Position numbers and translations under genes: made by a program | Shown here: one piece after another, positions 1-28,019 of the stretch | Position numbering within the stretch: the stretch's first letter is position 1 | How the letters are laid out: each line of letters opens with the position of its first letter | The notes under the pieces: generated by a model | The model's input: only the letters and a program-made list of their open reading frames with translations | What the model was told of the DNA's origin: nothing | The model's database searches: none | NCBI GenBank assembly: GCA_038065455.1 | Contig: JBBTQX010000006.1 | Coordinates: forward strand, 1-28,019 | Source of the DNA: Patescibacteria group bacterium | GTDB lineage: Bacteria > Patescibacteriota > Minisyncoccia > UBA6257 > GWB1-50-10 | DNA: 28,019 bases | Reading direction: 5' to 3'

Positions 1-211
1 TCGGTTTGTATCCGGAGAGGTATCCGTATTTCGACGACATTTCTTCGTTGGAGAATTGGCTTGAAACGGAAAGTTCTTTTACTTTCGCAATCGCGGTTTC
101 AAGCATCGCCGATATTTCGGCTATCTCTTCACCCGCGTCTTGGATGAATCGTTTGATTTGTTTCTTCTGTCCGGAGGTAATTTCTTTGGATGTGATCAAT
201 GCTTTTTTCAT
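1..211 (-). CDS. Hypothetical protein, 5' part only (runs off the window's left edge)
   Basis: Not in the ORF track. Manual translation from ATG 211 (in-frame ATGs also at 217 and 220): MKKALITSKEITSGQKKQIKRFIQDAGEEIAEISAMLETAIAKVKELSVSSQFSNEEMSSKYGYLSGYKP..., no stop. AAAGGAG SD at 221-227. Confidence 0.75.
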   Translation of the reverse strand, partial: MKKALITSKEITSGQKKQIKRFIQDAGEEIAEISAMLETAIAKVKELSVSSQFSNEEMSSKYGYLSGYKP

Positions 212-281
212 TGTCATCATCTCCTTTCGTTAATGAATGTGAAATTGTTTAAGAGCGTTCTTGAGTTTCAAGAATGAAAGA

Positions 282-310
282 ACAATATCACAATATAATA
301 ACAAAGTCAA
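282..310 (-). promoter_or_regulatory. Putative sigma70 promoter TTGACT-17bp-TATTGT for the leftward hypothetical gene
   Basis: agtcaa at 305-310 and acaata at 282-287 on the + strand, 17-bp spacer. Confidence 0.5.
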
Positions 311-350
311 TATCCTCAAAATACGAGGATTTATCTATAATAAACCAGTA

Positions 351-2105
351 ATGCAAAAAGCCGATAAATTGGACGGTATCCGCCACTCACTGGCTCATTT
401 GCTGGCGGCGGCGGTTCTGAAGAAATTCCCCAAGGCCCAGCTCGCCATCGGGCCCGTCATTGAGCACGGCTTCTATTACGATTTCAAACTCCCCCGTCCG
501 CTTACGCCCGAGGATTTGAAGGAGTTTGAAAAAGAAATGCGCCACTTCGTGAACCAGAAACTTCCCTTCTCGGGAAAAAAGATTCTGCCCACGGCCGCGA
601 AAAAACTTTTCAAAGATCAACCTTTCAAGCTAGAACTCATAAAAGAGTTTACTAAAAACAAACAACAATTAACTGTCTATAAAACGGGAGAGATTTTCTT
701 TGATCTCTGCCGGGGCGGCCACGTGAAAAACACTTCGGAAATAATTCCCGATTCGTTCAAGCTCGATAAGACCGCGGGTGCCTACTGGCGCGGGAACGAA
801 AAGAATCCGATGTTGACCCGCATCTACGGCCTAGCCTTCAATTCAAAAAAAGAATTGGAAGAATACCTGAATATGCGGGAGGAAGCGAAGAGGCGCGACC
901 ACAAGATACTCGGGCCGGCTTTAGACCTCTTCATTTTTTCCGATCTCGTCGGCGCCGGTCTGCCGCTTTGGACGCCCAAAGGAACCATTCTTCGGAATAC
1001 CTTGGACGATTTCGTCTGGAAACTCCGCAAAAAATACGGCTATCAGAAAGTGGAAATTCCCCATATTACCAAAAAGGACCTTTACGAAGTGAGCGGCCAT
1101 TGGGAAAAATTCCAAGAAGATTTGTTCAAGGTGAAAACCCGCGAAGGGCATATCTTCGCCATGAAGCCGATGAACTGCCCCCATCACACCCAGATTTACG
1201 CCCGGCGACCCTGGAGCTATCGTGAACTTCCCCAGCGCTATGCCAATACCACGATGTGCTATCGCGACGAACAGACCGGCGAACTTTCCGGTCTTTCGCG
1301 GGTGCGCGCCTTCGCCCAGGACGATGCCCACGTTTTTTGCCGGCTTCCGCAAGCCAAAGAGGAATTTTTGAAAATTTGGGACATTATTCACGAGTTCTAT
1401 GGCGTCTTCGGCTTTAATCTCCGCATCCGGGTTTCCACCCACGACCCGAAGCATCCCGAGAAATATCTGGGTGACAAGAAGAAATGGGCCTTTGCCGAAA
1501 AGATGCTCTCCGAAATCGTGAAGAGCAAAAAAGCGGATACCTTTCTAGGCATCGGCGAAGCCGCTTTCTACGGCCCGAAGCTGGACTTTATGGCCAAAGA
1601 TTCGCTGGGACGCGAGTGGCAGGTGGCCACTATCCAGCTGGATGTGAATATGCCGGAGCGCTTCGACCTCACCTGCACCAATGAAGAAGGCAAGCCCGAA
1701 CGCATCGTGATGATTCACGCCGCCATTATGGGTTCTATTGAACGCTTTCTCTCGATTATTATCGAGCACTTCGCCGGCGATTTTCCGCTCTGGCTCGCGC
1801 CGATCCAGGTAAGAATGATTCCTATCGCCGACCGGCACCGCCCTTATGCCGAAAATATTTTGAAATTGCTCGAGGAAAACGATATCCGGGCCGATATCGC
1901 CGCGGAGGGCGAAACGCTCGGCAAAAACATCCGCCAGGGAGAGATAGAAAAGATTCCCTATCTTCTCGTTGTCGGAGACAAAGAAATAGAAATGAAGGCC
2001 GTAAATGTCCGCCGCCGCCACGAAAGGGACACTGCGACTATAACGCTCGAAGAATTTTTGGAAAAAGCGAACCGGGAAACGGAGAAAAAAACCGGATGGA
2101 AATAA
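351..2105 (+). CDS. thrS: Threonine--tRNA ligase (lacks the N-terminal TGS/N1 domain)
   Basis: IRHSLAHLLA, DLCRGGH, GAYWRG, KPMNCPHH, QDDAHVF, AAFYGPKLDF, IHAAIMGSIERF motifs. Start moved from the track's TTG at 261 to ATG 351, which follows TATAAT at 336-341. Confidence 0.97.
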   Translation: MQKADKLDGIRHSLAHLLAAAVLKKFPKAQLAIGPVIEHGFYYDFKLPRPLTPEDLKEFEKEMRHFVNQKLPFSGKKILPTAAKKLFKDQPFKLELIKEFTKNKQQLTVYKTGEIFFDLCRGGHVKNTSEIIPDSFKLDKTAGAYWRGNEKNPMLTRIYGLAFNSKKELEEYLNMREEAKRRDHKILGPALDLFIFSDLVGAGLPLWTPKGTILRNTLDDFVWKLRKKYGYQKVEIPHITKKDLYEVSGHWEKFQEDLFKVKTREGHIFAMKPMNCPHHTQIYARRPWSYRELPQRYANTTMCYRDEQTGELSGLSRVRAFAQDDAHVFCRLPQAKEEFLKIWDIIHEFYGVFGFNLRIRVSTHDPKHPEKYLGDKKKWAFAEKMLSEIVKSKKADTFLGIGEAAFYGPKLDFMAKDSLGREWQVATIQLDVNMPERFDLTCTNEEGKPERIVMIHAAIMGSIERFLSIIIEHFAGDFPLWLAPIQVRMIPIADRHRPYAENILKLLEENDIRADIAAEGETLGKNIRQGEIEKIPYLLVVGDKEIEMKAVNVRRRHERDTATITLEEFLEKANRETEKKTGWK

Positions 2106-2108
2106 TCA

Positions 2109-2134
2109 AGCCGTTCATTATTCAATGAACGGCT
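2109..2134. terminator. Stem-loop, probable terminator between thrS and a convergent small ORF
   Basis: AGCCGTTCATT-attc-AATGAACGGCT, 11-bp perfect stem right after the thrS stop. Confidence 0.55.
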
Positions 2135-2153
2135 GATAGATTTTTTACACTGG

Positions 2154-2279
2154 TTATTCGTGAATGCCACCGCTTGTATCGACAAGTGATGGGTCAAATT
2201 GTTTCTTGAGACTTTTTGCGACAACAATGACTGTTGTACAAAGCGCAAACATGCTTATAATAACCAATAATTTTTTCAT
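2154..2279 (-). CDS. Small 41-aa protein with signal-peptide/membrane-anchor-like N-terminus
   Basis: Manual translation MKKLLVIISMFALCTTVIVVAKSLKKQFDPSLVDTSGGIHE*. GGAG SD 7 nt upstream of the ATG. Below the ORF-track cutoff. Confidence 0.5.
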   Translation of the reverse strand: MKKLLVIISMFALCTTVIVVAKSLKKQFDPSLVDTSGGIHE

Positions 2280-2359
2280 AGTATGACTCCAGGAAGGAAT
2301 GTTTTTAAAGGTGGCCGGTTAGGTGGCTTCTGCTCATACAATAGGATAATATCGAGAAT

Positions 2360-3256
2360 ATGTCAAAAGAACGAAAAATAATAATAATCGCCGGACCGAC
2401 GGCAAGCGGAAAGAGCGCCTTGGGCATCACCTTGGCGAAAAAATTCGGAGGGGAGATAATTTCCGCCGACTCCCGCCAGATATATAAGGGACTGGAAATA
2501 GGTTCCGGAGCGGTAAATAAAAAGGAAGCCGGCGGCATCCCCCATTATCTTATAAACGTCACAAACCCGAAAAAAACTTTTGCAGTCTCCGAATACAAGA
2601 GATTGGCTCGGAAAAAAATGGAAACAATCTGGAAGAAAAAAAAACTGCCTATTCTTGTCGGGGGGACGGGGCTCTATATCCGCGCCGCCGTAGATGGCCT
2701 CGTTATTCCGGATGTGAAGCCGAATCCGAAGCTCCGCCGGAAGCTGGAAAAGAAATCCGTTTCGGAACTTTCGCTGATTCTTAAGAAAAAAGATGTCCGG
2801 CGCTGGAGGGAAATAGACCAAAAGAACCCCCGCCGGCTCGTCCGGGCGATTGAAATCGCGATGGCGCTCGGAAAGGTGCCGGCAATCAAGATAAATCCCC
2901 TCGCGGCCGAAGTGCTTTTCCTGGGAATCAGGAAAGAAGGAAAAATGCTCGAATCGGCAGTCAGAAAAAGAGTCGCCAAAATGGTTCGGGAGGGACTTGT
3001 CGCGGAAACAAAAAAACTCGCCAAGGCCGGCGTGCCGGAGAGAAAAATCAGGGAATTCGGCTTCGAATATTCGAATATTCTGGCATTTATCGGCGGCGAA
3101 ATCGCTTCAAAACCCGAACTCATCGATAAAATCGCGAAATCCACCCGCGATTACGCCAAGCGCCAAATGACGTGGTTTAAGAAAGACGGAAGAATTATTT
3201 GGGTTAAAAACAGGAAGGCGGCGCTTGATTCCGTCCGAAAGTTCCTTTATACTTGA
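2360..3256 (+). CDS. miaA: tRNA dimethylallyltransferase
   Basis: GPTASGKS P-loop, ISADSRQIY, VGGTGLY, NPRRLVRAIE, YAKRQMTWF. Confidence 0.96.
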   Translation: MSKERKIIIIAGPTASGKSALGITLAKKFGGEIISADSRQIYKGLEIGSGAVNKKEAGGIPHYLINVTNPKKTFAVSEYKRLARKKMETIWKKKKLPILVGGTGLYIRAAVDGLVIPDVKPNPKLRRKLEKKSVSELSLILKKKDVRRWREIDQKNPRRLVRAIEIAMALGKVPAIKINPLAAEVLFLGIRKEGKMLESAVRKRVAKMVREGLVAETKKLAKAGVPERKIREFGFEYSNILAFIGGEIASKPELIDKIAKSTRDYAKRQMTWFKKDGRIIWVKNRKAALDSVRKFLYT

Positions 3257-3262
3257 ATTATT

Positions 3263-3448
3263 ATGGGTGGAGTACCAACAAAGCATCATTCCAAGTCAAA
3301 AGTCGGCCGGCGGCGTTCCCAGCAAGCCCTTAAGAAGATTAAGATAATGGTTTGCCCGAGATGCAAAGCTCCGACCCTTCCCCATCGCATCTGCCCGAAC
3401 TGCGGCGAATACGTCAAAAGCCCCAAAAAACCAAGCGCCAAAAAGTAG
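3263..3448 (+). CDS. rpmF: 50S ribosomal protein L32
   Basis: VPTKHHSKSKVGRRRS, CPRC...PHRICPNCGEY zinc-ribbon motif. Confidence 0.95.
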   Translation: MGGVPTKHHSKSKVGRRRSQQALKKIKIMVCPRCKAPTLPHRICPNCGEYVKSPKKPSAKK

Positions 3449-3492
3449 AAGCAGTCGAGTTCAGTATTTGTAATTTGAAATTTTAACTTTAT

Positions 3493-3927
3493 ATGGCCAC
3501 CCGTCACTTAGCGCGAACCATCATTCTCCAATCCCTCTACGAATGGGATTTTTATGAGCATAATGCCGACCTCGCGGCCATCATTGACCGGAATATGAAG
3601 GAGTTCGGTCCTGGCATCGACGAACCGGACTTCGTTTGGCGGATTGCCAAAGGCGTCATCGAGAACATTAAAGAAATCGACGATATCATCAAGCGCGTGG
3701 CGCCTGAGTGGCCTCTGAACCAGATCGCCATCGTAGACCGAAATGTGCTCCGAATAGGCCTCTATGAGCTCCTTCACGCCGATAGGAATGAGGTGCCGCC
3801 AAAGGTAGCCATCAATGAGGCCATCGAAATCGCCAAAAACTACGGCGGTCAAAACTCCCCCAAATTCATTAACGGCGTCCTCGGAACCGTCTTTAGGGAA
3901 TTGGAAGCCAAAGAACCCAAGAAATAA
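3493..3927 (+). CDS. nusB: Transcription antitermination factor NusB
   Basis: RHLAR...[34 protein letters not shown]. Confidence 0.96.
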
Positions 3928-3936
3928 TTGCAAAAT

Positions 3937-3966
3937 AAAATAACCATTAATACTAATGGTTATTTT
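3937..3966 (+). terminator. AT-rich stem-loop after nusB, possible terminator
   Basis: AAAATAACCATTA-atac-TAATGGTTATTTT. Confidence 0.45.
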
Positions 3967-4002
3967 TAAATTCTTTATAGGTCAACTATATCCGTCAATC
4001 CT

Positions 4003-4028
4003 AGGTGCTATCTTTGAAGATAGCACCT
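4003..4028. repeat. Short palindromic REP-like element (GGTGCTATC family), copy 1
   Basis: AGGTGCTATCTT-tg-AAGATAGCACCT. Positions 4004-4028 match 17823-17847 at 21 of 25 positions. Confidence 0.6.
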
Positions 4029-4034
4029 CAAAAC

Positions 4035-4065
4035 AAAAAAGACCGGACATTATCCGGTCTTTTTT
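4035..4065. terminator. Bidirectional rho-independent terminator between nusB and rplK
   Basis: AAAAAAGACCGGA-catta-TCCGGTCTTTTTT, GC stem with A/T tails on both sides, between convergent genes. Confidence 0.85.
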
Positions 4066-4085
4066 TCAAAATATGGGAATTTAAA

Positions 4086-4511
4086 TCAGTCCGTGATTTC
4101 AATTCCCATATTTTTTGCGGTGCCGGCGATGATTTTCATAGCGGCGTCGATGTCGTTCGCGTTCAAATCCGCCATCTTCCGTTCGGCGATTTTTCTTAAG
4201 TCGTCTTTAGTTACTTTGCCCACCACGGTCTTGCCGGGCGTGCCGGAAGCCTTTTCCAACCCCGCGGCTTTTTTGAGGAGTGCGGAGGCCGGCGGAGTCT
4301 TCAATTTGAAATCAAATGTGCGGTCCTCGTAGACGGTGATTTCCGCCGGAATGACGTCACCACCCATATCCTTGGTCGCCTCGTTGAATTGCTGGCAGAA
4401 CTGCTGGATGTTCACGCCGTGCTGACCCAAAGCGGGGCCCACGGGCGGAGCCGGATTCGCCGCGCCGGCCTTCATCTGTAATTTTAATCTTGCTTTTATA
4501 GGTTTTGCCAT
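4086..4511 (-). CDS. rplK: 50S ribosomal protein L11
   Basis: [40 protein letters not shown]. Confidence 0.98.
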
Positions 4512-4518
4512 ATTTTTA

Positions 4519-4646
4519 CCAGGCAGTGAAAATGCGATTGCAAGCTACGCTTGAATCTGCTATTTTATTCGACTCTATTGATTTTTTATTGTATATTTTC
4601 ATATTTTTGGTTTCACCTTAAATTTAATCGCATTTCTACTGCCTGG
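4519..4646. mobile_element. 128-bp MITE-like element (family B) inserted at the nusG stop codon
   Basis: Terminal IRs CCAGGCAGTGAAAATGCGATT / AATCGCATTTCTACTGCCTGG (19 of 21 pairing). TTA direct repeat at 4516-4518 and 4647-4649, the latter being the nusG TAA. Confidence 0.8.
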
Positions 4647-5207
4647 TTACAATTTCTTCACCTGGAGCGAATCGAGCTCCACCATTGTATCCCGGCCGAA
4701 AATCGGAACTAGGACTTTTATCTTCCCATGTTCCTCATCCAACTCGGACACTTTCCCTTCCTGATCCTTAAAAGGACCGTCGGTTATTTTTACCACCTCT
4801 CCCAGCTTCAAGTCAACTTTGAACCTCGGCTCGTTTCCGCCGATTCTCGCCATCAATTCTTCCACCTCGTCTTTCGAAAGCGGAGTCGGAGTAGCACTGT
4901 CGGCGCCCACGAAGCCCGTTACCCGAGGGGTGTTGCGCACCACATACCAGGAATCGTTGTCCAAAACCATATCCACAAGCACGTAGCCCGGATAAATCTT
5001 CTCCTCCGTCTTCAGGCGCTTGCCGTTCTTTATCTTTATCTTGGTTTCCTTCGGCACAATAACATTGAAGATTTTGTCCGTCATCGAAAGCGATTCGACG
5101 CGCTGTTTCAGGTAGCGCGCGACGGCATCCTCGTAGCCGGCGTAGGTATGGATTGCATACCAGTGGCGGCTGATTTCCTTTTGGCTTTTTTCGGATTTGA
5201 TTATCAT
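4647..5207 (-). CDS. nusG: Transcription termination/antitermination protein NusG
   Basis: WYAIHTYAGYE, YPGYVLVDM, VRNTPRVTGFVG, KOW motif VKITDGPF, IFGRDTMVEL. Confidence 0.98.
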   Translation of the reverse strand: MIIKSEKSQKEISRHWYAIHTYAGYEDAVARYLKQRVESLSMTDKIFNVIVPKETKIKIKNGKRLKTEEKIYPGYVLVDMVLDNDSWYVVRNTPRVTGFVGADSATPTPLSKDEVEELMARIGGNEPRFKVDLKLGEVVKITDGPFKDQEGKVSELDEEHGKIKVLVPIFGRDTMVELDSLQVKKL

Positions 5208-5208
5208 T

Positions 5209-5394
5209 TTATAGGATGATTTTTTGGAGGATTTGAATAAAAATATAATCCAAGATACCCAAGAAAGCGGAGATGACCAAAGAAAGCACGATGACGAAAA
5301 TCGTGTAGCGGACCGTTTCCTCGCGTCTCGGCCAATTGACTCTTTTGAGTTCCTGCTTGGATTCCGTCAGGAACAATTTGATTCGTTCAAACAT
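5209..5394 (-). CDS. secE: Preprotein translocase subunit SecE
   Basis: ELKRVNWP motif plus one TM helix, directly upstream of nusG. Confidence 0.93.
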   Translation of the reverse strand: MFERIKLFLTESKQELKRVNWPRREETVRYTIFVIVLSLVISAFLGILDYIFIQILQKIIL

Positions 5395-5447
5395 AAAACA
5401 ATACCCATCTAGGCTTTTCTAGAATTTATCATAGTATGGCTAATTTA

Positions 5448-6029
5448 TCAACCGTTTTCAACTGCCCGGTAAACATTTACGGCGCCCTCCCTGATTACCT
5501 TAACCCGGCCATTTTTGAGCGCGATAAGCGTAGACGGCTTGGATTTGAGCATTCCTTTGTCGAGATAGAAATCCGCCCTGTCACCAAAATACTGCCGGGC
5601 TTCCCGGATATTCTTTGCGGGCGGCTCCCCTTCCCGATTGGCGCTCGGCGCCACAAGTGGTCCGGAAACATTCAAGAATTTCCTAAGAACCCTGTCATCC
5701 GGCAAACGAAAAGCGACACTCTTCCCCCTAACCGGCAAAACCACGCTTACTTTTCCCGGCCAAATTTTTTTCAATATACCCTTGGTTTTTTTGTTCAATT
5801 TCACCCCAAAAATTTTCAAATCGTTCAATTCGGAAATCAGCACGATAAGCTGTTTTTTGGCGCTTCTTTCCTTCAGTTTGTAGATTCGGGCAATCGCCCG
5901 TCGGGAAAAAGCCGAACCGACCAGGCCATAAAGAGTATCGGTTGGAAGAACGCCGATGGCTCCTTTTTTAATTTCCCGAGCCAGCTTCCGGCTGAATTTC
6001 CCGTAATTCCCGCGAATCGGTTTTTTCAT
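5448..6029 (-). CDS. tsaC: L-threonylcarbamoyladenylate synthase (TsaC/Sua5/YrdC family)
   Basis: PTDTLYGL, IYKLKER, WPG, AFRLP, PSAN, PST, IREGAV. Confidence 0.9.
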   Translation of the reverse strand: MKKPIRGNYGKFSRKLAREIKKGAIGVLPTDTLYGLVGSAFSRRAIARIYKLKERSAKKQLIVLISELNDLKIFGVKLNKKTKGILKKIWPGKVSVVLPVRGKSVAFRLPDDRVLRKFLNVSGPLVAPSANREGEPPAKNIREARQYFGDRADFYLDKGMLKSKPSTLIALKNGRVKVIREGAVNVYRAVENG

Positions 6030-6537
6030 TTTTATGGAGCAAAGAATAAACGATTGCCCAGCCGGCCAACGCGACCAAAATGCCGCCCGCGATATCCGTC
6101 GGATAATGGACGCCAGCGAAGATTCTCGCCAAACCGTTCAGGAAAGCCAGCGAAATGAACCAATAGCCCCAGCGCCGATTAAGCGAAAAAATGACGAAGC
6201 CCAAAGCAAATAAAAACGAAGCGTGGCCGGAAGGAAAGGATGTATTGGTCTCGTTCACGAGCGGCTTGAAACCCAAAGCAACGAAAGGTCTGGGGCGGGC
6301 GTAGAAATAAGCGATGGCTCCCGCGATGATTCCCCGAGAGATGAGAACTGTGAGCGCGAGACGGAGAAAAGTTCCAATCTTCGATTTCAGGCCCTTATTT
6401 TTGAAAATGAAAAATACCGCCGCGCCGAAGAGAATATAGGCTAGATATTGGGCGAAAAAAATTATAAGGCCGTCCGAAAAAACGGACCAGCCCGAAACGC
6501 CGTGAATCCAATTGAAAAGATTTATATCCCAGGCCAT
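5968..6537 (-). CDS. PAP2-family phosphatase (undecaprenyl-diphosphatase-like)
   Basis: RPRP, SFPSGH and RIFAGVHYPTD catalytic motifs, several TM segments. Confidence 0.9.
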   Translation of the reverse strand: MAWDINLFNWIHGVSGWSVFSDGLIIFFAQYLAYILFGAAVFFIFKNKGLKSKIGTFLRLALTVLISRGIIAGAIAYFYARPRPFVALGFKPLVNETNTSFPSGHASFLFALGFVIFSLNRRWGYWFISLAFLNGLARIFAGVHYPTDIAGGILVALAGWAIVYSLLHKNEKTDSRELREIQPEAGSGN

Positions 6538-6548
6538 TTGAATTTAAC

Positions 6549-6571
6549 TTAATCGCATTTCTACTGCCTGG
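6549..6571. repeat. Solo terminal repeat of the family B element abutting the rpsR stop codon
   Basis: TTAATCGCATTTCTACTGCCTGG is identical (23 of 23) to 4624-4646 and directly adjacent to the rpsR TAG (6572-6574). Confidence 0.8.
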
Positions 6572-6781
6572 CTAGCGCCTGACGAAAGGCAGAAGACCCA
6601 TCGTTCGGGACTGCTTTATGGCTTTGGCGAGGCGCCGCTGATGCTTGGCGCAGATGCCGGTGTGGCGCGGGTCGATGATTTTTCCCTGACTCGAAACGAA
6701 GCGGCGCAAAAGCTCCACTTCCTGGTAATCTATTTCCTTGGAATTCTGGGAACAAAAAAGGCACTGTTTGGCTGATTTCAT
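6572..6781 (-). CDS. rpsR: 30S ribosomal protein S18
   Basis: CLFC, IDY, LRRFVSSQGKI, TGICAKHQRRLAKAIK, GLLPF; follows rpsF-ssb. Confidence 0.97.
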   Translation of the reverse strand: MKSAKQCLFCSQNSKEIDYQEVELLRRFVSSQGKIIDPRHTGICAKHQRRLAKAIKQSRTMGLLPFVRR

Positions 6782-6904
6782 CCCGTTTAGAGACAGGATG
6801 CGCTTCTTGAGCGCATCCGTGATGCATTAATTGACTCGACTTTATTGGATTTTATTGATTGTTCGGTAATCATATTGTTCATAAGTTTGGTGTCTCTAAC
6901 GGGA
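6781..6904. mobile_element. 124-bp MITE-like element (family A, copy 1) at the rpsR start codon
   Basis: TCCCGTTTAGAGACA...TGTCTCTAACGGGA terminal IRs. TTCA direct repeat at 6777-6780 and 6905-6908. Homologous to 7387-7527 and 11634-11756. Confidence 0.85.
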
Positions 6905-6916
6905 TTCATGTTTGTT

Positions 6917-7387
6917 TTAAAATGGGATTTCTTCCGGCTTAATATCGCTTTCGTCGATATTTATCTCCGGCAATTCTTCTTCCCTCGAATCCTCCGCCTT
7001 GGGTTGGGATGGAGCGCTCGGGCGCTGTTCCCCGCCGAATTGGCCGCCGCTTCCGCCCGAAGATTTGGGACCGAATTGAATATGATCGGCAATAATTTCG
7101 GTTGTGCGCCGCGTCTGGCCCTGCTTATCCTGCCACTCTCTGGTTTGAAGCCGCCCTTCCACCATGGCTAAGCCGCCCTTCTTGAGATATTGGCTGGCGA
7201 TTTCCGCTTGTCGGCCCCAAACCACGATATTGTGGAATTCCGCTTTCTGCTGCTTCTGGCCGGACTTGTCCGTATAAAAACTATTGGTCGCAATGCCGAA
7301 GGAAGAAACCGGTTGGCCGGCCGTCGTCTGCCGGAGTTCCGGATCGCGCGTCAGATTGCCTAAGATGAAAACTTTATTGAGGTTCAT
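6917..7387 (-). CDS. ssb: Single-stranded DNA-binding protein
   Basis: NKVFILGNLTRDPELR, VEGRLQTREW, acidic C-terminus EEIPF. Confidence 0.98.
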   Translation of the reverse strand: MNLNKVFILGNLTRDPELRQTTAGQPVSSFGIATNSFYTDKSGQKQQKAEFHNIVVWGRQAEIASQYLKKGGLAMVEGRLQTREWQDKQGQTRRTTEIIADHIQFGPKSSGGSGGQFGGEQRPSAPSQPKAEDSREEELPEINIDESDIKPEEIPF

Positions 7388-7527
7388 CCCGTTAGAGGCA
7401 GGATACGCTCCTGCCTGCGCAGGCAGGCAAAAAGCGCATCCGTGATAGATTAATTGATTCGACTTTATCGGATTTCATTGATTGTTTGATGAATATATTT
7501 TTCATAATGTTTATGCCTCTAACGGGA
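7387..7527. mobile_element. 141-bp MITE-like element (family A, copy 2) at the ssb start codon, with a nested 18-bp palindrome
   Basis: TCCCGTTAGAGGCA...TGCCTCTAACGGGA IRs. TTCA direct repeat at 7383-7386 and 7528-7531. Confidence 0.85.
7410..7427. repeat. Perfect 18-bp palindrome CCTGCCTGCGCAGGCAGG nested in family A copy 2
   Basis: Absent from copies 1 and 3; accounts exactly for the 141 vs 123 bp length difference. Confidence 0.85.
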
Positions 7528-7535
7528 TTCATTTT

Positions 7536-7952
7536 TTATTGTAATATCTCTTCTATTTTCTTCTCTAAAGCTTCATTCGTCAAAGTTTTCTCCGCGGGCT
7601 TTCCGGCCGAGCTTCGAAAACTCAGGAAGGAACGGGGACGGCCTTCTTCCCTGACCTCATTTTCCGGCCTGGGCTTTTTCGCCCGGCGGAAGAAATAACG
7701 GAGCAAACTTCCCTCAAGATCGAGGTCGGTCCTCAAACCGGCGGTAGCGGAAGGTTCCATGGAAAATACCAAATGGCTGAAAAAACCATAGTTTTCTTTT
7801 TTAATGGGATAGGCAATGTGGATTTTCTCGATTGCTTTTTCCTTCGCGACTTCTCCTCCGTGCTTTGAGACGAGTTTCTTGACCGCAACGACGTTTTCGT
7901 CCTTGGTCAAAAAAGCGACTTCGTAATTTTCCGTCTTTTTATCCGGTTCCAT
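7536..7952 (-). CDS. rpsF: 30S ribosomal protein S6
   Basis: NYEVAFL, IAYPIKK, LLRYF; canonical rpsF-ssb-rpsR order. Confidence 0.88.
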   Translation of the reverse strand: MEPDKKTENYEVAFLTKDENVVAVKKLVSKHGGEVAKEKAIEKIHIAYPIKKENYGFFSHLVFSMEPSATAGLRTDLDLEGSLLRYFFRRAKKPRPENEVREEGRPRSFLSFRSSAGKPAEKTLTNEALEKKIEEILQ

Positions 7953-7972
7953 TTTATTTTTATTGCAAGATT

Positions 7973-8001
7973 AGATTATCAATCGAAATTTGGGCTGTCA
8001 A
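7973..8001 (-). promoter_or_regulatory. Putative sigma70 promoter for rpsF-ssb-rpsR: TTGACA-17bp-TAATCT (with TGn extended -10)
   Basis: tgtcaa at 7996-8001 and agatta at 7973-7978 on the + strand. Confidence 0.6.
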
Positions 8002-8036
8002 CCCCCACACCTAATTGGGATTGGATGGTGTGGGGG
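8002..8036. mobile_element. 35-bp hairpin insertion (family C) at the rpoC 3' end / rpsF -35 box
   Basis: CCCCCACACC-N15-GGTGTGGGGG flanked by a TCAA direct repeat (7998-8001 and 8037-8040). Confidence 0.65.
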
Positions 8037-11000
8037 TCAATTTTGACCTCAACTCCATAAGCTTTTCCTGGTCGACTCCCCGAAGGCCGGTGCCCACCGG
8101 AATAAGTTTTCCGATAATGACATTTTCTTTGAGGCCTCTCAAAACATCCACTTTATGCTGGACGGAAGCATCCACCAAAACGCGCGCAGTTTCCTGGAAA
8201 GAGGCCGCCGAGAGGAAACTTTCCGTTGTCAGGGACACCCGAGTTACGCCAAAAACCCTTTGGACAGCTCGCGCCGGCTGTTTCTTGGATTTTTTCGCCG
8301 CGCGGTTTACGGTCACAAACTTCGGCTTTTCTATTACTTCGCCCACCATGAAATCCGTATCGCCCGCGTCTTTCACGGCTACGCGCGAAAGCATTTGTTT
8401 CACGATTATCTCGATGTGCTTGTCGTTGATGGCGGCGCCTTCCGGCACATAAACCCGCTGGATTTCGTTTATGACGTAATGGATAAAAGCGTCGGTGCCC
8501 CGAAGGACGAGTATTTCGCGAAGATCCAAAGGACCTTCGAAAAGCTGTTCACCCTTCTTGACCTTGTCTCCGATTTTGACGAAAATCGTCGTATTCAAAG
8601 GCACGAGATATTCGAAGATATCCGCTTCCGTTTTTGTTTTCCGGCGCGTCACTTTTGCCGCTTTTTTGGGGACGGTTTCGCGGATTTTGATAACGAAGGA
8701 AAGTCCCCGTTCTTCGATATCCGAAACAATGCCGTCGGCCCGACAAAGGGCCGCCTTGCCTTTAGGCGGACGCGCTTCGAAAATTTCCTCCACCCTCGGC
8801 AAACCATGGGTGATGTCCGCGCCCGCGACGCCTCCCACATGGAAAGTTCGGAGTGTTAGCTGGGTGCCCGGCTCGCCGATAGACTGGGCGGCAACGATGC
8901 CGACGGCCTCGCCGAGTTCTACGAGCCTATTCCGGCTCAAATCCAAGCCATAGCAGGCGGCGCAAACGCCGTAGACCGTCTTGCAAGTGATGGGCGAACG
9001 AACCTTAATCGACAGTAAATCGGAATCCTGGATTTTCTTGGCCGCTTCGCGGCTCACGATTTCCCCGGCTCGCGCGACGACTTTTCTATCCACTCTTATG
9101 TCATCCAAGCTCACCCGGGAGTAAAGCCTCTCGCCGAAAGAATATCCGAAAGCGTCGCCTTCGCTCCTCACAATTTCCATTCCCTCCTTGGAACCGCAGT
9201 CTTTTTCCCTGACGAAAATTTCCTGAGCCACGTCAACCAAACGCCGGGTCAGATATCCGGCCGAGGCGGTCTTCAAAGCCGTGTCGGTCGAACCTTTGCG
9301 GGCGCCGTGCGTCGTGATGAAATATTCCAATATTTTCAAACCTTCTTTATAGGAAGAATGGGCGGGCAATTCCATCGTTTCTCCGCTCGTGTCCTGCACC
9401 AAGCCCTTCATACCCATCATCTGAACCATCTGGTTCCAGCTACCGCGGGCTTTGGAATTGATGACGGTCAAAATCGGATTGCCATCCTTGAAAGCTTTGG
9501 GAAGCGCCGCCGCCACTTTTTCCCGCGCTTCGGTCCAGATGGTCGCGATTTTGTTTTTCTTTTCGTCATTGGTCAATAAGCCATCTTCATATTGAGCTTC
9601 AATTAAGAGGGCTTCCTTGTCACTCGCCGCGATAATGGCTTCCTTTTCCACCGGAGTGATGGTATCGCCGATTCCCCAGGAAACGGATGAGACAGTCGCA
9701 TATTTGAATCCGTAATCCTTAATTTTGTCGATGTAATTCCGGCTCTCCTCTATCGTGTAATTTTCGATGATGCGGCCGACGAGATTCGAAAGTTTTTTCT
9801 TGTCCAAATCCTCGTTTACAAAATCAAAGTCCGGCGGCATAATGCCGTTGAAAATCAGCCGGCCGTAGGAAGTTTCGATGATTCCCTCTTTCGTGCCCGC
9901 CTTCACGCGCGCGTTCAAATCAATCGCGCCTTGCTCGTAAGCCATGGCGGCTTCGTTTATGTCCGAGAAAATTTTGCCTTCGCCCCTCATACCCTCCCGG
10001 ATATGAGTCAGGAAATAAATGCCCAAAACCATATCTTGCGTCGGTGAAACGATCGGCTCGCCATTCGCGGGCTTCAAGAGATTCCCTCCCGCGTCCATCA
10101 AGGTGGCGGCTTCCACCTGCGCCTCGGCCGTAAGCGGCAAATGCACGGCCATCTGGTCGCCGTCGAAGTCCGCGTTGAAAGCGGCGCAAACCAAAGGCGG
10201 AATCCGAATGGCCATATCTTCAATCAAGACCGGCTTGAAAGCCTGGATGCCCAAGCGGTGCAATGTCGGCGCGCGGTTCAAAAGCACGCGGCGATTTGCG
10301 ATGACCTCTTCGAGAATAGCCCAGATTTCGGGCGGCCCCTGCTCGATAAGCCGGTTTGCCTGTTTGATATTGAAGGCCAGTCCCCGCTCAATTATCTTGC
10401 TGATGACGAAAGGCCGGAAAAGTTCCAAAGCCAAATGCTTCGGCAAGCCGCATTCGTTCAATTTCAATTCTGGGCCGACGACAATAACCGAACGGCCGGA
10501 GTAATCCACGCGCTTGCCGAGAAGATTCTGCCGAAAACGGCCCTGTTTCCCTTTCAACATATCGGCCAAAGACCGAAGCGGCCGGCGCTTGCTCGAAAGG
10601 AGCTGGCTGCCGAGGCGGGCGGTATTGTCTATCAAAGCGTCCACCGCTTCTTGAAGCATTCGCTTTTCGTTCACGATGATAACTTCGGGGGACTTGAGCT
10701 CCAAAAGTTTTTTCAGGCGGTTGTTGCGGTTGATGACGCGGCTGTAGAGGTCGTTCAAATCGGCCGTTGCATAATGGCCGCCGTCCAAAGCCACCATCGG
10801 ACGCAAGTCCGGCGGAAGAATCGGCAAGGTCGTCATAATGCTCCATTCGGGCCGGATGCCGGACTTTATCATCAGGCGGGCGAGGCGCAAACGCATCAAT
10901 ATCCGCTTCTGGCGGTTGGCATCCTGCACCTGTTCCAATTCCTTGGTCAATTCTTTCACGGTCGCCTTAAGATCTATTTTTTCCAAAATATGGCGGATGG

Positions 11001-11634
11001 CGCCGGCGCCCTGGTCGGCTTCGAAAACATCGCCGAATCTTTCGGAAAGGCGGAAATATTCGTCCTGTGTGAGAATGAGACCGGGCTTCAAAACCGAAAT
11101 GACTTCTTTCACCTGCTCCTGTTTTTCCTTGAGGTCTTTCTCATCCATCACCTTCTCCGATTTCAGCGATTTGAATTCTTTTTCGAGTTCCGCGAGCGCC
11201 CGCTTGCGATTGTCTTCATTTATGGCCGTCACAATATATGAAGCATAGTAGATAACCTTCTCGAGTTTCGGCACGGAAATATTCAAAAGCAGGCTCAAGC
11301 GGGAAGGCACCGTTTTCAAAAACCAGATGTGCGCCACCGGCGATGCCAGCGTGATATGGCCCATCCGTTCGCGGCGGACCGCCGCGCGCGTCACTTCGAC
11401 GCCGCACTTCTCGCAAACGACGCCCTTATAGCGGATTTTCTTGTACTTGCCGCAATAGCATTCGTAATCTTTGGTCGGTCCGAAAATTCTTTCGGAAAAC
11501 AAGCCATCCTTTTCCGGCCGCTGGGTGCGGTAATTCAAAGTCTCGGGCTTGATTACTTCGCCGTGCGACCAGGAGAGAATCTCTTCGGGGCTCGCCAGAC
11601 TGATGGATATGGATTTGAGATCGTGGTTATTCAT
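8011..11634 (-). CDS. rpoC: DNA-directed RNA polymerase subunit beta'
   Basis: NADFDGDQM catalytic motif, GKQGRFRQNLLGKRVDYSGRSVIV, SIGEPGTQLT, GLKENVIIG. Confidence 0.99.
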   Translation of the reverse strand: MNNHDLKSISISLASPEEILSWSHGEVIKPETLNYRTQRPEKDGLFSERIFGPTKDYECYCGKYKKIRYKGVVCEKCGVEVTRAAVRRERMGHITLASPVAHIWFLKTVPSRLSLLLNISVPKLEKVIYYASYIVTAINEDNRKRALAELEKEFKSLKSEKVMDEKDLKEKQEQVKEVISVLKPGLILTQDEYFRLSERFGDVFEADQGAGAIRHILEKIDLKATVKELTKELEQVQDANRQKRILMRLRLARLMIKSGIRPEWSIMTTLPILPPDLRPMVALDGGHYATADLNDLYSRVINRNNRLKKLLELKSPEVIIVNEKRMLQEAVDALIDNTARLGSQLLSSKRRPLRSLADMLKGKQGRFRQNLLGKRVDYSGRSVIVVGPELKLNECGLPKHLALELFRPFVISKIIERGLAFNIKQANRLIEQGPPEIWAILEEVIANRRVLLNRAPTLHRLGIQAFKPVLIEDMAIRIPPLVCAAFNADFDGDQMAVHLPLTAEAQVEAATLMDAGGNLLKPANGEPIVSPTQDMVLGIYFLTHIREGMRGEGKIFSDINEAAMAYEQGAIDLNARVKAGTKEGIIETSYGRLIFNGIMPPDFDFVNEDLDKKKLSNLVGRIIENYTIEESRNYIDKIKDYGFKYATVSSVSWGIGDTITPVEKEAIIAASDKEALLIEAQYEDGLLTNDEKKNKIATIWTEAREKVAAALPKAFKDGNPILTVINSKARGSWNQMVQMMGMKGLVQDTSGETMELPAHSSYKEGLKILEYFITTHGARKGSTDTALKTASAGYLTRRLVDVAQEIFVREKDCGSKEGMEIVRSEGDAFGYSFGERLYSRVSLDDIRVDRKVVARAGEIVSREAAKKIQDSDLLSIKVRSPITCKTVYGVCAACYGLDLSRNRLVELGEAVGIVAAQSIGEPGTQLTLRTFHVGGVAGADITHGLPRVEEIFEARPPKGKAALCRADGIVSDIEERGLSFVIKIRETVPKKAAKVTRRKTKTEADIFEYLVPLNTTIFVKIGDKVKKGEQLFEGPLDLREILVLRGTDAFIHYVINEIQRVYVPEGAAINDKHIEIIVKQMLSRVAVKDAGDTDFMVGEVIEKPKFVTVNRAAKKSKKQPARAVQRVFGVTRVSLTTESFLSAASFQETARVLVDASVQHKVDVLRGLKENVIIGKLIPVGTGLRGVDQEKLMELRSKLTPTPSNPN

Positions 11635-11756
11635 CCCGTTAGAGACAGGATGCGCTCAAAAAGCGCATCCGTGATGGATTAGTTAACTCGACTTTATTGG
11701 ATTTCATTGATTGTTTGGTAATCATATTTTTCATAAGGCTTATGTCTCTAACGGGA
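11634..11756. mobile_element. 123-bp MITE-like element (family A, copy 3) at the rpoC start codon
   Basis: TCCCGTTAGAGACA...TGTCTCTAACGGGA IRs. TTCA direct repeat at 11630-11633 and 11757-11760. Confidence 0.85.
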
Positions 11757-11757
11757 T

Positions 11758-14700
11758 TCATTCTTCCTTTTCTTCATTATCCTCCCGACTGTCTTCATAT
11801 TCGTAATTCACATTCAAACCCAAGGATTTCAATTCGGAGACCAATACATTGAAGGACGCGGGGATGTTCGGCTTCTTGATTTCCTGTCCGCGGATAATCG
11901 ATTCGAAAGCCGCTGAGCGTCCGAGCACATCATCCGATTTTATCGTGAGCATCTCCTGGAGCGTGTGCGCCGCGCCGTAGCCCTCGAGAGCCCACACTTC
12001 CATCTCGCCGAAGCGTTGGCCGCCCAATTGGGCTTTGCCGCCCAAGGGCTGCTGGGTAATGAGCGAGTAGGGTCCGGTCGAGCGGACGTGCATCTTGTCC
12101 TCCACCAAATGGTTCAGTTTCATTATGTACATATAACCGACGGTCACCGGCTCTTTAAATGCCAACCCATCCTGGCCGTTCCAAACCGTCATCTTGCCGG
12201 TCTCGGAAAATCCCGCGGCTTTGAGTTCGTTCCGGATGTCTTCCTCGCTCGGGCCCACGAAATTCGGCACCACGGCCCGATAGCCGAGTTTGTTGGCCGC
12301 GAGGCCCAAATGGGTTTCCAATATCTGGCCCAGATTCATACGGCTTGCGACACCCAGCGGATTCAAAACTATGTCCACCGGCGTGCCGTCTTCGAGATAC
12401 GGCATGCTCTCCATTTTGCGAATCTGGGAAATGACGCCTTTGTTGCCGTAGCGGCCGGCCAGCTTATCGCCCGCCCGTATCTTGCGCAACTGAGCCACCT
12501 CAATTTGAATTTTTGTAATAATACCCGGCTCGAGCTTATCGCCCTTATCGCGCGAGAATATCTTGATGCCGATGATGCGGCCCTGCTTGCCGTGGGGCAT
12601 CGTGAGCGAGGAATCTTTCACATCGCGGGCCTTCTCGCCGAAAATAGCGCGAAGTAATCTTTCTTCGGAGGTCAGTTCCGATTCGCCTTTGGGCGAAATC
12701 TTTCCGACCAGAATATCGTTGGCCCGCACTTCGGCGCCAATGCGAACAATGCCGTCCGCGTCCAAGTTCCTCAGTTTTTCTTCGGCCACGTTCGGAATAT
12801 CGGGCGTCATCATCTCCGGTCCGAGTTTGGTATCGCGCACCAGGCAAGTGAAAGTTTCGATGTAAATGGAGGTGAAGAAATCATCCCGCGCCACCCGTTC
12901 GGAAATAACGATGGCATCCTCGAAGTTGCCGCCCTGCCAGGGCAGGAAGGCCACGAGCAAGTTCCGACCCAAGGCCAGAACGCCGTCCTTGGTCGCGGGG
13001 CCGTCGGCCAGGACCGTGCCCGGCTTCACTTTGTCTCCCACCGAAACGGCCGGCCGTTGAGTCATGCAGGTGGACTGGTTGGAACGCTTGAATTTGTAGA
13101 GATTGAAAGTTTTATTGCCGTCGGAAGTTTTCACGGTGACGGCGCGTCCGTCCGCTTCCGTCACGATGCCGCTCACGTCCGAGATAATCACCTGGCCGGA
13201 ATCCTGGGCGGCTTTTTCCTCCTCGCCGGTCGATACCAGCGGCGCTTCGGGATTCAAAGTCGGCGTGGCTTGCCTCTGCATGTTCGAACCCATCAAGACG
13301 CGGTTCGCATCGTTGTGCTCCAAAAACGGAATAAGCGACGTGGAAACGCTGAAGAGCTGGTTCGGAGAAATGTCGATGAGATCGACTTCTTCGCGCCGGC
13401 AGATGCCCGGCACGCCTTTGTTCCTCGCCGAAATAATCGGTTCGGCGATAAATCCTTTTTCGTCGGTCTTCACATCCGCCTGGGCGATGTTGTATTTCTG
13501 CTCGTTAATCGCGTCGAGCCAAATCGTGTCTTTGGTGACCGTACCATTCTTGATTTTGAAATAAGGCGTTTCCAAAAAACCGAAATCGTTCACGCGAGTG
13601 TAGTTCGCCAAATAGTTCACGAGGCCGATGTTCGTGCCTTCGGGAGTGGCAATCGGACAAATACGCCCATAATAGGACGGATGCACGTCGCGGACTTCGA
13701 AACCCGCGCGCTCGCGCGTGAGACCGCCCGGGCCCATCGCCGATATTCTGCGTTTATGTTCGAGTTCGGCAAGCGGATTAACCTGGTCCATAAATTGCGA
13801 AAGCTGGGAAGCGGCGAAAAAGTCACGCACGACTGAGGTTAAAAGTTTGTAGTTGATGAGCTGGGCCGGCTGAAGTGTTTTCCTTTCCAAAGTGGACATT
13901 CTATCTTGGATGCCGCGCTTCAGGCGGGCGAAACCTACCCGCAAACGGGCCTGAACCAACTCGCCTACGGAACGAATCCTGCGATTGCCCAAATGGTCGA
14001 TATCATCCGGTTCGGCGTTCAGATTATTGTTCAGGCGAATCATCTCCGAAATAGCGGCGATAAGGTCTTCCAAATCCAGGAGCCGGCTGTCTTTCTTTCC
14101 AAGCTCCAGACGCTGATTGAATTTATAGCGGCCAACCGGGCTTATATCATAGCGGTCAAAGCGCGAAAACATCGGCTCAACCAGAAGCCGAGCGTTCTCG
14201 ACAGTCGCGAGATCTCCCGGCCGGAGGCGGCGATAAAGTTCAACAAAGGATTCGTCCGCATTCTTCGCATCATCCTTTTTGAGGGTTGCTTGGATGTACT
14301 TTATGGCGCCGGTATCCACCTTGGCGAAGGCCTTCAAAATCTCGTCGTTATCCTTCAGCCCGAAAACGCGGAGCAGCTGGGTGACGGGCGCTTTGCGGCG
14401 GCGGTCGATTTTCACGCCCAGAAATCCGTCAGCTTCGGTATCCAACTCCACCCAAGCGCCGCGATTCGGAATTATTTTCCCGCCAAAAAGCTTCCGGCCG
14501 CGGAACATATTGGCCGTGAAATAAATTCCCGGCGAACGGATAATCTGCGAGATCACCACCCGTTCCACGCCGTTCACGATGAAAGTGCCCCGCGCGGTCA
14601 TCAGCGGGAAATCACCGAGATAAACTTCCTGAACTTTGGATTGCTTGGTTTCCCGGCTTACCAGTTTCACGTTCACTCGAAGCGGCGCCTCGAACGTCTG

Positions 14701-14931
14701 GTCCTTCTCCGTTGATTTAGCTTCGCTGTATTTCGGCTGGTCGAATTTGTAATCCAAAAAGCTCAATTCCAATTCTTTACCGGTGTGATCCTTAATCGGA
14801 GAAATCTCTTCGAACAATTCTCGGATTCCTTTTTCCAAAAACCACTTGTAGGAATTGATTTGAGTCTCCACCAAATTCAAAGGAGCGAAGGTCGGACCCT
14901 GGTAAGACGAAAATATTTTTGTTTTGCGCAT
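11758..14931 (-). CDS. rpoB: DNA-directed RNA polymerase subunit beta
   Basis: DIDHLGNRRIR, SQLSQFMDQ, GSNMQRQA, GDKLAGRYGNKG, GGQRFGEMEVWALE. Confidence 0.99.
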   Translation of the reverse strand: MRKTKIFSSYQGPTFAPLNLVETQINSYKWFLEKGIRELFEEISPIKDHTGKELELSFLDYKFDQPKYSEAKSTEKDQTFEAPLRVNVKLVSRETKQSKVQEVYLGDFPLMTARGTFIVNGVERVVISQIIRSPGIYFTANMFRGRKLFGGKIIPNRGAWVELDTEADGFLGVKIDRRRKAPVTQLLRVFGLKDNDEILKAFAKVDTGAIKYIQATLKKDDAKNADESFVELYRRLRPGDLATVENARLLVEPMFSRFDRYDISPVGRYKFNQRLELGKKDSRLLDLEDLIAAISEMIRLNNNLNAEPDDIDHLGNRRIRSVGELVQARLRVGFARLKRGIQDRMSTLERKTLQPAQLINYKLLTSVVRDFFAASQLSQFMDQVNPLAELEHKRRISAMGPGGLTRERAGFEVRDVHPSYYGRICPIATPEGTNIGLVNYLANYTRVNDFGFLETPYFKIKNGTVTKDTIWLDAINEQKYNIAQADVKTDEKGFIAEPIISARNKGVPGICRREEVDLIDISPNQLFSVSTSLIPFLEHNDANRVLMGSNMQRQATPTLNPEAPLVSTGEEEKAAQDSGQVIISDVSGIVTEADGRAVTVKTSDGNKTFNLYKFKRSNQSTCMTQRPAVSVGDKVKPGTVLADGPATKDGVLALGRNLLVAFLPWQGGNFEDAIVISERVARDDFFTSIYIETFTCLVRDTKLGPEMMTPDIPNVAEEKLRNLDADGIVRIGAEVRANDILVGKISPKGESELTSEERLLRAIFGEKARDVKDSSLTMPHGKQGRIIGIKIFSRDKGDKLEPGIITKIQIEVAQLRKIRAGDKLAGRYGNKGVISQIRKMESMPYLEDGTPVDIVLNPLGVASRMNLGQILETHLGLAANKLGYRAVVPNFVGPSEEDIRNELKAAGFSETGKMTVWNGQDGLAFKEPVTVGYMYIMKLNHLVEDKMHVRSTGPYSLITQQPLGGKAQLGGQRFGEMEVWALEGYGAAHTLQEMLTIKSDDVLGRSAAFESIIRGQEIKKPNIPASFNVLVSELKSLGLNVNYEYEDSREDNEEKEE

Positions 14932-14939
14932 TTTATTTT

Positions 14940-15956
14940 TTATAGGTATTTGGCCCGGTTATCGTTATGCTCGTCCAATGTTTTCGAAAAAATGATTTTT
15001 TGAGAACCTCTGGCGGAAAGGTAGTAAAGGTAGCCGCTAGACTGGGGCGAAAGAGCGGCCTCAATGGCCTCTAGCCCGGGATTAGCTATCGGAGTCGGCG
15101 TCCAACCGCCATTCAAATAAGTATTATAAGGGGAAACAAACTTCAAATCCTCCCGGGCAATGCCGCCCGGACAGCTCGCGAAAGACTCGGCGCACTTGGC
15201 GTAAGCCACGGTCGCGTCTATTTGAAGAGGCATTTTGAGGCTCAGGCGCTTCAGAATGATGCCGGCCACTATTTTCCGGTCGTTCGCGCCCGGCACTTCC
15301 CGCTCCAAGTAAGAAGCGAGAATGAGGGTTTTGTACCAATCCTTCTGGTTTCCGATTTTCGCCCAAGCTTTCCTTTCAAAATTATCCAAGAAACTCCTTA
15401 AAACAGCTTCGGGCGAAGAACCGATTTCGAAATTGTAAGTGTCGGGAAAAAGAAAACCTTCCAAAGAATTTTGGCCGGCCAAAAAAGAATACTGGACGGC
15501 CAGATTTTTGAAAGGAAAATTGGAAAGGGCGCCGGGCGTGATTATGCCGGCTTCGGCCAGAACCGCATCGATATCTTTTGCGGAGAGACCCTCGATTATT
15601 TTGACGGTCACATCGCTCTCTCCCCCCGAAGAAAGATAATTCACTATTTGGGGCACGGTCATCGTGCTCGCGAGCTGGTAGACTCCCGGCTGGAACTTGC
15701 GGGCGTTGCCTGTAAATATTGAGTATGTTTTGAACACGGCAATGGATCTTATAAGCGACTCTTGCGACAGGCGCGCACCGATTGCTCGGAAACTTTCCCC
15801 TTTTGCCACTTTGAATTCAACAGGATTGTCGTTCGCAAAACTCGGCTGAAGACCATAGAAAAAATAGGCCGCCGCCAGGATGAAAACTAAAACGATTCCC
15901 AACAAAGTCAGAAAACGCAGGCTCCACAGCCCCATTTTATTATCCTGAGGATTCAA
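14940..15956 (-). CDS. mltG: Endolytic transglycosylase MltG (YceG family)
   Basis: N-terminal TM, LEGFLFPDTY, LASYLERE, LQIDATV, SPYNTY, PTPIANPG, YLYY. Confidence 0.93.
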   Translation of the reverse strand: MNPQDNKMGLWSLRFLTLLGIVLVFILAAAYFFYGLQPSFANDNPVEFKVAKGESFRAIGARLSQESLIRSIAVFKTYSIFTGNARKFQPGVYQLASTMTVPQIVNYLSSGGESDVTVKIIEGLSAKDIDAVLAEAGIITPGALSNFPFKNLAVQYSFLAGQNSLEGFLFPDTYNFEIGSSPEAVLRSFLDNFERKAWAKIGNQKDWYKTLILASYLEREVPGANDRKIVAGIILKRLSLKMPLQIDATVAYAKCAESFASCPGGIAREDLKFVSPYNTYLNGGWTPTPIANPGLEAIEAALSPQSSGYLYYLSARGSQKIIFSKTLDEHNDNRAKYL

Positions 15957-17028
15957 GTTTTATATGTTGAATTATACTTATGAGGATTGCTACCGTCAAG
16001 AGGCTGGATCCTCCATAGCTCACGAAGGGCAGGGTAATGCCGGTTACCGGCAAGAGCCCAAGATTGGCGCCCATATTTATCAAAAACTGGATAAAGAAGA
16101 TCAGCGCACAGCCGAAGGTCACAAATTTTAGGTCATTGCTTCCCGCCCTCAAGCTTATGTTGACCATTCTAAAGATAGCGAGAAAGAAAGTCAATATTAA
16201 GAGTGAACCACCCAATATCCCCCATTCTTCCGTGAAAGCCGCGAAAATGAAATCGGTCTGGGCCTCCGGTAGGAAGCGCAATTGGGACTGAGTCCCCTCA
16301 CCGAAACCCTTGCCCCAGAAACCGGCCGAACCGATAGCGATTTTGGACTGGATGACATTGTAATTTATTCCCAATGGGTCGCGCTCGGGAAACATAAAAG
16401 CCGTGAACCGGTCGCGCTGGTATGGCCTCAAAAAGAAAGTCCACAGAAGAACGAAGGCCGCGATGACGACGCCGAGGCCGATAAGCAACCTTTTTTTATG
16501 GATGCCGCCCATCAAGATAAAGCCGACCCAGATGCACAGGATAATGAGCGTGGACCCCAAGTCGGGATGAATGGCAATCAAAACCGCCGGAACAATCGCA
16601 TATAAAAAAGATATGAAGAGATTTTTAACGCGCCAAACGGCCAGATAGCGGCGGGTGAAAAAACCGGCCAAAAGAATGACGAGCGCCACCTTCGCGATTT
16701 CCTCCGGTTCAAATTGGATGCCGCCGACGACGAGCCAGGCCTTCGTCCCCCGCACCGAATATGATTGGAAGTTGGCGGCGAGAAGTAAAAGAGTGGAAAA
16801 GGCGTAAAATCCGTAGCGGAAGACCGGCCACCGCAAAAGCCAAGTCCAATTGAATGTGCTGCCAAAAAATATTATGGCGAAAGCAATGGCATACCAAATA
16901 AGCTGGCGCTGGAATAGGTCTTGATTATAGCCGGCCAAAAATCCCAGGCTCGCGACAGCGAGGAAGGAAAGGGCGCCCATCAAAGCCCAGTCGAGATTCC
17001 GCCACTTGGAGAAAATGGCGCTTATCAT
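15940..17028 (-). CDS. rodA: SEDS peptidoglycan glycosyltransferase RodA/FtsW
   Basis: HPDLGS, YNVIQSKIAIGSAG, LPEAQTDFIF, PVTGITLPFVSYGGSS. The QSKIAIG-type motif favours RodA. Confidence 0.88.
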   Translation of the reverse strand: MISAIFSKWRNLDWALMGALSFLAVASLGFLAGYNQDLFQRQLIWYAIAFAIIFFGSTFNWTWLLRWPVFRYGFYAFSTLLLLAANFQSYSVRGTKAWLVVGGIQFEPEEIAKVALVILLAGFFTRRYLAVWRVKNLFISFLYAIVPAVLIAIHPDLGSTLIILCIWVGFILMGGIHKKRLLIGLGVVIAAFVLLWTFFLRPYQRDRFTAFMFPERDPLGINYNVIQSKIAIGSAGFWGKGFGEGTQSQLRFLPEAQTDFIFAAFTEEWGILGGSLLILTFFLAIFRMVNISLRAGSNDLKFVTFGCALIFFIQFLINMGANLGLLPVTGITLPFVSYGGSSLLTVAILISIIQHIKLESSG

Positions 17029-17759
17029 CGGATGGCGTAGAAAAGCACCGAAGTTTTATTTATATCCAATCTGTCGATAATGGCCTTCTCCGCCGGGAAA
17101 TAAATCTCGAAGTCGGCTTCCCCGAGGCCGCTTATTCCGGGAACGGCGGTTTGGCCGGCGAAGAGCGGGTCGCCATATTTATCCGTCAGAATTCCGATGA
17201 TTTTTGCTTCCCCTGCCGGAAACGAGCTCAAATTCTTCATTTTGCCGGAAACTCTGATGCCGTCGGAAGCGATTTTCGTTTCGGAGCCGGAAATTACGGA
17301 AAAATCGGGCTTTACGAATTCCGCCGCCGGACGAAAATCCGCGCTTTTGATTTCAAAACCCGGACGTTCTTGTATAAGTGATAAATCGGCTTTGCCGGCA
17401 TCGTAGATGCCAAGGATATATTTCGTTTCGGAGGGATAAATTATTTCGTTCCCCGGCACGGAAGCAATTGTCTTTCCATCTCGGTCGAATATCAAAAAGT
17501 CGTACGAGAAAACGGAAGCGCCGTAATCCGAATTCGGATTCGTCACTTGTCCGAGTACCACGACGCGATGCGCGCTTTCGCTCTTGAACATCTGGGGCAC
17601 GCCCGATACCTCGAGCGGCAAAGGTTGATTTGTTCCGCAGGACGGGCCGAAACAAACCGGTGTCGGAGCGTTCGAAGACGGAATAAAAGCCCAAACAATC
17701 AATCCGAGAACGATGATATAAAACAGGCCATATGAAAATTTCTTTTGTCCCCGAGTCAT
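17025..17759 (-). CDS. Hypothetical membrane-anchored exported protein
   Basis: 244-aa ORF, N-terminal TM helix, beta-rich body, ATGA overlap with rodA. Confidence 0.8.
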   Translation of the reverse strand: MTRGQKKFSYGLFYIIVLGLIVWAFIPSSNAPTPVCFGPSCGTNQPLPLEVSGVPQMFKSESAHRVVVLGQVTNPNSDYGASVFSYDFLIFDRDGKTIASVPGNEIIYPSETKYILGIYDAGKADLSLIQERPGFEIKSADFRPAAEFVKPDFSVISGSETKIASDGIRVSGKMKNLSSFPAGEAKIIGILTDKYGDPLFAGQTAVPGISGLGEADFEIYFPAEKAIIDRLDINKTSVLFYAIR

Positions 17760-17822
17760 ATCGTTAAATGTAGATTTTTAAATCGAAATATTCAAATCAA
17801 ATAATTCTTTCACTTATTTCCC

Positions 17823-17847
17823 GGTGCTATCGTTGACTATAGCGCCT
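17823..17847. repeat. Short palindromic REP-like element (GGTGCTATC family), copy 2
   Basis: GGTGCTAT-cgttgact-ATAGCGCC just after the tpiA stop; related to 4004-4028. Confidence 0.55.
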
Positions 17848-17852
17848 AATTT

Positions 17853-18563
17853 TTATTTATTTTTAGAGCTGGGAATTAATCTAATTATCTTATTGAAATC
17901 TCTCGAATTGAGGCTGGCGCCGCCGACGAGGAGACCATTTATGGCTTCGGCTTCCAGAAATGACTTTGCATTTTTGGCATCCACCGAACCGCCATATAAA
18001 ATTTTTGAATTTTGAATTAAAATATTCTTTATAAATTGCGCCATCTCTGAGGCATCCGCCGGAGTGTCATTCCGGCCGGTACCGATGGCCCAAATGGGTT
18101 CGTAGGCGATGATCAAATTTTGATTTTTGTCCGCCGGCTGGCGGATTGAATTTTCCAAATCTTTTCGGAGCTGACTGGCGACGAATTTTTTGGCCGCTGC
18201 GATTCCCTTCTTTCTTACGCTCCATTTTTCGCCAACGCATAAAATTGCCTTAAAACCATGCATTAAAGCGGTTTTCACCTTCTTGTTTATAACCGCATCC
18301 GTCTCCCCTAAGGCCCGCCGATCCGAGTGCCCGATAATTATGTATTTCACGCCAAGGCGTTTCAGCTCTTCCGGAGGAATTTTGAGATCCTGCGCCCCCA
18401 GCGCCGCTTTTTTCAATATCTTCCCAATCTCTTCGATAAAAACGAAAGGCGGCGCAACAACCGCCCCTTTCTTATCCGATGCCTTCGCGAGCTTAATCGC
18501 CTGAGCTAGTGTTTTTGGATTTAATTTCCAGTTTGCAATAATTATCTTTTTCATATTATTCAT
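17853..18563 (-). CDS. tpiA: Triosephosphate isomerase (loop-3 deletion variant)
   Basis: ANWK, IGHSDRR, AYEPIWAIGTG, LYGGSV, LVGGASL. Confidence 0.95.
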   Translation of the reverse strand: MNNMKKIIIANWKLNPKTLAQAIKLAKASDKKGAVVAPPFVFIEEIGKILKKAALGAQDLKIPPEELKRLGVKYIIIGHSDRRALGETDAVINKKVKTALMHGFKAILCVGEKWSVRKKGIAAAKKFVASQLRKDLENSIRQPADKNQNLIIAYEPIWAIGTGRNDTPADASEMAQFIKNILIQNSKILYGGSVDAKNAKSFLEAEAINGLLVGGASLNSRDFNKIIRLIPSSKNK

Positions 18564-19528
18564 TGCCTAAGTATCCTGGCGGCGTCATCCGGATCCACCG
18601 GATTTATCTCTATCCCCGTCCCCAATTCGAATCCCGCCGAAATATTCAATTTCGGAAGTATCTCAACATGCCAATGGTAATGTTTGAAAGATTTCGCGTT
18701 CTTGACCGGCGCGGAATGGATGAAAAAATTGTAATCCGATTTTTTTATCTTCTTTTCCAATTTTATCAGAGCGATTCTCAAAGCAAGCGCGACGTCTTTT
18801 AATTCGCTCTCCGGCGTTTCTTCCAGATAGGGCCAGTGCTTCAGCGGATAAACCCGCAATTGGAAAGGTTCGCGGGAAACATAGGGCGCAACGACTATCG
18901 CCGACTTATTCCTGAAAACTATCCTTTTTTTCTCCCTCAATTCCCGATCAATCGCCCGGCAATGCATGCATCGCCCCGTTTTCTTGAAATACCTTTCGGA
19001 ATTCTCGAGCGAGGTTCCCACCAGACGCGGAACAATGGGCACGGCCAAAATCTGGTAATGGGGATGGAGAATACTCGCTCCGGCCGCCGCGCCCCAGTTA
19101 TGGAAAATTGATATATAAGAAACGTCTTTCTCTTTCTTAAGAGTCCTTAACCTTTCTCGGAAGACTTCGAAAACCTCAATCGCGTCTTTCGGGGAAAGTT
19201 TGGGAAAGTTGTTCTTATGGCTCCTTGTGACGACAAGTTCGTGATGGCCGAAGCCCTTGAGAGTTTCATAGGTTCGGCTCTTTTCTTTTACAATCGGCCC
19301 GTCGCCGTGAACCACAGCCGGATATTTGTTTTCAAGAACCGCGACCCGCCAATTCTTCGGATTGTCGTAAAAAATAATTACATTGTGCCCCGAAATCTCG
19401 CCTTCAAACGGGCAAGGCAGTTTTTTTTTATTCTTTTTAAAATCGTTCGGCCGCTTCCCCCGCTTCGGGGAAATTATCACCCAATTACCGGAGATTAAAT
19501 CGTGGCGTATTTCCGGACCTTTAATCAT
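18560..19528 (-). CDS. galT: Galactose-1-phosphate uridylyltransferase (GalT-type HIT nucleotidyltransferase)
   Basis: RGKRP, CPF, NKYPA, GASILHPHYQ active site, HWHVEILP, AGFELGTG. Confidence 0.9.
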   Translation of the reverse strand: MIKGPEIRHDLISGNWVIISPKRGKRPNDFKKNKKKLPCPFEGEISGHNVIIFYDNPKNWRVAVLENKYPAVVHGDGPIVKEKSRTYETLKGFGHHELVVTRSHKNNFPKLSPKDAIEVFEVFRERLRTLKKEKDVSYISIFHNWGAAAGASILHPHYQILAVPIVPRLVGTSLENSERYFKKTGRCMHCRAIDRELREKKRIVFRNKSAIVVAPYVSREPFQLRVYPLKHWPYLEETPESELKDVALALRIALIKLEKKIKKSDYNFFIHSAPVKNAKSFKHYHWHVEILPKLNISAGFELGTGIEINPVDPDDAARILRQ

Positions 19529-20261
19529 AAATTTTCTTCGAATAGGCCTTCTGCCAGAGCCAAATCCTGATGAGCGCTACATCCCACAGAGTGGAAAAGT
19601 AAGCTCCCAAGCCGACTTTGGAAGCCATGTCGTTCACCCATCGCACCGGCATCTCTTTTACCTTGAAGCCAAAAAGGCGCGCTAGCGCGATTGCCTCAAC
19701 GTCGAAACCCCAGCGTGTTATTTTGGCGGCGCCGAAAATCCTGATAGCCGCTTCTTCCGTGAAGCATTTGAAACCGCATTGCGTATCCCAAAAACCTGGG
19801 GTAGCTAAAGTCTGAATCACGAGATTGCCCGCCTTGCCGAGAATCTGGCGATACCACGGCTGGGATGGTTCCAATTTGGCGCCCTTCACGGCGCGCGAGC
19901 CGATTACCGCGCCATAACCTTCTTTGAAAAACGGCAGCATCTTGTCGAATTGATCAATGGATGTGGAATTGTCGGCATCGGTGAAGATGCGGTAGTTGCC
20001 GTTCGCTTTGAGCATTCCTTCCTTCACCGACCAGCCCTTTCCGCGGTTTTCCTTCCTGTCGATTATTTTAAGATTCTTGATTATGTGGCTAAAGCGGTTC
20101 GTCACATCCACCATGGCATCCTTTGAACCGTCGCTCACAACGATTATTTCGTAGGAATATTCCCGTTCCGAAAGCTTCTTATCAATATCCACGAGCGTGA
20201 GCGGCAATCTCTTAGCTTCATTGTAAGCTGGGATGATAACGGAAAGATAAGGCTTAGCCAT
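19521..20261 (-). CDS. GT2 glycosyltransferase, polyprenyl-phosphate glucosyltransferase-like
   Basis: SVIIPAYNE, DGSKD, NRGKG, FTDAD, DTQCGFK, GFDVE. Confidence 0.92.
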   Translation of the reverse strand: MAKPYLSVIIPAYNEAKRLPLTLVDIDKKLSEREYSYEIIVVSDGSKDAMVDVTNRFSHIIKNLKIIDRKENRGKGWSVKEGMLKANGNYRIFTDADNSTSIDQFDKMLPFFKEGYGAVIGSRAVKGAKLEPSQPWYRQILGKAGNLVIQTLATPGFWDTQCGFKCFTEEAAIRIFGAAKITRWGFDVEAIALARLFGFKVKEMPVRWVNDMASKVGLGAYFSTLWDVALIRIWLWQKAYSKKIYD

Positions 20262-20262
20262 T

Positions 20263-20859
20263 TTAATTTTCTTTGAATACGATTTTCTTGTAGGTTAGGA
20301 AGTTCCAAAACATTGCCGAAAATACCGCTATAATCGCTCCGATATTCGCCCAAATTTTGGGATCTATGCCGTTCGGGACGCCGATAACATTCACGACAAT
20401 CGAAGCGACTGTCACATTTATGGCGATTCCCACGAGAGTAAAAGCTCCGAAACGGGCATATTCCGAGATCGTTACCGGCAGTTTGCTTCCGAATGTCCAA
20501 AATTTATTCCAAAAATAACTGTTGGTTGTCCCCACTACGAACGATACGGCTTTAAAACCGGTAAAAGAAAGTCCGCCATAGATGCCTGTCATAAGCATTA
20601 GAAGATTTAAAACTCCCAAATCCAATAAAGTGTTCAATGTCCCTACCGCTGCGAATTTGCCAAACTGTTCGAAAATCGGCCAAATGCGGCCGAGTTTTTT
20701 AAGGATAAAAAGCGCAATGGGGGCGAAAATAGTTAAACCCAGAACAGAAACTGAAATGAATATTGGCGAAATATCAAGACCAATATTTTTGGCCGGTAAA
20801 AGGACTAGCCATCCGACCAAAAAACCTATTATCGCGACCAAATAGTAATCTTTTTTCAT
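20263..20859 (-). CDS. GtrA-family membrane protein (putative flippase)
   Basis: QFGKFAAVGTLNTLLD, NSYFWNKFWTF, WNFLTYKKIVF; adjacent to the GT2 gene. Confidence 0.88.
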   Translation of the reverse strand: MKKDYYLVAIIGFLVGWLVLLPAKNIGLDISPIFISVSVLGLTIFAPIALFILKKLGRIWPIFEQFGKFAAVGTLNTLLDLGVLNLLMLMTGIYGGLSFTGFKAVSFVVGTTNSYFWNKFWTFGSKLPVTISEYARFGAFTLVGIAINVTVASIVVNVIGVPNGIDPKIWANIGAIIAVFSAMFWNFLTYKKIVFKEN

Positions 20860-20865
20860 TTTTAT

Positions 20866-23226
20866 TTAATTCCGAAGGCGATTGTATATTTCCTGCTCCA
20901 CTGCTTCTCTGGGACGGCCGTATCTCTGCCTCGAAAATTCCTTGAAACCCCGGGCCATTTCCCTGTCGGGCGGGTCGGCCTTAATCATCCGCGCGTTGAA
21001 GGGCTTCGCCGTCTCCCCGTTTATCAAAAGCTTAACATAGGCTTGAAAGTTATCAATATTAATTAGGTCTTGTTCCTTGAAAACCGGCTCGAATTGCTTG
21101 ACCAAAAATTCGGCATCCTTGCTTCCTACCCGGAAAGAAATGAGCGAACCGACGTTGCCGAAAACCGCATCGCGGATTTTATCGGGCAATTGGGCGATAA
21201 ACTGATGCGCGAGAGTGAGATCCAGCCGGTATTTCCGCGCCTCCGAAAGAATCGTGGCGATGGAATCGGTCGCGAAATTCTGGAACTCGTCGATATAAAG
21301 ATAGAAATCGCGGCGCTTATCTTCCGGCATATCCGTCCGGCCGAGCGATGCCATTAATATTTTTCCTACGACTATCATACCCAGAAGGTTCGCGTTCACA
21401 TCCCCCACTCGTCCCTTCGAAAGATTCACAAGAAGGATTTTCCCGTTATCCATCGCTTCGCGAAAACTGAAAGCGGATCTTACTTGGCCGATAATCGGCC
21501 GGACATAATCGTTAGCGGTGAAATTATTGAACTTGGAAGTAACGTAAGGCGTAATATTCGCCAAAGATGCTTCACCACCGGCTTTGACCGCCTCCTTTTC
21601 CCAGAAGTCGATGACAATCGGATTTTTTATCCTTGCCAGCTTCCGGGCGCGGAAAGCCGCATCCGAAAAAATTCTCGGCACTTCCATCAGCGTTGCCGGC
21701 TCATTCACCGAGTCTTCCATCAAAAGAAGGAGCGCATTCCGCATATATTGCTCGAACATAGGGCCGCCGGTGGCCTTGAGATCATACAGCTTGTCGAAAA
21801 TATTCAGGAGTTCGTTCACGATGAAAGTTTTTTCTTCCGGCCGGTGGAAATCGTACTCGAGCATATTCAAACCCACCGGATTCGCGATATCGCCCGGATC
21901 GAAAACAATTACATCCTGCATTCGATTTCGGGGCACAAGCCCCAAAATATCTTCCATCAAATCACCGTGGGGATCGATAACCGCAATGCCTTTGCCGTTT
22001 CTCACGTCGTCGGCGGCCATATTCGCAAGCAGATTGGACTTACCTGTGCCCGTTTGCCCGATCAAATACAAATGCCGGCGACGATCATCATCCGATATCC
22101 GAATATCAATCGCTTCTCCACGGAAAACACTCCGGCCGATCAATACGCCGGTTTTGGGAAGATTGGGCGGCGGCGGCGCTTCCCTAGATTTTACGTATTT
22201 CACATTGGGAATATCAGTCGAAGATGTCGGCAAATGGAAAATACTGGCTATCTCTCCGCTCGTCAGCGCTATTGCCCCTTTCGAACTGAAGGCGCGGAAA
22301 GAATAATTGTGGAAAAATTCCCGGTCATTGCTCTTTACTCGCGTCACTTTGAATTCATTCCGATTCGGGGCGGCTACTTGGGAAAAACCGGCCATAAGCC
22401 CGTCCAAAATAGAATCGGCTTGGAATTGACTCGGAGCCGAAGCGGCTATTCTTATATTCACCTCAAAGAGCGGCTTGGCTAATTTTGAACTTATAATCTT
22501 CACCTCTTCCTCATCGGCTTTTACAATTTGATCCTTATCTTTTTTTGACTTTCCCCGAAGAGCCTCGGATACCTCCGAAAGATTAAAATTCGCGCCACCT
22601 TTCAAAACATCTCTTAGTTTTGAACCTTTTTTCAAATTCTTCAAAACGCTTTGAATTTCTTTCTTAAAATTCTTTCCGGCCGGCCGAATCACAAATTGAA
22701 CCGCCCCCCCCTCACCCACGTCGTTTATATTGGCGAAGCCGCCCAAGATAGGAAGAAAACTATCCGCTTCCATTTCCTCATAAGTGCGGATAGGAAGAAC
22801 AAAGCGTTCTTTTTCGGAAACAATCGCGCCTGCGGAAACTCCGCTGTAGTTGAAAATATTGTAATCTTCCGCCGCTTCCACGATTGAATCACTCCATAAA
22901 GATTGGATTTGTTTCCGGAATGGCTCCGCGAATCGGGCCGGAACGGAAGCATAAAAATAAATTTCTTTGCCCACATGCGGCACCGCTACTTCAAAAGCAA
23001 CGGACGAACCAAAAGAAATAATAGAATTGAAAAGCTGTTCGGAAACGGCTATTTCTTTTTTAAGATCCTTTTTTTCATCGCTGACCTTGGGAATGCGGAT
23101 GGAAAAAAGTTTGGTTTCCAATTGGCCGATAAGTCGATTTCGCCGGACATTTTTCCAGAAAAAATAAAAACCGACTCCGCCGGCGAATATCAGCATCGTA
23201 ACGACGAAACTTAAGAATGGGGACAT
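20866..23226 (-). CDS. VirB4/TraD(TrwB)-like P-loop ATPase (type IV secretion coupling-protein-like)
   Basis: N-terminal TM, RRRHLYLIGQTGTGKS Walker A, IDPHGD, LYIDEFQNF Walker B, LSEARKY, AHQ. Confidence 0.9.
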   Translation of the reverse strand: MSPFLSFVVTMLIFAGGVGFYFFWKNVRRNRLIGQLETKLFSIRIPKVSDEKKDLKKEIAVSEQLFNSIISFGSSVAFEVAVPHVGKEIYFYASVPARFAEPFRKQIQSLWSDSIVEAAEDYNIFNYSGVSAGAIVSEKERFVLPIRTYEEMEADSFLPILGGFANINDVGEGGAVQFVIRPAGKNFKKEIQSVLKNLKKGSKLRDVLKGGANFNLSEVSEALRGKSKKDKDQIVKADEEEVKIISSKLAKPLFEVNIRIAASAPSQFQADSILDGLMAGFSQVAAPNRNEFKVTRVKSNDREFFHNYSFRAFSSKGAIALTSGEIASIFHLPTSSTDIPNVKYVKSREAPPPPNLPKTGVLIGRSVFRGEAIDIRISDDDRRRHLYLIGQTGTGKSNLLANMAADDVRNGKGIAVIDPHGDLMEDILGLVPRNRMQDVIVFDPGDIANPVGLNMLEYDFHRPEEKTFIVNELLNIFDKLYDLKATGGPMFEQYMRNALLLLMEDSVNEPATLMEVPRIFSDAAFRARKLARIKNPIVIDFWEKEAVKAGGEASLANITPYVTSKFNNFTANDYVRPIIGQVRSAFSFREAMDNGKILLVNLSKGRVGDVNANLLGMIVVGKILMASLGRTDMPEDKRRDFYLYIDEFQNFATDSIATILSEARKYRLDLTLAHQFIAQLPDKIRDAVFGNVGSLISFRVGSKDAEFLVKQFEPVFKEQDLINIDNFQAYVKLLINGETAKPFNARMIKADPPDREMARGFKEFSRQRYGRPREAVEQEIYNRLRN

Positions 23227-23229
23227 GGA

Positions 23230-23661
23230 TTATTTTATAATGCCGCGTTTTTTGAGCTCCGGAAGAAATTTATCGATTAACGCATCATGAAAGGCATCTT
23301 CGACGAAGGGCGGATATTTTCTCGCTTCATTCACGGCTTTCTCGATATCTTCGTTGGTCACGATTTGAAGCAAATGTTCCAGGGATTTTTTTATCCCATC
23401 GCTGTCACCGGAAGTAAGATAATTCGGCAAAAAATCTTTGTTCGAAGTGGAAATGGGCGCCAAAGCGGGCACAGCCGAAACAGCAATTTCCGCGGCCGGC
23501 AGATTGGTTTCTTCTCGAGCAAATGATTTTAGAGACTTCTTCACAATTTCCCTTTCGGTCAAGCCAACTCTATCGGGTAATTCCATTTGTCTAGTCACCT
23601 CGTGCCCGAGCCGAGCCAAGCCCTTTTCCACGTTCTCACTGAAATTTTTGACTTTAGTCAT
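23230..23661 (-). CDS. Hypothetical protein upstream of the ATPase
   Basis: 143-aa ORF, 3-bp gap to the ATPase, TATAAT 8 nt upstream of the ATG. Confidence 0.8.
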   Translation of the reverse strand: MTKVKNFSENVEKGLARLGHEVTRQMELPDRVGLTEREIVKKSLKSFAREETNLPAAEIAVSAVPALAPISTSNKDFLPNYLTSGDSDGIKKSLEHLLQIVTNEDIEKAVNEARKYPPFVEDAFHDALIDKFLPELKKRGIIK

Positions 23662-23689
23662 TTGGTTTAATTATATCCGATTACATTCA

Positions 23690-25003
23690 CTATTGCTGGG
23701 TAAGATTCTGTATTTGGAAAGAACCGAAGGTACTCGTGGAAACTATATTCGTAGAGGAAGAAAATTGGCTATTAGGCGAAGTAATCGGACCGGTCTGGCC
23801 GCTGCCGCCTATCCAATCCGTCTGCCGAATGGAAAAATTACCCCAACGAGTGACGAAACGCGATAAACTGACCTGATCTGCACTCGCTCCGAAAATCCAT
23901 TGGGTAGTCGCGACGATTTCTTGCGTCAACGGGTCGTCCGCCGTACCCCCCGGACAAGACGATATCGTGGAGGTGGAAATGTCCGCCAATGAATCGTTTG
24001 TGCGGCAAACGTTCAAAACATAGAAATCTCGAGCAAAAGATTGGCTGTTATAAATTTGCTGAACCTCAGCCGCGGAAAGCGCGCGATTATAAACACGTAC
24101 ATCATCGATTTGGCCAGTATATTTGTAATTACTATCCCATGGCATATTACCCAATTGGAACGCACTCGACAAAGTTTCCAGTGTAGCTGTTGCACTTCCT
24201 TCAAGGATTCCATCAACATACATTCTGACTGTTGTTGAGTCATAAGTTAATATTACTTGGTGCCAATTTCCATCACTTTTTGAAACAGCCGAAAATATTT
24301 GATCCGCTCCGCTGCCACTTTCAAAATATACTTTCCCGGTACTTCTAAGCGTGATTAAATAAATAGGCTTACCTGCAACGCCCGTACCATAGGCAAAAAT
24401 AGTATTATGGTCTTTTGGCGTGCTTGTTGCTTTAAACCAAGCAATTACTGTTCTTGCACTATTTCCCAAAGGAAGTCCCGAGACGGAAGCAGAAACATAA
24501 TCATTTACCCCGTCAAAACTCAAACAATTCCCGACCCTGCATGTTGAATTGGTCCGAGTCGGTCCATTCGTAAGAGTTCCTATGTTATTGTTTCCAGACA
24601 TGTCATAAGTCAGAGTGCTCGTGCTCGCCGCATCTTCATCAAAACCCCATTTGGCTATAAGATTACTCGTAACATCATTACTCAATAAACCCTCGCGACC
24701 GGCTACCGCGAAATAGGAAGTTCCCGAAGCCACCAGAAAATATTGATTACTTGAACCTTTAGAAAGTCCGTAGATATTTTGCCATTCGGAATTCGCGAAT
24801 GTCTGAACGTTATTCAAAAGCCCCTGAGTGACTTGGGAAGCAGTGCCAAGATTCTGATTGGTCGAAGTGGAACGGAGCATAAACGCGATACCGAAACTCG
24901 CCGTACCGATCAGGACCGCCCCGATGCTTAAACTCACGATGATTTCCATCAAGCTTTGCCCGCTCTCGTCCCGGAGGAAAGAGTTCGGAAAATTTTCTTT
25001 CAT
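23690..25003 (-). CDS. Prepilin-like protein with an internal LamG/concanavalin-like domain
   Basis: Class III signal GQSLMEIIVSLSIG. LamG-like motifs W.FDE, LSFDGVNDYV, WHQV..TYD, MYVDG, GQIDDVRVYNRALS. Confidence 0.88.
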   Translation of the reverse strand: MKENFPNSFLRDESGQSLMEIIVSLSIGAVLIGTASFGIAFMLRSTSTNQNLGTASQVTQGLLNNVQTFANSEWQNIYGLSKGSSNQYFLVASGTSYFAVAGREGLLSNDVTSNLIAKWGFDEDAASTSTLTYDMSGNNNIGTLTNGPTRTNSTCRVGNCLSFDGVNDYVSASVSGLPLGNSARTVIAWFKATSTPKDHNTIFAYGTGVAGKPIYLITLRSTGKVYFESGSGADQIFSAVSKSDGNWHQVILTYDSTTVRMYVDGILEGSATATLETLSSAFQLGNMPWDSNYKYTGQIDDVRVYNRALSAAEVQQIYNSQSFARDFYVLNVCRTNDSLADISTSTISSCPGGTADDPLTQEIVATTQWIFGASADQVSLSRFVTRWGNFSIRQTDWIGGSGQTGPITSPNSQFSSSTNIVSTSTFGSFQIQNLTQQ

Positions 25004-25020
25004 TGTCCTAATTATATACC

Positions 25021-25045
25021 AAAACCCGCCATTATGGCGGGTTTT
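25021..25045. terminator. Bidirectional terminator-like hairpin at the cassette border
   Basis: AAAACCCGCCAT-t-ATGGCGGGTTTT. Confidence 0.7.
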
Positions 25046-25056
25046 ATTATTTGTTT

Positions 25057-25077
25057 ACACTGAGCTTGTCGAAGTGT
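25057..25077. repeat. REP-like palindromic unit ACACTGAGCTTGTCGAAGTGT
   Basis: ACACT...AGTGT arms around GAGCTTGTCGA. Resembles the CTTCGACAAGCTCAG REP-like motif as I recall it; single copy in this window. Confidence 0.45.
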
Positions 25078-25226
25078 GCCCTTTGTTTGAAAATGCGCGA
25101 ACCTATTTTGAACGGAACTGACCGCCTCCGCTTCGCTCCGGCGGAACGCTCGGGTGCGGCGGAATTCCCCCCACACCCCCCTTCCGCCGCCCCCTCGCTC
25201 CCACAGCGAAAAATTTTTGCGGGCTT
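25076..25226 (+). repeat. 151-bp GC-rich inverted repeat, left copy
   Basis: Reverse complement of 27772-27922; no mismatch seen by eye, and the ORF track gives the same peptide from both copies. Confidence 0.95.
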
Positions 25227-25228
25227 TG

Positions 25229-25855
25229 TCAATTCGTAAATTTTATCCAAAGAAAAATTGCAAAAATTATGATTGCTATGATTCCAAAATTTTTCCAGAA
25301 ACTAAGTTGTTTTAATGTTTTGGTCTGACTTTCTGCTTGATTTTCTAAAATCGAGGAAAGGTTCGTCAGAAAAAAGTCAGCCGGATAACTATGTATAATT
25401 GGCGTTCCCATTACATCTTGCGGTGCCCAAATAACATGAACAGCACCATTTTTATATCTCCATGGGATTGCATACCAATCCCATAATTGAATAGCAAAAG
25501 CTCGGCGATTTAATCCCTTGTACATTTTTTCCGCCGATTCAATTTTTGTTCCCTTCTGCCAATCCGCAAGATTTATAGGGACATTTGCGTCCTTCATCAA
25601 TTTTTCTAATAGAGTTATTTCCTCGAAATAATCCGCTTCAATATCTTTATTACCGGAAGACATACTATAATCGGATGATAGCCTTTCAGAAATATCAGGA
25701 GCGGAGAACCCATTAAGGCAAGCATATTTAAGAGGAAAATCAGAAATAGCGAGGCGATTTTCGCCGTTCTTCAATGTCTTTATCGCCTGTTCTATAAGCG
25801 GTTTGAAGTCTTTGCAGTGCAACGGTTTTGATTTTTCGATATCGTGTAAATTCAT
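25229..25855 (-). CDS. Hypothetical protein with C-terminal TM helix
   Basis: 208-aa ORF ending FGIIAIIIFAIFLWIKFTN; last gene of the cassette. Confidence 0.75.
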   Translation of the reverse strand: MNLHDIEKSKPLHCKDFKPLIEQAIKTLKNGENRLAISDFPLKYACLNGFSAPDISERLSSDYSMSSGNKDIEADYFEEITLLEKLMKDANVPINLADWQKGTKIESAEKMYKGLNRRAFAIQLWDWYAIPWRYKNGAVHVIWAPQDVMGTPIIHSYPADFFLTNLSSILENQAESQTKTLKQLSFWKNFGIIAIIIFAIFLWIKFTN

Positions 25856-25876
25856 AACTTATGAAAATAATCTAAT

Positions 25877-26629
25877 TTATTCGGGGCGAATAAATTTGTT
25901 TCTGTCTTTGGTGGCTTCTCGATATAAATTTCGTGCAATTTTTCCAAGTATATCTCTATTCTTTTCCAAAATTCGCTCTTCCATTTCGTACGGAAAAGCT
26001 TCAACTTTCGCATTTGTTCCGATAGTGCACGCATTTAAGATTCGCTCCTGAACTGATCCGCTATCGAAACTATATGTATAACCCGCCGGTACCATTTTTG
26101 AACGTCTCGGATGATAAAAATCAAAACATAAGACATCCCAATGTTTTCCGTCCATTGTTACCACCTCATAAACATCAACCACTAAACCACCAAGCTCCTC
26201 AACTTTCAAAGACGCAGGCCGATGATATATGAGTCGCTGACCATTAAAACGTAATCTATTGAGATATTTATACTCCCCAACAACCCCGTTCGCAGGTATA
26301 GGGTTTGTCGAGCTTGTTCCGAAATCTCCAAATCCACCTGAAATTTTATCACAATCCTCACCACCCAAAGCTTTCTCTAATATAGTTTTTGCACGTGGGT
26401 CATTCCATCTTTCTTTCAATTCTTCCTCTTGTTCTTTTTTGTTACCATCTTTCATTTCATCTAATTCAGCAAAAAATTCTGCAAATAATTCGGTTATGTC
26501 AAAATCATCAGGGGCAATGCCCAAATCTTCAAGACCTCGTTGTAAAAGCCCGGAGTTCTTTTTAAGTTCCTCAATGGGATATTGAGGTACTTTTTGGATT
26601 TGTTTATTTTGGTTGTTATCCTTGTCCAT
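25877..26629 (-). CDS. Hypothetical protein with GxFG...NPIP..G..GE..YL..L motif
   Basis: 250-aa ORF overlapping the J-domain gene by 14 bp. Confidence 0.8.
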   Translation of the reverse strand: MDKDNNQNKQIQKVPQYPIEELKKNSGLLQRGLEDLGIAPDDFDITELFAEFFAELDEMKDGNKKEQEEELKERWNDPRAKTILEKALGGEDCDKISGGFGDFGTSSTNPIPANGVVGEYKYLNRLRFNGQRLIYHRPASLKVEELGGLVVDVYEVVTMDGKHWDVLCFDFYHPRRSKMVPAGYTYSFDSGSVQERILNACTIGTNAKVEAFPYEMEERILEKNRDILGKIARNLYREATKDRNKFIRPE

Positions 26630-27404
26630 ATTTTTTCTTTAATCCACCGAGCTGATTTTCTTTTTTGGCTATATCCGTCAAAACTTTTTCGGAAAGTTCA
26701 TTGAGTAAATCTCGCTTTTGTCGAGTGGCAGTTTCAATGTTATTTTTGAGGATTGCCCATTCGGATTTTCGCATAACTTCAAAGTCAGAATTTGCTTTTT
26801 CGATTGATTTTTCGAGGGTCACCAACTTTGCTTTCAGTGCTTCAATCGTTGAAGTTTCAATATCTGCGGCGGATTTCTCGCGGTCAATTGCTCGCAAGGT
26901 TTCCAAATCTCCTTCTGCGTATGCTTTGTTTATCTTCTTCATTATTTCCTCGTTTCCATGCGCCAAATCCGGGTGGTATTTATGCGCAAGTTTGCGCCAA
27001 AGTTTTTTCAGTTCCTCTTGCTCGTCAGCGGAAATAATTTTTCGACTCTCAAAATCCTTTGCTTCCTCGTCAAGTTTATGATATTCCTCTTTGATTTGTT
27101 CGCGTCGTTTTTTCAGCGTTTCTTCAACTATTTTCTGCGCTTCCGAAAAAGAAAAGCCCTTATCGAGTAAATCTTCAATTTTTTTGAATTTCAAAATCTC
27201 TAAATCAACCTCATCAAGCCGCAAATACAACCGCCCGATTTTAATATCATATTCTTGCTTGAGAATCGATAAGTCTATTTTCAATTGCTCGGCTTTTTCG
27301 AGAAGTGCTACAAGGAGTTTTTCTTTTTCGGCAATAGCGCGCTCCAATTCTCGCTTTTCTAGCGGTTCATCAAGAGAGGAATTTGTTTTTATGATATTGC
27401 TCAT
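26616..27404 (-). CDS. Coiled-coil protein with an internal J domain
   Basis: LKKLWRKLAHKYHPD...MKKINKAY (HPD motif) flanked by long heptad-rich helices. Confidence 0.88.
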   Translation of the reverse strand: MSNIIKTNSSLDEPLEKRELERAIAEKEKLLVALLEKAEQLKIDLSILKQEYDIKIGRLYLRLDEVDLEILKFKKIEDLLDKGFSFSEAQKIVEETLKKRREQIKEEYHKLDEEAKDFESRKIISADEQEELKKLWRKLAHKYHPDLAHGNEEIMKKINKAYAEGDLETLRAIDREKSAADIETSTIEALKAKLVTLEKSIEKANSDFEVMRKSEWAILKNNIETATRQKRDLLNELSEKVLTDIAKKENQLGGLKKKYGQG

Positions 27405-27406
27405 AG

Positions 27407-27619
27407 TTATTCTTTCATTAAATCGTCAAGCGAAATTTTCAACGCCTCGGCAATTTTCTTCACTGTTTCAATTGTCGGATTCGGCGTTGCGCCCGCTTCA
27501 ATTTTGGCGATAGTATGAAAAGCGAGATTGGCTCTTTTCGATAGCACATCTTGAGAAATACCGAGCTTTTGTCGGTATTTCTTCATATTGTCGGCAATTG
27601 TGGATTTTGACTTTGACAT
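27407..27619 (-). CDS. XRE/Cro-family HTH regulator (70 aa)
   Basis: IADNMKKYRQKLGISQDVLSKRANLAFHTIAKIEAG..NPTIETVKKIAEALKISLDDL. ATG 27619 preferred over the track's 27658. Confidence 0.92.
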   Translation of the reverse strand: MSKSKSTIADNMKKYRQKLGISQDVLSKRANLAFHTIAKIEAGATPNPTIETVKKIAEALKISLDDLMKE

Positions 27620-27627
27620 AGTTCGTA

Positions 27628-27653
27628 TAACTATACTATGATAGTTAGTATAG
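27628..27653. promoter_or_regulatory. Overlapping palindromes upstream of the HTH gene, putative operator
   Basis: TAACTAT-N6-ATAGTTA (27628-27647) and CTATACTA-N7-TAGTATAG (27631-27653), overlapping -10-like TATACT and TATAGT hexamers. Confidence 0.5.
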
Positions 27654-27771
27654 AGCATTTGGTTTCACTATCACAATTTAGTATATGCAATTTTTCACTT
27701 TTTATCAAATGAATTTTAGGGAGTTCCTTGCTCTTTTCCGCGCAGGGAGGGAGGGGCAAGGAAAAGAATTG

Positions 27772-27922
27772 AAGCCCGCAAAAATTTTTCGCTGTGGGAG
27801 CGAGGGGGCGGCGGAAGGGGGGTGTGGGGGGAATTCCGCCGCACCCGAGCGTTCCGCCGGAGCGAAGCGGAGGCGGTCAGTTCCGTTCAAAATAGGTTCG
27901 CGCATTTTCAAACAAAGGGCAC
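27772..27922 (-). repeat. 151-bp GC-rich inverted repeat, right copy
   Basis: Reverse complement of 25076-25226; embedded in a longer hairpin-rich non-coding region running to the window end. Confidence 0.95.
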
Positions 27923-28019
27923 CAAATTGGACTTCGCGATTTTTTGGAAGCCAAAGCGATAGTCTGCTCGCCGCGCCTGCGGGCGCGGCTCGCAAGGAAT
28001 TGGGCGGTAAAATCATACG

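Follow-up and report, generated by a model that had tools for sequence, protein, structure and literature searches.

The nusG-rplK junction and its element

The stretch of DNA analysed here, referred to as the window, comprises 28,019 nucleotides of a Patescibacteria group bacterium (contig JBBTQX010000006.1) and carries nusG and rplK in succession on the minus strand, with a small element lodged between them, as listed in Table 1. The original prediction, made from the letters alone, had described an element of 128 bp, bounded by inverted repeats of 21 bp and a duplicated TAA corresponding to the nusG stop, with a mini-ORF preceded by AAGGTGA and stopping 4 nt from the rplK ATG, and an inner hairpin; each of these features was recovered on direct re-reading. 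The duplicated triplet appears as TTA on the plus strand at both places, and the spacer between the mini-ORF stop and the rplK ATG (4509-4511) occupies positions 4512-4515. The two 21-bp ends match at 19 of 21 positions, and in the direction of the genes the element runs from a GTAGAAA-type end to a GTGAAAA-type end, with the rplK-side repeat encoding NRIFTAW, the last seven residues of the mini-ORF, for which no Pfam family was matched. Other copies of the family exhibit a hairpin at the equivalent subterminal place, with a different sequence. A likeness seen by eye between the interior of the element and that of what the original prediction called family A was not backed by an nhmmer search, in which a profile of the internal module of seven copies matched only those seven in this genome.

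Table 1. Positions of the annotated features in the window.
Feature	Position	Strand	Sequence or remark	Basis
Non-autonomous element (MITE), 128 bp	4519-4646	minus		direct reading; absent at orthologous site in G001-G004
Terminal inverted repeat adjoining rplK	4519-4539	plus	CCAGGCAGTGAAAATGCGATT	direct reading and repeat search
Terminal inverted repeat adjoining nusG	4626-4646	minus (reverse complement)	CCAGGCAGTAGAAATGCGATT	direct reading and repeat search
Target-site duplication, copy 1	4647-4649	minus	TAA, the nusG stop	sequence, ORF list, empty sites
Target-site duplication, copy 2	4516-4518	minus	TAA, the mini-ORF stop	sequence, ORF list, empty sites
Mini-ORF	4516-4602	minus	28 codons and stop	ORF list
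Shine-Dalgarno-like motif	4613-4619	minus	AAGGTGA, 10 nt before mini-ORF ATG	
Subterminal hairpin	4541-4553		CAAGC-TAC-GCTTG, adjoins GTGAAAA-type repeat	direct reading
nusG	4647-5207	minus		Pfam NusG and KOW on 4650-5207, 1.7e-26
rplK (ribosomal protein L11)	4086-4511	minus		Pfam ribosomal L11 on 4089-4511, about 1e-28
Family remnant, 34 nt	6538-6571	minus	GTAGAAA-type repeat and 13 nt	between rpsR stop TAG and PAP2-gene ATG

Folding of the RNA from 4490 to 4670 gave -43.8 kcal/mol (z = -4.9), a value that none of 200 shuffles equalled, and yielded a 21-bp stem which ends 7 nt 5' of the rplK ATG and whose 3' arm lies inside the mini-ORF. An Rfam scan of 3900-7600 with E up to 1 returned no match within 4516-4649; the only matches were weak and lay around 3929-4118.

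The orthologous junction was found without the element in all four genomes of the same genus (G001-G004), where it follows the pattern …TAAAAAT(AT)ATG…, reading …AAATTATAAAAATATATGGC in G004, …TTATAAAAACATGGC in G001 and …TTATAAGAAACAATGGC in G003, and the junction of one further genus is likewise empty. This genome reads …TTGTAA, then the 128 bp, then TAAAAATATGGC, so that a TAA which is single in G001, G003 and G004 is double here. The nusG-rplK copy was thus inserted after the split from the four sampled congeners, duplicating the nusG TAA stop; the empty sites in four same-genus genomes indicate an insertion rather than a conserved rplK leader, and the search for empty junctions in relatives that had been proposed as a check bore out both the mobile-element insertion and the genuine TAA duplication. 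With terminal inverted repeats, a duplication backed by empty sites, a small size, multiple copies and no transposase gene, the element displays the properties by which a MITE is recognised. Contigs of a relative about 87-90% identical, present in three runs, join position 4517 to 4647 and skip 129 nt; as they diverge by about 11-13% from the window, they represent the empty site of a relative and not a polymorphism of this population. No empty allele at ≥99% identity, and hence no within-population polymorphism, was seen among the read-derived contigs. One contig of 158 nt from an RNA library spans 4538-4695 with one mismatch and was not counted as transcription, owing to possible DNA carry-over.

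Copies, sizes and cargo of the family

The repeat pattern, with up to three mismatches allowed, was matched 42 times in the 654-kb genome and once in the reversed control, indicating that it is not due to chance. These matches include 22-24 paired copies (18 pairs, 4 more that are clear and 1-2 beside an N gap), in agreement with the multi-copy family that had been predicted. One GTAGAAA and one GTGAAAA end were observed in 18/18 pairs of the genome and in 49 of the 50 external pairs listed, and one A·C mismatch in the ends is kept in essentially every copy. The distribution over 40 relatives is patchy, with 0-1 matches in the four congeners and 8, 3, 3 and 2 in four other genera, while a scan of metagenome and genome contigs revealed at least 113 stretches and at least 50 pairs; on the sequences compared, the family is widespread in Patescibacteria. 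In the copies of G008, G021, G022 and G027 the interior is a different one and a homologous mini-ORF is missing. The 50 external pairs listed fall into size classes of 60-75 bp (15 pairs), 123-151 bp (33 pairs) and 319 and 327 bp (one each). Deletion scars of the element were also observed at four gene junctions of a sister genome, and the C-terminus of DprA is altered by the element or its scar from KQ-stop to TRQ-stop. For annotation, this means that copies and scars of 7-34 nt change gene ends and should not be called leaders or riboswitches.

The three longest copies (312, 319 and 327 bp) contain a sole gene, encoding a GIY-YIG nuclease of about 91 amino acids, between the ends of the family. 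The 91-aa proteins of L078 and L057 matched PF01541 (GIY-YIG) at 4.6e-17 and 1.8e-14, and their genes occupy the full interval from repeat to repeat; the nearest PDB chains were UPF0213 proteins and SLX1 (E about 2e-3). The 312-bp copy belongs to this genome and harbors the same gene, frameshifted at an A-run; since it is the only complete copy of this kind here, the case for present-day activity in this genome is weakened, and a second GIY-YIG copy is interrupted by a contig end. The ends of the GIY-YIG copies are of the ATTCGA type and those of the nusG-rplK copy of the ATGCGAT type. A search for a parent found no full-length element with exact ATGCGAT-type ends, and recovered only L064, a 75-bp copy located 10 nt before a GIY-YIG gene, which has no second repeat pair. 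No DDE transposase was present in any copy among the 22-24 genome pairs and the 50 external pairs listed, and none of these pairs exceeds 327 bp.

Insertion sites and the possible role of the mini-ORF

In the subfamily, the distance from a copy to the start codon downstream of it is almost always 0-10 nt, and the copies share one orientation with respect to the gene that follows. A start codon was found within 10 nt of 25 of the 29 long copies (12/13 in the genome and 13/16 among the new copies from metagenome contigs); against the 16% of available TAA sites that lie so close, the 12/13 corresponds to p about 4e-9 with crude gene calls, a figure that, like the other position statistics, derives from a longest-ORF gene caller and hand curation of 29 sites, with copies related by descent and not independent. 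Where the genes of an operon are tightly packed, the 3-4 A/T-rich nucleotides that become duplicated are often the stop codon of the gene before. A real upstream gene ends in frame on the duplicated triplet or quartet in 7/13 long copies of the genome and 6/16 new metagenome-contig copies, or 13/29 in total, above a crude null of 11-16%. The claim that the family targets the stop codon therefore stands as an enrichment and does not extend to every copy, as an out-of-frame TAA was used between dprA and topA, no co-directional gene precedes the lepB and S20 copies, and three copies duplicate (T)ATG.

The duplications backed by empty sites include TAA at S14-S8, L14-L24, IF3-L35 and a site upstream of RmuC, TATG at efp, and TATA and TTTA elsewhere. 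Of the 50 external pairs listed, 33 have an exact duplication of 4 bp, five one of 3 bp and three one of 5 bp. In the wider family it is mostly CATA (equivalent to TATG) that is duplicated; this is the exact duplication in 15 of these 50, and 25 of them abut CAT. No clean duplication was observed at C8:18824 (TCA vs TAA), and the empty sites of C10:13533, C2:77644 and C2:84152 are ambiguous, as their divergence from G004 goes beyond the element itself. As read from the genomes, the element is one that inserts immediately before gene starts, in many cases on the stop codon of the preceding gene, and leaves the operon unbroken.

The strongest competing explanation holds that the mini-ORF is a selected device, in which ribosomes start inside the element, melt a hairpin arm and terminate on the duplicated TAA, restoring coupling to rplK and making the insertion harmless. 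The geometry of the nusG-rplK copy agrees with this, as had been predicted, since the mini-ORF stops 4 nt before the rplK ATG, identical to the spacing of the empty site, and the stem that ends 7 nt from this ATG has its 3' arm within the ORF. The genes downstream of the copies, encoding L11, S4, S8, L24, L35, TopA and GAPDH, are essential or highly expressed, and after insertion the downstream genes are preceded by spacers of 2-7 nt that lack a Shine-Dalgarno motif. Despite heavy divergence, the mini-ORF is in frame, with 27-28 codons, in 9 of the 15 copies with the homologous ATG (binomial against 1/3, p = 0.03, which disregards the shared descent of the copies), and 15 of the 29 long copies have some ATG-initiated ORF of at least 16 codons ending on the flanking TAA. 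However, in the other 6/15 a frameshift ends the ORF about 40 nt too soon, yet these copies persist, including before rpmI (twice) and before another operon gene, and the short copies of 60-80 bp have no ORF. The idea, raised as a check in the original prediction, that the ORF always ends at the duplicated stop is thus not supported, and the strict stop-codon and ORF reading fails, since copies unrelated to stops and copies without the ORF, which the prediction itself had named as evidence against it, both exist. Differences among the 9 intact ORFs number 196/239/216 by codon position, with no third-position excess, and 57 synonymous stand against 376 non-synonymous codon differences. The Shine-Dalgarno-like motif is found in the nusG-rplK copy only; none of the other aligned copies has it at the corresponding position. 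In the main branch of the family, moreover, an ORF begins at the duplicated ATG; its end lies 26-125 nt short of the host ATG in 19/21 scored copies above 100 bp (133 and 44 nt short of it in the remaining two) and in 2/6 short copies, and in the other four short copies it continues beyond that ATG. A selected device is therefore doubtful, while some translational coupling via the mini-ORF is possible.

An absence of targeting, with near-random insertion at A/T-rich sites and a junction bias produced by survivors in a genome with little spare DNA, would suit the approximately 92% of the genome under called ORFs, the median spacer of 31 nt, the flanks with 75% A+T (53.5% genome-wide) and the duplications that vary in sequence and in length (3-5 bp). 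Purifying selection must help to decide where copies persist in a genome that is 92% coding. As the whole explanation it appears improbable, because 25/29 long copies fall in the 13 nt before a called start, a zone that contains only 12-16% of the available positions or TAA sites, sites adjacent to start codons are expected to be among the most harmful rather than the most tolerated, all subfamily copies point the same way with respect to the gene that follows, and the external pairs listed recurrently involve CATA and CAT. Derivation from a DDE transposon of the IS5 or PIF-Harbinger type, as originally suggested, is very unlikely: IS5-group and Harbinger elements make 3-bp TAA/TTA duplications, like those of the nusG-rplK copy and most long subfamily copies, but no pair above 327 bp and no transposase-sized ORF was found among the 22-24 genome pairs and the 50 external pairs listed, the longest copies hold a GIY-YIG gene instead, and 33 of those 50 have duplications of 4 bp. 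A vertically inherited rplK regulatory leader or attenuator, to which the position directly upstream of rplK and the strong fold might point, was ruled out by the empty sites in 4/4 congeners and one other genus, and its probability is negligible; the lack of an Rfam match and the occurrence of the same sequence before unrelated genes also speak against it.

Proposed mechanism and comparison with known systems

Taken as a whole, the element at 4519-4646 is likely to be a gene-less, MITE-type copy of a tiny inverted-repeat family of Patescibacteria mobilised by a GIY-YIG nuclease. The full-length members are those of 312-327 bp, with 21-bp ends around one gene for a nuclease of about 91 residues, and this nuclease may mobilise the short copies in trans, probably recognising the ends folded as a hairpin and cutting the A/T-rich, easily melted DNA of gene junctions with a stagger of 3-4 nt. 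Once inserted, the element would form a strong hairpin within the operon mRNA. Stop codons occur in the reading frames of the repeat on the side of the upstream gene, while the downstream-facing repeat is open in all three and ends in TGG, so that any insertion into TAA gives TGG-TAA and an ORF inherited from the subfamily founder ends exactly at the old stop. The mini-ORF is probably an inherited passenger, which may help ribosomes to open the hairpin and re-initiate on rplK and which would not be required for the insertion to be tolerated.

A bolder version, which we put forward tentatively and regard as rather unlikely, is a new class of prokaryotic transposon, in which a nuclease of about 90 residues acts on hairpin ends and homes to stop-start junctions, one subfamily having become polarity-proof through a stop-supplying end and a relay mini-ORF. 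The upstream end would supply stop codons to the gene behind which the element lands, and the relay would melt the hairpin and terminate at the original distance, so that the ribosomal-protein operons of a 650-kb genome tolerate the insertion. If the GIY-YIG protein mobilises the element, this would be an autonomous bacterial transposon type of about 320 bp, to our knowledge the smallest known, with a transposition chemistry that, as far as we know, is absent from the insertion-sequence families. The junction preference accounts for how repeats can spread in ultra-compact CPR genomes, including their ribosomal-protein operons, without polar effects, and the family offers a concrete system for how tightly coupled genes stay translated across a 130-nt hairpin. 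In the openly accessible literature, searched at the level of listings and abstracts, we found no GIY-YIG element of bacteria that combines inverted ends with target duplications, no MITE with a coupling ORF and no MITEs in CPR.

Among known systems, the Correia (NEMIS) elements of Neisseria are MITEs of about 100-150 bp with terminal inverted repeats and short A/T duplications (TA), intergenic, multi-copy and present as hairpins on mRNAs. The element described here is likewise small, inverted-ended, intergenic and multi-copy, and probably transcribed with its neighbours as a hairpin, but it differs in having a candidate GIY-YIG partner (we know of no autonomous partner for Correia elements), in its sites within the last few bases before starts, and in the short ORF of one subfamily that ends on the duplication. 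Tourist-type MITEs and the IS5 and PIF-Harbinger groups share the 3-bp TAA/TTA duplication with the nusG-rplK subfamily, whereas a DDE transposase is found in no member here and duplications elsewhere in the family are mostly of 4 bp. IS200/IS605 and REP/RAYT systems, which rely on HUH-Y1 enzymes, are not known to duplicate their target, in contrast to the 3-5-bp duplications and the GIY-YIG enzyme observed here. They resemble the family in their hairpin ends, very small nuclease, strand or orientation bias and many gene-less copies (in part from passages of PMC11893778).

A likeness in kind of gene and repeat is offered by Ssn, in which, according to the available passages of Chenal et al. 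2025 (PMC11893778), the gene for a small single-domain GIY-YIG protein has its own NTS/SRM repeat on either side, many gene-less copies of the repeat are scattered over the genome and cluster around genes, and the NTS-ssnA-NTS arrangement is said by the authors to resemble an insertion sequence. The ends differ: here they are terminal inverted repeats of 21 bp in which one mismatch is kept, and in Ssn, by those passages, an NTS hairpin of about 30 nt. The hairpin core ATTCCC-N8-GGGAAT (NTS/dRS3 type) occurs 0 times in this genome, a count that concerns this core and not the full degenerate SRM motif. The present family is further set apart by its target-site duplications and empty sites, its size classes and its preference for gene junctions, the words "duplication" and "MITE" being absent from the available passages of that article. 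In both systems copies of the genome-wide repeat lie on either side of the GIY-YIG gene, and the nuclease here is a single-domain GIY-YIG protein of 91 aa, within the size of about 90-100 aa expected of an Ssn protein. If the proposed mobilisation is true, Ssn-type nucleases would gain a selfish-element origin.

The nusG–rplK element and its repeat family

Re-reading of the sequence bore out the original description of the 128-bp element between nusG and rplK: two terminal repeats matching at 19 of 21 positions enclose an interior with AAGGTGA, followed 10 nt further on by the ATG of a 28-codon mini-ORF, which takes its final seven residues (NRIFTAW) from the repeat and its stop from the second TAA. 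The fold of 181 nt around the element reached -43.8 kcal/mol (z = -4.9), with both repeats paired in the predicted stem except for one mismatch, and no Rfam family matched the element. A single TAA without the element was observed at this junction in all four same-genus genomes, reading …AAATTATAAAAATATATGGC in the sister genome G004 (nusG 93% identical), …TTATAAAAACATGGC in G001 and …TTATAAGAAACAATGGC in G003, with an unrelated 33-nt spacer in G002; taking the 128 bp and one TAA out of the window recreates the empty-site state of these congeners, and contigs of a relative about 87–90% identical (three public runs) join 4517 to 4647. Judged from these comparisons, the element is an insertion at the nusG–rplK junction. 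A vertically conserved rplK leader, the alternative named in the original prediction, is therefore excluded by the empty junctions of the congeners and of this relative.

The genome-wide search proposed earlier uncovered a multi-copy family, with 42 matches to the repeat (≤3 mismatches) in the 654-kb source genome vs 1 for the reversed control. Eighteen paired elements of 61–312 bp were found there; four clear pairs and one or two at an assembly gap come on top, besides a copy truncated where its contig stops and two unpaired ends. At C7:40052-40267 a run of N lies between two ~61-bp copies, so the repeat coincides with a scaffold gap. The repeat is patchy among 40 relatives, with 0, 0, 1 and 1 matches in the congeners and 8, 3, 3 and 2 in four other genera, and at least 113 repeat stretches were detected in a one-genome-per-species scan, mostly in Patescibacteria MAGs (by record titles Saccharibacteria, Paceibacteria, Harrison-, Lipton-, Jorgensen-, Komeili- and Doudnabacteria). 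Among the matches listed, 50 external pairs were recognized: 15 of 60–75 bp, 33 of 123–151 bp, and two of 319 and 327 bp. One GTAGAAA end stands opposite one GTGAAAA end in 49 of these 50 and in all 18 elements first paired here, so that the same mismatch always lies in the stem. A separate, perfect 151-nt inverted repeat occupies window positions 25076-25226 and 27772-27922, with 2545 nt between its arms.

Features of the window and related genomes, and the 13 sites of the window copy's subfamily in the source genome G000 (empty sites from relatives where found; gene names by Pfam; C, contig)
Feature	Position	Strand	Remarks
nusG	4647-5207	minus	Pfam NusG+KOW; stop TAA = 4647-4649
Repeat adjoining nusG	4646-4626	read on minus	21 nt, CCAGGCAGTAGAAATGCGATT
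A/T-rich interior	between the 21-nt repeats		86 nt
Partner repeat, rplK side	4539-4519	read on minus	
Second TAA	4518-4516	minus	then AAAT, then rplK ATG
rplK	ATG at 4511	minus	Pfam L11
34-nt family remnant	6538-6571	minus	GTAGAAA-type repeat + 13 nt; fills gap from rpsR stop TAG to PAP2 ATG
Family A elements	6787-6918, 7410-7541, 11639-11770; G000:C2:40672-40805		
End-derived scars in G004, four gene junctions	C35:5405-5417, C9:1956-1968, C29:13428-13440, locus L031 near 3340		7–10 nt
Site NusG–L11			duplication TAA = upstream stop
Site S11–S4			duplication TAA = upstream stop
Site IF3–L35			duplication TAA = upstream stop; L35 match below cut-off
Site S14–S8			duplication TAA = upstream stop; extra G at junction
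Site L14–L24			duplication TAA = upstream stop
Site unnamed ORF–RmuC			duplication TAA = upstream stop
Site MraY–unnamed			TAG one side, TAA other side
Site DprA–TopA			out-of-frame TAA within last codons; DprA end TRQ* in repeat vs KQ* in G001, G003
Site ?–GAPDH			stop 15 nt off
Site upstream of signal peptidase I			no co-directional upstream gene
Site upstream of S20			no co-directional upstream gene
Site efp			duplication TATG = start codon
Thirteenth site			no start nearby

Target sites of the subfamily

Exact flanking duplications in the 50 external pairs among the matches listed were of 4 bp in 33, 3 bp in 5 and 5 bp in 3, and absent or of 1 bp in 9; CATA (TATG on the other strand) was duplicated in 15 and 25 abut CAT. 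The window copy's subfamily (family B) shares ATGCGAT-type ends and its interior, points its GTGAAAA end toward the host gene start and duplicates mostly TAA; its 29 long copies comprise 13 in this genome and 16 at new sites in metagenome contigs, leaving out two same-site strain variants and four copies of 68–80 bp. In 7/13 copies here and 6/16 new ones the duplicated bases form the in-frame stop of a real upstream gene (one of the new ones being a TGA that overlapped the start following it). An ORF of at least 40 codons starts within 10 nt of the element end in 12/13 and 13/16, respectively, and five more of the new copies are entered by the upstream gene, which terminates 8–28 nt inside the repeat. 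The repeat's TAG serves upstream genes reading in at C5:6638-6648 and at the external loci L310, L314, L321 and L335. A family B copy of another organism (L315/L337) lies 7 nt upstream of a gene starting MNLNKA…, and window gene 6917-7387, with the same start, has a family A copy at its ATG.

In the crude null, taken from a longest-ORF annotation, stop codons make up 11% of available TAA/TTA sites, and 16% of these sites fall ≤13 nt upstream of a start; of same-strand TAAs at that distance, 16% are stops. Tested on the 13 long copies of this genome, with crude longest-ORF gene calls, hand-curated site classes and copies of common descent, the seven stop duplications gave p ~2e-4 against the 11% null and p ~1e-3 against the start-proximal 16%, and the 12 start-proximal copies p ~4e-9 against 16%, all under rough nulls with sites not all independent. 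Flanks of copies are 75% A+T vs 53.5% for the genome. Targeting of stop codons, as first proposed, stands in that 13 of the 29 duplications are upstream stops, above the null, and fails at the signal peptidase I (lepB-type) and S20 sites, which lack a co-directional upstream gene, and at the out-of-frame TAA of dprA. In our reading the preference is for the A/T-rich 3–4 nt immediately ahead of start codons, a spot which in packed operons is the previous stop codon; an additional preference for stop-start junctions is possible.

Gain, loss and scars

About 10 nt of a GTAGAAA end remain in G004 at S11–S4 (…TTTAA CCAGGCAATA AAAAACATG) and DprA–TopA (…TTAA CCAGACAGTA AAATAATAATG), both occupied by a full copy in this genome and clean in G001 and G003. 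A third stop-start junction reads TAAG CCAGGTAGTA AAAATG in G004 vs clean TAActtATG in this genome, and a fourth, rpsR–PAP2, reads TAG CCAGGCAT ATG in G004, with TAACGGCATG in G003. The scar pattern matched five times in G004 (one being the mutated end of a shared 68-bp copy, no scar) and 1, 1 and 0 times in G001–G003, with 0, 0, 0 and 1 matches for reversed controls. The C-terminus of DprA changed from KQ* to TRQ*, which G004 keeps after loss of the element. The scars reveal both gain and loss of copies at junctions, with pieces of them turning into gene ends; they may have arisen by deletion between the repeat's GTAGAAA and the GTAAAAA of the far junction. The S11–S4 junction carries adjacent copies of families A and B, and G004 lacks both.

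Mini-ORFs, GIY-YIG cargo and known systems

The homologous ATG is present in 15 aligned copies, nine of which are open and in frame with TGG-TAA (27–28 codons), whereas six, two of them one site in two strains, are frameshifted and stop ~40 nt early, so the internal ORF does not always end at the duplicated stop. An ATG-ORF of at least 16 codons, unrelated ones included, ends on the flanking TAA in 15/29 long copies. The nine intact mini-ORFs differ by 196/239/216 changes per codon position and by 57 synonymous vs 376 non-synonymous codon differences; selection does not act on the peptide itself. An SD-like motif occurs, among aligned copies, in the window copy only. It was also proposed that the element restores a terminating ribosome at the original spacing from rplK; the geometry of such a relay is sound, in that translation of the mini-ORF would melt the 3' arm of the stem and terminate at the old spacing, and the downstream genes are essential with no SD in the short spacer, but frameshifted copies exist before rpmI and other genes, so such a relay is not required and seems to us rather unlikely. 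In the family's main branch, 19 of the 21 scored copies >100 bp have a duplicated-ATG ORF (MPGSENSI…) ending 26–125 nt short of the host ATG; in the other two it ends 133 and 44 nt short, and in 4/6 short copies scored it passes the host ATG. The family A ORF (MNPVRD…SCL, 40–46 codons) opens at the host ATG that was duplicated and has its stop within the far repeat, 5 nt ahead of the real ATG; it is intact in all four copies inspected.

The longest members, L057 (319 bp), L078 (327 bp) and C2:77644-77955 of this genome (312 bp), each hold a single ORF that runs from a few bases within the GTGAAAA end to its stop at the GTAGAAA end. The intact 91-aa proteins of L078 and L057, in that order, match Pfam GIY-YIG at 4.6e-17 and 1.8e-14 and weakly resemble UPF0213 and SLX1 chains; the 312-bp copy is frameshifted in an A-run, and a second copy (C3:88616-88665) has its first 50 nt identical before contig C3 ends, so the repeat probably broke the assembly. 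Four further GIY-YIG genes (tblastn; C2:35648, C8:28408, C8:92145, C7:26564) lie outside the family's repeats. L064 has a 75-bp ATGCGAT-type copy (3735-3809) and, with its ATG 10 nt further on, a GIY-YIG gene that no second repeat pair surrounds. The suggested likeness to IS5/PIF-Harbinger elements is not borne out, as no pair in this genome or among the external matches listed holds a transposase-sized gene. We therefore read the short copies as putative non-autonomous derivatives of a GIY-YIG element, whose nuclease would move them.

No description of such GIY-YIG elements was found in the open-access literature covered. The nearest published system found is the Ssn family, which PMC11893778 presents as small GIY-YIG single-strand nucleases with their own hairpin repeats flanking the genes, an arrangement its authors liken to an insertion sequence. 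Relative to Ssn as presented there, the present elements add target duplications, empty sites, derivative size classes, junction targeting and scars; new here are the TAA/stop-junction subfamily with its orientation, the mini-ORF test, the independent metagenome copies and the scars.

What the first reader, a model, noticed from the sequence alone, without database searches (positions are those of the whole stretch)
6777..11761. Start-codon-targeting mini-elements in essential operons (rpsR, ssb, rpoC)
Seen: three homologous 123-141-bp elements (6781-6904, 7387-7527, 11634-11756), all in the same orientation, with 14-bp terminal IRs (TCCCGTTAGAGRCA). On the mRNA strand each reads ATGAA-[TCCCGTTAGAG...CTCTAACGGG]-ATGAA, where the second ATG is the gene's start. 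Deleting the element and one repeat restores tight operon junctions: rpoB/rpoC as an ATGA overlap, rpsF TAA-AAA-ATG ssb, and ssb TAA-7nt-ATG rpsR. Inference: a non-autonomous MITE-like family that inserts at ATGAA and regenerates the start codon, so it can occupy essential operons without disrupting genes. No transposase is in the window.
Basis: partly seen in the sequence, partly recalled or inferred. Interest (0 to 1): 0.9.

Follow-up and report, generated by a model that had tools for sequence, protein, structure and literature searches.

The report
Mini-transposons that rebuild start codons
Three ~125-bp mobile inserts sit exactly on the start codons of rpsR, ssb and rpoC and rebuild the ATG they split. 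They are stripped-down copies of a 278-bp element that encodes only a tiny GIY-YIG nuclease, which may be an unusually small and undescribed kind of transposon.

Summary
The three elements (6781-6904, 7387-7527, 11634-11756) belong to a family of 24 inverted-repeat-bounded elements in this 654-kb genome. 19 of the 24 abut the ATG of a real gene. Same-genus relatives have clean empty sites at rpoB/rpoC and rpsF/ssb.

The anatomy needs refining. The terminal repeat is T-CCCGTTAGAG...CTCTAACGGG-A and the target duplication is 4 bp, mostly TGAA. The element's last A plus the duplicated TG rebuilds ATG.

A likely autonomous partner exists. Two 278-bp copies with the same ends encode an 87-95-aa single-domain GIY-YIG nuclease of UPF0213/Slx1 type. 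Its ORF runs from repeat to repeat, and its TGA stop lies in the duplicated target, giving an ATGA overlap. The only DDE transposase found in the genome has unrelated ends.

Exact repeat pairs occur in at least 120 stretches from Patescibacteria, Omnitrophota, Planctomycetota and Elusimicrobiota MAGs. The closest published system is Ssn/NTS (PMC11893778). My searches found no description of mobility, start-codon targeting or MITE derivatives. Whether the nuclease drives transposition is inferred, not shown.

The parts
11634..11756 (-). Element e3 (123 bp, T...A-inclusive terminal repeats), immediately 5' of rpoC. Its terminal base at 11634 is the A of the rpoC ATG (11634-11632).
   Evidence: It is 100% identical over 135 bp to a copy at G000:C4:68596-68730. 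It is absent from G004, G001 and G002 at the orthologous junction.
7387..7527 (-). Element e2 (141 bp), immediately 5' of ssb. Base 7387 is the A of the ssb ATG. It carries an 18-bp expansion of the subterminal hairpin.
   Evidence: The site is empty in G004, G001 and G002. G003 has a divergent copy at the same site.
6781..6904 (-). Element e1 (124 bp; one extra T in the repeat at 6782-6792), immediately 5' of rpsR. Base 6781 is the A of the rpsR ATG.
   Evidence: A homologous copy sits at the same site in G002. There is none in G001, G003 or G004.
11630..11633 (-). Target-site duplication, copy next to rpoC (TGAA on the mRNA strand). Its TG completes the regenerated ATG.
   Evidence: The 4-bp model is supported by 59 of 95 elements in other genomes.
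11757..11760 (-). Target-site duplication, upstream copy. Together with A11761 it forms the orphaned original ATG, which overlaps the rpoB TGA stop (11760-11758).
7383..7386 (-). Target-site duplication (TGAA), copy next to ssb.
7528..7531 (-). Target-site duplication (TGAA), upstream copy. The orphaned ATG is at 7532-7530.
6777..6780 (-). Target-site duplication (TGAA), copy next to rpsR.
6905..6908 (-). Target-site duplication (TGAA), upstream copy. The orphaned ATG is at 6909-6907.
11648..11670 (-). Subterminal hairpin of e3 (GGATGCGC / GCGCATCC), 3 nt from the core of the gene-proximal repeat.
   Evidence: A hairpin at this position has z<-2 in 46 of 66 copies from many genomes, with many different stem sequences. 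On the other side of the element only 3 of 66 do.
7401..7441 (-). Subterminal hairpin of e2 (extended stem).
6796..6818 (-). Subterminal hairpin of e1.
8011..11634 (-). rpoC (1207 aa), host gene whose start codon is rebuilt by e3.
   Evidence: RNA_pol_Rpb1 domains 1-5; domain 1 aligns from residue 4.
11758..14931 (-). rpoB (1057 aa), upstream gene. Its stop overlaps the orphaned ATG.
6917..7387 (-). ssb (156 aa), host gene of e2.
6572..6781 (-). rpsR (69 aa), host gene of e1.
7536..7952 (-). rpsF (138 aa), upstream of e2.

Best explanation
The three inserts are non-autonomous, MITE-like deletion derivatives of a very compact mobile element.

Shown. The full element is about 275 bp. It is bounded by about 17-bp terminal inverted repeats (T-CCCGTTAGAGRY...). 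It encodes one protein, an 87-95-aa single-domain GIY-YIG nuclease of the UPF0213/Slx1 type. Insertion duplicates 4 bp of target, usually TGAA. In the Patescibacteria (T...A) subfamily the target is almost always the TGAA, TGGA or TGAG inside ATGRR at the start of a gene. The element's terminal A plus the duplicated TG rebuilds the ATG, so the gene keeps its start codon. In the protein-coding form, the same duplicated TGA is the nuclease's stop codon, giving an ATGA overlap with the host gene.

Inferred.
- The nuclease, made from the autonomous copies, acts in trans on the shared repeats. It probably works as a structure- or ssDNA-specific nuclease on the stem formed by the two repeats and the subterminal hairpin. 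Host repair would complete the cut/copy-and-paste.
- The host gene is still translated. The ribosome that loads at the orphaned upstream ATG (3 nt before the 5' repeat arm) may melt the 15-bp terminal stem and free the rebuilt ATG.
- The start-codon bias reflects both target preference (ATGRR) and removal of disruptive insertions by selection.
For: Mobility.
- The family has 24 copies in G000.
- e3 is 100% identical over 135 bp to a copy on another contig.
- Empty sites occur in congeners at all three window sites, and the empty rpoB/rpoC junction also appears in contigs of two runs.
- Flanks covary (TGGA/TGGA, TGAG/TGAG, TCAA/TCAA). The 4-bp duplication is perfect in 16 of 21 T..A copies in G000.
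- It is perfect in 59 of 95 elements from 80 loci of other genomes: TGAA 27, TGGA 13, TGAG 7.
- The terminal bases covary as T..A (61 of 95) or C..G (31 of 95). In the C..G class the rebuilt start reads GTG.

Start codons.
- 19 of 24 copies in G000 abut a start codon.
- Pfam names 18 of the 19 downstream genes: SMC, a PBP transpeptidase, S4, L36, SecF, LeuRS, FtsH, a class I W/Y tRNA synthetase, iPGM, RecR, Rpe, S18, SSB, RpoC and others.
- In 12 of them the first domain aligns from residue 1-14.
- In T..A elements with a duplication, the base before it is A in 40 of 43.
- Background in G000 is 154 start, 157 intergenic and 1856 intragenic ATGAA sites.

Autonomous partner.
- Two 278-bp copies, 99.6% identical over 284 bp, lie before recR and before a 414-aa gene.
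- They hit Pfam GIY-YIG at E 5.5e-16.
- A match to the protein was found in 118 of 151 genomes of the order.
- 14 of 30 fetched loci have strict T..A repeat pairs. All 14 are followed by ATG, and 12 by an ORF of at least 150 aa.
- Variant repeats covary at both ends (CCCGTACGAA in L054 and L057).
- Median dN/dS is 0.16 over 139 pairs, with catalytic-type residues invariant.
- The MITE 3' ends share the subterminal GCGC(T/A)TCCTGTCTC with the coding element.
- The fold model has pLDDT 92.8. Its nearest structures are UPF0213 BH0048 and Slx1.

No rival enzyme.
- The only multi-copy DDE element is a 1114-bp rve/HTH element with unrelated TG...CA ends.
- No IS-sized pair of these repeats encloses an ORF.
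Against: - No GIY-YIG enzyme is known to catalyse transposition. They are hydrolytic nucleases, so joining would need host functions. Nothing here shows catalysis.
- The duplication is imperfect or absent in 5 of 21 G000 copies and in 36 of 95 elements elsewhere.
- Three copies have an inverted flank (TTCA...TGAA), which a simple staggered cut does not predict.
- The subterminal hairpin that is so conserved in the MITEs is not evident in the coding element.
- Exact-repeat coding copies were found in only 17 of 151 genomes of the order, whereas short copies are commoner.
- The start-codon excess over intergenic ATGAA sites (19 of 20; P about 2e-5) rests on my crude ORF-based gene calls. It also assumes that intergenic insertions are neutral.
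- A small ORF running from the orphaned ATG to the TAA in the 3' repeat is open in 11 of 17 G000 copies. Across other genomes only 9 of 43 stop there and 30 stop early. Classical termination-reinitiation coupling is therefore not a conserved feature.
- Phylum labels come from MAG record titles and some bins may be mixed.
Confidence: 0.72

Rival explanations
1. The short elements are ordinary MITEs mobilised by a conventional (DDE-type) transposase that is lost, unassembled or resident in another replicon. The GIY-YIG gene would be a passenger, or a separate selfish gene that uses the same ends.
For: Terminal inverted repeats plus a short fixed-length target duplication are the hallmark of DDE transposition (established knowledge). 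G000 does contain a DDE (rve) element in two copies. The short copies are more widespread than exact-repeat coding copies.
Against: The rve element's ends (TG...CA type) are unrelated to CCCGTTAGAG. No repeat pair within 3.5 kb encloses a transposase-sized ORF. In 14 of 30 loci from other genomes the nuclease ORF fills the space between strict repeat pairs, with its C-terminus encoded by the repeat and its stop in the duplication. That arrangement is hard to see as a passenger. Variant repeats track protein divergence.
Confidence: 0.15
2. The nuclease-plus-repeat system is a domesticated host function, for example ssDNA restriction or control of recombination or transformation as proposed for Ssn/NTS in Neisseria. 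On this view the repeats spread by recombination rather than by nuclease-driven transposition.
For: Ssn nucleases are single-domain, about 94-aa GIY-YIG proteins flanked by their cognate hairpin repeats. They cut ssDNA near the repeat and modulate transformation. The authors suggest domestication of an IS-like unit (PMC11893778; Results and Discussion read). The nuclease here is under purifying selection.
Against: Target duplications, clean empty sites and identical copies at unrelated loci are insertion signatures, not recombination products. Distribution among genomes is patchy and crosses phyla. There are 1-2 coding copies at different loci in different genomes. The Neisseria-type core ATTCCC-N8-GGGAAT has 0 matches in G000. 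A host role on top of mobility is not excluded.
Confidence: 0.08
3. The elements are conserved cis-regulatory leader RNAs of essential genes and are not mobile DNA.
For: They are transcribed-strand features directly before start codons. They fold into a very stable structure (z -5.7 to -8.0). One contig from an RNA library carries e3 joined to the first 40 nt of rpoC with 0 differences.
Against: Orthologous genes in congeners lack them. They precede 19 functionally unrelated genes. They carry target duplications. Some copies encode a nuclease. Rfam gave 0 matches at E<=1 over 6000-12500.
Confidence: 0.03

Closest known systems
Ssn nucleases with NTS/SRM hairpin repeats (Chenal et al., Nat Commun 2025, PMC11893778). 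I read the abstract, part 1 of Results, section 10 and the Discussion. I did not see the supplements.
   Same: A single-domain GIY-YIG protein of about 90-95 aa. The gene is flanked on both sides by its cognate repeat. The same repeat occurs in many extra copies in the genome, and repeat and protein co-vary. The authors note that the unit looks like an insertion sequence. Ssn cuts ssDNA upstream of a hairpin, and also when the hairpin is assembled from two oligos. That would fit cleavage at the base of a stem made by two terminal repeats.
   Different: Ssn is assigned to CDD cd10448. The protein here scores best against UPF0213/YazA/Slx1-type proteins, and cd10448 membership could not be tested. 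Here the repeats are the two halves of one terminal inverted repeat, not two separate hairpins. There is a 4-bp target duplication, there are empty sites, and there are about 120-bp non-coding derivatives that sit on start codons. The paper's main text contains no occurrence of 'Patescibacteria', 'Candidatus' or 'start codon'. The Neisseria core motif is absent from G000.
Bacterial MITEs such as Correia, ERIC and MITEAba12 (recalled, except MITEAba12, which I saw only in a search listing).
   Same: Small size (about 110-140 bp), terminal inverted repeats, target duplication, many copies, no conserved ORF of their own, co-transcription with neighbouring genes, and a longer partner with the same ends.
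   Different: The partner encodes a GIY-YIG nuclease rather than a DDE transposase, and is itself only about 275 bp. The target is the start codon, which is rebuilt from the element's last base. I know of no MITE with that property, and the searches found none.
Rickettsia palindromic elements (recalled: Ogata et al. 2000).
   Same: Palindromic mini-elements tolerated inside essential genes because they keep the reading frame. Here 3 of 24 copies are in-frame inside coding sequence: an aminoacyl-tRNA synthetase, HsdS and a prepilin leader. The Ssn paper lists Rickettsia among genomes rich in Ssn-related motifs.
   Different: Most copies here are not inside ORFs but exactly at their 5' edge. A coding partner is identified here.
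IS200/IS605 with REP/RAYT (recalled; also discussed in PMC11893778).
   Same: Very small elements, subterminal hairpins, short sequence-specific targets, and a nuclease that reads DNA secondary structure.
   Different: Those use an HUH Y1 transposase, have no terminal inverted repeats and make no target duplication. Here both are present.
Free-standing GIY-YIG homing endonuclease genes such as the Seg proteins and I-TevI (recalled). The I-TevI catalytic domain is a weak structural neighbour.
   Same: A selfish GIY-YIG nuclease gene lodged between host genes and phenotypically silent for the host.
   Different: Homing enzymes carry a separate DNA-binding domain and spread to the same allele by recombination. 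This protein is the catalytic domain alone, and copies lie at many unrelated loci with duplications and inverted repeats.

Membership tests
MITE (miniature inverted-repeat transposable element) | Terminal inverted repeats | tested here: met
   About 15-17 bp perfect repeats, T-CCCGTTAGAGAC(A) / (T)GTCTCTAACGGG-A, in all three window copies.
MITE (miniature inverted-repeat transposable element) | Target-site duplication of fixed length | tested here: met
   A perfect 4-bp duplication in 16 of 21 G000 T..A copies and in 59 of 95 elements from other genomes. Several different tetranucleotides covary between the two flanks.
MITE (miniature inverted-repeat transposable element) | Small, multi-copy, with no conserved coding capacity | tested here: met
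   17 copies of 109-139 bp in G000. The short ORF from the upstream ATG stops early in 30 of 43 copies elsewhere.
MITE (miniature inverted-repeat transposable element) | Presence/absence polymorphism at orthologous sites | tested here: met
   Empty sites in G004, G001 and G002, and an empty rpoB/rpoC junction in contigs of runs X9 and X6.
MITE (miniature inverted-repeat transposable element) | A longer autonomous element with the same ends that encodes a transposase | tested here: inconclusive
   A longer element with the same ends exists (278 bp, 2 copies). It encodes a GIY-YIG nuclease, which is not a recognised transposase class, and its activity is untested.
Insertion sequence (classical) | Encodes a DDE, HUH, serine or tyrosine transposase | tested here: not met
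   The only ORF is a GIY-YIG domain (Pfam PF01541, E 5.5e-16).
Ssn family (cd10448) with SRM repeats | Single-domain GIY-YIG protein of about 90-100 aa | tested here: met
   87 aa from its own ATG, 95 aa from the upstream ATG. One GIY-YIG domain spans residues 9-76. The model is a single compact domain.
Ssn family (cd10448) with SRM repeats | Assignment to CDD cd10448 | not testable with these tools
   No CDD library and no Ssn reference sequence were available. The best sequence and fold neighbours are UPF0213 BH0048, YazA and Slx1.
Ssn family (cd10448) with SRM repeats | Gene flanked on both sides by its cognate hairpin-forming repeat, which is also dispersed in the genome | tested here: inconclusive
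   The gene is flanked by the two arms of one inverted repeat, which is dispersed in 24 copies. These are not two self-contained hairpins, and the Neisseria core motif has 0 matches in G000.
Ssn family (cd10448) with SRM repeats | Site-specific cleavage of ssDNA only | not testable with these tools
   This needs biochemistry.
UPF0213 / Slx1-like GIY-YIG (URI) nucleases | GIY-YIG fold and sequence similarity to UPF0213 or Slx1 | tested here: met
   PDB 1zg2 (UPF0213 BH0048) at E 3.3e-12 by sequence. Foldseek ranks 1zg2 first, followed by Slx1 chains with TMq 0.58-0.64. B. subtilis yazA is 44% identical over 76% of the query. Invariant residues include Y5, Y16, R24, R26, H30 and E63.
Free-standing GIY-YIG homing endonuclease | [quoted passage not shown] | tested here: not met
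   The 87-aa protein has only the catalytic domain and a C-terminal helix.
Known structured RNA family (Rfam 15) | Match to a curated covariance model | tested here: not met
   0 matches at E<=1 in window 6000-12500.

The most novel reading that the evidence does not exclude
The 87-aa single-domain, Slx1-like GIY-YIG nuclease is itself the mobilising enzyme of a new class of prokaryotic DNA transposon. At about 275 bp this would be the smallest autonomous mobile element known to me. Its ORF spans the element from one terminal repeat to the other. It borrows its stop codon (and sometimes its start) from the host start-codon target. It parasitises the transcription and translation signals of essential genes while rebuilding their ATG. 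It has crossed between Patescibacteria, Omnitrophota, Planctomycetota and Elusimicrobiota.
Probability: 0.45. Interest if true: 0.92.

Novelty: new variant of a known kind. Interest (0 to 1): 0.8.

Why it matters
If the nuclease drives mobility, this adds a nuclease class (GIY-YIG) to the short list of enzymes known to move DNA transposons in prokaryotes. It would also set a new lower size limit for an autonomous element.

It gives the recently described Ssn-type nuclease/repeat pairs, whose biological role outside Neisseria is open, a concrete evolutionary reading as active or recently active mobile elements. That reading comes with testable insertion signatures.

The design is a clean example of a 'stealth' insertion strategy. 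One 4-bp duplication serves at once as the host's start codon (together with the element's last base) and as the parasite's stop codon. This explains how repeats can colonise rpoC, ssb, ribosomal-protein and tRNA-synthetase genes in a 0.65-Mb genome with 92% coding density.

In practice, these inserts shift or extend start-codon calls. 94-95-aa versions of the nuclease called from the upstream ATG are in the databases. The repeats also break assemblies of candidate-phyla genomes.

The sequence-specific small nuclease with a defined about 17-nt site may be useful as a tool, as proposed for Ssn.

Tried and rejected
1. Termination-reinitiation coupling through a conserved small ORF. In G000, 11 of 17 short copies are open from the orphaned ATG to the TAA inside the 3' repeat. 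In other genomes only 9 of 43 are, and 30 of 43 stop early. The G000 figure reflects related copies, so I dropped this as a general feature.

2. A 5-bp ATGAA duplication. I rejected it in favour of 4 bp plus a terminal T...A or C...G. In C..G elements the left flank reads ATGAA-C and the right reads G-TGAA. In a T..A copy in the prepilin gene the left flank reads GTGAA and the right reads ATGAA.

3. A DDE parent. The only long repeat is 1114 bp in two copies. It encodes an rve/HTH protein, but its ends are unrelated.

4. Rfam gave no match.

5. Promoter and terminator scan. There is a weak sigma-70-like match (9 of 12) inside e1 and e3 in the sense direction, with the repeat's GAGACA as the first hexamer. 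I give it no weight.

6. Within-population polymorphism. All runs are held as contigs. Contigs of X9 and X6 join 11635 to 11771/11773 with 10-12 other letters between. That matches the G004-type empty junction, so it comes from relatives and is not proof of excision in this strain. The RNA-library contig over e3 and rpoC may be carried-over DNA.

7. AGTCG internal motif. It is present in only 22 of 66 copies, so I did not pursue it.

8. Neisseria NTS/dRS3 core: 0 matches in G000.

9. Ssn membership. I could not obtain a reference Ssn sequence or CDD. A plasmid tblastn found YazA-type hits only.

11. Literature. Searches found no paper describing GIY-YIG elements with terminal repeats and target duplications, or start-codon-rebuilding MITEs. 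Subscription journals and the supplements of PMC11893778 were not visible and could bear on this.

12. I did not run complex prediction, the search of protein representatives, the protein-atlas search or build_rna_model.

Full report
**The observation**

The window is a whole 28,019-bp contig (C6) of a 654,420-bp, 10-contig genome with 100% marker completeness. On the - strand it carries rpoB, rpoC, rpsF, ssb and rpsR (Pfam).

Aligned on the mRNA strand, they share 84% column identity. Each reads ...ATGAA-T-CCCGTTAGAG(A/G)CA ... TG(T/C)CTCTAACGGG-A-TGAA... The final A-TG is the start codon of rpsR (6781), ssb (7387) or rpoC (11634). The pattern is far from chance. It matches 19 times per strand in this genome, while the reversed control matches 0 times in all 41 genomes searched.

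**The family in this genome**

A tolerant scan for paired ends found 24 elements:
- 17 of 109-139 bp
- 2 of 278 bp
- 3 of 66-72 bp with GC-rich cores
- 2 of 30-40 bp

Nineteen of them are followed at once by an ATG that opens a long ORF: all 17 mid-sized copies and both 278-bp copies. In all 19 the hairpin or ORF end of the element faces the gene.

Pfam names 18 of the 19 downstream genes:
- SMC
- a PBP transpeptidase
- ribosomal proteins S4, L36 and S18
- SecF
- a GFO-type protein
- a GT2 glycosyltransferase
- LeuRS
- an AI-2E transporter
- FtsH
- a TraG-like ATPase
- a class I W/Y tRNA synthetase
- iPGM
- SSB
- RpoC
- RecR
- Rpe

In 12 of them the first domain aligns from residue 1-14. The ATG after the element is therefore the true N-terminus.

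**Background**

I removed the elements in silico and called ORFs crudely (713 ORFs, 92% coding). The genome then has 2167 ATGAA sites: 154 at called starts, 157 intergenic and 1856 inside genes. Finding 19 of 21 T..A-type elements at starts has P about 3e-20 against all sites. Against only the 'tolerable' start plus intergenic sites, 19 of 20 has P about 2e-5. The second figure depends on my gene calls and on treating intergenic DNA as neutral.

**Empty sites**

Same-genus G004 is 91% identical in nucleotides. It has ...AAAGATGAATAACCACGATCTC... at rpoB/rpoC and ...CTACAATGAATTTAAAT... at rpsF/ssb. These are exactly the sequences obtained by removing an element and one repeat.

Other relatives give this picture:
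- G001 and G002 are also empty at both sites.
- G003 keeps only a left repeat and about 45 nt at rpoC, and has a divergent full copy at ssb.
- G002 shares the rpsR copy.
- G009, from another genus, has a different element with its own inverted repeat directly before the rpoC ATG.

Contigs of runs X9 and X6 join 11635 to 11771/11773 with 10-12 other letters. This reproduces the G004-type junction. Many contigs in these runs match only the element and then diverge at 11630/11761 and 7383/7532, as expected of a dispersed repeat. e3 is 100% identical over 135 bp to a copy before a TraG-like gene on contig C4, which suggests recent movement.

**Refined anatomy**

Flank pairs covary: TGGA/TGGA twice, TGAG/TGAG and TCAA/TCAA.

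I examined 95 elements from 80 loci fetched from other species' genomes. The base outside the CCCG core is T on one side and A on the other in 61. It is C and G in 31, and mixed in 3. It is therefore part of the inverted repeat.

With that base assigned to the element, a perfect 4-bp duplication is present in 59 of 95. The counts are:
- TGAA 27
- TGGA 13
- TGAG 7
- TAAA/TTTA 6
- TCAA 2
- four other tetranucleotides, once each

In C..G elements at gene starts the left flank is ATGAA-C and the right is G-TGAA, so the rebuilt start reads GTG. This rules out a 5-bp duplication. In T..A elements with a duplication, the preceding base is A in 40 of 43. The target is thus effectively ATG(A/G)(A/G).

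By record title, the T..A class is almost confined to Patescibacteria-labelled MAGs, where 44 of 51 copies are at starts. The C..G class dominates in Planctomycetota, Omnitrophota and Elusimicrobiota MAGs and is mostly not at starts (4 of 18).

**The subterminal hairpin**

A hairpin abuts the gene-proximal repeat. Its sequence differs from copy to copy but its position is fixed, ending 3 nt from the repeat core. 46 of 66 copies have z<-2 there, against 3 of 66 on the other side.

As RNA, each window element folds into a 15-bp terminal stem stacked on this hairpin, at -38 to -60 kcal/mol and z -5.7 to -8.0. By eye, about 5 of the 66 are in the opposite orientation.

**The coding partner**

The two 278-bp copies are 99.6% identical over 284 bp. 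One lies before a 414-aa gene on C2 and the other before recR on C8. They have the same repeats and flanks. They encode MYYNYVLRS...KNRLKRFLSLTG. The evidence on this protein is:
- Pfam GIY-YIG at E 5.5e-16
- PDB UPF0213 BH0048 at E 3.3e-12
- B. subtilis YazA 44% identical over 76% of the query
- a confident single-domain model, pLDDT 92.8, nearest to BH0048 and to the Slx1 nuclease domain

The last five residues are encoded by the right repeat. The stop codon is the TGA of the duplicated target, giving GGG-A-TGA-A, an ATGA overlap with the host gene.

A search with this protein matched 118 of 151 genomes of the order, often 4-10 times per genome. Of 30 fetched loci, 14 have strict T..A repeat pairs around the ORF. 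All 14 are followed by ATG and 12 by an ORF of at least 150 aa. Eight have a perfect TGAA duplication. Others have one-base repeat variants, or covarying variants such as CCCGTACGAA...TTCGTACGGG. More distant proteins carry other repeats, such as ACCCTGTTAAATAA, followed by TAAATG.

Twenty-one ORFs give a median dN/dS of 0.16, although dS is near saturation. Catalytic-type residues are invariant in 37 database relatives. The databases hold at least 1986 clusters of close relatives. They are named only 'GIY-YIG nuclease family protein', 'putative endonuclease' or, wrongly, 'excinuclease ABC subunit C'.

G000 also has a repeat-less small GIY-YIG gene on C7 and a 400-aa open frame with a GIY-YIG match on C9 (probably UvrC; I did not check).

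**Other enzymes**

The only long repeat in G000 is a 1114-bp two-copy element. It encodes an rve/HTH (DDE) protein, but its ends are unrelated to this family. No repeat pair up to 3.5 kb apart encloses a transposase-sized ORF.

**Distribution**

They come from many Parcubacteria/Paceibacteria lineages, Uhrbacteria and Doudnabacteria. They also come from MAGs labelled Saccharibacteria, Omnitrophota, Planctomycetota and Elusimicrobiota, including contigs of 172-284 kb.

Coding-size exact pairs are in 17 of 151 genomes of the order, spread over many families, with 0 control matches. A passage in a Patescibacteria gene-transfer paper lists GIY-YIG proteins among genes predicted to have moved from Patescibacteria to other bacteria (PMC12455944).

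**How it most likely works**

Shown:
- The elements insert and are lost.
- They duplicate 4 bp.
- They rebuild the start codon from their own last base.
- A conserved nuclease gene occupies the same ends.

Inferred: the nuclease acts on the repeats. Its closest relatives by fold are structure-selective (Slx1). The closest published analogue, Ssn, binds a hairpin in ssDNA and cuts upstream of it, even when the hairpin is made of two strands (PMC11893778). That suits cleavage at the base of the stem formed by the two repeat arms next to the conserved hairpin. How the ends are joined, and why three copies carry an inverted flank (TTCA...TGAA), is unexplained.

Translation of the host gene must survive, because rpoC, ssb and ribosomal-protein genes are occupied. 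I suggest that initiation at the orphaned upstream ATG, 3 nt before the 5' arm, opens the stem. The conserved-small-ORF version of this idea failed.

**Comparison with what is known**

In architecture the short copies meet the criteria of a MITE. The coding copy looks like an insertion sequence but fails the defining criterion of a recognised transposase. The nearest published system is Ssn/NTS. Its authors noted the IS-like layout and proposed domestication. The parts I read did not report duplications, empty sites, non-coding derivatives, start-codon targets or Patescibacteria; I could not see the supplements. Eight literature searches found nothing closer.

**Verdict**

I add a candidate autonomous partner and a corrected insertion geometry. 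I rate this a new variant of a known kind, with interest 0.8. The strongest open claim is that a single-domain GIY-YIG nuclease is a transposase. I put that at about 0.45.

Noticed in passing
window 4518-4647 (full copy); 6543-6574 (solo end just 3' of rpsR); elsewhere in G000, e.g. C2:40809-40953 and C5:15091-15220: A second mini-element family has different, slightly asymmetric terminal repeats (ACCAGGCAGTGAAAATGCGAT / ACCAGGCAGTAGAAATGCGAT). I found about 17 paired copies. One end usually lies 5-9 nt upstream of an ATG, and the flanks suggest a TAA duplication. Its coding counterpart is a frameshifted GIY-YIG pseudogene at G000:C2:77643-77956, followed by TAAATG.
   Followed up: partly
window 25076-25235 and 27766-27924: A GC-rich repeat of about 160 bp is present as an inverted pair 2.5 kb apart. 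Self-BLAST also lists many other 140-170-bp repeats in G000, which I did not compare with this pair. It is unrelated to the CCCGTTAGAG family and I did not characterise it.
   Followed up: no
G000:C4:18656-18721: A 66-bp C..G-type element is inserted in-frame (22 codons) in the anticodon-binding domain of a class I aminoacyl-tRNA synthetase (759-codon open frame). No duplication is visible.
   Followed up: partly
G000:C8:43685-43756: A 72-bp element with a TGAA duplication lies in-frame in the leader peptide of a prepilin-type protein on the opposite strand. It lengthens the leader from 15 to 41 residues just before the G|FTLVE methylation motif, so the mature pilin would be unchanged.
   Followed up: partly
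G000:C8:6169-6198 and C8:82470-82509: There are 30- and 40-bp C..G mini-copies with a TAAA duplication. The first is in-frame between the two target-recognition domains of an HsdS (Methylase_S) gene.
   Followed up: partly
L130:5473-5710; L096:5899-6278; G017:C8:34943-35104: Tandem elements occur, in two cases separated by just the 6-nt ATGAAT. The rebuilt site therefore remains a target, and there is no target immunity.
   Followed up: no
G000:C4:38108-38216; L027 (G003 ssb start); L154:2775-2889: In three copies the upstream flank is the reverse complement of the downstream duplication (TTCA...TGAA or CTCA...TGAG), which extends the palindrome into the flanks. The simple staggered-cut model does not explain this.
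   Followed up: no
L009 (G009:C3), rpoB/rpoC junction: Another genus has a different mini-element (repeat TCCCTCATCCTTCAAAGAT...ATCTTTGAAAGGTGAGGGA, also with a subterminal hairpin) directly before the rpoC ATG. The same start codon has been colonised independently by another family.
   Followed up: no
G010:C36:9714-9830 and G139:C19:76160-76427: Pairs of CCCGTTAGAA repeats enclose what look like tRNA genes.
   Followed up: no
G000:C8:60505-61618 and 81221-82334: A 1114-bp stretch encoding an rve/HTH (IS481- or IS3-like) DDE transposase is present in two 100% identical copies, with TG...CA-type ends. It is the only conventional IS seen in this 654-kb genome.
   Followed up: partly
window 11748-11721 and 6896-6869 (- strand): A weak sigma-70-like match (GAGACA-16-TATGAT, 9 of 12) lies inside e3 and e1, reading towards the host gene. 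The repeat itself provides the first hexamer.
   Followed up: no
L031 (G025), rpsF/ssb spacer: The 231-nt spacer holds yet another inverted-repeat element (AACCCCGCCCTCTA...TAGAGGGCGGGGT) upstream of ssb.
   Followed up: no

What the first reader, a model, noticed from the sequence alone, without database searches (positions are those of the whole stretch)
11639..11761. Each start-codon element forms a relay mini-ORF that may keep translational coupling
Seen: the original upstream ATG opens an uninterrupted ORF across each element. Copy 3 (11761-11639): MNPVRDISLMKNMITKQSMKSNKVELTNPSRMRFLSASCL*. Copy 1 (6909-6787): MNPVRDTKLMNNMITEQSIKSNKVESINASRMRSRSASCL*. Copy 2 (7532-7392) is 46 aa. The TAA lies in the terminal IR, 4-5 nt before the duplicated ATG. 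The 18-bp insertion in copy 2 is in frame, and the 1-bp insertion in copy 1 does not shift the frame before the stop. Substitutions between copies are mostly non-synonymous, so the open frame rather than the peptide seems to matter. Inference: ribosomes read through the element, melt its stem and re-initiate on the SD-less downstream gene. Three copies are too few to prove selection.
Basis: partly seen in the sequence, partly recalled or inferred. Interest (0 to 1): 0.82.

Follow-up and report, generated by a model that had tools for sequence, protein, structure and literature searches.

The report
Start-codon mobile elements with relay mini-ORFs
Small mobile DNA elements sit exactly on the start codons of essential genes in a tiny groundwater bacterium, and each carries a short reading frame that stops just before the regenerated start codon, probably so that the host gene is still translated.

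Summary
All three window copies carry the stated 40-, 46- and 40-codon ORFs, running from a duplicated ATG to a TAA in the right inverted repeat, 4-5 nt before the start of rpoC, ssb and rpsR.

The elements are about 120-nt non-autonomous derivatives (MITEs) of a 275-278-nt cassette bounded by terminal inverted repeats (TIRs). That cassette's only gene is a minimal GIY-YIG nuclease. It inserts at ATGNN and makes a 5-bp duplication. An otherwise identical contig in a public metagenome lacks copy 2 plus exactly 5 bp.

The ORF from the duplicated ATG is uninterrupted in 10 of 14 copies in this genome, 8 of 32 in relatives and 24 of 69 across Patescibacteria. Tight-operon copies in relatives mostly have early stops (11 of 15).

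A related feature is strongly enriched: an ATG-started ORF of at least 18 codons, often starting at an internal ATG, that ends at the repeat's TAA or at a TGA overlapping the host ATG. It occurs in 47 of 55 copies (wide sample 42 of 87), against 14 of 55 and 7 of 87 on the reverse complement and 5-9 expected from shuffles. The peptide itself is not conserved.

The full GIY-YIG cassettes and a second, stop-codon-duplicating family show the same layout. Translational relay is the best reading, but no call tests it directly.

The parts
11635..11755 (-). Copy 3 element core, 121 nt. It runs from the left repeat CCCGTTAGAGAC to the right repeat GTCTCTAACGGG and lies between rpoB and rpoC.
   Evidence: It is 100% identical to the copy at G000 C4:68603-68723. 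A closely related genome (G004) has this site empty.
11639..11761 (-). Copy 3 mini-ORF, 40 codons plus TAA. The start ATG (11761-11759) overlaps the rpoB stop TGA. In-frame internal ATGs lie at 11734 and 11725.
11648..11670 (-). Sub-terminal hairpin of copy 3 (9-10 bp stem, U-rich loop), 1 nt from the right repeat.
   Evidence: Fold. In the wide sample the hairpin is on the host-gene side in 59 copies and on the opposite side in 7.
11630..11634 (-). Right copy of the 5-bp target duplication ATGAA, which is the rpoC start codon. The left copy is at 11757-11761.
7388..7526 (-). Copy 2 element core, 139 nt, between rpsF and ssb.
   Evidence: A 981-nt DNA contig of run X7 with 0 mismatches skips 7388-7531, which is the core plus 5 bp.
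7392..7532 (-). Copy 2 mini-ORF, 46 codons plus TAA.
7410..7427 (-). An 18-nt palindrome nested in the hairpin loop of copy 2. The same insert is found in a copy of another subfamily (G000 C4:4932).
6782..6903 (-). Copy 1 element core, 122 nt with one extra A in the right repeat, between ssb and rpsR.
   Evidence: G002 has an element at the same site (L044). G001, G003 and G004 do not.
6787..6909 (-). Copy 1 mini-ORF, 40 codons plus TAA.
8011..11634 (-). rpoC, the host gene downstream of copy 3.
11758..14931 (-). rpoB, the upstream gene. Its stop overlaps the left ATG of copy 3.
6917..7387 (-). ssb, the host gene downstream of copy 2.
6572..6781 (-). rpsR (ribosomal protein S18), the host gene downstream of copy 1.
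4519..4646 (-). A member of a second MITE family with CCAGGCAGT... repeats. It is flanked by TAA on both sides (the stop of the upstream ORF is duplicated). Its internal 28-codon ORF ends at the right TAA, 4 nt before the next gene's ATG at 4511.

Best explanation
What the elements are. The mini-ORFs are the retained reading frame of non-autonomous derivatives (MITEs, about 109-139 nt) of a small mobile cassette (275-278 nt). The cassette's only gene is a minimal GIY-YIG nuclease. It is bounded by 12-13 bp terminal inverted repeats (TIRs): (T)CCCGTTAGARAY on the left and RTYTCTAACGGG(A) on the right.

How it inserts. The cassette inserts at ATGNN, mostly ATGAA, and duplicates those 5 bp. One start codon therefore lies upstream of the element and one is regenerated for the host gene.

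The proposed relay. In the full cassette the nuclease ORF starts at the captured upstream ATG or about 20 nt inside the element. It reads through both repeats and ends at a TGA that overlaps the host ATG (ATGA). In the MITEs a 20-46 codon ORF starts at the captured ATG or at the internal ATG. It ends at the repeat-encoded TAA 4 nt before the host ATG, or at the overlapping TGA.

The transcribed element folds into a very stable stem plus hairpin that pairs part of the host AUG, and the organism hardly uses SD sequences. The most likely role of the ORF is therefore a translation relay. Ribosomes translating it unwind the hairpin and the 3' arm of the stem, terminate next to the host AUG and re-initiate there.

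What is shown: the anatomy, the 5-bp duplication, mobility, the link to GIY-YIG, enrichment of the ORF and absence of peptide conservation. What is inferred: that the ORF is translated and that host-gene expression depends on it.
For: Family and mobility
- G000 holds 22 repeat-bounded elements, and 19 of 22 are followed directly by the ATG of a long ORF.
- Two copies are 100% identical.
- The orthologous rpoB/rpoC and rpsF/ssb sites are empty in G004, and rpsF/ssb is also empty in G002.
- A zero-mismatch X7 contig lacks copy 2 plus 5 bp.

Target duplication
- Left and right flanks agree at position 4 in 45 of 47 copies and at position 5 in 44 of 47.
- All 6 non-A position-4 variants and all 4 non-A position-5 variants are mirrored on the other side.

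Parent element
- The two 278-nt copies encode PF01541 GIY-YIG (E = 5e-16).
- In 10 of 12 closest homologue loci from other genomes the gene is bounded by the same repeats and ends at a TGA overlapping the downstream ATG.
- In 3 of these 10 the only in-frame ATG before the GIY motif is the duplicated ATG outside the repeat.

ORF enrichment
- An ATG-started ORF of at least 18 codons ending at the repeat TAA or the overlapping TGA occurs in 47 of 55 oriented copies (G000 17 of 17, relatives 30 of 38). The reverse-complement control gives 14 of 55, and shuffles predict 5.3-8.1.
- In the wide Patescibacteria sample it occurs in 42 of 87 copies, against 7 of 87 on the reverse complement and 8.9 expected from shuffles.
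- Stops in the interior, counted in frames set from the right end (TAA / overlap / fusion frame): 3 / 25 / 49 in G000 and 24 / 43 / 99 in relatives.

Other support
- No peptide constraint: pN/pS is the same as in control frames.
- Structure: MFE -43.3, -38.4 and -60.2 kcal/mol, with 0 of 200 shuffles folding as well. The stem includes the A and U of the host AUG.
- The genome is SD-poor: 69 of 727 crude genes have an SD-like motif.
- A second MITE family that duplicates a TAA stop codon carries 24-29 codon ORFs. In 6 copies these end at that TAA 1-9 nt before the next ATG; in a seventh the ORF ends 5 nt past the element end.
- An RNA-library contig (X14, 473 nt) covers the whole of copy 3 plus the first 41 nt of rpoC with 0 mismatches. 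This is weak evidence because DNA carry-over is not excluded.
Against: - The relay ORF is not universal. It is absent in 8 of 55 copies in the order-level sample and in 45 of 87 in the wide sample. Those copies still sit in front of intact long ORFs, so host genes can be expressed without it.
- Copies without any left ATG precede essential-looking genes: an FtsH-like ORF in G000 (C4:38216) and ssb in G003.
- From the left ATG, most copies outside this genome stop early (24 of 32 in relatives, 45 of 69 in the wide sample). In relatives the left-anchored frame is no more stop-free than the other two (8, 4 and 7 of 32).
- Within subfamilies the test for avoidance of stop-creating substitutions is weak. 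Three such events were observed against 5.7 expected over three clusters, and only open copies were included.
- The ORF descends in part from the nuclease gene's 5' end and shares its 3' stem arm. Some of the openness may therefore be inherited rather than selected.
- The internal ATG lies only 6-9 nt behind the terminal stem, so de novo initiation there would also be hindered.
- There is no Ribo-seq, proteomic or reporter evidence.
Confidence: 0.5

Rival explanations
1. Inherited frame without function. The ORF is a leftover of the GIY-YIG coding sequence from which the MITEs arose by internal deletion. The stops and the ATG next to it are fixed by the repeat and by the target duplication. 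Host genes are translated because the stem breathes, or because the ribosome finishing the upstream gene opens it.
For: - MITEs keep the nuclease gene's start position (ATG at about +18 to +21) and its 3' stem arm (AGCGC.TCC plus the repeat). The MITE hairpin corresponds to a long-range stem of the full element.
- Forty-five of 87 copies in the wide sample lack the ORF yet persist.
- The within-cluster test for stop avoidance is not significant.
- Reverse-strand frames are also often open in G000 (8, 1 and 8 of 17).
Against: - MITE interiors have diverged until they can no longer be aligned between subfamilies, and show no amino-acid constraint. Even so, the right-anchored ATG-ORF is about five times more frequent than in shuffles or on the reverse complement, in two independent samples.
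- Most MITE ORFs end in the TAA frame, not in the TGA-overlap frame used by the nuclease gene.
- A second family with different repeats shows the same layout.
Confidence: 0.25
2. Translation matters, but for the transcript rather than for re-initiation. Ribosomes on the mini-ORF keep the roughly 120-nt insert covered. This avoids Rho-type polarity or RNase attack inside operons such as rpoBC and rpsF-ssb-rpsR.
For: The same enrichment of an open frame without peptide constraint applies here. Many copies lie inside tight operons: the upstream ORF ends within 11 nt, or overlaps, in 13 of 17 G000 copies.
Against: This does not explain why the ORF ends right next to the host ATG in either of two frames, nor the never-open fusion frame (0 of 55 copies run through in it). 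Presence of Rho in this genome was not examined.
Confidence: 0.1
3. Structure-only tolerance. The terminal stem simply loops the insert out. The native leader upstream of the left duplicate is brought next to the host AUG, a split ribosome-binding site as described for phage T4 gene 38 (recalled, not searched). The ORF is then irrelevant.
For: The stem is very stable and its arms co-vary: Watson-Crick pairing in 134 of 139 and 132 of 139 copies at the two variable positions. In G003 the ssb copy has a GGGGG SD-like run directly 5' of the stem and no left ATG.
Against: The stem pairs the A and U of the host AUG, which should hinder 30S binding. The genome rarely uses SD. This reading does not explain the ORF enrichment or the 59-to-7 orientation bias.
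Confidence: 0.1
4. The mini-ORF encodes a functional micro-peptide, for example a regulator of the nuclease or of transposition.
For: The ORF is widespread. The N-terminal MNPVR and the C-terminal residues are conserved.
Against: The conserved residues are those encoded by the repeats and the hairpin, so the constraint is on the DNA. Elsewhere pN/pS is 0.69-0.76, the same as in out-of-frame controls. Lengths and end frames vary.
Confidence: 0.03

Closest known systems
Bacterial MITEs (non-autonomous inverted-repeat transposons such as Correia/CREE, RUP, ERIC)
   Same: Short length (about 120 nt), terminal inverted repeats, target-site duplication, many copies, presence/absence polymorphism, strong RNA fold, and a longer relative sharing the repeats.
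   Different: The target is the start codon itself (ATGNN is duplicated). The partner element encodes a minimal GIY-YIG nuclease rather than a DDE, HUH, serine or tyrosine transposase. A reading frame abutting the host ATG is retained. A 2024 review of prokaryotic MITEs (PMC10969869, term search only) has no occurrence of 'start codon'.
Rickettsia palindromic elements (RPE) (passages of PMC10969869 seen; Ogata et al. 2000 recalled)
   Same: Small palindromic mobile elements that carry an ORF and survive inside expressed genes of a reduced genome.
   Different: RPEs fuse in frame and become part of the host protein. Here the frame that would fuse to the host protein is never open from the left ATG in the order-level sample (0 of 55) and is open once in 87 in the wide sample. 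The ORF stops just before the host ATG, so the host protein is unchanged.
Free-standing homing endonuclease genes of T4-like phages, e.g. mobE after nrdA with UAAUGA (PMC2988022, passages seen)
   Same: A selfish nuclease gene wedged between conserved genes. Its start overlaps the upstream stop, suggesting expression by translational coupling. RNA hairpins occur at the junctions.
   Different: Those genes spread by double-strand-break repair into the cognate site. They have no inverted repeats, no target duplication and no miniature derivatives. Here the same element sits at many unrelated genes, and the coupling arrangement is also at the downstream junction, restoring the host gene.
Classical translational coupling by termination-reinitiation (ATGA or TAA-Nx-ATG junctions; PMC4538824, PMC7518266, PMC7538156 seen as search listings only)
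   Same: The stop lies 4 nt before or overlaps the next start. There is no SD, and the structure around the start would have to be opened by the upstream ribosome.
   Different: The upstream cistron is not a gene with a product under selection. It is a frame carried by a mobile element, and the junction is generated by the element's repeat plus the target duplication.
GIY-YIG ORFs of fungal mitochondria that insert in phase at the 3' end of host genes and carry a replacement C-terminus (recalled: Paquin, Laforest and Lang 1994; not searched)
   Same: A mobile GIY-YIG ORF that uses the host gene's expression signals and compensates for the damage by duplicating the interrupted gene end.
   Different: That case involves the 3' end of the gene and a protein fusion in organelles. 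Here it is the 5' end, only the start codon is duplicated, there is no fusion, and inverted repeats and MITE derivatives are present.

Membership tests
MITE (non-autonomous TIR transposon) | Terminal inverted repeats | tested here: met
   The repeats are 12-13 bp, invariant at positions 1-9 and co-varying at positions 10 and 12 (134 of 139 and 132 of 139 Watson-Crick).
MITE (non-autonomous TIR transposon) | Target-site duplication | tested here: met
   The duplication is 5 bp, ATGNN. Flanks agree in 45 of 47 and 44 of 47 copies at the variable positions. An otherwise identical empty allele lacks the element plus 5 bp.
MITE (non-autonomous TIR transposon) | Multiple dispersed copies and insertion polymorphism | tested here: met
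   G000 has 17 short copies, two of them identical. Sites are empty in G004, G002 and G001. The pattern occurs in 14 of 41 related genomes, with 0 hits for the reversed-pattern control.
MITE (non-autonomous TIR transposon) | An autonomous partner with the same ends that encodes the transposase | tested here: inconclusive
   Cassettes of 275-278 nt with the same repeats encode only a GIY-YIG domain. More distant GIY-YIG genes carry other repeats. That this nuclease moves the element is not shown, and no known IS family uses it (recalled).
Free-standing GIY-YIG homing endonuclease | GIY-YIG catalytic domain | tested here: met
   PF01541, E = 5.4e-16, 59.1 bits against a cut-off of 22.6.
Free-standing GIY-YIG homing endonuclease | Spread into one cognate site by repair, without repeats or target duplication | tested here: not met
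   The same element lies in front of many unrelated genes and has inverted repeats and a 5-bp duplication.
Rickettsia palindromic element-like in-frame insertion | The element ORF is fused in frame to the host protein | tested here: not met
   No fusion from the left ATG in 55 copies and one in 87. In the fusion frame, 0 of 55 copies are open all the way to the element's left end.
Translationally coupled cistron pair (termination-reinitiation) | The stop of the upstream frame overlaps or lies within a few nt of the downstream start | tested here: met
   TAA-CGGG-ATG or ATGA at 47 of 55 and 42 of 87 copies, and ATGA in 10 of 10 full cassettes.
Translationally coupled cistron pair (termination-reinitiation) | The downstream start lacks independent access (no SD, start buried in structure) | tested here: met
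   There is no SD in the CTCTAACGGG preceding the ATG. The A and U of the AUG are paired in the predicted stem. This is a prediction only.
Translationally coupled cistron pair (termination-reinitiation) | Downstream translation depends on upstream translation | not testable with these tools
   This needs a reporter or ribosome profiling. The one RNA run is held as contigs only.
Regulatory leader peptide / uORF | A conserved peptide or stalling motif | tested here: not met
   pN/pS in the ORF frame equals that in control frames. No Rfam family matches.

The most novel reading that the evidence does not exclude
This may be an undescribed class of bacterial mobile element: a minimal GIY-YIG nuclease gene between 13-bp inverted repeats that integrates exactly at start codons (a sister family does so at stop codons). 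It duplicates the codon, so it borrows the host gene's translation start for its own ORF. It then hands the ribosome back to the host gene through a repeat-encoded stop placed 4 nt before, or overlapping, the regenerated ATG. Its miniature derivatives keep this relay frame because insertions that lose it are purged. That would allow dozens of insertions inside the most essential operons (rpoBC, ribosomal protein genes) of 0.6-Mb Patescibacteria genomes.
Probability: 0.4. Interest if true: 0.9.

Novelty: new variant of a known kind. Interest (0 to 1): 0.78.

Why it matters
If the relay works, it shows how selfish DNA can colonise the start codons of essential, tightly packed operons in streamlined genomes without killing the host. 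The element would carry its own means of restoring translation.

It would also point to a transposon type driven by a GIY-YIG nuclease, which is not among the known insertion-sequence families (recalled).

It affects annotation of candidate phyla radiation (CPR) genomes. Gene callers will mis-place starts or call spurious 40-codon genes at dozens of loci per genome.

The junction is compact: repeat, TAA, four nucleotides, ATG. That makes it a ready-made test object for termination-reinitiation in organisms that hardly use SD sequences.

Tried and rejected
- Rfam: no family matched the elements at E up to 1, and none in the whole window at gathering score. A known ribozyme or riboswitch is therefore rejected.
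- Left-anchored frame analysis gave no frame-specific depletion of stops in relatives (8, 4 and 7 of 32). This led me to anchor frames at the right end instead.
- GU-versus-AC asymmetry at the two variable stem positions cannot separate RNA-level from DNA-level selection (GU 1+3, AC 4+4).
- The within-cluster stop-avoidance simulation has low power and used only open copies, so it is not counted as support.
- Phase of the left ATG relative to the relay ORF: 11 of 14 in G000, but 9 of 24 in relatives and 15 of 36 in the wide sample, against an expected one third. There is no family-wide selection for continuity.
- The gap between the first ORF's stop and the relay ATG is within 6 nt in 19 of 47 copies, and is an ATGA overlap in 7. 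No null model was computed, so this is not used as evidence.
- The pattern with a non-A base after the right repeat found only 6 elements in 41 genomes, all with one extra C/G pair. Tight-operon copies: G000 8 open and 3 premature, relatives 4 and 11. Non-tight copies: G000 2 and 1, relatives 4 and 13. There is no difference.
- The 16S 3' end was not found with a simple pattern, so the anti-SD sequence was not read.
- The RNA run X14 gives contigs only. They bridge the element/rpoC junction but run on unlike beyond 11762 (three contigs, agreement 0.52). Two element copies are identical, so a chimeric assembly is possible. Parts of the stretch without RNA cover say nothing.
- Literature: seven searches found no description of a start-codon-duplicating element or of GIY-YIG cassettes with inverted repeats. 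The phrases 'duplicates the start codon', 'start codon duplication' and 'inserts at start codons' had 0 occurrences. Only open-access papers and bioRxiv are covered, and supplements were not seen.
Full report
**1. The observation**

Reading the minus strand and translating it confirms the three ORFs. They run 11761-11639 (40 codons), 7532-7392 (46 codons) and 6909-6787 (40 codons). Each starts at an ATG six bases before a repeat that begins CCCGTTAGAG. Each ends at the TAA inside the inverted copy TCTAACGGG. That TAA is 4 nt before a second ATG in copies 2 and 3, and 5 nt in copy 1.

The second ATG opens rpoC, ssb and rpsR respectively. The upstream genes are rpoB, rpsF and ssb (Pfam; ORF table). 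At copy 3 the first ATG overlaps the rpoB stop as ATGA. The 18-nt insert of copy 2 is a palindrome in the hairpin loop. The extra A of copy 1 lies after the TAA. The three copies form one repeat family, 71-86% identical.

**2. What the elements are**

The window is a whole contig of a 654-kb, 10-contig genome. A profile of the three copies finds 17 short copies and two long ones in it. A mismatch-tolerant search for repeat pairs gives 22 bounded elements:
- 17 of 109-139 nt;
- 2 of 278 nt;
- 3 of 66-72 nt.

Nineteen of the 22 are followed directly by the ATG of a long ORF. The two long copies are identical at 277 of 278 positions. They encode an 87-residue GIY-YIG domain protein (PF01541, E = 5e-16).

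The same repeats with a following ATG occur in 14 of 41 related genomes, with 0 hits for the reversed-pattern control. They also occur in many named Patescibacteria MAGs (Lloyd-, Wolfe-, Kaiser-, Yanofsky-, Nomura-, Zambryskibacteria, Kazan and others).

**3. Mobility and target**
- The closest relative, G004 (91-93% identical), has single, uninterrupted junctions at rpoB/rpoC and rpsF/ssb. G002 and G001 also lack the ssb copy.
- In run X7 a 981-nt contig with no mismatch joins 7387 to 7532. It lacks the 139-nt core plus 5 bp while keeping copy 1.
- Across 57 copies the base before the left repeat is always T. Positions 1-5 of the flanks are duplicated, with agreement in 45 of 47 and 44 of 47 copies at positions 4 and 5. 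All ten non-A variants are mirrored.
- The wide sample repeats this pattern with ATGAG, ATGGA and ATGCG pairs.

The element therefore makes a 5-bp duplication of ATGNN. The genome has 2201 ATGAA sites, and about 172 of 727 crudely called genes start with ATGAA. Location at gene starts may thus reflect survival of harmless insertions as much as targeting.

**4. The parent cassette already has the relay layout**

GIY-YIG homologues occur in 37 of 41 related genomes, often in several copies. Of the 12 closest loci examined, 10 have the same repeats 275-278 nt apart. In all 10 the nuclease ORF reads through the right repeat and ends at a TGA overlapping the downstream ATG.

In three of them (L064, L066, L067) the only in-frame ATG before the catalytic motif is the duplicated ATG outside the left repeat. 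The protein must then start on the captured host start codon. In L073 both that ATG and an internal one are in frame. More distant GIY-YIG genes are flanked by other inverted repeats.

**5. Is the mini-ORF more than chance?**

- The frame runs uninterrupted to the repeat stop in 10 of 14 short copies of this genome. In relatives it does so in only 8 of 32, and in the wide sample in 24 of 69.
- In relatives this frame is no cleaner than the other two (8, 4 and 7 of 32 stop-free).
- Tight-operon copies in relatives mostly stop early (4 open, 11 premature). One of them is the G002 copy at the same ssb/rpsR site.

Counted from the right end the picture changes:
- The frame ending at the repeat TAA has a median open run of 32 codons. 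The TGA-overlap frame has 17 and the fusion frame 8.
- Interior stops per frame are 3 / 25 / 49 in G000 and 24 / 43 / 99 in relatives.
- Most copies have an internal ATG at +21 to +41, at or just downstream of where the nuclease ORF starts in the full cassette (+14 to +21). It opens a 23-31 codon ORF running to the TAA.
- An ATG-started ORF of at least 18 codons ending at the TAA or the overlapping TGA is present in 47 of 55 copies. The reverse complement gives 14 of 55, and shuffles predict 5.3-8.1.
- In the wide sample the figures are 42 of 87, against 7 of 87 and 8.9.

Copies are related to each other, so these are not independent trials. However, the subfamilies cannot be aligned to each other in the interior and come from many genera.

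pN/pS in the ORF frame (0.69-0.76) equals that in out-of-frame controls. The peptide is therefore not what is kept. A within-cluster stop-avoidance test is underpowered.

**6. Structure and context**
- The RNA folds into a 14-15 bp terminal stem that includes the A and U of the host AUG, a coaxial 9-10 bp hairpin beside it, and an unpaired A-rich interior. MFE values are -43.3, -38.4 and -60.2 kcal/mol, and 0 of 200 shuffles fold as well.
- The two variable repeat positions co-vary.
- The hairpin lies on the host-gene side in 59 copies and on the far side in 7 in the wide sample.
- Only 69 of 727 crude genes have an SD-like motif.
- The left repeat carries stops in the two frames other than the ATG frame. 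Five upstream ORFs in the sample run into the element and end at its TAG.

**7. An independent parallel**

The window and genome hold a second MITE family with CCAGGCAGT... repeats (window 4519-4646; a solo repeat at 6543-6574). It is flanked by a duplicated TAA, the stop of the upstream gene. In the orientation facing the next gene, six copies carry a 24-28 codon ATG-ORF ending exactly at that TAA, 1-9 nt before the next ATG. A seventh has a 29-codon ORF that ends 5 nt past the element end. A 312-nt member holds a decayed GIY-YIG gene.

**8. Expression**

Public runs holding this DNA are groundwater metagenomes from 8 studies. One run is an RNA library. One of its contigs covers the first 41 nt of rpoC and all of copy 3 without mismatch. 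This fits an unprocessed transcript, but DNA carry-over and chimeric assembly are not excluded.

**9. Interpretation**

The best-supported reading is that these are MITEs of a start-codon-duplicating GIY-YIG cassette, and that the element family is built so that a reading frame ends next to the regenerated host start. Three things together make a termination-reinitiation relay the most likely function (about 0.5): retention of that frame without peptide constraint, a structure that buries the host AUG, and an SD-poor host.

The main rival is an inherited frame without function (about 0.25). It is supported by the many copies, especially outside this lineage, that lack the ORF yet persist. Anti-polarity, structure-only bypass and a functional peptide rank lower.

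**10. Comparison and novelty**

The closest known systems are:
- bacterial MITEs;
- Rickettsia palindromic elements, which make in-frame fusions, and that is not the case here;
- free-standing phage homing endonuclease genes with stop-start overlaps (PMC2988022, passages);
- ordinary translational coupling.

Seven literature searches found no start-codon-duplicating element and no GIY-YIG cassette with inverted repeats. The 2024 MITE review does not mention start codons. I rate the finding as a new variant of a known kind, with a substantial chance that the parent element is a new class.

Noticed in passing
window 4519-4646 (-), solo repeat 6543-6574; G000 contigs: A second MITE family (repeats CCAGGCAGTAGAAATGCGAT / ATCGCATTTTCACTGCCTGG; 38 strand hits in G000, most elements being hit on both strands) is flanked by a duplicated TAA stop codon. 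It lies between a gene's stop and the next gene's ATG. Seven copies carry a 24-29 codon ORF; in six it ends at the right TAA and in one 5 nt beyond the element end. One 312-nt member (C2:77644-77955) holds a decayed GIY-YIG gene.
   Followed up: partly
window 7410-7427; G000 C4:4794-4932; L034: The same 18-nt palindrome (CCTGCCTGCGCAGGCAGG) is inserted in the hairpin loop of copies from two different subfamilies, and a similar one lies near the left end of a G007 copy. It may be a still smaller mobile palindrome.
   Followed up: no
G000 C4:18656-18721, C4:39414-39483, C8:43685-43756: Elements of 66-72 nt consisting of the same repeats around a single GC-rich hairpin. Two of the three are not followed by an ATG.
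   Followed up: no
L075, L076, L079, L080, L081, L082: More distant small GIY-YIG genes in related genomes are each flanked by their own, different inverted repeats. L079 again has ATG on both sides. This suggests a large superfamily of GIY-YIG cassettes with co-evolving ends.
   Followed up: partly
L012 (G003 rpoB/rpoC junction): The same rpoB/rpoC start codon is occupied in G003 by a truncated member of another subfamily (left repeat only, about 45 nt). Its 18-codon ORF from the duplicated ATG ends at a TGA overlapping the rpoC ATG. This is either an independent hit on the same site or an old, decayed insertion.
   Followed up: partly
G000 C4:38108-38216; L049 (G003 ssb); other left flanks: In 10 of 57 copies the left duplicate is not ATG, with the G replaced by T in 8 of them. 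Twice the left flank is ATTCAT, the inverted complement of the right ATGAAT, which extends the repeat to 18 bp. It is unexplained whether this is decay, selection against the upstream ATG or another insertion outcome.
   Followed up: no
whole genome G000: The genome is SD-poor (69 of 727 crude genes have an SD-like 4-mer at -18 to -6). ATGAA opens 172 of 727 and ATGA opens 318 of 727 crude genes.
   Followed up: partly
G000 C2:82138, C2:26388; L033, L034, L041: Upstream genes whose frame runs into the element end at the TAG of the left repeat, giving a C-terminal ...ESR. The insertion has therefore replaced the last residues of the upstream protein.
   Followed up: no
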